A stretch of 52,365 nt of DNA from an uncultured Anaerolineaceae bacterium (GCA_964353875.1 CAYGXU010000004.1:12937-65301); one strand, 5' to 3'; counted from the stretch's first letter, positions 1 through 52,365 are shown. Numbers and translations are program-made. The notes: generated by a model not told the origin, from the letters alone.

Positions 1-117
1 ACTCCATCTACCAATAGCAAGCTATTGCACTCCATCTACCAATAGCAAGCTATTGGACTCCATCTCCCAATAACAGGCTATTGCACTCCATCCCCCGGCG
101 GAAGACATTGGACTCCA
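1..117. repeat. Decaying 28-bp tandem repeat (ACTCCATCTACCAATAGCAAGCTATTG[C/G]), about 4.2 copies, cut by the window start
   Basis: Units at 1-28, 29-56, 57-84 (degenerate), 85-111 (very degenerate), partial 112-117. Units 1-2 contain the palindrome CAATAGC-AA-GCTATTG. Confidence 0.9.
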
Positions 118-131
118 CTTAGCGAATGATG

Positions 132-170
132 CCCTACTCCCTGGCGGGAGAGGGGGTCAGGGGGTGAGGG
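132..170 (+). repeat. BoxC/REP-like extragenic palindromic element
   Basis: CCCT-A-CTCCC-TGGC-GGGAG-AGGG hairpin followed by GGTCAGGGGGTGAGGG; resembles the widespread CCCTCTCCC...GGGAGAGGG...GGGTGAGGG repeat. Confidence 0.7.
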
Positions 171-184
171 TTTCCCCCCTCGAC

Positions 185-213
185 TTGACATCCCCAATAG
201 AAGCGATTAAACT
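185..213 (+). promoter_or_regulatory. Sigma70 promoter for the leader/ABC exporter operon
   Basis: TTGACA (185-190), 17 bp spacer, TAAACT (208-213). Confidence 0.8.
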
Positions 214-254
214 CAGCCTCGTTCTATCCATCCTACAGGAAGGAGGCGCACGAC

Positions 255-335
255 ATGATTAAGCTTGACTATACAGCAGTGCCGCGTGGCATGCTTATTA
301 AAATATGTGCTCGGAGTGCGCCTGTTGAACCTTGA
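255..335 (+). CDS. Putative 26-aa leader peptide MIKLDYTAVPRGMLIKICARSAPVEP (not in ORF track)
   Basis: AGGAGG at 241-246, ATG at 255, TGA at 333-335; lies between a promoter and an intrinsic terminator. Confidence 0.7.
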   Translation: MIKLDYTAVPRGMLIKICARSAPVEP

Positions 336-356
336 TCGCATAGTGGGTGAGTTTTC

Positions 357-393
357 AGCCACGGCGCGCTCCAGCGCCGTGGCTTTTTCTTTT
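357..393 (+). terminator. Intrinsic terminator / attenuator in the 5' leader of the ABC exporter
   Basis: 11-bp stem AGCCACGGCGC / GCGCCGTGGCT, 6-nt loop, then TTTTCTTTT; ends 24 nt before the ATG at 418. Confidence 0.88.
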
Positions 394-417
394 GTAAACT
401 GGACGGATTGAAGGAAC

Positions 418-2163
418 ATGAATCTTCCGATTAAAGCCTACTGGGACCTATTATCCCAGCATATTCGCCCACAGAAGGGACGATTCGCCCTGCTAACCGT
501 ATTGCTGCTGAGCAGTATTGGATTACGCATCCTCAACCCGCAAATTATGCGCCTCTTTATTGATGCAGCATTGGCGGGTGAAGCGCTAAAGCGGTTGACC
601 ACCGCCGCCCTGGCTTTTATTGGGATCGCCCTGTTGCAGCAAATCGTCGCGGTGGGCGTGACCTATTTAGGCGAAAATGTCGCCTGGACTGCCACCAACG
701 CTCTGCGGGCCGAAATGGCCTGGCATGCCCTCAACCTGGACATGCGCTTCCATCATGACCACACCCCCGGCGAACTGATCGAACGCATTGATGGCGATAT
801 AACCGAGATGGCTACCTTCTTCTCGCAATTTGCGGTCACCCTCGTGGGCAACTTGCTTCTCCTAATCGGCATCCTGACGGCGCTCTTTCTCGAAGATTGG
901 CGTGCAGGATTGGCGTTCACACTCTTTGCCATCATCGCTATTTTAGTCCTCAATCGAGTCAAAGATATCGCCCTGCTGCATCAAAAAGAGCGCAGACAGG
1001 CCGAAGCAGATCTGTTCGGTTTTATCGAGGAGCAATTGGCTGGCACGGAGGATATTCGCTCCAGCGGTGGGGTGGATTACTCCATTCGCGAACTTTATCG
1101 TTTGCAGGCTGCGATCCTACGCCATAGTCGTAAGGCACACTTCAAGAGGTGGATGATCGAAATTGCCATTGGCGCTTTCCTGGTGCTGGGTAATATTCTG
1201 GCCATGACCACTGGATATTTCCTCTTTATCGGTGGAGCGATTACCGTCGGTACGGTCTATTTGTTCGTCCATTACATTAATTTGCTGGAAGAGCCAATTT
1301 GGTCGCTTGTCCGGCAGGTTGATAGTTTCCAGACGATCGGGGCGTGTGTCCAGCGCTTGAATGAATTTCGCAGTTTCCAGCCTGAAGTGCGGGATGGCAG
1401 CCGGATGGAAATTGCCGGGCAATCACTGACTCTGACCTTCGATCAGGTTTCCTTTTCCTATAACGACACCGATCCGGTCTTAAACGACATCTCCTTCTTC
1501 CTCACACCTGGGACGAAGCTGGGCTTGTTGGGACGGACAGGCAGCGGCAAGACCACCCTGGCTCGGCTGGTGTTCCGCCTTTTTGATCCCACTGTTGGAA
1601 GAATCCTGTTGAACCAAACCGACCTGCGTGACCTGAAACTTGAAATTTTACGCAGAAATATCGCCATCGTGACCCAGAATGTACAGCTATTCCGCGCCAG
1701 CGTCCGTGATAACCTGACATTTTTCGATCGCAGTATTCCCGATGAGCGGATTTTGGAGGTGATCAATGAACTGGAACTTACGGACTGGGTTCTCTCCTTA
1801 GGAGAAGGGTTGGACACTCCACTAGGGACAAATGGACATAGTCTGTCCGCCGGGGAAGCGCAGCTATTGGCTTTTGCCCGCGTCTTCTTGCGAAATCCCA
1901 AATTGATCATCCTCGACGAAGCCTCTTCTCGACTGGACCCAGCAACCGAGCAGCATCTCGAACGCGCGGTTGAAAAATTATTACAGGATCGCACAGCCAT
2001 CATCATCGCCCATCGTTTGGGGACGCTGCATCGCGCCGATGAAATTATGATCCTGGAAGAGGGGTGTATCCGAGAATATGGCGATCGGTTATGGCTCGCC
2101 AGGGATCCTTCCTCGCAATTCTATCATCTGCTCCAAACGGGCTTGGAGGAGATGCTGGCATGA
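418..2163 (+). CDS. ABC exporter, fused TMD-NBD subunit 1 (heterodimeric multidrug type)
   Basis: N-terminal TM helices; Walker [10 protein letters not shown]; degenerate signature LSAGE; Walker B ILDE; H-loop AHR. Confidence 0.93.
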
Positions 2164-3974
2164 GTCACCTGAACGACACGAAAGCCGAGCAAAAAAGCAT
2201 CTCTGCACTACCCGCCTGGCGCGTCATCTTGAGCATGTTGAAATTCCGTCCGTGGTTCTGGTTCGTTGACCTGGTTTCAGTCGCTTTGTTTCGCTCAACC
2301 TGGCAGTTGATCCCCGGCCTGATATTACGCGCATTTTTTGATTTACTAACCGGAGAAGCCCAACTTCAAATGAGTATCTGGGCGATGGTTGCCTTGATGG
2401 TCGCGATGTGGTTGGGACGCGTATTGGGTGGGTACGGTTTCTACTATGCTGATGTGCCCATTTTTGCTGACATCGCCACTTTGCTGCGTAAAAATCTGCT
2501 CAGGCACATCCTTCGGCGTCCGGGAGCATCGTCTTTGCCCGATTCAGCCGGTGAGGCGATCAGCCGTTTCCGCAACGACGTCATGGAAATTCCTCTATTT
2601 GTCATCTGGATCAATGACATCATCACCGGATTGATGATCATTGCTATCTCGATTGGGCTGCTGGTTAGTATCAACCCGTCGATCACTCTCATGGCATTAG
2701 CGCCTTTGTTGATTGTTGGTTTCATCGCCAATGCTGCCTCCAACCGGATCGAACGTTACCGTCAGGCCAGCCGTCAGGCCACAGGCAAAGTGACCGGCTT
2801 TATTGGAGAGTTTTTCGGCGCCGTGCAAGCAGTCAAGGTGGCGACAGCGGAGAGGAATGTGATCGACCATTTTCACAAACTCAACGACCAACGCCGGATA
2901 TTGGCTCTGAGGGAAAGCCTCTTCAACCAGATTCTCGATTCAATCTACCACAATATGTCCACGCTGGGTACGGGTGTGATTCTGATCCTGGTTGGGCAGT
3001 CCATGCGAGTGGGCACATTCTCAGTCGGTGATTTCTCGCTCTTCGTTTATTTGCTTGGTACTATGGGCGAATTGACCACGTTTGCTGGGATGATCGCTGC
3101 CCGTTATAAACAACTCACCGTTTCGGTGGAGCGCATGTACCGCCTGATGGAAGATGCCCCGCTCGATGCGTTGGTCGAGATCAGCACAGTCGACCTGGAA
3201 GGACCTCCGCCGCCTGTCCTCTATCCTGCAGCGACCGAAGCGGATCGATTGGATAGTCTAGAGGCAACTGATTTAACCTATCGCTATGCTGGGACGGGAA
3301 ATGGCATTCAGGGGATTAATTTACGCCTTGAGCGCGGCACATTGACCGTCATCACCGGTCGCGTTGGTTCAGGGAAAACTACGCTGCTACGTGTGCTGCT
3401 GGGTTTGTTGCCGAAGCAAACGGGGGAAATCCGTTGGAATGGTCGCATCGTAAATGACCCGGGAGCATTTTTTGTACCTCCGCGCTGTTCCTATACTTCC
3501 CAGGTACCACGTCTCTTTAGTGATACATTGCGCAACAATATTCTTTTAGGCATGGAAAAGAATGATACCGAACTTCTCCGGGCTATCCACCTTTCCGTAA
3601 TGGAGCGCGATCTGGAGGCATTAGAAAACGGCTTTGAAACGATGGTTGGAGCGCGCGGCGTCAAACTTTCCGGTGGTCAGGCGCAACGCGCCGCGGCGGC
3701 GCGCATGTTTGCCCGCCAGCCAGAGCTTCTGGTTTTTGACGACCTATCCAGCGCCCTGGATGTCGAGACCGAACATCTTCTATGGCAACGTCTTTTTACC
3801 CAACAAGATGCTACCTGCCTGGTTGTATCGCACCGCAGACCGGTTTTACGACGCGCCGATCATATCATCGTCATGAAAGAGGGCAGTGTCGTGGCGCAAG
3901 GCTCGTTGAACGAGCTGCTAGAGACCAGCGATGAGATGCGCCAGCTATGGCAGCAGGAAATGAATGGTGGATAA
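2160..3974 (+). CDS. ABC exporter, fused TMD-NBD subunit 2
   Basis: Start moved to ATG 2160 (ATGA overlap, upstream GGAGG). Walker [10 protein letters not shown]; signature LSGGQ; degenerate Walker B VFDD; H-loop SHR. Confidence 0.93.
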
Positions 3975-4015
3975 AGACCTGTGAGGTCTCTCCCCGAACC
4001 ATGCAGCCAAATCGT

Positions 4016-4264
4016 TCAGAAGGTTTTTCCGTCAGAGAACGCTTGTACCATTCGCAACAGTGCCTCAAATTCCTCATAACAAGCCGGACAAAGCTGAAGG
4101 TGAAGTTGAACCAGGGGCATGAGCTCGGAGAGATCCTCCCCGAGTGTGACCAACTCTACAAACTCATCGATAACGACAAAGACTTCATCGCAATCCATCT
4201 CTTTCTCATGGGTTATAGCGATGATCTCAAAGAAGTCCTTCAGCATTTCATTCGATAGGTGCAT
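4016..4264 (-). CDS. Soluble zinc-binding anti-sigma factor (ZAS / zf-HC2, RsrA-like)
   Basis: C-x29-HLQLCPAC (HxxxCxxC) motif; directly downstream of an ECF sigma. Start uncertain. Confidence 0.8.
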   Translation of the reverse strand: MHLSNEMLKDFFEIIAITHEKEMDCDEVFVVIDEFVELVTLGEDLSELMPLVQLHLQLCPACYEEFEALLRMVQAFSDGKTF

Positions 4265-4308
4265 CAATCCATACCTAATAATTAAGGATGGCACATCCCG
4301 AGCGAATC

Positions 4309-4950
4309 TTACTGGTTTTTAAAAACAGCCAACGCTTCCTCGGTCGTAATCCCTTGTTCAGCCATACGACGTTTGACGTTCAAGCGGGCGTCATGCAGCA
4401 GTTTATAGAGAGCGTTACGTGTCATTCCCATCTTCCTCGCCACCTCCTCGATGGGTATGTCATGGATTCGAATAGCGATGATGGCGTTGCGCTGCTTCTC
4501 AGTGAGGCTTTCTGAAAGGATCCTCTCCAGCCGCGAAAGGATATCCGATTGCTCCACTACGTTTTCAGGACCTGGAGCGACATCCGCCATCAGTCCAACT
4601 CGCTCTAGAGCATTTTCCCCTGTCAGGAGGTCATCCAACGAGGTATCTTTCCAGCGCTTTCGTCGTAATTCGGAGATGGCTACGCGCACCGCAATCTTGA
4701 ATACCCAAGTTGTGAATTTGCTTCGCCCTTCAAATTGATGGAGACTTGAAAGGACCTTGAGTAGGGTTTCCTGTGTGCTCTCCTCCACAAGGGCTTCGAA
4801 ATGCGGATCCGTTGAGGAAAGCCAATGAGAAAGCGCATAGGGCAGACCTTTGGCAACGATCTCGCGCAGATCTACTAAAGCCGCTTCTCTCACAGGACCT
4901 TTATTCCCGAGGTCCTGTTTCCATTCTTGATTCGATCGTGTTCGTTTCAT
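4309..4950 (-). CDS. ECF-family RNA polymerase sigma factor
   Basis: Region 2 QETLLKV...FEGRSKFTTWVFKIA; region 4 IEEVARKMGMTRNALYKLLHDAR. Confidence 0.9.
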   Translation of the reverse strand: MKRTRSNQEWKQDLGNKGPVREAALVDLREIVAKGLPYALSHWLSSTDPHFEALVEESTQETLLKVLSSLHQFEGRSKFTTWVFKIAVRVAISELRRKRWKDTSLDDLLTGENALERVGLMADVAPGPENVVEQSDILSRLERILSESLTEKQRNAIIAIRIHDIPIEEVARKMGMTRNALYKLLHDARLNVKRRMAEQGITTEEALAVFKNQ

Positions 4951-5117
4951 CTGACAATATTATTAATACTTGAGCGAAGAGCGCTTATCGAAAAACGATC
5001 CCATAGATGACAATAAACATTTCGAATTATTGCAGGGAGAATGATTTCTTCCTTGAGAGATTCAATGATTATCACCCCCATCGTTTAATTGACTAGTTTG
5101 CCCGAGGAGATTCCAAA

Positions 5118-5468
5118 TTATCTTTCTAAAGGCAAGCCAATCAGGATCGCTCCATCTTCTATCTTTACGGGATAGGCTGGGATGTCGACTACAGCAGGTA
5201 AGGTTAACGCTTTCCCTGTCTGTAGATCAAATCTGGCGCCATGGCGGGGACATGCGATCTCAAAACCATTCAGTTCCCCTTCAGCAACCGGACCATCATC
5301 GTGTGAGCATACATCTGCAATCGCGAAATATTTGCCAGCGATATTGAATATAGCAATCGGGAACCCTCCGACCTCTAAGAAGAGCCGTTCCCCATTCCCC
5401 AACTCTTCGACGGATGCAACCGTAACAAATTCCAAATGGGTAGAATTAACTTCTTGATAATTTAACAT
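5118..5468 (-). CDS. Rieske [2Fe-2S] ferredoxin
   Basis: CSH...CPRH Rieske ligand motifs; last gene of the suf operon. Confidence 0.92.
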   Translation of the reverse strand: MLNYQEVNSTHLEFVTVASVEELGNGERLFLEVGGFPIAIFNIAGKYFAIADVCSHDDGPVAEGELNGFEIACPRHGARFDLQTGKALTLPAVVDIPAYPVKIEDGAILIGLPLER

Positions 5469-5519
5469 GGGATTTACTTATATCATGATCATCACAAAAT
5501 CGCGCTAGAAGAGTGAGGA

Positions 5520-5912
5520 TCAAGTCAACTCTTCTTCCAAGGCCTCTAAACCATATACACCTGCTTTGAGGACTTTCAAAGAAAGCAATGCGCATTTCAA
5601 TCGCACAGGTCCTAGCTCGATTCCCAACATTTCAAGGATGTCTTCCTTGGATATCTTTTTTACCTCTTCTAAATCCTTACCGATGATCGACTCCACTAGA
5701 AGGTCAGCCGATGCCTGAGAAATAGCACAACCTTCTCCACTGAAGGTAGCTTCCGTGATGCGATTACTCTGATCGACACGAACATCAATCCGGATGCGAT
5801 CTCCGCAAAGAGGGTTGTCGTCTTCATAGGAAAAGTCATGAGGATCGAGCTCACCTCGCATCTGGGGATTTTTATATCGATCGATAATCAACTCGCGGTA
5901 GAGGTCATCCAT
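5520..5912 (-). CDS. sufU: SUF-associated NifU/IscU-type protein
   Basis: NPLCGD, GCAISQAS, RLKCA (three Cys); follows sufS. Confidence 0.9.
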   Translation of the reverse strand: MDDLYRELIIDRYKNPQMRGELDPHDFSYEDDNPLCGDRIRIDVRVDQSNRITEATFSGEGCAISQASADLLVESIIGKDLEEVKKISKEDILEMLGIELGPVRLKCALLSLKVLKAGVYGLEALEEELT

Positions 5913-5921
5913 GATATTGTC

Positions 5922-7169
5922 CTAGTTGAAAATTTCCTTCACTCGATAAATCCCCTCGATTAAACGATCAACCTCCTGAAGGGTTGTATACACATAAAAA
6001 GAGGCACGTGTCGAGGCGGGTAGATTGAAGCGTTGATGAAGGGGCATGGCGCAATGATGCCCTGCTCGAACTGCAACACCCATCGAATCGAGGATTTGAG
6101 CGACATCGTGGGGATGCGCGTCTGACATAGCAAAGGAAACCACTCCCCCACGATGCTCCGCGTTGGGTCCAAGAATCCGCATTCCGGGCATCTCCTCCAT
6201 ACGATCAAGGGCATATGAGACCAAATTTCGTTCATGCTCAAACACATTTTCAAGGCCAATGCTTTCAAGGAACTCTATGGCTGCACCTAACCCAATCGCT
6301 TCAGCAATCGCCGGGGTCCCGGCTTCGAATTTATAGGGGATATCGTTTGTGGTGAAACTTCGTAACTGAACTCGTTTGATCATATCGCCACCCCCTAAAA
6401 AGGGCGGCATGGCGCGTAATAACGCCTCGCGGGCGTAAAGGACACCGATTCCCGTGGGACCACACATCTTGTGCGCAGAAAATGCCAAAAAGTCAGCACC
6501 GATAGCACTCACATCCACTGGAAAATGAGGGACAGATTGAGCGCCATCAATCAATACCAATGCGCCCGCCTGATGAGCGAGTGCGGTCATCTTTGCTGCG
6601 GGATTGATCGTCCCGGTGACATTGGACATGTGGGTGAAACCCACCAGGCGTGGCTCTAATTTCAAGAGATCTTGATAGACCTCCAGATCCAAACGTCCAT
6701 CCTCAGTAACAGGGATAAACTCGAGTTGGACGTTTCGCTCATTGGCAAGCATCTGCCACGGGACAAGGTTCGAATGATGCTCCATTTCTGTTAATAGCAC
6801 CCGATCGCCCTCTTTAAGATGAGTTCGTCCCCAACTATGAGCCACCAGGTTGATCGATTCAGTTGTATTACGCGTGAATACAATCTCCTTTGGTGATCCC
6901 GCCCCGATAAATTTGGCTACAAGCTTACGTGCGTCTTCATGGGCATGTGTCGCTTCTTCAGCCAGTTGATATATTCCACGATGGATGTTAGCGTTTTGTT
7001 GCTGATAAAACGCGGACATGGACTCAATGACAGATTGAGGCCTTTGAGAAGTCGCTGCCGAGTCAAGATAAACAATCGGATCGCCCGATTGCATTTTGCG
7101 CTCGAGAATCGGGAATTCCCTCCGAATACGCTCGACATCGATCATGGTTCTGGAATCAATGGAAGCCAT
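5922..7169 (-). CDS. sufS: Cysteine desulfurase SufS (group II)
   Basis: YLDSAATSQ, EHHSN, SAHKM (PLP lysine), RAGHHCA. Confidence 0.96.
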   Translation of the reverse strand: MASIDSRTMIDVERIRREFPILERKMQSGDPIVYLDSAATSQRPQSVIESMSAFYQQQNANIHRGIYQLAEEATHAHEDARKLVAKFIGAGSPKEIVFTRNTTESINLVAHSWGRTHLKEGDRVLLTEMEHHSNLVPWQMLANERNVQLEFIPVTEDGRLDLEVYQDLLKLEPRLVGFTHMSNVTGTINPAAKMTALAHQAGALVLIDGAQSVPHFPVDVSAIGADFLAFSAHKMCGPTGIGVLYAREALLRAMPPFLGGGDMIKRVQLRSFTTNDIPYKFEAGTPAIAEAIGLGAAIEFLESIGLENVFEHERNLVSYALDRMEEMPGMRILGPNAEHRGGVVSFAMSDAHPHDVAQILDSMGVAVRAGHHCAMPLHQRFNLPASTRASFYVYTTLQEVDRLIEGIYRVKEIFN

Positions 7170-7182
7170 TGATACCCTCCAA

Positions 7183-7473
7183 TTAACTCACGCGCTCTTT
7201 CTTTTGTCTCTTACGACGTTTGGTTGTGGGGCGAATGACATCGCTATTCTGCGTACACCAAAGGACTCGATCAGGGACCATCCAGCCACCGGTGAGATAA
7301 ACATCCTCGACAAATTGTACCGCCACCATTTTATAGTCCGCTTGAACGACGACTCCCTCCAGCCAATCGCGGACACGGACATCACCTTGATTGTGATCAC
7401 AATATACCTCCACTCGATCACCGACTTCGTAACGACGTCGCTCTTTTATTTTTGTAGATCTCACTCGATTCAT
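7183..7473 (-). CDS. Uncharacterised 96-aa basic protein with an SH3/Tudor-like beta-rich core, inside the suf operon
   Basis: GGGAGGG SD before ATG 7473; fills the sufD-sufS gap on the same strand; YEVGDRVEVYCDH...WLEGVVVQ. Confidence 0.78.
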   Translation of the reverse strand: MNRVRSTKIKERRRYEVGDRVEVYCDHNQGDVRVRDWLEGVVVQADYKMVAVQFVEDVYLTGGWMVPDRVLWCTQNSDVIRPTTKRRKRQKKERVS

Positions 7474-7530
7474 TGTCCCTCCCCTTTCTCCTATAAATTC
7501 CTCAACCCGGAAAACCAACCAGATTGAATT

Positions 7531-8877
7531 TCATTTCATCTTTTCATCAATCATCCTGATGAACCTTGCTCGTACCCCTTCAAATGGTATCCTCTCGATA
7601 ACTTGTGAAAAGAAACCATCCACAACCAAGCGCTCGGCTTGATCTCGGGGCAAGCCACGCGTCATCAAGTAATAAATGGAGTCCTCTTCCAATTGACCCA
7701 CCGTCGAAGCATGCGTACAACGCACATCATCCGCCAAGATCTCAAGGCCCGGCAGTGAATCAGCACGTGCGTCTTCACTTAGGATTAAATTACGATTCGC
7801 TTGATATCCATCGGTCTTTTGGGCACCCGCTGCCACATAGATCATCCCCTGCCAGACGGACCTGCTGCGATCGAGCAACGCTCCTTTATAAAGCAAGTCA
7901 CTCGTCGTGTGTGGGACGAAATGGTTCTGTTGGGTATCGAAATCCAGGTGCTGATTTCCATCGGTGAAATAAAAACCGGACATCCGACCTTCTGCACCCT
8001 CACCTACCAGATCCAGGTCCGAGAAGCTTTTCGTCACGTGGCTGCCTACTGCACCAAACACCCAATTTATTTTTCCGTTACGCTCAATACGGGCGCGTTC
8101 ATGTGTAAAGTGCCATACATGTCGACCCCAATTTTGCAATTCAACAAATGTTAATGAGGCAGCCTCGCTAATGTGTATTTCTACGATCCCAGCATGAATA
8201 TCTTGTCCTTTAGTAGAGGTCGGCGAAGCGTTCTCATGCACATAGGTCAGGGATGAACCGGCTCCCAGGAACACCAATAATCGACTAAAAAAAGCCCTAT
8301 CCTGTCCTGGCGCCCAAAGGACAGAATGTACTGGTAGCTCAACCTGTACACCATCAGGTACATAGAGGATGAACCCCTGCGTGGTTAGAGCTGCGCTAAT
8401 AGCGGAGAACTTGCCTTCATTCTCAGTGACGATCTGACCGAGGTGAGCCTGCAATAAAGCCGGGTATTTTTGGATGGCAGTCGGCCAATCCGTGAAAACC
8501 ACCCCTTGCCTTACCAGGCTCGCATCAACCTCAAAGATGGGCTCCTGCCCTGGTTGCAGAACCATCAAGGCGCCATGGGTCTTGGCGACCAGGGGCCTAA
8601 CTAAATCTCGATGGACACGCTTGCCATTGGATGGCCTCAAGGACACTTGATTCGTGGGGACATTGCGGATGTCTGTCCGTCGCCAGGCCTCCTCAGCGGT
8701 TGTTGGCATCTGAAGCGATTGAGCTTGGTTCCAAGCTGAAATCCGCCGGTCTTTCATCCAGGCCGGCTCTTGAAAGTTCTCCGAGATATTGAGCACGTCT
8801 CTTTCTGTAAAGACAAAATCTACCGCTTCTCGAGGTCTGATTCTCGCTTTTGTCTTGACAATTGTACGATCCACCAT
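7531..8877 (-). CDS. sufD: Fe-S cluster assembly protein SufD
   Basis: EEAWRRTD; PGLEILADDVRCTHASTVG; YYLMTRGL. Start taken as MVDRT (8877). Confidence 0.93.
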   Translation of the reverse strand: MVDRTIVKTKARIRPREAVDFVFTERDVLNISENFQEPAWMKDRRISAWNQAQSLQMPTTAEEAWRRTDIRNVPTNQVSLRPSNGKRVHRDLVRPLVAKTHGALMVLQPGQEPIFEVDASLVRQGVVFTDWPTAIQKYPALLQAHLGQIVTENEGKFSAISAALTTQGFILYVPDGVQVELPVHSVLWAPGQDRAFFSRLLVFLGAGSSLTYVHENASPTSTKGQDIHAGIVEIHISEAASLTFVELQNWGRHVWHFTHERARIERNGKINWVFGAVGSHVTKSFSDLDLVGEGAEGRMSGFYFTDGNQHLDFDTQQNHFVPHTTSDLLYKGALLDRSRSVWQGMIYVAAGAQKTDGYQANRNLILSEDARADSLPGLEILADDVRCTHASTVGQLEEDSIYYLMTRGLPRDQAERLVVDGFFSQVIERIPFEGVRARFIRMIDEKMK

Positions 8878-8941
8878 GCGCGCTTCCAATCCTTCTCTTC
8901 CATATACCTCGAACAAAATCCTGGCTGTCTGGGGGCAGCTT

Positions 8942-10354
8942 CTATCCGATTGAGCCTTCCATTTGAAGTTGGATTAAACGATTCATTTCCACGGCATATT
9001 CCATAGGCAGTTCCTTCACCAAGGGTTCGATAAATCCAGAAACGACCATGGTGGTGGCTTCTTCTTCGCTCAGACCACGGCTCATCAAGTAGAAAAGCTG
9101 CTCCTCTCCTACTCGGCTAACCGAAGCTTCATGCCCAATCGACACTTGATCCTCGTCTATTTCAATCGTGGGGTAGGTATCGGAACGTGACTGAGGATCA
9201 AGCAACAACGCATCACAAACCACATTCGAACGTGCGCCTTTGGCACCTTTGTAAACCTTCACCAAGCCGCGGTAAGAGGCTCTCCCCGCACCCTGGCTGA
9301 TTGATTTGGATGTAATCTTACTCGTTGTATGAGGCGCAGCATGGATGGCTTTTCCACCCGTATCCTGATGTTGCCCTTCCGTTGCAAACGCCATGGAAAG
9401 AATCTCCCCATGGGCGCCCTCTCCCACCAAGTAACACGAAGGGTACTTCATCGTCAGCTTGCTGCCCAAGTTGGCATCTACCCACTCGTGTGTGGCCTTT
9501 TCATGAACCATCGCCCGTTGGGTGACCAGGTTGTAGACATTGGTCGACCAATTCTGAATTGTGGTATAGCGCGAACGCGCGCCTCGCTTGACCACAATCT
9601 CGATCACACCACTATGAAAGGAATGGGTTGAATACGTAGGCGCAGTGCAACCTTCAACATAATGCACTTGCGCTCCCTCATCCACAATAATTAACGTCCG
9701 CTCAAATTGACCAATATTAGCGATATTTAAACGGAAGTACGCCTGCAAGGGCAAATCTACCTTCACTCCCGCTGGCACATAGATGAAGGAGCCTCCCGAC
9801 CAAACAGCGCTATTAAGGGCAGCGAATTTATTATCGGTAATTGGTATGACCGTACTAAAGTATTCACGAAAGAGATCGGGGTACTTTCGCAGGCCATCCT
9901 CGATACTGACGAAAATCACACCTTGTTTCTCGAGATGGTCCTGGATCCTGTGATATACCATCTCCGACTCATACTGTGCCCCTACACCGGCCAGGAAACG
10001 ACGTTCTGCTTCGGGAATCCCGAGCCGATCGAAGGTATGTTTAATCGTCTCGGGGACATCGTCCCATGACCGGCCTTCTATCTCGGCTGGTCTGACATAG
10101 AAGTAGAGGTCATCCAAATCTAACCCGGAAAGATCAGGCCCCCAATTCGGCATAGGGCGGGCGAGGAAATGCTCCAATGCTTTGAGACGGAATTCCAGCA
10201 TCCATTCAGGCTCGCCTTTCATCGCGGAGATCTGTTCGACTACCTGGCGATCGAGCCCTTTGCGGGTTTTAAATACGGAGACATCTGGATCACGAAATCC
10301 ATATTTGTATTCCCCTAATCCCTCTAAGGCATCAATCTCAGAAGGGGCTGCCAT
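8942..10354 (-). CDS. sufB: Fe-S cluster assembly protein SufB
   Basis: [28 protein letters not shown]. Confidence 0.96.
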
Positions 10355-10356
10355 CC

Positions 10357-11139
10357 TCATGCCTCCACCAGAACACCATTCTCCCTCTCACGCAACCACT
10401 GATAACCATGCTCCTCCAAGCGCTCCGCCAACTCCGGGCCACCCGATTCGACAATGCGCCCATCCAACATGATGTGGACGAAGTGCGGTTTGATGTAGCG
10501 TAAAATCCGCTGGTAATGGGTAATGACCAGAATGCCCAAATCAGGACCAGCAAGCGCATTCACCCCTTCGGAAACAATGCGCAGGGCATCGATGTCCAGA
10601 CCCGAATCGGTTTCATCGAGAATGGCAATTCGAGGTTCCAATGTCGCCAGTTGGAGGATTTCGGCGCGCTTCTTCTCACCTCCTGAGAAACCTTCATTTA
10701 AATAGCGCCCTGCAAATTCATGTGGCATTTCGAGCAAGTCCATCTTCTCTTTTAATACTTTGCGAAATTGAGGGATGGGAATCCCCTTGTCCTGCGGATT
10801 TTTGGCTTTACGATGGGCGTTTAGCGCCGATCGCAAGAAGTTGGCCAGGGTAAGCCCAGAGATAGCCACCGGATATTGAAAAGCGAGAAACAGCCCCAAC
10901 CTTGATCGCTCATCCGTTTCTAAATCGACGATATTAAGACCCTTGAACAAAATCTCACCTTGGGTAACTTGATAGGCCGGATGCCCCATGAGGACATTAG
11001 CCAGAGTGGATTTCCCCGTACCATTGGGTCCCATCAAGGCATGAATCTCTCCAGGATTGACGAAGAGGTTGACACCCTTTAGAATATTCCTGCCTTCCAC
11101 GCTAGCATGAAGGTCTCGGATTTCGAGAACTGCAGCCAT
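10357..11139 (-). CDS. sufC: Fe-S cluster assembly ATPase SufC
   Basis: [40 protein letters not shown]. Confidence 0.97.
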
Positions 11140-11199
11140 TCAAAAAACCTCCGACTCAGGCTTGGATACAACCTTGTAACAGGAACTGTATCAAGCGAG

Positions 11200-11282
11200 A
11201 TTATAGCACGCTCACTTAGATATGTCAATATTTATAATATTTATCATAAATATTGACATCTATCCAGTGCATATGCTATACT
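11200..11282. promoter_or_regulatory. Back-to-back sigma70 promoters for sufC (-) and sufR (+) built on a 14-bp perfect inverted repeat (candidate SufR operator)
   Basis: Minus strand: TTGACA (11228-11223), N17, TATAAT (11205-11200) with extended TG. Plus strand: TTGACA (11253-11258), N18, TATACT (11277-11282) with extended TG. Inverted repeat ATGTCAATATTTAT-N10-ATAAATATTGACAT at 11222-11259. Confidence 0.85.
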
Positions 11283-11291
11283 AGCGAGGGT

Positions 11292-11933
11292 ATGGGATCA
11301 ACAAGAGAATCCATCCTGCGAGCCTTGCATACTCAGGGCAAGCGTACGATAAAAGATCTGGCGGAAGCGGCGGATATTTCCCCCATTTCTGTACGACATC
11401 ATATCGCCAATCTTCTGGCTGAGGGCTTGCTTGAGGTCGAGGAAAACCATCATGGGGTAGGTCGTCCGCGTCATCTTTATTCGCTCAGTGAGAAAGGTCT
11501 CGAGCATTTCCCGCGCCGTTATTATCACCTGACCATACACCTCCTTGAAGAGCTCAAAGATGCCCTATCAGAGGATGAGATCGAAGCATTGTTTTGCAAT
11601 ATTGCCTCCTCCATGGCTGATAAATACGCCCCCCTGCTGGAAAGACTGCCCCTGGAAAAACGAATCAACGACCTGCGGAAGCTGTTGGGAGAAGAAGGAT
11701 TCGAAGCCATCATTTACCGAGAGGGTAATCAGCTCATCATCAAGGAGGTGTGTTGTCCTTTCTTCCCCCTTGGTCGAGAACACCCTGAGGTTTGTCTCAT
11801 CGATAAATTCTTCATCGCCAACGCACTTTCCATCCCCGTGGAGCGGGTGAAGCATGTACGCCAAGGGGATCAGCAATGCGCCTTTGAAATTCGATTGAAA
11901 CCCAAGGAGAGGAAAACGTTGGAAAATGGATAA
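11292..11933 (+). CDS. sufR: SufR-like winged-HTH Fe-S-sensing transcriptional regulator
   Basis: N-terminal HTH (SVRHHIANL...GVGRPRHLYSL); C-terminal CCPF...HPEVC...QQC; divergent from sufC. Start moved to ATG 11292, downstream of the -10 element. Confidence 0.82.
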   Translation: MGSTRESILRALHTQGKRTIKDLAEAADISPISVRHHIANLLAEGLLEVEENHHGVGRPRHLYSLSEKGLEHFPRRYYHLTIHLLEELKDALSEDEIEALFCNIASSMADKYAPLLERLPLEKRINDLRKLLGEEGFEAIIYREGNQLIIKEVCCPFFPLGREHPEVCLIDKFFIANALSIPVERVKHVRQGDQQCAFEIRLKPKERKTLENG

Positions 11934-12270
11934 CGCTATTCAAGGGCGCAATCACTGGGAATTTGACGCCACTCACCCCGAACAGGCCGAGCAATTGCGT
12001 GAAGCCATGCGTGAGGTAGTCGACCCGGAAATCGGGATGAATATCATAGAACTGGGGTTGGTTCGTGAAGTATCCACACAGGGAAATGAGCTCCACCTGA
12101 AAATGATCTTAACCACGCCGTTCTGCCCTTATGGGCCAGCTTTGCTTGAAATGGCGCGTCAGAAAGCGGAAGAAATAACCGCTATCCCAGCCAAAATCGA
12201 GATGGGCATGGAAGCCTGGGATCCTGGCATGATGGAAGATGATACGGCCGCAGCTTGGGGATTGTATTAA
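11926..12270 (+). CDS. sufT: DUF59 / SufT (PaaD-like) Fe-S maturation protein
   Basis: VVDPEIGMNIIELGLV, LTTPFCP; overlaps the sufR stop. Confidence 0.87.
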   Translation: MDNAIQGRNHWEFDATHPEQAEQLREAMREVVDPEIGMNIIELGLVREVSTQGNELHLKMILTTPFCPYGPALLEMARQKAEEITAIPAKIEMGMEAWDPGMMEDDTAAAWGLY

Positions 12271-12734
12271 AGCTGATGACTCTTCCAGGTAAGGAAACCC
12301 TCTAACAACCCCTCTCAACCCCATGCAGCAGATAATGCAATATACCCCTCCAACTGTCACCACTGATCCATCTGACCGAGTAGACTAAAGATCAGAAGCA
12401 TCATTCGACCCAAACTTCCCAACCAAATCAACCATCAAGATGATCACCAAGAGCTTAATCATTCCCGTGGAGCAAGTGAACCGTGCTTGTAAAGGGGATA
12501 TTCGTTACACTTTTCTATTTCAACTGGAATCAAAAAGCAGGAAAATCCTCAATCTTAATCGACCATAACCTCGATTGGATACCAAGAGTGACTTGTAAGT
12601 TGAGAGGGGATTGTATGGTTTATTGCGGGTCAATTCATGAAATCATGAAGTTGTCGAGACAATCATTGTAATCTCTCGCTTCTCCAGGCCAAGAGAAGGT
12701 ACAGGGAAAATTCTTTAGAATGAGAGAGAAACAC

Positions 12735-12974
12735 ATGTCATCCACATCGAAAGAAAAAGGCCAAGGTCTTGTTGAGTACGCGCTGCTTCTTGTTCTGGTT
12801 GCTTTGGTCGTCACTGTTGTCCTGGCTTTGCTTGGACCTGCCATCGGCAACGTATTCAGTGACATCGTAAGCGTGGCATCGGATTCGATCCCCATATCCC
12901 CTCAGCCGCAGCCACCCCCTGCGCAGCCGCCGACCGCAACTCCTAATGGGTCGCCACCCGTTTCTCCTTTTTGA
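12735..12974 (+). CDS. Flp/Fap type IVb pilin with a Pro-rich C-terminal tail
   Basis: EKGQGLVEYALLL prepilin motif, hydrophobic helix, LGPAIGNVFS. Confidence 0.85.
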   Translation: MSSTSKEKGQGLVEYALLLVLVALVVTVVLALLGPAIGNVFSDIVSVASDSIPISPQPQPPPAQPPTATPNGSPPVSPF

Positions 12975-13145
12975 CCAACGAATAGGCACCCTGCCAGGTA
13001 AATAACGATATTCAGCTTCTGTTGCGAATAAACGATTGGGGCTCAACATGGGAAGTTAACATGATGATAGATGACTGCAGAATATCATGGTGGTTTTTCT
13101 AACGCTCGCTATTTTCCAGCGCGCATTCGATTACACCCAACTTTT

Positions 13146-13457
13146 TTACCCGCCCGCAACCGTCAGAGGCACCTCCTGCCGCGACCGCCGACGCCGATCC
13201 AGCCATCCAAGCAGACCAACGATCAAGAGCAAAACGCGCAGTGCAATCCCTAGCCAGGTCAACACCAACATCAAGATCATCGCCAAGGTACCTAACATCA
13301 TCCATCCCGAAACGACTTTATTTCCCCGGTAATGAAGCAATCGTGCTTTCAAATGTCGGACGAAACGATCGCTTGGTTCGACCGGCACAAACACCTGCGC
13401 AAGCCAATCCTCCAGACGCTTATTCCCAAATTGATGCGGATAATGACTTATTGCCAT
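13146..13457 (-). CDS. Small membrane protein, putative anti-sigma factor
   Basis: GGAGGGTGAGG SD; soluble N-terminus (PVEPSDRFVRHLKARL) then a long hydrophobic segment; downstream of an ECF sigma. Confidence 0.65.
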   Translation of the reverse strand: MAISHYPHQFGNKRLEDWLAQVFVPVEPSDRFVRHLKARLLHYRGNKVVSGWMMLGTLAMILMLVLTWLGIALRVLLLIVGLLGWLDRRRRSRQEVPLTVAGG

Positions 13458-13521
13458 ACCTCACCCTCCAATTTTCCATTGACTACCACTTTCGACCACA
13501 TTAACTACTGTTAATAACACC

Positions 13522-14145
13522 TCATTTTGCCTTGTGTTTCTTCTCATCTTCATCGCACCACATCCCCCTCTCATCAATCCGTAGTTGGGAATCTTTCTCT
13601 ATCCTGTTCAGCTCTTCGCGTAATTTATTAAGCGTCCGATGGTAAAGACTTTTAATCGCACCTTCAGTACGATCCATTATCTCTCCAATCTCCGCATTGG
13701 AGAGACGTTCTACGAATTTAAGAATCAACAATTGTTGCCGCTCAGGTGGAAGCCTTTGAACTGCGGCGAGGAGCAACTCCCGTTCCTCTACTGCAATGGC
13801 CTCTAATTCCGGATGGGCAGCTGGACCACGAACATGCAATTGATCATCGAGGGGCACCACCGGTCGCCGGCTACGATCCCGATGCCAATTGGCAACGAGA
13901 TTATGTGCAATTCGGTAAAGCCAAGCTGAGAAAGGCACCCCCTGATCCTGATAGTTGGCGATATGATTGAGAGCTCGTTGAAATACCCTTGCGGTTAAAT
14001 CCTCGGCGTCATGATGATTGCCTGTTCGATAATAGATATAGTTGTAGATCTTGCGAACATGACGCTCATATAACTCACCAAAAGCCTCTGGGTGAGTCGC
14101 CGAGCTACGGACGAGGCCTAACTCATCATCCACCGATACACTCAT
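13522..14145 (-). CDS. ECF-family RNA polymerase sigma factor
   Basis: AFGELYERH, DAEDLTARVF, FSAWLYRIAHN, LSNAEIGEIMDRTEGAIKSLYHR. Confidence 0.93.
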   Translation of the reverse strand: MSVSVDDELGLVRSSATHPEAFGELYERHVRKIYNYIYYRTGNHHDAEDLTARVFQRALNHIANYQDQGVPFSAWLYRIAHNLVANWHRDRSRRPVVPLDDQLHVRGPAAHPELEAIAVEERELLLAAVQRLPPERQQLLILKFVERLSNAEIGEIMDRTEGAIKSLYHRTLNKLREELNRIEKDSQLRIDERGMWCDEDEKKHKAK

Positions 14146-14299
14146 TGTATTCGCTTCGCCCGTTAATAAGATTAATCATTAAAACCCCCAAACTTAGATG
14201 GGGTTTCCCCCTTCCTTGAAGAACATTCTCCCAATTTGCCCCTCCATCCAGACGCATTCGCATCTTCCAGTTGCCAACTCATAGAATAATCCCCAAGTA

Positions 14300-15802
14300 T
14301 TAAATCAAACTTTCATTCTCCTCTTGTTTCACTTCCACCTTACGGGCTGTCTTTTGGATTGCAGTCCATGCCGCTTGAACCCTAGAGACCGCCCTCTCCT
14401 CTTCGGGGAACTCGCCATACCGCACCCGGATATATGCCTGAGTAATTTCATTGATTTGATCTTTTTGATACGGAAAGAAGACATTCAATTGCCGTTGAAA
14501 TTCAAGTGGCGTTTCCGAAGCATCTCGAGGTCGACCGAGATCCTCTGCTAATTCTAAAAGATTGATATAAATCTGCCTTATGATCGTTGCCGCTCTCATC
14601 CGACGCCGGAATCCGGATTTTCGAAGTTCCCCTAATCGTCCAAGCATCTGGTCGAGTGATTTCCTCATCTTGGAAAGGAAATCCTTTGATCTCTCGACAT
14701 CCTCACCAGCTTCAAGAAAGGGCGGCAGAGGTCCTCTAAATCGGCCTTTTGACTTGCGCAAGATCAGGTATACAACCCCAGCCAATAGGATCACGATAAT
14801 TGCAGCAACTATGGCGGGAGGTACATGAAATGGCGGGCGACCTTCATCAGTTGGAAATTGCGCTTCTGGTCTTGCTTGGATTTGCTCAAGCAGCTTCCCT
14901 ATCCCCTCCATATTAATCAGGGGGCGCACAAGATTGACAATCGCCTCAATAATCTTCATGATGGCAAAAATGATTGGGCGTAAGATAGCCTCGAAAAGTG
15001 GGAAGATAAAATTGAGCAGAACTTTTAGGAAACCCAAGATCTCTGCCATGGCCTGACTGCGAAGAAAAACACCCAGGAGAATTCCCAAACCGATTGTTAT
15101 CGAAGAGATCAAGACCAAACCAAGAAACCACCTTCCGGTGAAAGGCAGCCGATGAGCAGTTTCCCCATGTAAGAGATTACTTGTTCGGCTGAGTGTTACC
15201 GCAAAAATTCCACTAATAAAGTAAATGGGAATCGCTTGAAGCAAAAAAGTGATATCCATTTTGTGGAATATGATCCCATGAGCTGCCAGAGCCAATATAC
15301 CCAGCCGGAATTTCCGTTCTGTCGACCTTAATTGCAGTCCTGCAGAAACTGTTGCTCGTATACCCCGCCACCACAGGTAAAGCCCCATGAGAATAACCAG
15401 GAAGATTTCGGGGATCTTTATGATGATCTCGGCGAGTGATGCCAGGGTTCGCGCAAGCATCTGCCCTGGCGTCAATCCTGAACTCGGATAGACAAAAATA
15501 CTAGCAAAAGAATACAGCCCGATCAAGAGGAGCAAAATCAGGATTAAACGTTGCAGGATGACTTTGATCTCAAATAACCGAATCAACCGATTGGCATAAG
15601 CCACGGTTATAAGAAAGACGAGAAAAAGAAAATGCCGAGCGGTAGATGCTTGTTGCTGAATGTTAGGGGTAAGAGATTGAAACCAGGGCAACAACCAGAT
15701 GAACTCCATAGCCATAAGACTGATAAAGCCTAGCTCTTGCCAGATGATCTGTCTCAAATATGCCCGCAGGTTCGCCATAGGGTTTGAGGATGCACTGATC
15801 AT
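14300..15802 (-). CDS. Polytopic membrane protein with a C-terminal DUF4129 domain
   Basis: Many TM helices; C-terminal IRQIY...GRPRDASETPLEF...ITQAYIRVRYG; third gene of a MoxR cluster. Confidence 0.8.
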   Translation of the reverse strand: MISASSNPMANLRAYLRQIIWQELGFISLMAMEFIWLLPWFQSLTPNIQQQASTARHFLFLVFLITVAYANRLIRLFEIKVILQRLILILLLLIGLYSFASIFVYPSSGLTPGQMLARTLASLAEIIIKIPEIFLVILMGLYLWWRGIRATVSAGLQLRSTERKFRLGILALAAHGIIFHKMDITFLLQAIPIYFISGIFAVTLSRTSNLLHGETAHRLPFTGRWFLGLVLISSITIGLGILLGVFLRSQAMAEILGFLKVLLNFIFPLFEAILRPIIFAIMKIIEAIVNLVRPLINMEGIGKLLEQIQARPEAQFPTDEGRPPFHVPPAIVAAIIVILLAGVVYLILRKSKGRFRGPLPPFLEAGEDVERSKDFLSKMRKSLDQMLGRLGELRKSGFRRRMRAATIIRQIYINLLELAEDLGRPRDASETPLEFQRQLNVFFPYQKDQINEITQAYIRVRYGEFPEEERAVSRVQAAWTAIQKTARKVEVKQEENESLI

Positions 15803-17007
15803 TTTGTGGCCTCATCCTCTTCAGAGAAAGGTAGGTGGATCACATCTACGCGTGAGATGGATTCGACCTTTTCCTGAGCGAGAGATATCAATACGATCTT
15901 CCTTGCGCGGGATTTTAATCGGATCAATGCTTCTCTAATCGCAGGAGTCACGACTGCAGTGATGATAAGCAATGTAGAACCATACTCCAGATGAGGCGCT
16001 TGTGTAATTAGAAAATTTCCGAATTCGGAGATCACTACAGGTGTGACCCCTGCTAAAGCTTCTAGAAGTCTCGACAGTTGTTGCGGTGATCGTCCGGGAG
16101 GGATACGATAGGATCTTCCCGTATAAGCAATTCCACCATTCGAAGTCAGTCCCACACGATAACCCATCTGGAAAGTTTGATAGACGTACGAAGCCGCCGT
16201 GCTCAATAAGGCTTCCAGAAGTTTTGTTCGAACACCAAGCCAGTACGGATCAAATGTGGCAACATTAAGACAGACGATCAGATCGAGTCCGGAGACCGGT
16301 TGATAGATGCGCGTTTGCAGCTTTCCAACCCTGGCTGTCGCCGGCCAGTGAATCCGTCGAAAACTATCTTCCGGCCGATAATCTCGGATGCCCATTGGAT
16401 TACTGAGATCTTCGAATAATCTCCGAGTGGTTTTCCGTGGTCCAAACGGGTCACGCGGATTAAACTCTAATTCTTCCACATCCCTGATCTCAGGGAATAC
16501 AATCAGACGTTGTTGTTGCTCAAGATCCAATTGCGATTCAAACACACCGAATGGATCACCAGAAAAGGCATGGGCAGGACCAACCATGTAAATCCCCCTG
16601 CTTCGAAAGATAAGGGAAAATTTACGGCGAATCCTATGAAACCAACGTAGAGCGAGCACGAATTTTAACAGCCCATCCTCTCGACTCTGAGAGATGGCAA
16701 GTAACCGCTCCTCTTCGGGTCCAACAAGAAAAGGCCATCGATCTTCGGTTACCAGCCAGCCCAATGGGAGCCACTTACGGTTCTCAACTTCAATCTCGCA
16801 TGGGACTTTCTCTCCCGGGAAGGCGCGCCGATAGTGTATCCTACGGTGATAAAAAACCTTTTTGAGGGAGGTTCGATTCCAATACCAGGCCACTCCGAAA
16901 ACAGCAATCATCATCCCGACTAAGGCGAGTAGCCCAGCCCGTTGGAACACTAAACCAATTACCAGGAGCAGCAAGGCTGCCCTGCCCCAAGCTTCCTGGC
17001 GCGTCAC
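15799..17007 (-). CDS. DUF58 domain protein (MoxR partner)
   Basis: RGIY...GDPFG, GIRDYRPEDSFRRIHWPATAR. Probable GTG start at 17007; the track start at 17049 overlaps moxR by 41 nt. Confidence 0.88.
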   Translation of the reverse strand: MTRQEAWGRAALLLLVIGLVFQRAGLLALVGMMIAVFGVAWYWNRTSLKKVFYHRRIHYRRAFPGEKVPCEIEVENRKWLPLGWLVTEDRWPFLVGPEEERLLAISQSREDGLLKFVLALRWFHRIRRKFSLIFRSRGIYMVGPAHAFSGDPFGVFESQLDLEQQQRLIVFPEIRDVEELEFNPRDPFGPRKTTRRLFEDLSNPMGIRDYRPEDSFRRIHWPATARVGKLQTRIYQPVSGLDLIVCLNVATFDPYWLGVRTKLLEALLSTAASYVYQTFQMGYRVGLTSNGGIAYTGRSYRIPPGRSPQQLSRLLEALAGVTPVVISEFGNFLITQAPHLEYGSTLLIITAVVTPAIREALIRLKSRARKIVLISLAQEKVESISRVDVIHLPFSEEDEATK

Positions 17008-17008
17008 C

Positions 17009-17944
17009 TTATTGTTCAAGAGGAACAGGTACCTCCTGTACGATGTCATTCACCAGTTCACCCGGATCACGACCGCGCAATTGGGCCTGTGGAGAGACGA
17101 TCAAACGATGAGTGAGCACATGGGGCGCCATTCTTTTCACATCATCCGGGAGGACATAATCCCTTCCTTGAACAGCTGCCCAGGCTTGTGAGGTTTGGTA
17201 TAAACCCAAGGAGGCGCGCGGGCTGGCACCCAATGCGATTTCGGCACGTGTCCGTGTGGCGCGTGTGATTTCCAGCACATAATTTCGCACGGAAGCCTCA
17301 ACCCGGATCATGCGTCGAGCCTCCTGCATTATAAGCACCTCCTCCGGGGAGGATACAGGCTGCAAGATCTGCAATGGGTCACTTGTTCCAAAGCGTATAA
17401 GGATTTGCTCCTCTTCCTCCTTCGCCGGGTACCCCACTTGCAAACACATCAAAAAGCGATCTAACTGCGCCTCGGGAAGCGGGAATGTCCCCTCCAATTC
17501 GATTGGATTCTGCGTGGCAAAGACTAAAAAAGGTCGTGGTAACGGGCGGGTGACACCATCCACGGTCACTTGGCGCTCTTGCATCGCTTCCAACATGGCT
17601 GATTGGGTCCGAGGTGTGGCCCGGTTGATTTCGTCACCCAAGACGATTTGACCCATCACCGGCCCAGGACGATATTCGAAGGATTGGGTTTTCTGATTGA
17701 ACCAATTGATCCCGGTGATATCGGAAGGCAATAAATCCGGTGTAAATTGGATCCTCTGAAAAGTACATCCCAAGGAGATCGAAAGCGCTCTTGCCAAGGT
17801 CGTTTTCCCGATCCCGGGCACATCTTCGAAAAGGATATGCCCCTCGCAGAGAACCGCGGTAAGGGCCATATCAATCACTTCTCCCTTACCGACAATGACA
17901 TTTTGTACATTTTCACGTATACGTTTTACGACTTCAGCAATCAT
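17009..17944 (-). CDS. moxR: MoxR-family AAA+ ATPase
   Basis: EDVPGIGKT, RIQFTPDLLPSD, DEINRATPRTQSAMLEAM, EGTFPLPEAQLDRF. Confidence 0.95.
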   Translation of the reverse strand: MIAEVVKRIRENVQNVIVGKGEVIDMALTAVLCEGHILFEDVPGIGKTTLARALSISLGCTFQRIQFTPDLLPSDITGINWFNQKTQSFEYRPGPVMGQIVLGDEINRATPRTQSAMLEAMQERQVTVDGVTRPLPRPFLVFATQNPIELEGTFPLPEAQLDRFLMCLQVGYPAKEEEEQILIRFGTSDPLQILQPVSSPEEVLIMQEARRMIRVEASVRNYVLEITRATRTRAEIALGASPRASLGLYQTSQAWAAVQGRDYVLPDDVKRMAPHVLTHRLIVSPQAQLRGRDPGELVNDIVQEVPVPLEQ

Positions 17945-17970
17945 CGAATTCCTCTCAGCGATAGAATGCC

Positions 17971-18005
17971 AGTATAGCATGGATGTGCTCAGCTAATGAT
18001 ATAAT
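17971..18005. promoter_or_regulatory. Divergent extended -10 promoters for moxR (-) and dinG (+)
   Basis: Minus strand TGCTATACT (17979-17971); plus strand TGATATAAT (17997-18005). Confidence 0.6.
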
Positions 18006-18020
18006 GCCACCACCTTTCCC

Positions 18021-20801
18021 ATGGAACCTATAATCGCTCTTGATCTGGAAACGACTGGATTAGACCCCGAACGCGATACGATCATTGAGATCGGGCTGGT
18101 CCGTTTTATGGGACCACGAATAGAGCGTACATGGCAGCAATTGATCAATCCAGGCCGTCCTCTTCCTGCATTTATAACCCAATTAACCGGAATCGATGAT
18201 GCCATGCTTTCCAAGGCTCCCAGGATCAATAGTGTCTTGGATGAGCTCAAGGACTTTATTGGGGATCTACCCATCCTCGGTCACAACATAAATTTTGATC
18301 TCTCTTTTTTTCGCCGTGATGGTTTATTTCAACTCAACCAGACCATTGACACCTACGATCTTGCTTCAGTCCTGATCCCCTCGGCAGGGCGTTATCGCCT
18401 TGATGCCTTAGCGAGCGCATTGGGTGTGCTCCCTCAACAACGCCACCGAGCTCTTGAAGATGCGCGAACAACTCACCAAGTCTACCTTCGTCTATGGGAG
18501 AAGGTTCGACAATTGCCCCTCGCGCTTGTCGAAGAAATTGTTCGCCTGGGAGAAAATATTGAATGGGGTGCTGGTTGGACTTTCGAAGAGATATTGAACG
18601 AACGCGGAGGTACTCTAGATCGATTCACGCCCATTGAGCTGGTACCTGACCTCAAACCGTTTCCCAGGCATACGTTGAAGCCTCGAGAGGATCGTCTTCC
18701 CCTCAACGCAGACGAGCTGGCTGCCATCCTAGAACCTGGAGGGCCTTTCGCGGCGCGGTTTCCCGGATATGAACACCGATCGCAACAGATCTCGATGTTG
18801 CGGGCTATCGCCGAATCCCTCTCTTATTCCGGACATCTGCTCGTTGAAGCTGGTACGGGTACCGGAAAATCATTGGCGTATCTAATCCCTGCGTTTGCTT
18901 GGGCCGCTCAAAACGGCGAGCATGTGATTGTCTCCACCAATACCATCAATCTCCAAGACCAACTACGATACCATGATATCCCAGCCATCAATGACATCCT
19001 CGGTTCTTCTTACCAGGCGAGCGTATTAAAAGGTCGGCGAAATTATCTTTGCCCTCGTCAGTTAACCGCTCTTCGCCATCTAGGACCACGAACGGTGGAA
19101 GAAATGCGTGTGTTGGCAAAGGTCTTCGTTTGGCTTGTTGAGGGAGGGACGGGTGACCGAAATGAGATCACCCTCACTGGCGGAGAGGAGTCAGCTGTAT
19201 GGGCAAGATTATCAGCAGAATCGGAAGACTGTTCCCCGGAGACCTGCGCATACTTCACTAGCAAGGGTTGTCCCTATTATCATGCGCGTGAGGCTGCCGA
19301 ATCAGCCCACATTGTCATTATCAATCATGCATTGCTCTTGGCTGATATCACAACTGGGAACCGGGTCATCCCAGAATACAAATATCTCATCATCGATGAG
19401 GCACACCACCTTGAATCTGCAACAACAAATGGACTCAGCTTCACCGTCTCTGAGTTTTCACTGAAGCGTCTCCTGAGTGATTTAGGAGCAAGGGGGCCTG
19501 GACTATTACAGGGGATCCAGCTTTACAGTCAGAAAGTCATGGATCCCAGCCAATATGCCCAATGGAGCCGCAAAATCCAATCCGCCCTTCAGAGCGCGCG
19601 CGAGTGCGACACGCTTGCTTCCGCATTCTTCCAATCTCTGAATACTTTCCTCGCCCGGCAAAGGGAAGAAGAATCAATCGGCATTTATGGTCAACGAACA
19701 CGCATTCAGTCCTCGACCCGCACACTTCCGGATTGGGATGAGGTAGAAGCCGTTTGGGATCAAACACGTCAACCGCTGAATGCTGCAATTCACTCCTCGC
19801 TTGAGATCAGTGAGGCTTTGTTATCCCTCGCCAGCGAAGGAGAGGGAAGAGGCGAGGATTTGGTTGTGGCACTTCGTTCCATCAGCCGTAGCCTGACAGA
19901 GATCTATCAACAAATCAATCAGATGATTTTCGAGCCCGATCCTAAAATGGTCTATTGGATTGAAATCGCGGGACCCTATGAACGGCTCTCATTGCATGCA
20001 GCTCCGCTTGAGATCGGGCATCTTGTCGAGCGACATCTGTGGAACGAAAAAGAAGCGGTAATATTGACCTCAGCTACTCTGACGACAGCCGGGGAATTTG
20101 ATTACATTCGACAGCGGTTAAATGCTCACGATGCCGATGAATTACTGCTCGGTTCGCCATTCGATTTTGAAGCTTCCACATTGCTTTATGTGGTGAACGA
20201 CATCCCTGAACCACAAGAGCGCCAAGCATATCAACACGCGGTCGAACGCGGACTGATCGATCTTTGTACGGCGACGCGCGGTAGGGCTTTAGTGCTTTTC
20301 ACTTCTTATGAGCAACTGCAAAGGACTGCCAAAGCGATTACCGAATCACTAGCGAAGCAAGAGATCTTCGTATTTGAGCAAGGAGAGGGCGCTTCCAGGC
20401 ATGCTTTGTTAGAGACATTCCGCAGCACGGATCAGGCTGTGTTGCTCGGGACTCGATCCTTTTGGGAGGGGGTGGATGTTCCCGGTTCGGCGCTCTCGGT
20501 CCTGGTGATCGTTCGCCTGCCCTTTGATGTCCCGAATGACCCGATTGTAGCCGCGCGTGCAGAAACCTATGAGAGCCCCTTTGATCAATTTACAGTACCT
20601 GAAGCCATCCTGCGCTTCCGACAGGGATTCGGTCGCTTAATTCGAACGAAATCAGATCGCGGTGTTGTCGCCATCTTCGATCGACGTCTGCTTACGAAAC
20701 GTTATGGGCGCGTGTTTCTTGATTCTTTGCCACAATGCACCTTGCGAGTGGAGCCTTTGGCCGCCCTGCCTCGTAATGCTGCTCGATGGATTGGCGAGTA
20801 A
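18021..20801 (+). CDS. dinG: DinG-family helicase fused to an N-terminal DEDDh 3'-5' exonuclease
   Basis: ALDLETTG, GHNINFD, HRALEDA; EAGTGTGKS; Fe-S-type Cys residues NYLC...DC...TC...GCPY; IIDEAHH; QGFGRLIR. Confidence 0.93.
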   Translation: MEPIIALDLETTGLDPERDTIIEIGLVRFMGPRIERTWQQLINPGRPLPAFITQLTGIDDAMLSKAPRINSVLDELKDFIGDLPILGHNINFDLSFFRRDGLFQLNQTIDTYDLASVLIPSAGRYRLDALASALGVLPQQRHRALEDARTTHQVYLRLWEKVRQLPLALVEEIVRLGENIEWGAGWTFEEILNERGGTLDRFTPIELVPDLKPFPRHTLKPREDRLPLNADELAAILEPGGPFAARFPGYEHRSQQISMLRAIAESLSYSGHLLVEAGTGTGKSLAYLIPAFAWAAQNGEHVIVSTNTINLQDQLRYHDIPAINDILGSSYQASVLKGRRNYLCPRQLTALRHLGPRTVEEMRVLAKVFVWLVEGGTGDRNEITLTGGEESAVWARLSAESEDCSPETCAYFTSKGCPYYHAREAAESAHIVIINHALLLADITTGNRVIPEYKYLIIDEAHHLESATTNGLSFTVSEFSLKRLLSDLGARGPGLLQGIQLYSQKVMDPSQYAQWSRKIQSALQSARECDTLASAFFQSLNTFLARQREEESIGIYGQRTRIQSSTRTLPDWDEVEAVWDQTRQPLNAAIHSSLEISEALLSLASEGEGRGEDLVVALRSISRSLTEIYQQINQMIFEPDPKMVYWIEIAGPYERLSLHAAPLEIGHLVERHLWNEKEAVILTSATLTTAGEFDYIRQRLNAHDADELLLGSPFDFEASTLLYVVNDIPEPQERQAYQHAVERGLIDLCTATRGRALVLFTSYEQLQRTAKAITESLAKQEIFVFEQGEGASRHALLETFRSTDQAVLLGTRSFWEGVDVPGSALSVLVIVRLPFDVPNDPIVAARAETYESPFDQFTVPEAILRFRQGFGRLIRTKSDRGVVAIFDRRLLTKRYGRVFLDSLPQCTLRVEPLAALPRNAARWIGE

Positions 20802-21063
20802 AATCCTCTCCCCTGATCAGGCGAATCCATCGATTGGCCTTCAAAGGGGACGCATCTTCGTCACGGGTTTTAAGACGGAATGAAATCCCAGAGCTCAGTT
20901 ACCGCGATTGAGAAACCGCTTAATAAATGGATGAAACTGCCTTAATGCATCGATAATCAAAGATCGCATGGACATCGGATTAACCTTCCATTCTTACGCA
21001 TTCACCCTCGCCTACTCCTGCCTCTAAGTCCGTGTCTTTCCTAATTCCAGTGATCGATAGCAA

Positions 21064-21093
21064 TTGACGCTTCACAATGGCAAGGACTATAAT
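21064..21093 (+). promoter_or_regulatory. Sigma70 promoter of efp
   Basis: TTGACG-N18-TATAAT; GGAGG SD downstream. Confidence 0.7.
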
Positions 21094-21125
21094 TTCGACA
21101 TCTTTCGACTGGAGGCAAGCTCTCT

Positions 21126-21683
21126 GTGATTGATGTGAACGATCTTCGATCAGGTGTCACTTTCGAGCTCGATGGAAATATCTATAAAGTCATCGAATAT
21201 GCACATAACAAGCCTGGACGTGGAAAGGCGACCATCCGTACTCGCATCCGTGATTTACGTACAGGCGTGATTCTCGAAAAAACTTTTATTTCTGGCGATC
21301 GAGTACAAAATATCCGTCTTGATTACCGTCCGGTTCAATTTCTCTACAAAGAAGAGAACCTGTATCATTTCATGGATACTGAAACCTATGAACAGCCCAC
21401 ATTAAGTGCTGACATGCTCGGCGATACAGTGGATTTTTTAAAAGAAGGGGGGGAGGCGAAGATCACGTATTACGAAAATGAATCTCTTGATATTGAGCTC
21501 CCAACTGCTGTCGATCTTGAGGTTATGGAGGCCGAGGTCGCAGTTAAAGGCGATACCGCCACCGGTGCGAATAAGTGGGTAACGGTCGAAACGGGTCTGA
21601 AAGTGCAGGTTCCGCTTTTCGTAGAAAAAGGGGATACGATTCGAATCGATACCCGCACCAGCACTTACATTACGCGCGCTTGA
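21126..21683 (+). CDS. efp: Elongation factor P (Arg32 type)
   Basis: HNKPGRGKA loop, KGDTA, VPLFV...RIDTR; GTG start. Confidence 0.97.
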   Translation: MIDVNDLRSGVTFELDGNIYKVIEYAHNKPGRGKATIRTRIRDLRTGVILEKTFISGDRVQNIRLDYRPVQFLYKEENLYHFMDTETYEQPTLSADMLGDTVDFLKEGGEAKITYYENESLDIELPTAVDLEVMEAEVAVKGDTATGANKWVTVETGLKVQVPLFVEKGDTIRIDTRTSTYITRA

Positions 21684-21701
21684 TTTTTGAGCCCTTTTCC
21701 G

Positions 21702-22037
21702 ATGCAAACACCAGCTGGAACGGAATGTCTATACTACTTTGCTGACTTCCATCGAGGACGAAATATCCAATCTTGCCGATTGATTGAACAAACAGCTCGA
21801 GGCGGGAAATGGACGCCAGATCTTTGCGCTCGATGTCATGTACCCCGCATCGTGCTGGCAAATGCTTGTCCGAACCTCATGCTTGAAGCTCGTGCCCATT
21901 CCAGCTTCCTCGGGATGGGGAAACGCGTCGATGTATCAGCATCATGTCTACGTACTCTCGAGCCCGTGGAAGTGGCTGAGATTGGCTGTGGTCATTGCCA
22001 TGATCCTTTCCCACCCTTTGAAACGAATACCACATGA
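21702..22037 (+). CDS. Uncharacterised 8-Cys protein (putative metal-binding)
   Basis: MQTPAGTEC...CRLI...LCARC...NACP...SC...GCGHCH; between efp and an ATGA-coupled downstream gene. Confidence 0.72.
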   Translation: MQTPAGTECLYYFADFHRGRNIQSCRLIEQTARGGKWTPDLCARCHVPRIVLANACPNLMLEARAHSSFLGMGKRVDVSASCLRTLEPVEVAEIGCGHCHDPFPPFETNTT

Positions 22038-23221
22038 TTAAAACCCTTCTCCTCGATCTGGATGGCACGCTCCTTCAAAACAACATTGAAACCTTCATCC
22101 CTGCTTACCTACAAATCCTGGCGCGCAGCATGGCCTCGTACGTTGACCCAGACAGGATGATTGCTCAGATCCTCAAAGGGACGGATGCCATGCTCAGCAA
22201 CACAGATATGGAGAAGACCCTGGAGCAGGTTTTCGATGAGCACTTTTATCCTTCTTTAGGTTTGCCTAAATCTATACTACACCCGCACTTCGTCACCTTC
22301 TATCACCATGAATTCCCGAAATTAAAAACCCTCACCGAGTCCATCCCAGACGCCAGACGATTGATTTCCTATGCACTCGGTCATCAGCTTGAGGTCGTTA
22401 TTGCCACCAATCCGCTCTTCCCCCTTGTCGCGATCCAGGAAAGGCTGAGATGGGCGGGTATCCCCTTGGATGAATATCCATACGATCTCATCACTAGTTA
22501 TGAGATCTTCCATTTCACCAAGCCCCATTGGGAATATTTCGCCGAAATCCTGGGGAGGCTAGGACGAAATCCGCACGAAGCCGCCATGATCGGAAACGCT
22601 CTCCGCGACGACCTCCTTCCTGCCAAGGAGTTGGGACTGGCCGTCTTCCATGTCGCCGATCAACCGCAAGAGGGCTTTCCAGGTGGGAACCTGGATGAAG
22701 CGATCGGGTGGCTGAAGAGTGACCCTCCCACCTCCGATCCTCCCGAAGAGATACTGCCGAAAATGCTCCTGGCACGCCTCCGAGGTAATTTGGTCACATT
22801 CCTCTCGATGCAAGCGGAGATTGATGACTGCTGGAAGATAAGACCCTCCGTGGAAAGCTGGGCTCCAGTCGAAGTTATTTGCCATCTAAGAGACGTGGAA
22901 AGGGAGGTTAACCTCCCACGATTAGAGAAAATTTTATCCACAGAACAACCCTTCCTTTCCGCCCCTGATAGCGACCAATGGGCCGAGCAACGTCACTATC
23001 TTGAGGAAAACCCCCGCGACGCCATGCAAGAGTTCATTCAGGCTCGTAAGAGGACGATAGACCTGCTTTCCTCTCAGTCCCGCCAGGCCTGGAACCGGCA
23101 AGCTCGACACGCCATTTTCGGTCTGACACAACTGCTCGAGATGGTGCGTATCTTCCTCGAGCACGACCTTGTTCACATTCGTCAGATCCGGGAAGAGTTG
23201 AATATAGTCAAGTCCTCTTGA
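22034..23221 (+). CDS. HAD-family hydrolase fused to a DinB/YfiT-like domain
   Basis: LLDLDGTLL, IATNP, TKP, IGNALRDD; C-terminal WAPVEVICHLRD...EHDLVH. Confidence 0.83.
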   Translation: MIKTLLLDLDGTLLQNNIETFIPAYLQILARSMASYVDPDRMIAQILKGTDAMLSNTDMEKTLEQVFDEHFYPSLGLPKSILHPHFVTFYHHEFPKLKTLTESIPDARRLISYALGHQLEVVIATNPLFPLVAIQERLRWAGIPLDEYPYDLITSYEIFHFTKPHWEYFAEILGRLGRNPHEAAMIGNALRDDLLPAKELGLAVFHVADQPQEGFPGGNLDEAIGWLKSDPPTSDPPEEILPKMLLARLRGNLVTFLSMQAEIDDCWKIRPSVESWAPVEVICHLRDVEREVNLPRLEKILSTEQPFLSAPDSDQWAEQRHYLEENPRDAMQEFIQARKRTIDLLSSQSRQAWNRQARHAIFGLTQLLEMVRIFLEHDLVHIRQIREELNIVKSS

Positions 23222-23464
23222 ATTACATTAAGAGCTTCTCTGATAAAAGGACCTGCCGAGTCCATTCCTACTACAAGTGGATGCAGCATATCTTTGTGTT
23301 TACCCTATTGCATTTTCCACCTCTCTATTTTGCTCCTTTCCGCTCTATAGGATTTCAGCCCATCATGTCGATCCATCTCGGCTCATCACGACCAGGTCAG
23401 AACATGCAGCGATAGATCCTTTTCGCCTCTTGCCGATTGTATGGTATAGATCATCATCCATAGC

Positions 23465-23493
23465 TTTACAGCCCAATTTGCGAACGATATAAT
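23465..23493 (+). promoter_or_regulatory. Sigma70 promoter of tRNA-Leu / tig
   Basis: TTTACA-N17-TATAAT. Confidence 0.75.
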
Positions 23494-23506
23494 CATCATA
23501 AACCAA

Positions 23507-23588
<82 letters not shown>

Positions 23589-23590
23589 CC

Positions 23591-23629
23591 TTTGCCGTGA
23601 CGCGCCATATATCACGCGCTCACGGCAAA
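23591..23629 (+). other. Stem-loop between tRNA-Leu and tig (terminator-like or processing structure)
   Basis: TTTGCCGTGA / TCACGGCAAA 10-bp arms with an inner CGCG/CGCG pairing. Confidence 0.55.
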
Positions 23630-23681
23630 TTTAAGCGCACACCTGTTTATTTCAATAACGGTGTAAAGAAAGGGTGGTACC

Positions 23682-25073
23682 TTGAAAGTAGAACGACAGG
23701 ATTTAGACGATCGCCAGACTCAATTAACGGTGGAACTCGAGGATGAACGCTTGGATGTTGCCATGCGATCTGCAGCAAAGCGTTTGAGCAAGAACTCCCG
23801 CATCCCAGGCTTTCGCCCCGGCAAGGCTCCCTTCGAGATCCTCCTGAGCCGCTTTGGGGAGGATTCGATTTTTGAAGAAGCACTTAATCGACTCGGGCAG
23901 GAGGTTTATCGCGAAGCAATCGATGAAGTCAAACTCGAACCGTTTGCTCCAGGCAGCTTAGAAGAGGTCATCAGCCGTAAGCCTCTCACGCTGCGTTATA
24001 TTGTCCCACTTGAACCAGAGGTTATTCTCGACTCTTTTCGTGAGATCCGCCTCCCCTTTGAAAAACCGGAGGTGGAAGATGAAGCCGTCAATCAAGTTTT
24101 AGACGACCTGCGCCAACGGCAAGCCCTTATTGAACCTGCTGATCGCCCCGCGATACTCGGCGATGTGGTTGTTGTCGATATCCACGGAAATTTGCTTGAG
24201 ACTGACGAAGATGAGGACGCCATCCTTCTCGATCGTCAGGGGGTTTCCATCCTGGTCGATGAGGAAACCAACTGGCCCACTCCCCGAATTGCTGACCACC
24301 TGATTGGACTTGAGGCGGGTCAGGAAAAATCTTTCGAATATTCCTTCCCAGATGATTATGCCAGTGAGGATTTACGCGGAAAGAAGGCTAATTTCGACCT
24401 GACCTGTCTGGAAGTGAAATCACGCTTTGTACCTGAGTGGAGCGACGAACTTGTACGAAATATCGGGGATTTTGAAGATCTGCTGGCGCTTCGAATTCAA
24501 GTCAGGAAAGATCTCCAGCAACAGGCTGAACGTCAAACAGAGGCAGAATTTGCAAACAAGGTGATGGATACAATTGTCGAGGGGGCGACAGTGTGCTTCC
24601 CCCCTGTCCTGCTCCAGGACGAGGTTACTGATATGGTCAGAGAATTGGAGCAACGCTTGAGGATTCAACGTCTCAGTCTGGAAGACTATTTTAAGATTGA
24701 GAAAAAAACCGAAGAAGCCTTGCGTGAAGAATTTGAACCGCGGGCGAAGGAACGCCTTACACGTGCCCTGGTTTTGGGTAAAATCGTGGAAGTGGAAAAG
24801 ATTGAGGTTGATGAAACCGAGATTGATGGCGAAATCGATCGTATTATGGAACAATTCGAGGATAAATCAGAGAAGGCCCGCAAAGCATTGGACAACCCAG
24901 TAGGAAGGCGTCGAATACACCTTGACTTACTCTCCCAAAAGGCGATCAAACGCGTCATTGCCATTGCTAAGGGTGAGGCAGTAGAACAAGAAGTGACCCA
25001 TTCTGAGGTCGCATTGGTATCCGAGAAAGAAGAACAAAAAATCGAACAAGTGACAGATAGAAAACAGGAGTAA
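23682..25073 (+). CDS. tig: Trigger factor
   Basis: [10 protein letters not shown] signature; FKBP-like middle domain; tig-clpP-clpX order. Confidence 0.96.
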
Positions 25074-25083
25074 CGGAAAGACC

Positions 25084-25740
25084 ATGTCAATAAATGATTT
25101 TTATTCGCTCATTCCGATGGTAATTGAAACAACCGCGCGTGGGGAACGTGCCTATGATATTTTTTCCCTTCTCTTAAGAAACCGGATTATCTTCCTGGGC
25201 ACCCCCATCTCCGATCAGGTTTCCAACTTGATTGTAGCCCAATTGCTGTACCTCAATCAGGAGGATCCTGAAAGGAATATCCAGATGTATATCAACTGTC
25301 CCGGTGGCGTCATATATGCTGGTCTGGCAATATACGACACCATGCAGCAGCTCTCTAATCCGATCTCCACGGTTGCAGTTGGCGTTACAGCATCATTTGG
25401 AACTATGCTTCTGGCAGCAGGCACAAAAGGGATGCGTTTCACGCTCCCTCATGCTACAATTCATCTCCACCAACCCCTGGGCGGCGCTCAGGGTCAGGCG
25501 ACGGATATTGAAATTCAGGCTAAAGAGATCTTGCGTTTGAAGGAAAAACTCAATACTATACTTGTTCAACATACCGGCCAGTCGCTAGAAATAATCGAGC
25601 GAGATACGGAACGCGACTTCTACATGGATGGAGAAGCGGCTAAAAACTACGGGATTATCGATCACGTTTTGTATCCAGATGAGAAGGGCAAAAAGGACAA
25701 AAAGAAAGAAAGTGAAGCAGCGAAGAAAGAGAGTGCATAG
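25084..25740 (+). CDS. clpP: ATP-dependent Clp protease proteolytic subunit
   Basis: [20 protein letters not shown] (catalytic Ser), HQPLGG, ERDFYM. Confidence 0.97.
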
Positions 25741-25743
25741 CGC

Positions 25744-27045
25744 ATGTCGCGCAAAGAATCGAGCTCAACAGAAACACAACGCTGTTCCTTTTGCAGTCGC
25801 GCCGAACCAGATATCCAGCGCCTGATTGCTGGTCCTGAAGGCGTTTTTATTTGCAATGAATGCGTTGATCTCTGCCGAGACATCATCGAAGGAGAAAGCC
25901 CACGCAGCGGTTATGTTGGGCTGACTTCTTCCGGTCGACCCTCCTTATCTCCACAGGAAATATTTACGCGCCTGGAGGAATATGTGATCGGCCAGGAGCA
26001 TGCCAAAAGAGTACTTTCGGTGGCAGTCTACAATCATTACAAGCGCATCGCAAATCGCGGCATCTCTAATGTTGAGCTCGAAAAAAGCAATATCCTTCTC
26101 ATCGGGCCTACAGGTTGCGGGAAAACGTTACTTGCACAGACCCTGGCCAGAAGCCTGGATGTACCCTTTTGTATCGCCGATGCTACTGCATTAACCGAAG
26201 CGGGCTATGTCGGCGAAGACGTTGAGAATATCCTCCTACGTTTGCTTCAGGCCGCAGACTTCAATATCCCTCGGGCTGAACGAGGGATCGTCTACATCGA
26301 TGAGCTCGATAAAACTGCTCGGAAATCCGGAGACAATCCCAGCATCACGCGCGATGTATCCGGCGAGGGTGTTCAGCAAGCTTTGCTAAAAATCATTGAA
26401 GGGGCAATCGTTAACGTCCCACCTCAGGGCGGAAGAAAGCATCCCCATCAAGAATTCATTCAGGTTCAGACAAAGGATATCCTTTTCATTTGTGGAGGCA
26501 CTTTCGACGGTCTGGCAGATATCGTTGCCGAGCGTATCGGGCGTCGGGGTCGCTTGGGCTTCCCCGGAACGGTGGAAGAATATCAGGCTCGGAAGATGGA
26601 CGAATCGCTCTTGCTCCATCATCTATCTCCAGATGACCTGATGCGTTACGGCATGATCCCAGAATTAGTGGGACGCCTTCCAATTGCTGCCAGCCTCGAT
26701 CCGTTGGATGTGGTCTCGCTTCGCGCCATACTCACAGAGCCGAAAAATGCACTTGTGCGCCAATATGAACGCCTCTTAGAAATGGACCAAGTTCAATTAA
26801 CCTTCACAGCCGAAGCGCTCGACGCCGCAGCGGAGATGGCGTTAGAGCGAGAGACAGGAGCGCGCGGGTTGCGCTCCATCATCGAGGGCGCGCTGTTGGA
26901 TGTCATGTATGAGATCCCCTCCCGGCCTGAGGTGCGTAAAGTCGTCGTGGATGAAAATGTGATCAGAAACAATCTCCGCCCCAAGCTGCTGGATGAAAAT
27001 AACTCCCCGCTCTTGTTCAGTGATGAGCTTCCAGACGCCGCCTGA
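25744..27045 (+). CDS. clpX: Clp protease ATPase subunit ClpX
   Basis: CSFC...ICNEC zinc finger, [33 protein letters not shown]. Confidence 0.97.
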
Positions 27046-27278
27046 GTTCTAAGCAAGCGCATTTAAACTGGCGGGTGGCTTGGGATGATCAATAAGATGG
27101 CAGTGCGATCGTCGCCTGTGATGATCTTTATCAAGTAATCATACGATAGGAATTCCGACCCCCAGTAAACAAAGATCGACCTTGATCGATGTAATGTGAA
27201 AGCATATGCCTGTATGCATTCAGCGTACTCAATCCATAAAAACCAAAGAGAACACCCAGCAGGGAATGGATTTCTAAG

Positions 27279-28160
27279 ATGAATAATCATTTCCATCTAA
27301 GCACTTTCTCGATTGTCGCTTATGATCCAGCAGAACACGCCTGGGGGATCGCAGTAGCCTCAAAGTTTCCTGCGGTCGGCGCAGTTGTCCCCTGGGCTCA
27401 GGCTGGCTCGGGGGCAGTGGCAACCCAATCCTATGCGAACACCACTTTCGGACCTCGAGGCTTGGCTCTCATGGGGCAAGGGCTCTCGGCGAAAGAGACA
27501 ATCGATCGACTGATTGCCGAGGACGAAGAGCGCGATCTTCGTCAGGTTGGCATGGTGGATGCGCAAGGTCACCCAGCCACATTTAGCGGCGAGAAATGCC
27601 TCGCTTGGGCAGGCGGACAAACAGGGATGCATTTTGCTGCTCAGGGAAACATCCTCACCGGTCCGGAGACCATCGATGCAATGAAGGAGGCCTATCTGCG
27701 GACAAAAGGCGATCTCCCAGATCGCCTCCTTGCCGCCCTGCTTGACGGCGATCGGGCCGGAGGCGACCGTCGCGGTAAACAAAGCGCTGCACTCCTGGTA
27801 GTGAAACCAAAAGGTGGTTATGGTGGGTATAACGACCGTTGGATCGACTATCGTGTCGACGATCACGAAGACCCAATACCCCGATTAGTTGAATTACTTC
27901 AATTGCATCGGCTCTACTTTGAAAAAAGTCCTGCAGAAGAACGTGTAGAGATCGCAGGGGAATCGCTCATCCAGCTCCAGAGGATTGCTCAAGATTTGGG
28001 GTATTATACAGGTCCGATCCATGGAGAATACGACGACGCCACACGTCTCGCTCTCCATAACTTGATCGGCAATGAGAACTTTGAGGACCGGGTAGATTTC
28101 GAGGCGGCATTTATGGATCGGCCAGTATTCGATTTCCTGCTGAAAAAATTTTCCCTATAG
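27279..28160 (+). CDS. DUF1028 (Ntn-hydrolase-like) protein with a C-terminal peptidoglycan-binding-like domain
   Basis: TFSIVAYD...GIAVASKF, GAVATQS, GGDRRGKQSAAL, RVDDH; LQRIAQDLGYY...G.YD. Confidence 0.85.
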   Translation: MNNHFHLSTFSIVAYDPAEHAWGIAVASKFPAVGAVVPWAQAGSGAVATQSYANTTFGPRGLALMGQGLSAKETIDRLIAEDEERDLRQVGMVDAQGHPATFSGEKCLAWAGGQTGMHFAAQGNILTGPETIDAMKEAYLRTKGDLPDRLLAALLDGDRAGGDRRGKQSAALLVVKPKGGYGGYNDRWIDYRVDDHEDPIPRLVELLQLHRLYFEKSPAEERVEIAGESLIQLQRIAQDLGYYTGPIHGEYDDATRLALHNLIGNENFEDRVDFEAAFMDRPVFDFLLKKFSL

Positions 28161-28392
28161 CCCCCTGCTTATTAAGCCCTGATCTAAGGACCCTCCCCCT
28201 TTATTTGTATCTCTTTGTATGTATAGACTAAGTCACTGCCTTCGAAGTGGATTCCTTTCATTCGCTTTTCCCCATCCCACCCGACCGTTCTCGCCAAAAA
28301 CGAGAATGGAATTTCCCCTCCATCTCATAAAATACGTGCATGATTCCCCCGTCCTCATAGTTCTAAAGTTTTATAACCTGAGTGATTGAAAA

Positions 28393-28426
28393 CCCTCTCC
28401 CCAGCCGGGCGGGAGTCAAGATGAGG
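28393..28426 (+). repeat. Degenerate copy of the BoxC-like element at 132-170
   Basis: CCCTCTCCCCAGCCGGGCGGGAGTCAAGATGAGG aligns loosely with CCCTACTCCCTGGCGGGAGAGGGGGTCAGGGGGTGAGGG. Confidence 0.4.
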
Positions 28427-28742
28427 CGAAGAATGATCCTCAGCGCGAAGAGGAGCTGTGGTGAAGTATTTGATTTTTGCCCAGGATGGTTTCGGCAAAA
28501 TGCTAAGAATATATCCTTTGAAAAAAGCGGAATGCCTTGTGGTAAGGATGTCGAAATAAAAATCCATGACAGCAGGCTTCGAAAAAGCAAGAAGTTCAGA
28601 ATTTTATGGTGCAATCCGTCATCTTCTGAGGAAGCCAGTCCGCTCTCCGCCGATTATTTCCGATAAAAGCGGTAGAATCAACCAGGCGAAAATCATACCA
28701 GTGATACTCGCGGCATGAACCTATAAGGACTTCGATCCATCC

Positions 28743-29573
28743 ATGGGAGCTTCTTTGATGAAAAATTCGACTCTTGACTTGAATACAATGCAGGCCTTCA
28801 TCCTCGATCTGGATGGAGTCATTTGGCGAGGTGATGCCCTGCTTCCCGGAGCGAAATCGCTCTTTGAATTCTTTCAAGCCCATTCTTTTCCCTATGTTTT
28901 CGTTACCAACAATGCCACTTTAACGCCTCAGCATTTTTGTGATAAAGCACGCCGTTTGGGTTTAATCATTCACGCTGATCAAGTCATCACCTCTTCCCAT
29001 GCTGCCGTTCGAATGCTTCAGGCTCAATTCCCAACAGGGGCAAGGATATTCGTAATCGGCGAAAACGGTTTGCTCGAGATACTATCCGGAGCGCAATTCC
29101 GTATTACGCAATCTGCGCAGGATGCGCAAGCCGTCGTGGTAGGGATGGATCGCCAAGTCAATTGGCAGAAAATGGCTGAAGCTGCCTATGCGATCTCCAG
29201 GGGAGCATTCTTCCTGGGGACGAATCTGGATCCCTCCTTCCCTACAGAACGAGGGCTGGCTCCAGGCAATGGCGCCATCATACAGGCGTTGCAGGTGACC
29301 ACCGGAATCGAGGCCCACATCGTTGGCAAACCAAAGCCCGATCTCTTTTTCCAAGCGTTGGAACACATGGGGACACCTGCGGAAAAGACCCTTGGTATTG
29401 GAGATCGCCTCGCGACAGATATTCAAGGTGGCAAGAATGCCGGCATTCCCACAGCCCTAGTGCTGACTGGTGTCACCTCCAAAGAAGAACTCTCCCGATC
29501 ACCCCTTCAGCCTGACTTCGTTTTCGAAAACCTAAATGAGCTCATCATGAGATTAGCGGGAGGATTGCCTTGA
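28743..29573 (+). CDS. HAD-IIA hydrolase (NagD-like)
   Basis: DLDGVIW, VTNN, VGKP, IGDRLATDI, VLTGV. Start may be 28758. Confidence 0.92.
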   Translation: MGASLMKNSTLDLNTMQAFILDLDGVIWRGDALLPGAKSLFEFFQAHSFPYVFVTNNATLTPQHFCDKARRLGLIIHADQVITSSHAAVRMLQAQFPTGARIFVIGENGLLEILSGAQFRITQSAQDAQAVVVGMDRQVNWQKMAEAAYAISRGAFFLGTNLDPSFPTERGLAPGNGAIIQALQVTTGIEAHIVGKPKPDLFFQALEHMGTPAEKTLGIGDRLATDIQGGKNAGIPTALVLTGVTSKEELSRSPLQPDFVFENLNELIMRLAGGLP

Positions 29574-30637
29574 ATCAACCTCCCTCCTTTTTTGAATTGA
29601 ACTTCGAGGAATTGGGTGTTGCCCTCCAGGCCTGGGGAGAACCCGGCTATCGTGCTCTTCAAATCTGGCAGGGGATCTATCGGCAACTTCACACATCTCC
29701 CCTAGAATTATCAACACTGCCAAAAGACCTTAGAGCACATCTAGAAGAGGTCTATTCGTTTCAGCCCTGCAAGTTAATCACCTCAACTCATTCTAAAGAT
29801 CGAAATACAGAAAAAGTGCTGCTTCAATTATGGGATGGCCTTTCAATCGAAGCTGTTTTAATGCGCTATCAGCGTCGCAATACGGCTTGCCTCTCCTCCC
29901 AAGTCGGCTGTGCAATTGGATGTGTCTTCTGTGCCACAGGCCAAATGGGCTTTATGAGAAACCTGACGGCAGGGGAGATCGTTGGCCAGGCGCTTCACTT
30001 TTCTCGCCAACTAGCGTTCGAGGAGCAGTCACTAAGCAACATCGTCATGATGGGCATGGGCGAACCATTCCTTAATTACGAGGCAACCATGCGGGCGATA
30101 CAAATTCTGAATGACCCCCATGGGTTTGGATTTGGCGCCCGAAGGATGACCATCTCGACAGTAGGAATCATCCCCATGATTGAGCGATTCACACAGGAAA
30201 AAAGCGGGGTGAATCTGGCGATCTCACTGCATGCGGCCACGGATGATCTACGTAATAGGCTCATTCCCATTAATCGCCGTTACCCACTTGATGAACTGAT
30301 GAAAGCCTGCCGAAGATATGTTCAACAAACCAGCAGGCGGTTAACTTTCGAATGGGCATTGATCCATGGGGTCAATGATGGACTGGATCAAGCACGCGAA
30401 TTGATTCGCCTCTTGAAGGGGGTGATTTGTCATGTCAACCTTATCCCCCTCAATCCAACCCGCGACTATGATGCGGTTCCCGCCTCTCAGGGGACTGCAC
30501 GCGCATTTAAAGATTTGCTCGAGTCACAAGGGATTGCGGTCACCCTTCGACTTCGCCGAGGGATTGACATTAACGCTGGGTGTGGTCAATTGGCACTCCA
30601 AAAACAGAGCGCTGAAAGCGATCCAGGAAAGCAATGA
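29570..30637 (+). CDS. rlmN: 23S rRNA m2A2503 / tRNA methyltransferase RlmN (radical SAM)
   Basis: CLSSQVGCAIGCVFCATG, MGMGEP, SLHA, INAGCGQL. Confidence 0.94.
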   Translation: MNQPPSFFELNFEELGVALQAWGEPGYRALQIWQGIYRQLHTSPLELSTLPKDLRAHLEEVYSFQPCKLITSTHSKDRNTEKVLLQLWDGLSIEAVLMRYQRRNTACLSSQVGCAIGCVFCATGQMGFMRNLTAGEIVGQALHFSRQLAFEEQSLSNIVMMGMGEPFLNYEATMRAIQILNDPHGFGFGARRMTISTVGIIPMIERFTQEKSGVNLAISLHAATDDLRNRLIPINRRYPLDELMKACRRYVQQTSRRLTFEWALIHGVNDGLDQARELIRLLKGVICHVNLIPLNPTRDYDAVPASQGTARAFKDLLESQGIAVTLRLRRGIDINAGCGQLALQKQSAESDPGKQ

Positions 30638-30886
30638 TGCGCGGCTCTCACTAGCTTGAGTTGCGGGGATGTTCACAAAATGCTAACAGCGCTTACACCA
30701 GATGCAGGAAGACCAACTTTCAAGGATACACGAAATCAATCTCAGTAAATGCTGTTAAGCTAGATCGCTCCAGGTCTAGATACGGAAGCCCAAGCAGAAT
30801 GTTGGGAGTATAACCGTAGCGCGGCTTTCTACCGCAACCAAAGATTAGCGCGGATCGTGCAAATGTTCACCTGGAATACAATAAAA

Positions 30887-31351
30887 TTATTGGAAGCGGA
30901 TCAGCCAGGAATCGTATTGGTTCCCTTCAACAGCCCATCCTTCCTCACCCGTGCCCATCGATTGAACCTCCCACCAGACGAGTTGATCCAGGCAAATTGG
31001 GCCATCGACAATCCTGAGGACATCATTGGGTTGGACGGATCCCGACACCGATCCGCTGATGCCCGGTTGCGCACGAAGGCGAATTGAGTAGCGCATCCCC
31101 TCTTTGATAATGACTGTGATCCCCAACTCCAGTCGTGAGGGAGGACCATCATCGCCACAAGGCTGCCATATGCCGAGATCAGCCCCTGAACCTGGGATGC
31201 TAACCGGCGTGGGCGTCCAGGCTGGCGGCAGTTTGAGGAAATCTCCGGCATCGGGCGTACCTTCGCCTGTGCTTGTTCCCTGGTTTCCAAGACAACCGGT
31301 AAGGAACATCGCGAATATCAGAAAAAAGATCCATCGCGACTTCTTCATCAC
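30887..31351 (-). CDS. Lipoprotein with an SH3b-like domain
   Basis: Lipobox LTG-C; LPPAWTPTP linker; RLRAQPG...GP.C...WWEV...GWAVEG. Confidence 0.8.
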   Translation of the reverse strand: MMKKSRWIFFLIFAMFLTGCLGNQGTSTGEGTPDAGDFLKLPPAWTPTPVSIPGSGADLGIWQPCGDDGPPSRLELGITVIIKEGMRYSIRLRAQPGISGSVSGSVQPNDVLRIVDGPICLDQLVWWEVQSMGTGEEGWAVEGNQYDSWLIRFQ

Positions 31352-31915
31352 TTTCTTACTCCTCCCACAAAAAGTTCTTTCTTTCTACCCTTCATTTGAT
31401 TATCTGAACAGAGTGGTTGATTGGGAATATCTCATGTTATCACCACCCCTCGGAACAATCTTTACCTTCTATTTTAACGGAAGGCAAGCTACTCTTCCAA
31501 TGGACCATTCGGCCTATTTAATTAGGAAATCTCGCCCTTCAAAACTCTGCCATTTATCCGTTGAAAGGTACTGTATAAGCCGATTTTATATATCGTTTTA
31601 TCACGGTCTGAAGAAAATCTATCTGTTAGATCACATAAAAGGTCAGACAGGGACCAACTCTCTGGTTCCGCCTCGTGATGTGACCATTTTCCTGGCTGCT
31701 CTTACCCACATCTTAACCTCATTTTGCTTAACTGCTGATCTTCAATTCCAATCTGAACTGGCCGCGTCTTTGAATGCGAATGAGCTCCTCGTTTGTGCCA
31801 CCAAGATCTGCTATTGGTCGAAATTCGGTATGTAGTCCGCAAATATCGAGTCAGTGAGGATAGGAGGACATTCTTATGCATTTTTACCGCTCACACTTCT
31901 TCCCAAAACCGCTCC

Positions 31916-31944
31916 TTGTCAATTGCGTCCTGGAAAGGTATCAT
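31916..31944 (+). promoter_or_regulatory. Sigma70 promoter of rpe (leaderless geometry)
   Basis: TTGTCA-N17-TATCAT; ATG follows after 7 nt. Confidence 0.65.
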
Positions 31945-31951
31945 TGACCAA

Positions 31952-32638
31952 ATGAAAGACCATTACATCATTGCCGCTTCGATTTTGGCAGCTGATTTTG
32001 AGTGTCTTAGGGAAGAAATTAAACATGCGCAATCTGGAGGCGCCGATTGGATACACATCGACATCATGGATGGACATTTCGTTCCCAACATCTCAGTCGG
32101 ACCCATGATTGTAGCTGCCTGTCGAAGAGTTACTGATCTCCCCCTCAACGTACATCTCATGATCGAAGCGCCTGAAAGAATGTTAAAGCCTTTTGCTGAT
32201 GCTGGAGCTTCAGGCCTGATCGTTCATGCCGAGGATCATGTCCATTTGCATCGTACTCTGCAAAACATCAAAGAGCTCGGATTAGGAGCGGGGATCGCGA
32301 TTAACCCAGCCACACCAGTTTCTGCCTTATCTGAAGTGATTAATGAGATCAACTTAGTCCTCGTCATGACCGTTAACCCCGGATTTGGCGGCCAGGAATT
32401 GATTGAATCGACACTAAATAAGATTGGAAGGGTTAAAAAACTACGTGAACAGGACGCAAAAAGCCATTTCTTGATCGCGGTAGATGGTGGAATCCACCCA
32501 GGTACGATAGCCAGGGTGGCGGATGCGGGTGCGGATGTTTTCGTTGCCGGGAGCTCGATTTTTAAATACAAGGAAGGTATCGAAGCAGGTATCCAGGCAT
32601 TGAGAGATGCGCTTCGGGAAAAGGTTGCAGGAAAATAA
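31952..32638 (+). CDS. rpe: Ribulose-phosphate 3-epimerase
   Basis: HIDIMDGHFVPNIS, HLMI, MTVNPGFGGQ, VDGG. Start moved to MKDHY (31952). Confidence 0.96.
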   Translation: MKDHYIIAASILAADFECLREEIKHAQSGGADWIHIDIMDGHFVPNISVGPMIVAACRRVTDLPLNVHLMIEAPERMLKPFADAGASGLIVHAEDHVHLHRTLQNIKELGLGAGIAINPATPVSALSEVINEINLVLVMTVNPGFGGQELIESTLNKIGRVKKLREQDAKSHFLIAVDGGIHPGTIARVADAGADVFVAGSSIFKYKEGIEAGIQALRDALREKVAGK

Positions 32639-32659
32639 AAAGGTCGCACAGAGGCGACC
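32632..32659 (-). terminator. Intrinsic terminator of rpmB
   Basis: Minus strand GGTCGC-CTCTGT-GCGACC followed by TTTTTATTTT. Confidence 0.6.
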
Positions 32660-32692
32660 GAATGGCAATTACCGTAGTTGATGGATAAATGA

Positions 32693-32872
32693 TTAGAACC
32701 GTGACAACCGTTTAATACACTTGGCACAAAGCGTTTTTTGGACCCAATGCCCCTTCTCCATAATTTGCACGCGCTGCAAATTTGGGCGAAACTTACGTTT
32801 TGTTGCCTTCATGGAGAAGCTACGATTTTGACCAAAGGTAGTTGTTTTACCACAATGAGCACACTTAGCCAT
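32693..32872 (-). CDS. rpmB: 50S ribosomal protein L28 (59 aa, two CxxC motifs; not in ORF track)
   Basis: Manual translation MAKCAHCGKTTTFGQNRSFSMKATKRKFRPNLQRVQIMEKGHWVQKTLCAKCIKRLSRF; divergent from asp23-DAK2 as in the common cluster. Confidence 0.95.
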   Translation of the reverse strand: MAKCAHCGKTTTFGQNRSFSMKATKRKFRPNLQRVQIMEKGHWVQKTLCAKCIKRLSRF

Positions 32873-32986
32873 TTTAAGAAAATATCCTTTCTAAGATAAT
32901 CAAGGGTCTTCTGTGAACGAACGAAATCATACCACATGTCGATTTGACCTTCAATCCATAACTCTACGATGCGGGGAAGATCCATC

Positions 32987-33343
32987 ATGACAGGAGAAAA
33001 TACCATATTGGGTCGCATCCTTATCTCCCCCAAAGCGATGGCAACCATCGCGGCACAGGCGGTTATGCAATCCTATGGCATCGTTGGGATGGCCTCCAAA
33101 AATATCGTCGATGGGATTGCAGATATTCTGGCGCATGATCCGCGACACGGCGTTGATGTCAAAGAGTTGGATGGAGAAATCATCATTGACCTTTACATCA
33201 TTGTTGAATATGGAACCCGAATATCCTCGGTCGCCTCAAGCGTCGCCAATATTGTGCAGTATCAAATTGAACGTGCTGTGGGATTACCCGTTGCAGCGGT
33301 CAATGTCCATGTACAGGGACTGCGGGTAAGCAGCACAGATTAA
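32987..33343 (+). CDS. Asp23/Gls24 family protein (YloU-like)
   Basis: GRILISPKAMATIA...YGIVGM...IDLYIIVEYG...VNVHVQG. Confidence 0.92.
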   Translation: MTGENTILGRILISPKAMATIAAQAVMQSYGIVGMASKNIVDGIADILAHDPRHGVDVKELDGEIIIDLYIIVEYGTRISSVASSVANIVQYQIERAVGLPVAAVNVHVQGLRVSSTD

Positions 33344-33358
33344 ACCGGATGGATTGTC

Positions 33359-35053
33359 ATGAGTGAGGCCGATCAATCCACAGAAGAGATAACGCGTGAT
33401 TACCTGCTAGAGCGCTATCGAACCATTGACGGTCGAGAAATGCGTCGGTTGCTAGAGGCCGCTTTGACATGGCTTCGTACCAACCAGGAAGTGGTTAACG
33501 CGTTGAATGTCTTTCCTGTTCCAGATGGGGATACAGGAACGAACATGGTTCTTACTATGCAAGCTGCCTGGGATGAGATTGCTTCCATGGGGGAACGCTC
33601 GATAGGCAAATTATCGCGCGCGATCGCGCATGGCGCTCTCATGGGAGCCAGGGGAAACTCCGGTGTGATCCTTTCTCAGCTTTGGCGCGGCTTCGCCCGT
33701 ACGGTGGATGATCACCCTTTGATGGATGCCGCGCTTTTTGTAAATGCACTCAAAGAAGCACGAGAAACTGCCTATAAAGGTGTTGTTCGCCCTGTCGAGG
33801 GTACCATCCTCACCGTTTCTTCAGACGTCGCTCAGGCAGCCTCTGAGGCTTTCAATAACGGCGCTTCCTCGGTCTTCGAGATCCTTGAACGGATTGTACA
33901 GGCCGCCGATGACTCGGTTCAACGCACACCAGAACTACTTCCCATCCTAAAAGAAGCGGGGGTTGTGGATGCGGGTGGTCTTGGACTTTATTTCATCCTG
34001 GATGGCATGCTGCGTGTTACCTATGGGAAATCACTCGATCAAACCATCGCCACCGTTCAACCCCTGAGCGCAATTACAATGGATCATACGAGAGAAACCA
34101 TCGAACCTGGGCAGGATTGGGAAGTTGTGATCGACTTTCAACCCAACGAACCGTTGGATATTCAGAAGTTCTATCAGAAATTAGAAACCTTAGGGACTTC
34201 GATTCAGGTTGGTGAAGGGGATGGGTTGTATCGTTTGCACATTCATGTTGCTGATCCACGTGAGTACGAGCCAATCGAATACACAAAAACCATAGGAACG
34301 GTCACGAATATTGCCATTGAAAACCTCATGTCTCAAATAGATGGCAAATGCGGAGAGCAAAGTATAAACCAAATCCGCTTTACCTCCGTCGAACCAGGTC
34401 AAATTGCTGCCATCCCTGTCGCACCTGGCCTTGGTATTGCACGGGTTTTTGCTAGTTTGGGCGCCGCCAATATCATCGAAGGTGGTCAAACTATGAATCC
34501 TTGCACACAGGAAATCCTGGATTCCATCGAGAATCTGCCCACAGATAAGGTCATCCTATTGCCAAACAATAAAAACATCATCCTAACTGCAAAACAAGCA
34601 ACAGAATTAACTGTAAAGGATGTCAAAGTTGTCCCAACAACCTCTATTCCCCAAGGCATTGCAGCCATGTTAGCTCTTGAGCCGAATGGAAAATTTGAGG
34701 ATGTGGTGAAGTCGATGCAAATGGCTTGTAAGGAAATTCAAACCGGTGAGATAACTATTGCTACTCGATCAGTAGAAATCGATGGCGTCTCTGTTCGCGA
34801 AGGGCAAGTAATTGGATTATTAAATGGTAAACTTACCACTGCTGGTGATGAGCTAGATGAAACCTTGCTAAATTTACTCGAGTTATGCAGCGCAGGTCAG
34901 GCCGAATTAATCACATGTTATTATGGCGAAGATCTTTCCGCTATCCAAGCGAATACATTGGCTGATATTGTCCGAGAGAATTACCCCGATGTCGAAGTTG
35001 AAATAGTGGAAGGAAATCAACCTCACTACCAAATCATCCTCTCAGTTGAATAG
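33359..35053 (+). CDS. fakA: DAK2-domain protein / fatty acid kinase subunit A (YloV-like)
   Basis: NALNVFPVPDGDTGTNM, GARGNSGVILSQ, PVEGTILTV, GGQTMNP, LPNNKN. Confidence 0.92.
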   Translation: MSEADQSTEEITRDYLLERYRTIDGREMRRLLEAALTWLRTNQEVVNALNVFPVPDGDTGTNMVLTMQAAWDEIASMGERSIGKLSRAIAHGALMGARGNSGVILSQLWRGFARTVDDHPLMDAALFVNALKEARETAYKGVVRPVEGTILTVSSDVAQAASEAFNNGASSVFEILERIVQAADDSVQRTPELLPILKEAGVVDAGGLGLYFILDGMLRVTYGKSLDQTIATVQPLSAITMDHTRETIEPGQDWEVVIDFQPNEPLDIQKFYQKLETLGTSIQVGEGDGLYRLHIHVADPREYEPIEYTKTIGTVTNIAIENLMSQIDGKCGEQSINQIRFTSVEPGQIAAIPVAPGLGIARVFASLGAANIIEGGQTMNPCTQEILDSIENLPTDKVILLPNNKNIILTAKQATELTVKDVKVVPTTSIPQGIAAMLALEPNGKFEDVVKSMQMACKEIQTGEITIATRSVEIDGVSVREGQVIGLLNGKLTTAGDELDETLLNLLELCSAGQAELITCYYGEDLSAIQANTLADIVRENYPDVEVEIVEGNQPHYQIILSVE

Positions 35054-35055
35054 GT

Positions 35056-35913
35056 ATGTCCCGAATTCGAATCGTAACCGACAGCACAGCTCGTTTCCCC
35101 GTCCGGGGCTTCTTAGACAGATATCCGATTTCCATTGTTCCTTTAACTGTTCGTTTAGGAAAAAATACGCTTCTGGAAACCGAGAGCATGAAGCAGGAAG
35201 AATATAATGCGCTTTTTTCCAGTCGCGATATCCTTCCCATCACAGAAGCCCCTTCCATTGAAACCTTTGCCCAGATCTACAACCGTCTGAGGGAAGAAAC
35301 GGATCAGATTATCTCGATCCACACCTCATCCCAAATCATCCCCATTGTGGCCAATGCCTATGCGGCCAGCCAACGCTTTCTTGGTCGCTGTAATATTCAA
35401 GTAATCGATTCTCAAACCATCTCTGTTGGTCTTGGACTGCTTGTACAGACGGCAGCCGAGGCTGTTGCTGAAGGGAAGGACTTCGATACCTTAATTCGTA
35501 TTGTTCGGGGTATGATCCCACGTCTCTATCTTATTTTCTCTGTTGATGATCTAGCATATTTGGAGCATAATGGTTTAGTAAGCAGATCTCAGGCAATCTT
35601 AGGGAATATGCTGGGGATTATTGCCCTCTTAACGATTGAAGATGGCAAGATCATCCCGATGGAGAAAGTGCGTACACGCATCCGTTCGATTGAAAAGATG
35701 GTCGAGTTCACTTCAGAGTTTACTGCCGTGAACCATATTTCAATATTGCATGGCAGCGGTCAATCGGTTGACGAGTGTAAGACCTTGAAAGATCGACTTC
35801 ATGCTCTCTACCGCGATATTCCGATTACCATTGCAGAATATGGTCCTTCCGTTGCATCTTACATTGGACCGCGAAGCACTGGTGTTGTCGTATTAGAATC
35901 TCAGGATGAGTGA
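35056..35913 (+). CDS. DegV family protein (divergent copy)
   Basis: IVTDSTA, VIDSQTISVGLG, IGP; several family motifs altered. Confidence 0.87.
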   Translation: MSRIRIVTDSTARFPVRGFLDRYPISIVPLTVRLGKNTLLETESMKQEEYNALFSSRDILPITEAPSIETFAQIYNRLREETDQIISIHTSSQIIPIVANAYAASQRFLGRCNIQVIDSQTISVGLGLLVQTAAEAVAEGKDFDTLIRIVRGMIPRLYLIFSVDDLAYLEHNGLVSRSQAILGNMLGIIALLTIEDGKIIPMEKVRTRIRSIEKMVEFTSEFTAVNHISILHGSGQSVDECKTLKDRLHALYRDIPITIAEYGPSVASYIGPRSTGVVVLESQDE

Positions 35914-36766
35914 AGATATGTTAAAAAAATCTAAAATAGCAATAGTTACTGACAGTACTGCCGATATCCCAGAAAACGATCAAATAACATTTCAGATCGA
36001 AGTCGTCCCTGCAATATTGACTCTTGATGGGCAGACTTATATGGATGGGCGAGACCTGTCACGGATGGAATTCTACAGTCGTCTTCCAAGTCTCCAAAGA
36101 CCCCCGACCACAGCCGCGCCCTCAATTAAGCTCTTTGAAGATACCTATGAACGCCTGCTTTCAAGTGGTGTCGAACGTATCATATCGATCCATCTGCCAA
36201 CCACACTGAGCTCGATGTTGGATGTTGCTACTCAAGCAGCGAAATCATTCGGTGAGCGAGTTAAGGTCTTCGATAGTGGTCAAGTTTCACTGGGGATGGG
36301 ATTCCAGGCGATTGAAGCGGCTTCGGCGATATTGAAGGGCGCTTCCTTCGAAACGGTCTTGGAGATCGTGCAGCGCGCAAGGGAGAACATCCGTCTGATC
36401 GCCTTGATTGATACGCTCGAATTCCTTAAACGCAGTGGGCGTATCGGGTGGCTTAGCGCTGGCATAGGAAATCTGCTCCAAATCAAAGTCGTCTTGGAGC
36501 TTTTTAACGGAGTCGTAAATCGACTGGGTCAAGTCCGCACGCGTGGGAAGGCATTGGCCCAACTTGAGCAGATCGCTGAATCCTGGGGTGTGCTTGATCG
36601 TATGGCGGTTGCCCATTCAGCGATTTCTGAAGAAGCAGAAAACTTTGCTGAGAAAATTCGCCATCTCTGTAGAACTCAACCTTTGGTCATCGATGTGACC
36701 ACTGCGATTGGCGCACATATTGGCCCACGAGCCCTCGGCATCATTGGCCTGAGACAAATGGGATGA
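35906..36766 (+). CDS. DegV / FakB fatty-acid-binding protein
   Basis: IVTDSTADIP, TTAAPS, DSGQVSLGMG, LEFLKRSGRI, GAHIGP. Confidence 0.92.
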   Translation: MSEDMLKKSKIAIVTDSTADIPENDQITFQIEVVPAILTLDGQTYMDGRDLSRMEFYSRLPSLQRPPTTAAPSIKLFEDTYERLLSSGVERIISIHLPTTLSSMLDVATQAAKSFGERVKVFDSGQVSLGMGFQAIEAASAILKGASFETVLEIVQRARENIRLIALIDTLEFLKRSGRIGWLSAGIGNLLQIKVVLELFNGVVNRLGQVRTRGKALAQLEQIAESWGVLDRMAVAHSAISEEAENFAEKIRHLCRTQPLVIDVTTAIGAHIGPRALGIIGLRQMG

Positions 36767-36807
36767 AGGGCGTGCCAAGTCCTTCTTAAGACAAAAGCGG
36801 GTATGGA

Positions 36808-39354
36808 ATGAATCCAACGATCGAAAAGCTCGCAAAATTTTTGCATTTAGAGGCCGAACGAGGCTACGACAACCGCGCGGTTCTGGGTGGGCTGCAAAAT
36901 ATTCTTCAGATTTGGGAGAAGGAAGCCCAACAATCAGCGGTTCCCGAACAGCTTGCCCATGCTGTCATCTCACGCTTGCGCGATTATCCTAAACTAACTC
37001 CTGCCTCTCGCCGTGAAGTTCTCAATGGACTTTGGACACGGATATGCCATGAGTATCCTGAACTAAGTACGGTGATGGCCGAATTACCACCAGCCCAAAC
37101 GGACGAGCCTCAGAAGTCGGTACCAATCACTCCTCCCTCGGATGTAAAAACCGCCCCGCTTGTCAAAGAACCATTCACTGTTCTGCCCCAAGAGGATCAG
37201 GAACAGGCTGGGACAGAGACAATCCTCAAAACGGAAAAGAAAGCGACTGAGCGGAAGGCTTCACGTCGGGGCACGGCACCCCATCCACCGATTGCTTTGG
37301 AGGCCTCCCTCACCGTGCTTCCTGGTATTGGCGCTAAAACTGCCAACACTTTGGGAAAACTAGGTCTACACTCAATTGGCGATCTGCTATGGTATCTTCC
37401 TCGTCGCTACGATGATTACTCCGAACTTAAAACCATCAATCGATTGTGGTACGGGGAAGAGGTCACTGTCATCGGGACGGTTGAGGAAATCCATGTTCGC
37501 CTGGTACGCAATGGAAAAATGAAGTTGGTTGAAGCCCTAATAGGAGATAGCACCGGCTCATTGCGAGTTACCTGGTTTAATCAACCCTGGATTGCGGAGA
37601 AACTCCGTCCTGGGACGGGAGTGGCGCTCTCAGGACGAGTGGATCAGTATCTTGGTCACCTGACCATGAACAGCCCGGAGTGGGAACCTCTTGATCGAGT
37701 ACAGCTACATACCAGCCGTATTGTTCCAATCTACCCTTTGACGGCTGGGGTGACCGCAAAATGGCTTCGTCATGTGATTAGTTCCACTATCACCCGATAC
37801 GCGCAGCGATTACCCGATCCCCTGCCCGACTCCATCCGCAGAGATGCGGATTTATTGCCTTTAAGCATCACCCTGCAACAAATCCATTTCCCTGATGATT
37901 GGGACACACTCCAGCGAGCCCAGCACCGTCTGGCTTTTGATGAGATGTTTTATCTCCAGCTCGGCGTCCTTCTCCAGAAACTCGAATGGCAGCAATTAGA
38001 AACAAAGCCCTTAGTCATCAATCAGGCGCAGATCGATGGTTTCATCCAAAACTTGCCATTTGAGATGACCAAAGCGCAAAAACGTGCGCTGGAGGCAGTA
38101 CGAGCCGATCTCGAAACCCCCCATCCGATGAATCGATTACTACAAGGCGATGTCGGTTCAGGAAAGACAGTCGTCGCAGCCGTAGCAATTGCCATTACGG
38201 CTGCCAATGGTGCCCAATCTGCGTTTATGGCTCCGACCAGCATTCTAGCTGAACAACATCTCATGACCCTCAGGAGCATCCTCCCGCAGTGCGCGAGCAT
38301 ACCCGAACATCGAATTCGTCTCCTGCTTGGCTCGACACCCGAATCAGATAAAGCTGAGATCCGTGATGGGCTCGCTCGAGGGGCGATCCAAGTTGTTATT
38401 GGGACTCACGCACTCTTGGAAGAACCTGTGATCTTTGCCAATCTTGGCTTGGCCGTGATCGATGAACAACACCGCTTCGGAGTGAACCAGCGCGCCATAC
38501 TGCGTGCGAAAGGAAACAATCCCAACCTGCTGATAATGACTGCGACTCCTATTCCAAGATCGCTGGCCTTAACTCTCTATGGCGATTTGGATCTTTCGGT
38601 CATCGACGAAATGCCACCTGGCAGAAAACCGATCCAAACCCGAGTTCTCACCCCGGTCGAACGATTACGGGCTTATCAATTCATCAAGAGCCAAGTAGAT
38701 CAAGGCAGACAGGCATTTATTATTTATCCATTGGTGGAAGAATCCGAAAAGGTAAATGCCAAAGCTGCTGTTGCTGAGCATGTACGTCTCCAGAGTGAGT
38801 ATTTTGTCAATTATCAAATCGGCTTATTACATGGCAGGATGCGACCTGAGGAAAAAGAAGAGGTGATGCAGAAATTCCGTGCTGGAGAGTATCAAATCCT
38901 GGTATCTACTTCCGTTGTAGAAGTGGGTCTCGATATTCCCAACACGACAGTCATGCTTATTGAGGGCGCCAATCGTTTTGGCCTTGCTCAACTGCACCAA
39001 TTTCGAGGTCGTGTCGGTCGCGATGACCAACCCTCTTACTGCCTACTCATCCCCGATTCGATCGACGAAACAGATAATGAACGCCTCAAAGCGATGGAAT
39101 TAACCCAGGACGGATTTAAGCTGGCTGAGGTCGACCTAGAGCAACGTGGCCCTGGCGAGTTCCTAGGAACCCGTCAATCCGGCTTTGCTGAGTTACGCAT
39201 GGCGCGCCTCACAGATGTACGCTTGATCGAGAAAGCGCGTGAGCAAGCCAAGAAAATCTTTCAGAACGATCCTGACCTATCTCGTCCTGAACATCAAAGC
39301 CTCGCGGAAGCGATGAGACGCTTCTGGTCCACTGGAAGAGGAGAGATAAGCTGA
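36808..39354 (+). CDS. recG: ATP-dependent DNA helicase RecG with an N-terminal extension
   Basis: RLLQGDVGSGKT, DEQHRFGV, MTATPIPRSL, RFGLAQLHQFRGRVGR. Confidence 0.96.
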   Translation: MNPTIEKLAKFLHLEAERGYDNRAVLGGLQNILQIWEKEAQQSAVPEQLAHAVISRLRDYPKLTPASRREVLNGLWTRICHEYPELSTVMAELPPAQTDEPQKSVPITPPSDVKTAPLVKEPFTVLPQEDQEQAGTETILKTEKKATERKASRRGTAPHPPIALEASLTVLPGIGAKTANTLGKLGLHSIGDLLWYLPRRYDDYSELKTINRLWYGEEVTVIGTVEEIHVRLVRNGKMKLVEALIGDSTGSLRVTWFNQPWIAEKLRPGTGVALSGRVDQYLGHLTMNSPEWEPLDRVQLHTSRIVPIYPLTAGVTAKWLRHVISSTITRYAQRLPDPLPDSIRRDADLLPLSITLQQIHFPDDWDTLQRAQHRLAFDEMFYLQLGVLLQKLEWQQLETKPLVINQAQIDGFIQNLPFEMTKAQKRALEAVRADLETPHPMNRLLQGDVGSGKTVVAAVAIAITAANGAQSAFMAPTSILAEQHLMTLRSILPQCASIPEHRIRLLLGSTPESDKAEIRDGLARGAIQVVIGTHALLEEPVIFANLGLAVIDEQHRFGVNQRAILRAKGNNPNLLIMTATPIPRSLALTLYGDLDLSVIDEMPPGRKPIQTRVLTPVERLRAYQFIKSQVDQGRQAFIIYPLVEESEKVNAKAAVAEHVRLQSEYFVNYQIGLLHGRMRPEEKEEVMQKFRAGEYQILVSTSVVEVGLDIPNTTVMLIEGANRFGLAQLHQFRGRVGRDDQPSYCLLIPDSIDETDNERLKAMELTQDGFKLAEVDLEQRGPGEFLGTRQSGFAELRMARLTDVRLIEKAREQAKKIFQNDPDLSRPEHQSLAEAMRRFWSTGRGEIS

Positions 39355-39881
39355 TGATTCGCGCAGTATTTCCGGGAACCTTTGATCCGATCCATTATGG
39401 TCATATGGACATCGCCCAACGTGCTGTTCGCCTTTTCGATGAGCTTGTCGTTGCAGTTTACGATCGGCCTTTGAAAAATCTGTTGTTTTCTCCTCAGGAG
39501 CGCCTCGAACTGGTGAAGAAAGCATTCGAGCAAGAGAACCGCATCCAAGTTGAATTATTTAGTGGATTGATTGTAAGCTATTGTCGTCAAGTGGGATCCC
39601 AAGTCATTGTGCGTGGACTACGGGTTTTTTCCGATTTTGAACATGAGTTCCGGATGGCTCTGGCCAATCACCGCCTTGATCCCAGCATTGATGTGGTCGC
39701 ACTCATCACGAGCGAAGAACACAGTTTCCTCACTAGCTCAACTGTGAAAGAGATCGCTTCTCTCGGAGGGGATGTCACAAGTATGGTCCCCGAGCATGTC
39801 CGATATGCCTTAAAGGAACGCTTCAACGAGCTTGGTGAGGAAGGGATCGGTCGATTGGCGATGAATTCCCTTCGTGATTAA
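39354..39881 (+). CDS. coaD: Phosphopantetheine adenylyltransferase
   Basis: PGTFDPIHYGH, RGLR...DFEHE, SSTVKEIA. Confidence 0.96.
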   Translation: MIRAVFPGTFDPIHYGHMDIAQRAVRLFDELVVAVYDRPLKNLLFSPQERLELVKKAFEQENRIQVELFSGLIVSYCRQVGSQVIVRGLRVFSDFEHEFRMALANHRLDPSIDVVALITSEEHSFLTSSTVKEIASLGGDVTSMVPEHVRYALKERFNELGEEGIGRLAMNSLRD

Positions 39882-39981
39882 AGGCAGTTGCTCAAAAAGC
39901 ATTTTCAGTGTAGGCTTCGGCTTAAAACTTGCAACTACGTAGATAGCATGATAAAACCGGCGTCTTAGACCGGAGGCTCGA

Positions 39982-40506
39982 ATGGACATCCTGCACTTGG
40001 TAGACCGGTTAGAAGAGCTCTTCAACCAGAGCCGTCCCATACCGTTCACTCGAAGTGTGATAGTCGATGAGGATCGTTTCCTGGAGATCGTCGATCAAAT
40101 GCGAGTCTCGATTCCTGCTGAAGTCAAACGGGCACAGCAACTTGAAGCTCAACGTGACCGTATACTGGCTCAGGCGCAGGAGGAAGCCAATCGCACGATT
40201 GCCCTCGCCAAACAAAGAAGCGAGGATTTTGTCAATCGAGATGCAATCGTCAAAGCTGGACAGGCACGGGCAGAACAGATTATCCAACAAGCGAGGATCG
40301 ATGCGGATGCTACCCGACGCGATGCCGATGACTATGTGGTTGAAGCATTGGGAAACATCGAATCGGAGCTGATCCGACTACTTAACCAAGCCCGTAACGG
40401 GATCGCTAAATTGACTGCCGATCGTCATGCAGCATTGAATCGGGAACATGAAACAGACTTGATGGAAGAAGCACCCGATCCAATGGCGACACCTCCATCG
40501 ACCTGA
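39982..40506 (+). CDS. Coiled-coil protein resembling the SepIVA/DivIVA-like family found after coaD
   Basis: LVDRLEELF...IPFT...VD.DRFLEIVDQMR..IP.EV..A, then an Ala/Gln/Glu-rich coiled coil and ADDYV; GGAGG SD. Confidence 0.75.
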   Translation: MDILHLVDRLEELFNQSRPIPFTRSVIVDEDRFLEIVDQMRVSIPAEVKRAQQLEAQRDRILAQAQEEANRTIALAKQRSEDFVNRDAIVKAGQARAEQIIQQARIDADATRRDADDYVVEALGNIESELIRLLNQARNGIAKLTADRHAALNREHETDLMEEAPDPMATPPST

Positions 40507-40555
40507 TTTGCACTTTCCTCTTGCGAGACCAATACCCCTTTTGGCTCGTCCATAC

Positions 40556-42303
<1,748 letters not shown>

Positions 42304-42304
42304 A

Positions 42305-42691
42305 TCACCCTACAAGTTGTGTTAAATCCTCAGCCGCACGTCGCATTTCGAGGAAGACCAATCCCAATTTAGCTTGTTGACGGGCCATCACCGTAAGGAC
42401 TGCTTCACTCCCCACAGCAACCAACAGGACATACCCGCCACTCCCATGGATGTATACCTCATGTAATAATCCCCGGCCTAATTCGCCTGAGATCCGCTCG
42501 CCAAGGCTAAGCATCGCCGCCGACATGGCCGAAACACGATCTTCTTCGATGCTTGAGGGAAGTGAAGAGGCGATGATTAATCCATCGACACTCACCAAAG
42601 CGGAAGACTCCACATCCGGTGTGTTCCCCTGCAGAGCCTTTAATCGATCGATCATCAAGTCCGTACGGCTTTTTTCCATGCGCATTTTCAT
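42305..42691 (-). CDS. Roadblock/LC7 (MglB-like) domain protein
   Basis: ALVSVDGLIIAS, EDRVSAMSAAMLSLGERISGELGRG, AKLGLVFLEM. Confidence 0.9.
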   Translation of the reverse strand: MKMRMEKSRTDLMIDRLKALQGNTPDVESSALVSVDGLIIASSLPSSIEEDRVSAMSAAMLSLGERISGELGRGLLHEVYIHGSGGYVLLVAVGSEAVLTVMARQQAKLGLVFLEMRRAAEDLTQLVG

Positions 42692-42712
42692 GATCCTGAT
42701 ACGACTCCGCCC

Positions 42713-42741
42713 AGTCTACCATAGCCCAATAGGACCTGCAA
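42713..42741 (-). promoter_or_regulatory. Sigma70 promoter of the roadblock-pyrG unit
   Basis: TTGCAG-N17-TAGACT with extended TG. Confidence 0.55.
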
Positions 42742-43000
42742 GAAAGCCTGAATAACGGCTGCATTTCTGATCCATCATCCAATTTTCAAGAATATTAACC
42801 TGCTTTCTCAGTTCCTAGAGTTAATTTCCTTCTCAACGTAAGGGAATAACAATGAGAGACATCTAATACTTGAGAAAGGGATTCATTTGAAGAAGCAGGG
42901 ATATTCAGCGGATCATCCCGGCAATGTGAAAACATGGCGCTTTCATGAAGAAAACAAAGAAAGAGAAGCGGGCAGAAGGTCTTAAGAGCATCTTTAATTA

Positions 43001-43040
43001 TTGACAAATACTTGACTTAACATTGACATAATATTATTAT
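43001..43040 (+). promoter_or_regulatory. Promoter of the sigma gene with three 11-bp-phased TTGAC direct repeats
   Basis: TTGAC at 43001, 43012 and 43023; TTGACT (43012)-N17-TATTAT (43035-43040). Confidence 0.6.
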
Positions 43041-43151
43041 ATGGGCTGTTGGGATTCTTATTTTCTATATATAAAAATATGATATTTAAGGTGATATAGG
43101 GAATATTCTAAAATGGAAAGGGTTCATGGTGCGGGGGAAAGGAAGGTTAAG

Positions 43152-44384
43152 ATGAATAAACGAAATAATCACTCACGGCAACCACGTGGTTCGAAAAAAA
43201 GGGTGAAACGAATTGAAGCCTCACCTGAAAGGATTGAATTGACGGAAATCGTCCCGCTCGAGAGCCTGGTCGATCGGGCTCAGAGAGAAAATGAACAAGA
43301 AGCATATCATTTCCACAGCCCCTCCTATCCAAGGTCGACCGATATTGATATAGCTCAGCGTGTCTCTCATGAGGCTGATTGGGGCGATCCCTTCCCTGCG
43401 TCAGCTGAGGCAATGGATCCTGACGAAACTCAGGCGGAAACCGAAGTGGACAATCGAGCCATTGTGGAAGAAATCGACTCCAACGATCCGGTTTCCCTCT
43501 ATTTCCGAGAGATCAGCAAAATCCCCTTGCTCAGTCATGAAGAGGAGATCTCCCTGGCAAAGCGGATCGAAACCGGACGAGAGGCAAGCGCGATCCTTGC
43601 CCGGGGTATCGCCTCTGCAAAGCAGCGTTTGGAGTTGCTCCGATCAGTCGAGGACGGATGGGCGGCACGCGAGCATTTGATCACCGCTAATTTCCGCCTG
43701 GTGATCAGTGTGGCTAAGAAATACATCGGCCGAGGATTGCCCTTCCTGGACCTCATTCAAGACGGCAACATCGGTCTCATCCGGGCTACCAAAAAGTTCG
43801 AATACCGACGCGGTTACCGTTTCTCGACCTATGCCACCTGGTGGATACGGCAGGCGGTCTCACGCGCGGTTGCTGATCAAGGCCGTACGATTCGGCTCCC
43901 AGTTCATATGGGCGATCAAATCAACCGTTTACATCGAATATCACATCGGCTTATCCAGAAGCTCGGTCGTGAGCCAACCCCATCCGAATTGTCGAATGCC
44001 CTTGACATGCCAATGGAAAAGGTAGAGGAGCTTCTCTCGGTCGATCAACGCCCCCTCTCACTTGAATTCCCGGCCGATGAAGATGAGGACAACGACTTGT
44101 TCGACTACACACCGGACACCATCCAACCTGCACCAGCGGATATGGTGAATGAGAAGATTATGCAAGAGCATGTCCAGGCCGTGCTGAATACACTGCCGGC
44201 ACGTGAAGCACGAATCTTGCAGCTTCGATTTGGACTTGCTGACGGTAAAATCCATACTCTGAGCGAGGTGGGTAAAAAATTAGGGGTCACCCGTGAGCGC
44301 GTACGGCAAATCGAAGCTCAGGCATTTCGTCGCTTGCGTCAACCTAAATTGCGCCGACTGCTCCAAGATTACCTGAGCAACTAA
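43152..44384 (+). CDS. Group 1/2 sigma-70 factor (RpoD-like)
   Basis: DPVSLYFREI, ANFRLVISVAKKY, FSTYATWWIRQA, RTIRLPVHM, GVTRERVRQIE. Start 43152 (SD present) or 43113. Confidence 0.92.
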   Translation: MNKRNNHSRQPRGSKKRVKRIEASPERIELTEIVPLESLVDRAQRENEQEAYHFHSPSYPRSTDIDIAQRVSHEADWGDPFPASAEAMDPDETQAETEVDNRAIVEEIDSNDPVSLYFREISKIPLLSHEEEISLAKRIETGREASAILARGIASAKQRLELLRSVEDGWAAREHLITANFRLVISVAKKYIGRGLPFLDLIQDGNIGLIRATKKFEYRRGYRFSTYATWWIRQAVSRAVADQGRTIRLPVHMGDQINRLHRISHRLIQKLGREPTPSELSNALDMPMEKVEELLSVDQRPLSLEFPADEDEDNDLFDYTPDTIQPAPADMVNEKIMQEHVQAVLNTLPAREARILQLRFGLADGKIHTLSEVGKKLGVTRERVRQIEAQAFRRLRQPKLRRLLQDYLSN

Positions 44385-44418
44385 AAGTCGAGCTGCAGAC
44401 AAGGCGGATTAATATAAC

Positions 44419-44455
44419 GAGCTCTGCCGAGGATTCGCGGCAGAGCTCTTCTGTT
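44419..44455. terminator. Hairpin terminator between the convergent sigma and mltG genes
   Basis: GAGCTCTGCCG-N8-CGGCAGAGCTC followed by TTCTGTT. Confidence 0.7.
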
Positions 44456-44516
44456 CGATCCATCCTAGCGGGTGATGTCTTCTTTTGTTCTTCTGGCAAC
44501 ATTCCTAAGCGGCAAT

Positions 44517-45653
44517 TCATTCGCACGCATTCGCCTCGTGCTCCTCGAAGGTCACTGCAAACGCATGACCACCTGACCCATCGCACTTGGCTCGGAAATA
44601 CAAATAAGGCGTATCCTCCGGAAAAGCAATCGCATGCAACGAAGCCAATCCTGGATTTGCGATTGGTCCCGGAGGGATTCCGGCCTGAAGATAGGTGTTA
44701 TAAGGAGAATCGAAATCCAGATCCAGCAGTGAAAGCGGCGCTTTCCACCAACTACCATCTGGTTGCTGTCCTAAAGCATATTGTACAGTGGGATCTGCTT
44801 CCAGCTTCATCCCAAGCGTCAGACGATTGAAAAAAACCGAACCGATGATGGGTCGCTCCTCGGGAAGGATTGCCTCCCTCTCCACGATCGAAGCCAGTGT
44901 CACAGCCTGATGCAAGGTAAGACCTTGTTGTTGAATCCCATTACGCAGATCATCGTTGAAACGTTGAAGGAAATTATCCAGCATAGCATTCACCAGATCG
45001 TCTGCTGTCAAGTCGGGGGGTAGAGAATAGGTATCAGGGAAGAGATATCCTTCCATGGTAGCATCGAAGGGAAGAGCACCTGGTTGGGGGTCCTGTTGCG
45101 ACCATTGTTGTGTCCTTCGCAAAAACGCATCGGCAATCGTCTCATAATCAGATTTCCGCAACGCCTCTACAATCTGTTCCCGTCGCCATCCCTCCACTAT
45201 GGTAAACGAAAATACTTTTGCTTGTGCTTTCTGGAGTATCGCTGCGATTTCACGAATGGTCATGCCGCCATCCAGGATGTATTGACCAGCATCGATTCCG
45301 GTGTCTAACCCTCGATATCTTAGATAATTTGTAAGTAAAGCACCATTGGGGAGCAGTCCCATGGAATGTAATTGGGAGGCCACTTGAACTGCGGTCGCCC
45401 CTTGTGCCACCTCCAACTCATAGACCATAGAAGAGTCCCCCACAGGCGTATCAAGCGCATTGAGATGAATGATCAAGTATCCCGCAAGGAGGTTTCGCTG
45501 AACCGGATCCAATGAGGGTGAGGCTGGGCCGAGTTCAACTGCCATGATCGGAAAACCCCAAAGCAAGATACCTGTTGCGAAAAGGGCGCAGAAACCTCCG
45601 AGAAACAAAATCAAGGCAGCAATCTTGCAGCCGCCACTACGTTTGTTGCGCAT
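44517..45653 (-). CDS. mltG: Endolytic transglycosylase MltG (YceG family)
   Basis: N-terminal TM; EGYLFPDTY, ASIVERE, ADPTVQY, SPYNTY..GIPPGPIANPG; AGGAG SD before ATG 45653. Confidence 0.94.
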   Translation of the reverse strand: MRNKRSGGCKIAALILFLGGFCALFATGILLWGFPIMAVELGPASPSLDPVQRNLLAGYLIIHLNALDTPVGDSSMVYELEVAQGATAVQVASQLHSMGLLPNGALLTNYLRYRGLDTGIDAGQYILDGGMTIREIAAILQKAQAKVFSFTIVEGWRREQIVEALRKSDYETIADAFLRRTQQWSQQDPQPGALPFDATMEGYLFPDTYSLPPDLTADDLVNAMLDNFLQRFNDDLRNGIQQQGLTLHQAVTLASIVEREAILPEERPIIGSVFFNRLTLGMKLEADPTVQYALGQQPDGSWWKAPLSLLDLDFDSPYNTYLQAGIPPGPIANPGLASLHAIAFPEDTPYLYFRAKCDGSGGHAFAVTFEEHEANACE

Positions 45654-46029
45654 CGAGATACTCCTGTAGGATGAATGCCGCCGCGCGAGCATCAAGCAGG
45701 CTGGTTTTTTTTCTATCCCCCCCTGCACGCAGCGATGAGTTGCTCTCATCCCATGTTTTTATGGGAATGGACGTTCTCTCGTATAGACTCGCTACCAGAC
45801 GCATAGATTTTCGTGCCTGGGGTCCCACCTTGCCCTCAAAATCGTAAGCCACGCCAACGACGATGCACTCAACATCGAGCGATTGCGCTTCCCTCAGGAT
45901 CGCCTCTGTGGCCGTTGCGCGTGACTGGTATTCGATCACCTTAAGCGGGCGGGCAATTGTTCCGCTTGGATCGCTCACTGCCAAACCGATGCGCACCTCG
46001 CCAGGGTCAACCGCCATTATCCTCCCCAT
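45637..46029 (-). CDS. ruvX: YqgF / RuvX family nuclease
   Basis: MAVDPGEVRIGLAVSD, WDE, LDARAAAFILQEYL. Confidence 0.93.
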   Translation of the reverse strand: MGRIMAVDPGEVRIGLAVSDPSGTIARPLKVIEYQSRATATEAILREAQSLDVECIVVGVAYDFEGKVGPQARKSMRLVASLYERTSIPIKTWDESNSSLRAGGDRKKTSLLDARAAAFILQEYLDAQQT

Positions 46030-47537
46030 GCTGGGTACTCCCAATCCAAATAAATCTCGATTTGCCCGCGTATCCATGGCAATACTGGAAACCACTCAGG
46101 TCTCAGGTTAACGATAGCTGGCCGAGCCAAGTTGAGTGTGTTATCCAGCCATTCTTCCACGTCGTTCGGCGATTGCCCCAAGCTCTGTTGTCTAAGATCA
46201 TTCAAATCCATCCAAGCATACGTTCCCCTCTCGATCAACAAAGATAGTTGCGATTCACTCAAACCGTTTGCAGGTTCCAACTTGGCTTTGCGAACAAGAA
46301 ATGATTCGGGGATCAATGCTTGCCCATCAGGAAGTTCATGGATAACATCATCTCCTACTGCATCCCATAAATACTCCTGGCGGATGGCAATTCCTTCGAT
46401 TTCCACATCAAACACCAACATCACCTCATCGGTGATCTCCCCTGCATGATGATCAAAAAATCGTCCCAAAATCCGGTTTACTCGTAGGCTTTCCTCAACA
46501 AAGACGCGATCCTCCCCAATCTGGCTCCGGTAGTACTCCTCAGCCTCCAGCAACAGGCGTTCAAGGAGAGTCTCTTCGAGTCTATCAAGATCATATTGGG
46601 TAACACTTGGAGAGAGGGTATCTTCGCCCCCTGAAGTGCGTTGGGGATTGTTCACAGAAACTACTAGACCCAATGTCCCATCCACACGAGTGATCGACTC
46701 TTCAGGGATATTGCCCCCACTTCCCAAGTCCATTGCCTCGATAGGAACTCTCACTTGGGCTCCTATCTCCGCCGGAAGACTTTCATCGCGGGTTGTTTGA
46801 AAAGCCTTACCTTTATCTGTTCGAAGGATTGTTCCTTTGGGAATATCCAAAGCCTGCAACGAATGGCTGGTAAAAACCACCCACCCTTCAGCAGAGGAAA
46901 TTGGTACAGAAATCCTTCCGGTTGTGGGTCGAGTATCACTTCCGCTTACCTGAAAGTAAATTTTCTCGGTCAATACCTGTCCGGAGGTTGAAATCCCTTC
47001 CCTATCTAATTCGAAAGGAATAGTCATTTCAATTTGGTCACTCATCTGTTGCGGTGCGAGGATGATTTCTGCGGTGGGATAAAACGCTGCAATAACAAAT
47101 ACAAAAAGGAAGATGATGAGCACCAGGAAAGGGATCCTATTCCTTTCAAAGAAACTGAGCGCTTTTGTAGAGATCGGCTTCCTATCCCTCCATTCTCCCC
47201 GCGAGGCGTGGATGGCTTCTCCGAGTTCCTTGAGGTCTGATAAATGTGATTGCAGAGGCTGCCAGCGTTCTTCTGGCAATATTTCCAAAGATTCAAAAAG
47301 CGGTATACCTAAATCATGAGCATCCTTACGCACATCGGGATCAAAAGTTAGAAGTCCGATTTGCATTTGACGTTGGGATGCATAACGTTTCAAGAGCACT
47401 AAATCCAATCTCCGTGTCAGCACTCTTCCCCGATCTGGCCAGACCAGCAGTGTGCGCGGTGCTTTAACCCAACCGAGCATATCGCGGGTCGAAAAGAAGT
47501 CATCTTCCGGATTTAAGTAGATGATTTGGACTTTCAC
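46017..47537 (-). CDS. Membrane-anchored baseplate J/gp47-like protein
   Basis: Soluble N-terminal domain, one TM (IPFLVLIIFLFVFVIAAF), then A.G.V.F...IPKGTIL...FQT...V.IEA...G..GNI...V.N....SGGED, which resembles baseplate-J motifs. Confidence 0.72.
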   Translation of the reverse strand: MKVQIIYLNPEDDFFSTRDMLGWVKAPRTLLVWPDRGRVLTRRLDLVLLKRYASQRQMQIGLLTFDPDVRKDAHDLGIPLFESLEILPEERWQPLQSHLSDLKELGEAIHASRGEWRDRKPISTKALSFFERNRIPFLVLIIFLFVFVIAAFYPTAEIILAPQQMSDQIEMTIPFELDREGISTSGQVLTEKIYFQVSGSDTRPTTGRISVPISSAEGWVVFTSHSLQALDIPKGTILRTDKGKAFQTTRDESLPAEIGAQVRVPIEAMDLGSGGNIPEESITRVDGTLGLVVSVNNPQRTSGGEDTLSPSVTQYDLDRLEETLLERLLLEAEEYYRSQIGEDRVFVEESLRVNRILGRFFDHHAGEITDEVMLVFDVEIEGIAIRQEYLWDAVGDDVIHELPDGQALIPESFLVRKAKLEPANGLSESQLSLLIERGTYAWMDLNDLRQQSLGQSPNDVEEWLDNTLNLARPAIVNLRPEWFPVLPWIRGQIEIYLDWEYPAWGG

Positions 47538-47565
47538 GAAATAATTGAACGACCCTTTCGATGCA

Positions 47566-50334
47566 TCAGGTTAAACGATTACGGACCCACGCTTCCACCC
47601 GAGCCAGCCCCTCAGGCAATTTTTTGGCCTGTCCGCCGCCTGCTTGAGCCAATGTGGGTCGACCACCTCCGCTGCCTCCAACGCTTTCAGCAACTGTCTT
47701 AACCAAATCGGAAGCATCCAGACCCCGTTCGACCAAATCCTGAGTTATACATGCCACGACTAATGCTCGTCCTGCATGAACAGAGCCCAATACCGCAATC
47801 CCTGAAGGATATTCATTTCGGAAAAGGTCCGTCAATTGACGGAGTGTTTCCATATTTACACCTGGGATCATCCCTCGTAATACAGTGACAGCTTCGATTT
47901 GCTCCGGCGCTAAAGCGCGGTAATCGGCCAAAGCCAATTGATACTTCAGCTCGTCGAATTCTTTCTGGAGCCGATTTTGTCCCTCTATCAAGGACGCAAT
48001 CCGCTCCTCCAAGGCATCCTCTGAAGTGTCCAATTGCCGTGAAAGACGACTAAGAATAGCGCGTTGGCGATTGATCAATTCGACCGCCGCTCTCCCGGTA
48101 AGCGCTTCGATACGTCGAATCCCGGCAGCGACACTACCTTCGCTCAAAATTATAAAAGGGCCGATTATCCCAGTTCGTTGCACATGTGTGCCGCCACACA
48201 GCTCGAAAGAGAGACGATCATCCTCTCCGATCTTGATTGTACGCACGACCTCGCCGTATGTCTCGCCAAAGAGCGCCATTGCCCCTCCATGGATGGCTTC
48301 CTCCTGACGCATATACTCGATGTCTAATTCATAATTTGTCAAAATAGCTTCGCCCACATATCGTTCCACTTCTTCAATTTGCTCTTTGGTCATCGCCTTC
48401 GAATGCGTGAAGTCAAAACGCAGGCGATCCGCAGCAACCAGTGATCCCGCCTGACGTGCATGCCCTCCAAGGACCTTCTGCAGTGCTGCATGAAGCAAAT
48501 GGGTTGCCGTATGGTTGCGCATGATATCCTGTCGCCTGGAGCGATCGATCTCAACCACACTCCCATCCCCCACTCGCGGCTTTCCAATTTTCACAGTACC
48601 CATGTGGAGAATTAGCCCATCAATTGGCTGAGAAACATTTGTAATCTCAATCACCCATTCCTGTCCATCGAGAGAGCGGATCAGACCCATATCAGAGACT
48701 TGCCCGCCTGATTCAATGTAGAAATTTGTTGCCGGAACGACGACTTCAATTTGATCGCCTGGAAGCGCCTGCTCGATCAACTCTCCCGCTCGAACCAAGA
48801 CAAGCAATTGGCCAGAAAGCTTGCCTTCCTTATATGGATCGTACGTTACACCTGAGGCACTTAAATCCCCTTTTCTCCTCAGATCGAGGAAAATTTTCTG
48901 ATAAAGATCGGCTTTGGCAGGGGCCATGCTCTCTTGGATCTTACCTGCGCCTGATGCGAAGCGATGGGCTTCCATCGCATGATTGAAACTCTCAACCTCA
49001 ACCTCAAGATTTTTCTCACGCGCAACGTCCCTGGATATCTCCAGGGGCAGACCATAGGTAGCGTAGAGATCAAAGGCTTCCTCTCCCGGCAGGAACGACC
49101 CTCCACCAGATTGAATTCGCGCAAGTTGTTGTTCCAGCCGAGCTAAGCCCTGATCAATCGTGCGATGGAACCTTTCCTCCTCCTCCTTGATGGTTTGGAG
49201 GATCGCGTTTCGATTGCGGGATAACTCCTGGTAGAAATCGCCGTATTGCTCAACCACCAAGTCCGCAATTCGCGCAAGAAATGGCTGATCAAAGCCCAGT
49301 TCGCTGCCAAACCGGCTTGCCCTTCGGATCACCATCCTGCATACATAGTTCCTGCCGATATTCCCGGGAACCACCCCATCAGCAATCAAGAAGGCTGCCG
49401 CGCGACTATGATCGGCGATGACTCGATAGGGAGTGATCCAATTCGATCGCTCTTGCTGACTGTGCCCGGTGAGGGATTGAATCTGATCCAGCATAGGCGC
49501 AAATAAATCGGTCTTATAGTTCGAATCGACATTCTGCAGAACCGACACAATTCGTTCAAATCCCATCCCGGTATCGACATGTTTCTCAGGGAGTGGATGC
49601 AATTCCGCGGGACTCAACCGGTTGTATTGGATGAAAACGAGATTCCACAATTCCAGAAAACGACTACAATCTCCGTTTACTCGGCAGACATGCCCGGTCA
49701 CCCCTTTCTTCTTGCAATACGCTTCACCCAGATCAAAATGAATCTCTGAATCAGGACCACAGGGACCTATTTCAGCCATCTCCCAAAAATTTTGCTCTCT
49801 GCCGAAGAAAAGAATCTGATCGGAGTTAAAACCCGGTTGCTGTGCCCATATTTCTGCTGCCTCATCATCACGCGGGATCTCTCGGCGCTGATCCTCGAAG
49901 ACGGTCGCCCAGAGTCGATCTTTGGGAAGCCCCCAGACGCCAGTTAGGAGCTCCCATGCCCATTGTATTGTCTCTCGCTTATAGTAATCCCCAAAGGACC
50001 AATTCCCCAACATCTCAAAGAAAGTATGGTGACTGTCATCGCGTCCCACATCATCCAAATCATTGTGTTTCCCAGCCACACGCATGCACTTCTGCGCATC
50101 GACAGCACGCTTGTAAGGACGTCTTCCTGTTCCCAAGAACATATCCTTGAACTGAACCATACCCGCATTGGTGAAAAGGAGGGTAGGATCATCCCCAGGA
50201 ACCAGGGAGGATGAGGGGACGATTTTATGCTCACGCTCAGCAAAGAAATCCAGAAAGGTCTGACGTACCTTTTTTGAAGGCCAGTTTGAAGCCGAAAACG
50301 ACCGAGTGGATGGCATCTTCCCTCCTTGGCTCAT
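47566..50334 (-). CDS. alaS: Alanine--tRNA ligase
   Basis: LLFTNAGMVQFK, HHTFFEMLGNWSFGDY, DTGMGFER, NHTATHLLH, ELCGGTH, GGGRPTLAQAGG. Alternative start 50316. Confidence 0.98.
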   Translation of the reverse strand: MSQGGKMPSTRSFSASNWPSKKVRQTFLDFFAEREHKIVPSSSLVPGDDPTLLFTNAGMVQFKDMFLGTGRRPYKRAVDAQKCMRVAGKHNDLDDVGRDDSHHTFFEMLGNWSFGDYYKRETIQWAWELLTGVWGLPKDRLWATVFEDQRREIPRDDEAAEIWAQQPGFNSDQILFFGREQNFWEMAEIGPCGPDSEIHFDLGEAYCKKKGVTGHVCRVNGDCSRFLELWNLVFIQYNRLSPAELHPLPEKHVDTGMGFERIVSVLQNVDSNYKTDLFAPMLDQIQSLTGHSQQERSNWITPYRVIADHSRAAAFLIADGVVPGNIGRNYVCRMVIRRASRFGSELGFDQPFLARIADLVVEQYGDFYQELSRNRNAILQTIKEEEERFHRTIDQGLARLEQQLARIQSGGGSFLPGEEAFDLYATYGLPLEISRDVAREKNLEVEVESFNHAMEAHRFASGAGKIQESMAPAKADLYQKIFLDLRRKGDLSASGVTYDPYKEGKLSGQLLVLVRAGELIEQALPGDQIEVVVPATNFYIESGGQVSDMGLIRSLDGQEWVIEITNVSQPIDGLILHMGTVKIGKPRVGDGSVVEIDRSRRQDIMRNHTATHLLHAALQKVLGGHARQAGSLVAADRLRFDFTHSKAMTKEQIEEVERYVGEAILTNYELDIEYMRQEEAIHGGAMALFGETYGEVVRTIKIGEDDRLSFELCGGTHVQRTGIIGPFIILSEGSVAAGIRRIEALTGRAAVELINRQRAILSRLSRQLDTSEDALEERIASLIEGQNRLQKEFDELKYQLALADYRALAPEQIEAVTVLRGMIPGVNMETLRQLTDLFRNEYPSGIAVLGSVHAGRALVVACITQDLVERGLDASDLVKTVAESVGGSGGGRPTLAQAGGGQAKKLPEGLARVEAWVRNRLT

Positions 50335-50341
50335 TTAGGCG

Positions 50342-50370
50342 ATTATAAGCGATGAAATAGACCGCTTCAA
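50342..50370 (-). promoter_or_regulatory. Sigma70 promoter of alaS
   Basis: TTGAAG-N17-TATAAT; ATG 50334 follows after 7 nt. Confidence 0.7.
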
Positions 50371-50419
50371 CCTCCACTAAATACACTCTCCGCCCTTGCT
50401 CAAGGTATAATCCATTCCA

Positions 50420-50968
50420 ATGCGAGAACCTCCTTCTTTCCTTTCGGCTCCATTAGAATTGGGGGGCGAAGAGAGCTTCCAACCGTCGAAGTTACCGCTG
50501 CGGGGCGCGATCTTCGCGTGGGGATCTTCAGGGCTGCTTGCAGTGGCCATCGTGCTCCAGATTTGGCGTACCGGGCAATCTCATTGTGTGACAATTGCCC
50601 TCTTCGTTTTTTTCTTCTTTGCCGCCCTGCTTATTATCTTCAGTCGATGGGTCGATTCCCGGACCCAAATCACCGTTAATCTCACTTCTATCTCCTATCG
50701 TAGCCCATTCCGCGTTGTAAGCCTTAATTGGGATGAAATTTTAGAAATTCGCTCGATCCAGGCCGGTCATGGCTGGCGCGTAGCGGTCCAAAGTAATGAA
50801 TCCCCTTTTTCCTTCCGCGTACCCGCGAGTCCCCAGCCGAATTCTTCCGCTGCGAGCATCCTTGCGTTGCCCCGCGGGACATATCTGACACAAATCATCT
50901 GTGGGATGGCTCGCCTCACCGAACCGGAATATCAAGATCAGGAATGGGTTTGTCATCGACCAAGATAA
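50420..50968 (+). CDS. Hypothetical membrane protein (2 TM helices plus a bacterial PH-like domain)
   Basis: Two hydrophobic segments, then ISYRSPFR...LNWDEI.EI; TATAAT at 50406-50411. Confidence 0.65.
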   Translation: MREPPSFLSAPLELGGEESFQPSKLPLRGAIFAWGSSGLLAVAIVLQIWRTGQSHCVTIALFVFFFFAALLIIFSRWVDSRTQITVNLTSISYRSPFRVVSLNWDEILEIRSIQAGHGWRVAVQSNESPFSFRVPASPQPNSSAASILALPRGTYLTQIICGMARLTEPEYQDQEWVCHRPR

Positions 50969-51216
50969 GATCACTCATGCGACATGATTCTGATTTTATC
51001 TGCCAGACATCTCATGATATGATTGAATCATGCTTGAACGATTATTATCGCGCAAGGCGCGTCGCCATATCTACTCCCGGGGCGGTTTCCGCCCTCTGAA
51101 TTAATTGCGTCACGTTCAAGCTTACCCTAATCCAAATTCAATTATAGTAAAATGCAAGATTGCAGGGCGCGTATCTCACGCCAGTTTTGATCTTTCATAA
51201 TCCAGGAGTGGAAGTC

Positions 51217-52365
51217 ATGTCTATAAGGGATATTGATGAACAAGTTCAGCTTCTCATGCAAGGTACGGATTATGGCGACGAAACGCTTAAACAAGCAATG
51301 ACAAATGAGTTGAGGGATCGTCTCGTCTTGGCGCAAAAGGAAAAACGGCCACTTCGTATTTACTGTGGCTTCGATCCTCGCACATCGGATCTACACATTG
51401 GGCATACCGTCCCCATGCGCAAGATGAGGCAATTTCAGGAGCTTGGTCATGAGGTGATATTCGTTATTGGTCGATTCACCTCGCTCATCGGCGATCCCTC
51501 CGATCAAGACAAAGCCAGAACACAACTCACCTCCGAGCAAGCGCGGCTTAACGCAGAAACTTACGCGCAGCAAGCCTTTAAAATCCTTGATCCGGAAAAG
51601 ACCAGGATTGAATATAACGATACCTGGCTCTCAAAATTATCCTTCGCAGATGTGATTTCATTGGCGCAACATTTCACGCTGCAACAGTTCATCACAAGGG
51701 AGAATTTTCGAAAACGCTGGGACAGCGGAGATGCCATCTATCTGCATGAAACCTTCTATTCATTAATGCAAGGTTACGATGCTTACCATCTAAAGACTGA
51801 TGTGCAGATTGGCGGAAGCGATCAACTATTCAACATCGTAACCGCTGCACGTAAATTAATGGAAGTACTCGGGGAAAAGCCCAATATCGCCATCATCCAT
51901 GGCATTCTCCCCGGCACAGATGGCGTTGTAAAAATGAGTAAGTCATTGGGAAATCATATCCCACTGAGTAGCGAGCCGGAGGATATGTATGGCAAAGTAA
52001 TGAGTATCCCGGATCATGCCATGGGAAGCTATTTTAGACTTGTGACACGCTTCTCACCCGATGAGATAGGAGCGATCGAAGAAAAGATTGCCTCAGGCGA
52101 GATGCATCCCATGCAGGCGAAAATGATCCTGGCTGGCGAGATCGTTGCGATCTACCATGGGGAGCGCCAATCCATAGTCGCCGAGGAAGCTTTCCGTCGG
52201 GTATTCCAAGACCGAGACCTTCCCGAGGACATGCCAACAGTCCAGGTAAAGCGTACTTTTGCGCTTGTGGATGTGATGGTCGATACTGGGCTTGTCGAAA
52301 GCAAAAGCGAGGCGCGTAGACTGATCCGCCAACGCGGCGTGAAGCTTGATGAGGATCTCGTTGAA
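51217..52365 (+). CDS. tyrS: Tyrosine--tRNA ligase, 3'-truncated by the window end (not in ORF track)
   Basis: Manual translation: AGGAG SD; YCGFDP..SDLHIGH, IGDPS, QIGGSDQ, KMSKS (51931-51945), S4-like SKSEARRLI. Confidence 0.96.
   Translation, partial: MSIRDIDEQVQLLMQGTDYGDETLKQAMTNELRDRLVLAQKEKRPLRIYCGFDPRTSDLHIGHTVPMRKMRQFQELGHEVIFVIGRFTSLIGDPSDQDKARTQLTSEQARLNAETYAQQAFKILDPEKTRIEYNDTWLSKLSFADVISLAQHFTLQQFITRENFRKRWDSGDAIYLHETFYSLMQGYDAYHLKTDVQIGGSDQLFNIVTAARKLMEVLGEKPNIAIIHGILPGTDGVVKMSKSLGNHIPLSSEPEDMYGKVMSIPDHAMGSYFRLVTRFSPDEIGAIEEKIASGEMHPMQAKMILAGEIVAIYHGERQSIVAEEAFRRVFQDRDLPEDMPTVQVKRTFALVDVMVDTGLVESKSEARRLIRQRGVKLDEDLVE

Follow-up and report, generated by a model that had tools for sequence, protein, structure and literature searches.

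The stretch of DNA analyzed here (the window, 52,365 nucleotides of one strand from an uncultured Anaerolineaceae bacterium) carries near its beginning two adjacent genes for ABC half-transporters, preceded by a short 5' leader whose features are collected in Table 1. The host genome, of 3.5 Mb in 229 contigs, is 91.6% complete. Both half-transporters have ABC_membrane and ABC_tran domains, and the second gene likely starts at the ATG at 2160, giving an ATGA overlap (2160-2163) with the stop of the first. The replacement of the Walker B glutamate in one subunit, together with a deviant signature in its partner, is what we take to be the mark of a heterodimeric exporter with one degenerate ATP site. 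A preliminary description of this DNA had named a heterodimeric ABC exporter, and the adjacency of the half-transporters, their asymmetric motifs and the overlap agree with a pair of the BmrCD/TM287-288 type. The closest solved bacterial relatives are Sav1866 and TM_0288, and none of the NCBIfam models reaches its cut-off for the exporter. Its nearest named relatives come from MAGs of an uncultured Anaerolinea (69% identity) and of Anaerolineaceae (66%). The distribution of the exporter is patchy: a search of the order at E <= 1e-100 recovered it from 32 of 301 genomes. None of the 31 genomes of the window's own family has it, whereas 122 of 401 do in a sister family (f14). The evidence presented throughout is comparative and computational, with a sample of the family loci classified.

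Table 1. Features of the leader and the exporter genes in the window.
Feature	Position	Strand	Details
Promoter, sigma-70-type	185..213	+	-35 TTGACA 185-190, 17-nt spacer, -10 TAAACT 208-213
SD	243-247	+	GGAGG; overlaps E1
E1, 5' strand of the anti-antiterminator	244-251	+	AGGCGCAC; fused to the SD (243..251 together)
uORF	255..335	+	26 codons, ATG 255 to TGA 335; peptide MIKLDYTAVPRGMLIKICARSAPVEP
E2, switch segment	313-323	+	GGAGTGCGCCT; partner is E1 or E3; codons 20-23 of the uORF
Predicted small hairpin at and after the uORF stop	331..351	+	From the fold of 300-373
Intrinsic terminator (P3)	357..393	+	Stem 357-367/374-384, loop 368-373, T-run TTTTCTTTT 385-393
E3, antiterminator partner of E2	363-372	+	Terminator 5' arm and loop
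Anti-antiterminator (P1, E1:E2)	244-251 with 316-323		8 bp
Antiterminator (P2, E2:E3)	313-322 with 363-372		10 bp, one G-U
ABC half-transporter 1	418..2163	+	581 aa; Walker B ILDEAS canonical, signature LSAGE deviant
ABC half-transporter 2	2160..3974	+	Walker B VFDDLS (Glu to Asp), signature LSGGQ canonical

The preliminary description had placed a promoter, an SD, a uORF of 26 codons and a terminator ahead of the exporter ATG, and both direct reading and scans recovered each of them at the same positions. The promoter matches at 10 of 12 positions and ranks first among 5 promoter-like sites in a scan of 5 kb; transcription would start near 220. The terminator stem is a perfect 11 bp with 9 GC pairs and a 6-nt loop, and it is by far the strongest among 8 terminator-like sites in 5 kb, a count that is itself not above that in shuffled sequence (mean 5.0). 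The uORF stop lies 21 nt ahead of this stem; the small hairpin predicted around the stop codon, which is part of its 5' arm, is weak. From the T-run to the exporter ATG the distance in the window is just 24 nt, an interval in which the scan found no promoter-like site. Attenuators typically carry in the 5' leader a short ORF that has an SD and a start codon of its own, and a terminator between this ORF and the gene; both are found here. A cmscan search of positions 1-3000 against Rfam 15 returned no relevant match at E values up to 10, in keeping with the earlier remark that the leader is not a recognized family; the two matches that it gave, sR1 and mir-150, are at chance level and neither falls on the leader helices.

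The interest of the leader lies in the pairings open to E1, E2 and E3. P1 is part of the minimum free energy (MFE) structure of the nascent prefix 220-326, P2 is part of the MFE structures of both 300-373 and 220-373, and the terminator folded alone (346-395) reaches -25.2 kcal/mol. The three mutually exclusive pairings put forward in the preliminary description, which had called for folding of 215-400, therefore all form in folds of sub-stretches of the window. Its further proposal, that P1 extends inward through 253-257/304-308 and 260-264/293-297, holds for the window and does not extend to the family, since the uORF sequence concerned varies among the aligned leaders of the family. When each state was enforced over 220-395, the OFF form (E1:E2 plus terminator) came to -59.8 kcal/mol and the ON form to -59.9 kcal/mol, so that the two are iso-energetic, and the unconstrained MFE structure of 220-400 is the antiterminator form. 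Basal OFF in the window would thus depend on kinetics, and the earlier statement that the absence of a ribosome gives termination would have its basis in folding order and not in thermodynamics. The whole-leader fold has a z-score of -2.09, with 5 of 200 shuffles equally good; support from the window alone is modest, and the weight of the argument comes from conservation among orthologues. From folds and conservation together, the antiterminator excludes the terminator and an upstream segment sequesters the antiterminator strand, both of them expected of an attenuator, and a ribosome would presumably interfere with this sequestration of E2 by E1.

Leaders were sampled from the DNA upstream of 107 exporter orthologues of the sister family. 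Two alignments are used below. The first, made with MAFFT, holds 85 distinct leaders, for the recognition of which GGAG was required as the SD; leaders with the SD variants AAGGAA, AAGGAC or AAGGAT also exist, outside this criterion. The second holds 98 leaders, 40 of them from other loci, and was fitted to P1 and P3 and not to P2. In addition, a covariance model (R1) was built on E1:E2 and the terminator, the E-values of which are rough because its calibration was short. R1 matches 102 of the 107 upstream regions; the misses are L089, L107, L111, L146 and L171, although the contig of L146 does have a match, some 1.1 kb farther upstream. The distance to the exporter varies. Some orthologues have an interval of 100-230 nt between the terminator and the exporter start. 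In 7 genomes from other families, the leader is on the same strand as the exporter orthologue and 2.4-6 kb ahead of it; in one of these, at locus L200, a large protein with a GNAT domain is encoded between the two.

The sequence elements themselves are well conserved. The promoter, TTGACN-17/18-TA[ACG]ACT, is kept in 96 of 97 leaders with enough upstream sequence, 88 of them with TAAACT. Within the 85-leader alignment, the SD and E1 follow the consensus AAGGAG(G)CGC(A/G)C(YTYC), E2 follows CG(G/A)AGTGCGCC, and E3 follows GG(T/C)GC(A/G)C(T/C)(T/C)C. The uORF ATG is invariant and E2 nearly so, the spacer that joins E1 to E2 is variable in both sequence and length, and a motif CTGTGTCTTT ahead of the terminator is conserved and unexplained. 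As for the helices, P1 is paired in 89.6% of cells in this alignment, compared with 16-54% when the partner is slid out of register, and P2 in 91.9% compared with 20-59%; for P3 the figure is 97.9%, and 8 of its 11 pairs show double changes. On the larger alignment, P1 and P3 are paired in 89.8% and 97.9% of cells, respectively, with double changes in all 11 pairs of P3, and P2, to which that alignment was not fitted, is paired in 88.0% as against 27-45% for slid partners. The preliminary description had staked its reading on the pairings being conserved in orthologues, and all three helices are kept, in 88-98% of cells.

Two variable positions in E2 change together with both of their partners. 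At column 198, where E2 has G, A or U, the pairs with E1 are UA (34), CG (21), UG (12) and AU (7), and those with E3 are GC (30), AU (28), GU (7) and UA (3). At column 201, with U or C in E2, the pairs with E1 are AU (73), GU (13) and GC (12), and those with E3 are UA (54), UG (24) and CG (8). A terminator loop is normally free to vary; here E3 tracks the changes in E2, which indicates that the loop is kept complementary to it. This covariation rests on few independent events. On a tree built without the helix columns, column 198 changed at least 4 times and column 201 between 8 and 11 times. A tree-aware test counts 4-11 independent pairs when all branches are used and 1-3 when it is restricted to supported branches, a number too small for a sign test; among these few pairs, the partner mostly changes the same way or shows no difference, and rarely the opposite. 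The covariation that the preliminary description had asked for is thus present as double changes in the pair counts, and does not reach significance in the tree-aware test. RNAalifold returned no consensus structure (energy 0) for the E2-to-E3 part of a MAFFT alignment of the 98 leaders, and support for the helices is therefore taken from the explicit pair counts. Each of the 85 leaders was also folded by itself. P1 is formed by the prefix up to E2 in every one of them (85 of 85). Masking of the SD and start region in silico, to imitate a bound ribosome, lets P2 form in 82 of 85. At full length, 83 of 85 leaders adopt P1 together with the terminator, and none adopts the antiterminator.

The window's genome has a single copy of the leader (by BLAST and R1), yet this copy is a member of a multi-copy family that extends across the order and precedes other classes of genes too. 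R1 matches 139 of 151 genomes of the sister family (268 matches in total, at most 5 in one genome) and 61 of 151 genomes of the order, spread over 14 of its 18 families. A phylum-wide sample gave matches in 8 of 151 genomes, all within the order, and in 0 of the 138 genomes outside it. Likewise, R1 found nothing in the fetched flanks upstream of exporter relatives from Poribacteria, Gemmatimonadota, Latescibacterota, Kapaibacteriota and others (L003-L037), and none of 12 metagenome loci found by means of the exporter protein matches it. Two of those flanks, L016 and L019, have leader-like features by eye and are without an R1 match.

Loci at which R1 finds a leader that does not precede an exporter orthologue were gathered in two sets of 20. 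R1 matches all 40, and the promoter, the SD with E1, E2 and the terminator are visible in them; 35 were scanned with Pfam. In the first set (15 of 20 loci scanned), 11 leaders precede pairs of ABC half-transporters of a second type, with 30% identity to gene 1 of the window, three precede clusters of 3-5 GNAT acetyltransferases, one of them ending in RtcB, and one precedes RtcB. In the second (20 of 20 scanned) there are 11 ABC pairs, 5 GNAT genes or clusters, 2 pumps with ABC_tran and ABC2_membrane domains, 1 RsgA with a RIO kinase, and 1 locus without a family. The ABC-2 pumps resemble DrrA but, at 273.5 bits, stay below the NCBIfam cut-off of 312; RsgA passes its model (TIGR00157, 229 bits against a cut-off of 100), and no GNAT was named by NCBIfam at cut-off. 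Going by these gene names, exporters, GNATs, the RNA ligase RtcB and the ribosome GTPase RsgA suggest a response to translation stress or antibiotics.

A uORF with ATG and SD that spans E2 was called in 98 of 107 orthologous leaders and 38 of 40 other leaders (136 of 147 together), and several of the remainder show one under looser rules. Its median length is 23 codons in the orthologous and 27 in the other leaders. The position of its end is restricted: the stop begins 9 nt past E2 in 71 leaders, among them that of the window, and 12 nt past it in 36, and a small hairpin brackets the stop codon in 129 of 137 leaders. The N-terminal two thirds of the peptide are variable. The C-terminal part is conserved as (I/N/L/V)-P-(S/P)-R-S-A-P-(V/I)-D-R, in which RSAP is followed by 3 more codons. 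Arginine precedes the serine in 103 of 118 main-frame leaders, spelled with five codons (CGA, CGG, CGT, AGA and CGC), proline stands three residues ahead of the serine in 82 of 118, and S-A-P is nearly universal. There may therefore be some signal at the level of the peptide. At the same time, the codons within E2 are nearly fixed, with alanine as GCG in 118 of 118 main-frame leaders and serine as AGT in 109 and AGC in 8, and this change from T to C is matched in the RNA partners. Furthermore, the RSAP frame is used in 117 leaders, frame 2 (ending in EVRLLTV) in 16 and frame 1 in three, and leaders that use the other frames retain E2, the position of the stop and the terminator. Together, the other-frame leaders and the nearly fixed codons indicate that this core is conserved mainly at the RNA level.

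This balance bears on a different reading of the leader, in which the conserved C-terminus would arrest in the exit tunnel and park the ribosome on E2, with a specific molecule or cellular state as the signal instead of the general speed of translation. The conserved arginine and proline, the near-universal S-A-P and the spelling of that arginine with five codons are what one would look for in such a peptide. RAPP-like C-terminal motifs, including RAGP and the partly permissive RSPP, have been described as arrest cores (in the available portion of PMC12992588). Nevertheless, RSAP is not among the arrest motifs named in that portion, the nucleotide-level constraint on E2 and the 19 of 136 leaders in other frames sit poorly with selection on a peptide, and the downstream genes are not Sec or YidC components. 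We consider this reading unlikely.

Alternative helices are typical of riboswitches, and their presence here, along with the strong nucleotide conservation of E2 and of the motif ahead of the terminator, could fit a leader in which the three segments switch on a metabolite or protein, independently of the ribosome and with an incidental uORF. What argues against it, beside the empty Rfam search, is that there is no conserved multi-helix aptamer and the interval between E1 and E2 varies, whereas an SD fused to E1, an ATG, a frame open through E2 and a positioned stop recur in 136 of 147 leaders and across two frames; such a switch is very improbable. Nor is there much room for an amino-acid- or tRNA-specific attenuator in the style of trp, his or leu, which would respond when one particular charged tRNA runs short, for example under attack by an aminoacyl-tRNA-synthetase inhibitor that the GNATs detoxify. 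The logic of three segments is that of amino-acid attenuators, RimL-type GNATs detoxify aminoacyl-nucleotide antibiotics, and clusters of GNATs (Acetyltransf_3) do lie downstream of some leaders. Against this, the 118 uORFs contain no run or cluster of one residue beyond doubles, the commonest of which are PP (15 leaders) and LL (14), in an otherwise unremarkable composition. The absence of any residue run in an N-terminal part that differs widely between leaders argues against dependence on a particular amino acid, and the controlled genes are not biosynthetic; on uORF composition and the lack of a regulatory codon cluster, this candidate was rejected as scarcely credible. An independent small gene for a protein or sRNA, with its own promoter and terminator and no coupling in cis, the exporter being served by another promoter or leaky read-through, could account for the gap of up to 230 nt in some orthologues, but we regard it as highly implausible given the short, promoter-free interval before the exporter ATG in the window, the position of all 38 other-leader loci with an identified downstream family ahead of same-strand protein genes of few classes, and the complementarity of E2 to the terminator arm and loop, for which a plain small gene would have no use.

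The best reading of these elements, which in silico are conserved and pair in mutually exclusive ways, is that transcription of the two-gene operon for a heterodimeric ABC exporter is gated by a ribosome-dependent attenuator; we put the probability of this at roughly 0.7. The leader-peptide attenuator of the preliminary description appears well founded in this respect, as judged from the conserved helices, the uORF, the position of its stop and the folds obtained on masking. The uORF is presumably translated, and the order of folding would then decide the outcome (Table 1 gives the segments). In a transcript without a ribosome, E1:E2 would form first and the terminator at 357-393 would then end transcription. 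During unhindered translation, the lead ribosome would reach the stop, 9 nt past E2, and cover the GC-rich core of E2 as RNA polymerase transcribes the terminator, which would again form; for a ribosome footprint of the usual size, a stop at this distance means that a terminating ribosome would cover the 3' core of E2. A ribosome held at the start or within about the first 15 codons would mask E1 or keep it apart from E2, which would leave E2 free to pair with E3, block the terminator and let the exporter be transcribed. Since E1 lies upstream of the start codon, direct masking would be possible only for an initiating, very early or queued ribosome. The input to the attenuator would be slowed or stalled translation, for which compounds that target the ribosome are the most plausible cause. 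An antibiotic as the signal is our inference, and the GNAT, RtcB and RsgA genes at other loci point to translation stress without proving it.

A broader proposal is tentative, and we hold it to be possible rather than probable. The leader could be a sensor of the rate of ribosome elongation that works without a transcription factor and coordinates a translation-stress regulon across this order of Anaerolineae, with a SecM- or RAPP-like pause at PSRSAP(V)DR that parks the lead ribosome on E2 and so secures the OFF state. Such a regulon, if it exists, would comprise two families of heterodimeric ABC exporters, DrrA-like ABC-2 pumps, GNAT clusters, RtcB and RsgA.

To our knowledge, ribosome-sensing attenuators of resistance genes come almost only from Bacillota, with few from Actinomycetota, and they are usually one-off leaders. 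The present family adds a well-conserved three-helix attenuator from an order of Chloroflexota that is mostly uncultured, and R1 provides a ready annotation model for hundreds of genomes. It marks genes that bacteria of sediments and bioreactors probably induce under attack on translation, namely exporters, GNATs, RtcB and RsgA. It also offers a compact natural test case for how the length of a uORF, the position of its stop and an SD-embedded anti-antiterminator bear on the decision of an attenuator. Full-text searches listed no paper on such a leader in Anaerolineae or Chloroflexi. The kind of control is already known from bmrB-bmrCD (PMC4191407, in the part available); the leader itself appears to be a new example of it, and its distinction lies in its reuse across a regulon and in the anti-antiterminator embedded in the SD.

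Several characterized systems help to place this leader, each of them compared here as far as the available parts of the cited papers describe it. The nearest is the bmrB (yheJ) leader of bmrCD in Bacillus subtilis, where a heterodimeric ABC exporter is controlled by ribosome-mediated attenuation (Reilman et al. 2014, PMC4191407). Read-through there needs translation of the leader and is induced by antibiotics that target the ribosome; the ORF has 53 aa, its terminator, antiterminator and anti-antiterminator lie within the coding region (nt 60-162), and the authors left the role of the anti-antiterminator open (PMC4191407). Both leaders set these three structures ahead of a heterodimeric ABC exporter. 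In contrast to bmrB, the present uORF is short (the family medians are 23-27 codons) and its stop precedes the terminator; the anti-antiterminator has its 5' strand ahead of the ATG, fused to the SD, and is conserved in a multi-copy family that serves several types of operon. The leader was set apart from the bmrB type on its architecture (the length and position of the uORF and the location of E1).

Other leaders of resistance genes share the use of a short uORF as a sensor of drug-stalled ribosomes, with alternative RNA pairings that set expression of the gene: the antibiotic-sensing leader of vmlR (PMC9226507), and those of ermC and cat-86, which act on translation by freeing the RBS (PMC4191407). 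Unlike in ermC and cat-86, the controlled element here is a terminator, and where the vmlR, ermC and cat-86 leaders are individual and drug-specific, at least as these sources present them, one design is found here at up to 5 loci per genome with variable N-terminal peptides. A further group, SecM, ApdA and ApdP (PMC12992588), also has a small ORF with an arginine three residues before a proline near the C-terminus (RSAP here, RAGP or RAPP there). The motif is not identical, the genes downstream are not concerned with protein localization, and the peptide is dispensable in the leaders that use other frames, unlike RAPP and RAGP peptides; with a core of RAPP, RGPP, RAPG or RAGP absent and ABC exporters downstream, classification as a RAPP-like arrest peptide, as the available text defines it, was rejected. 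Finally, the leader follows the 1:2, 2:3 and 3:4 logic of the E. coli trp leader and its dependence on coupled transcription and translation (PMC4191407, in the part available). It differs from trp in lacking runs of regulatory codons and in that segment 1 is untranslated and proximal to the SD instead of coding, and from the attenuators of amino-acid operons in general in that the genes it controls are exporters and stress genes.

Two pyrimidine-rich stretches recur in the family leaders, those matched by R1 (our covariance model of the leader) in this order of the Anaerolineae. The first, (C)CTGTGTCTTT(T/C), is conserved directly 5' of the terminator in most of them (for example at loci L083 and L095), after the stop hairpin. 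At the equivalent position, ~343-356, the window carries GGGTGAGTTTTC in its place. None of the three leader helices accounts for this motif, and it is a possible pause site or protein site. The second, a CCT-YCT-CG tract 9 nt upstream of the switch segment E2 (313-323), is likewise found in most family leaders, and the window departs from it at 304-312. Its codons show little synonymous variation, being CCT in 72 of 118 leaders and TCT/CCT in 74 of 118. The tract resembles an anti-SD sequence and could pair with the SD of the uORF.

At ten other leader loci (L181, L188, L191, L201, L204, L205, L207, L209, L210, and L211) a second hairpin with a T-run lies 15-40 nt past the first, forming tandem terminators. 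Leaders of this kind stand before clusters of GNAT genes, before ABC-2 pumps, and before some of the ABC pairs. A diverged leader in family f7 of the order, L053, scores 31 bits with R1 and carries a matching extra base in all three competing segments, SD-adjacent E1, E2, and terminator-arm E3 (GGACGC / GCGTCC / GGACG). At L016, in a Chloroflexota MAG, R1 gives no match, but an SD is followed by an 18-codon uORF and by a hairpin and T-run ~400 nt upstream of the exporter. A Latescibacterota MAG (L019) has GGGAGTGCGCC and a terminator. Analogous leaders may thus occur outside the order.

Within the exporter operon of the window, the probable start codon of the second ABC gene is ATG 2160, which is preceded by GGAGGAG and overlaps the TGA of the first ABC gene (ATGA, 2160-2163), an arrangement that suggests translational coupling. 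A mechanical listing gives a longer ORF from GTG-2064, which is probably not the true start. In the second exporter type, the other half-transporter pair preceded by R1-type leaders, a small PF05635 gene separates the two half-transporter genes at three loci.

Positions of the repeat array and of the small gene in the second exporter type
Feature	Locus	Position	Remarks
Tandem array, 28-nt unit ACTCCATCTACCAATAGCAAGCTATTGC	Window	1-92, extending upstream of 100-N gap	3.3 copies; further copies before gap
	L001	1075-1216 (same array)	
Small gene, '23S rRNA-intervening sequence protein' family (PF05635)	L173	2185-2595	
	L174	2135-2527	
	L177	2268-2654	

A tandem array of a 28-nt unit lies upstream of the promoter. 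By eye, the promoter spacer and -10 element at 191-213 (CCCCAATAGAAGCGATTAAACT) resemble a degenerate copy of this unit, and the likeness suggests that the array abuts or has overprinted the promoter. The spacers of orthologous promoters are unrelated to that of the window. Every unit contains the palindrome CCAATAGC-AA-GCTATTGG, and the genome holds 27 matches at ≤2 mismatches, compared with 0 for the reversed control, including arrays on contig C18. Variants with compensating stem changes are also among these matches (CCAAAAGC..GCTTTTGG, CCAACAGC..GCTGTTGG, and CCAATGGC..GCCATTGG), and the 28-nt repeat is a REP-like hairpin repeat family.
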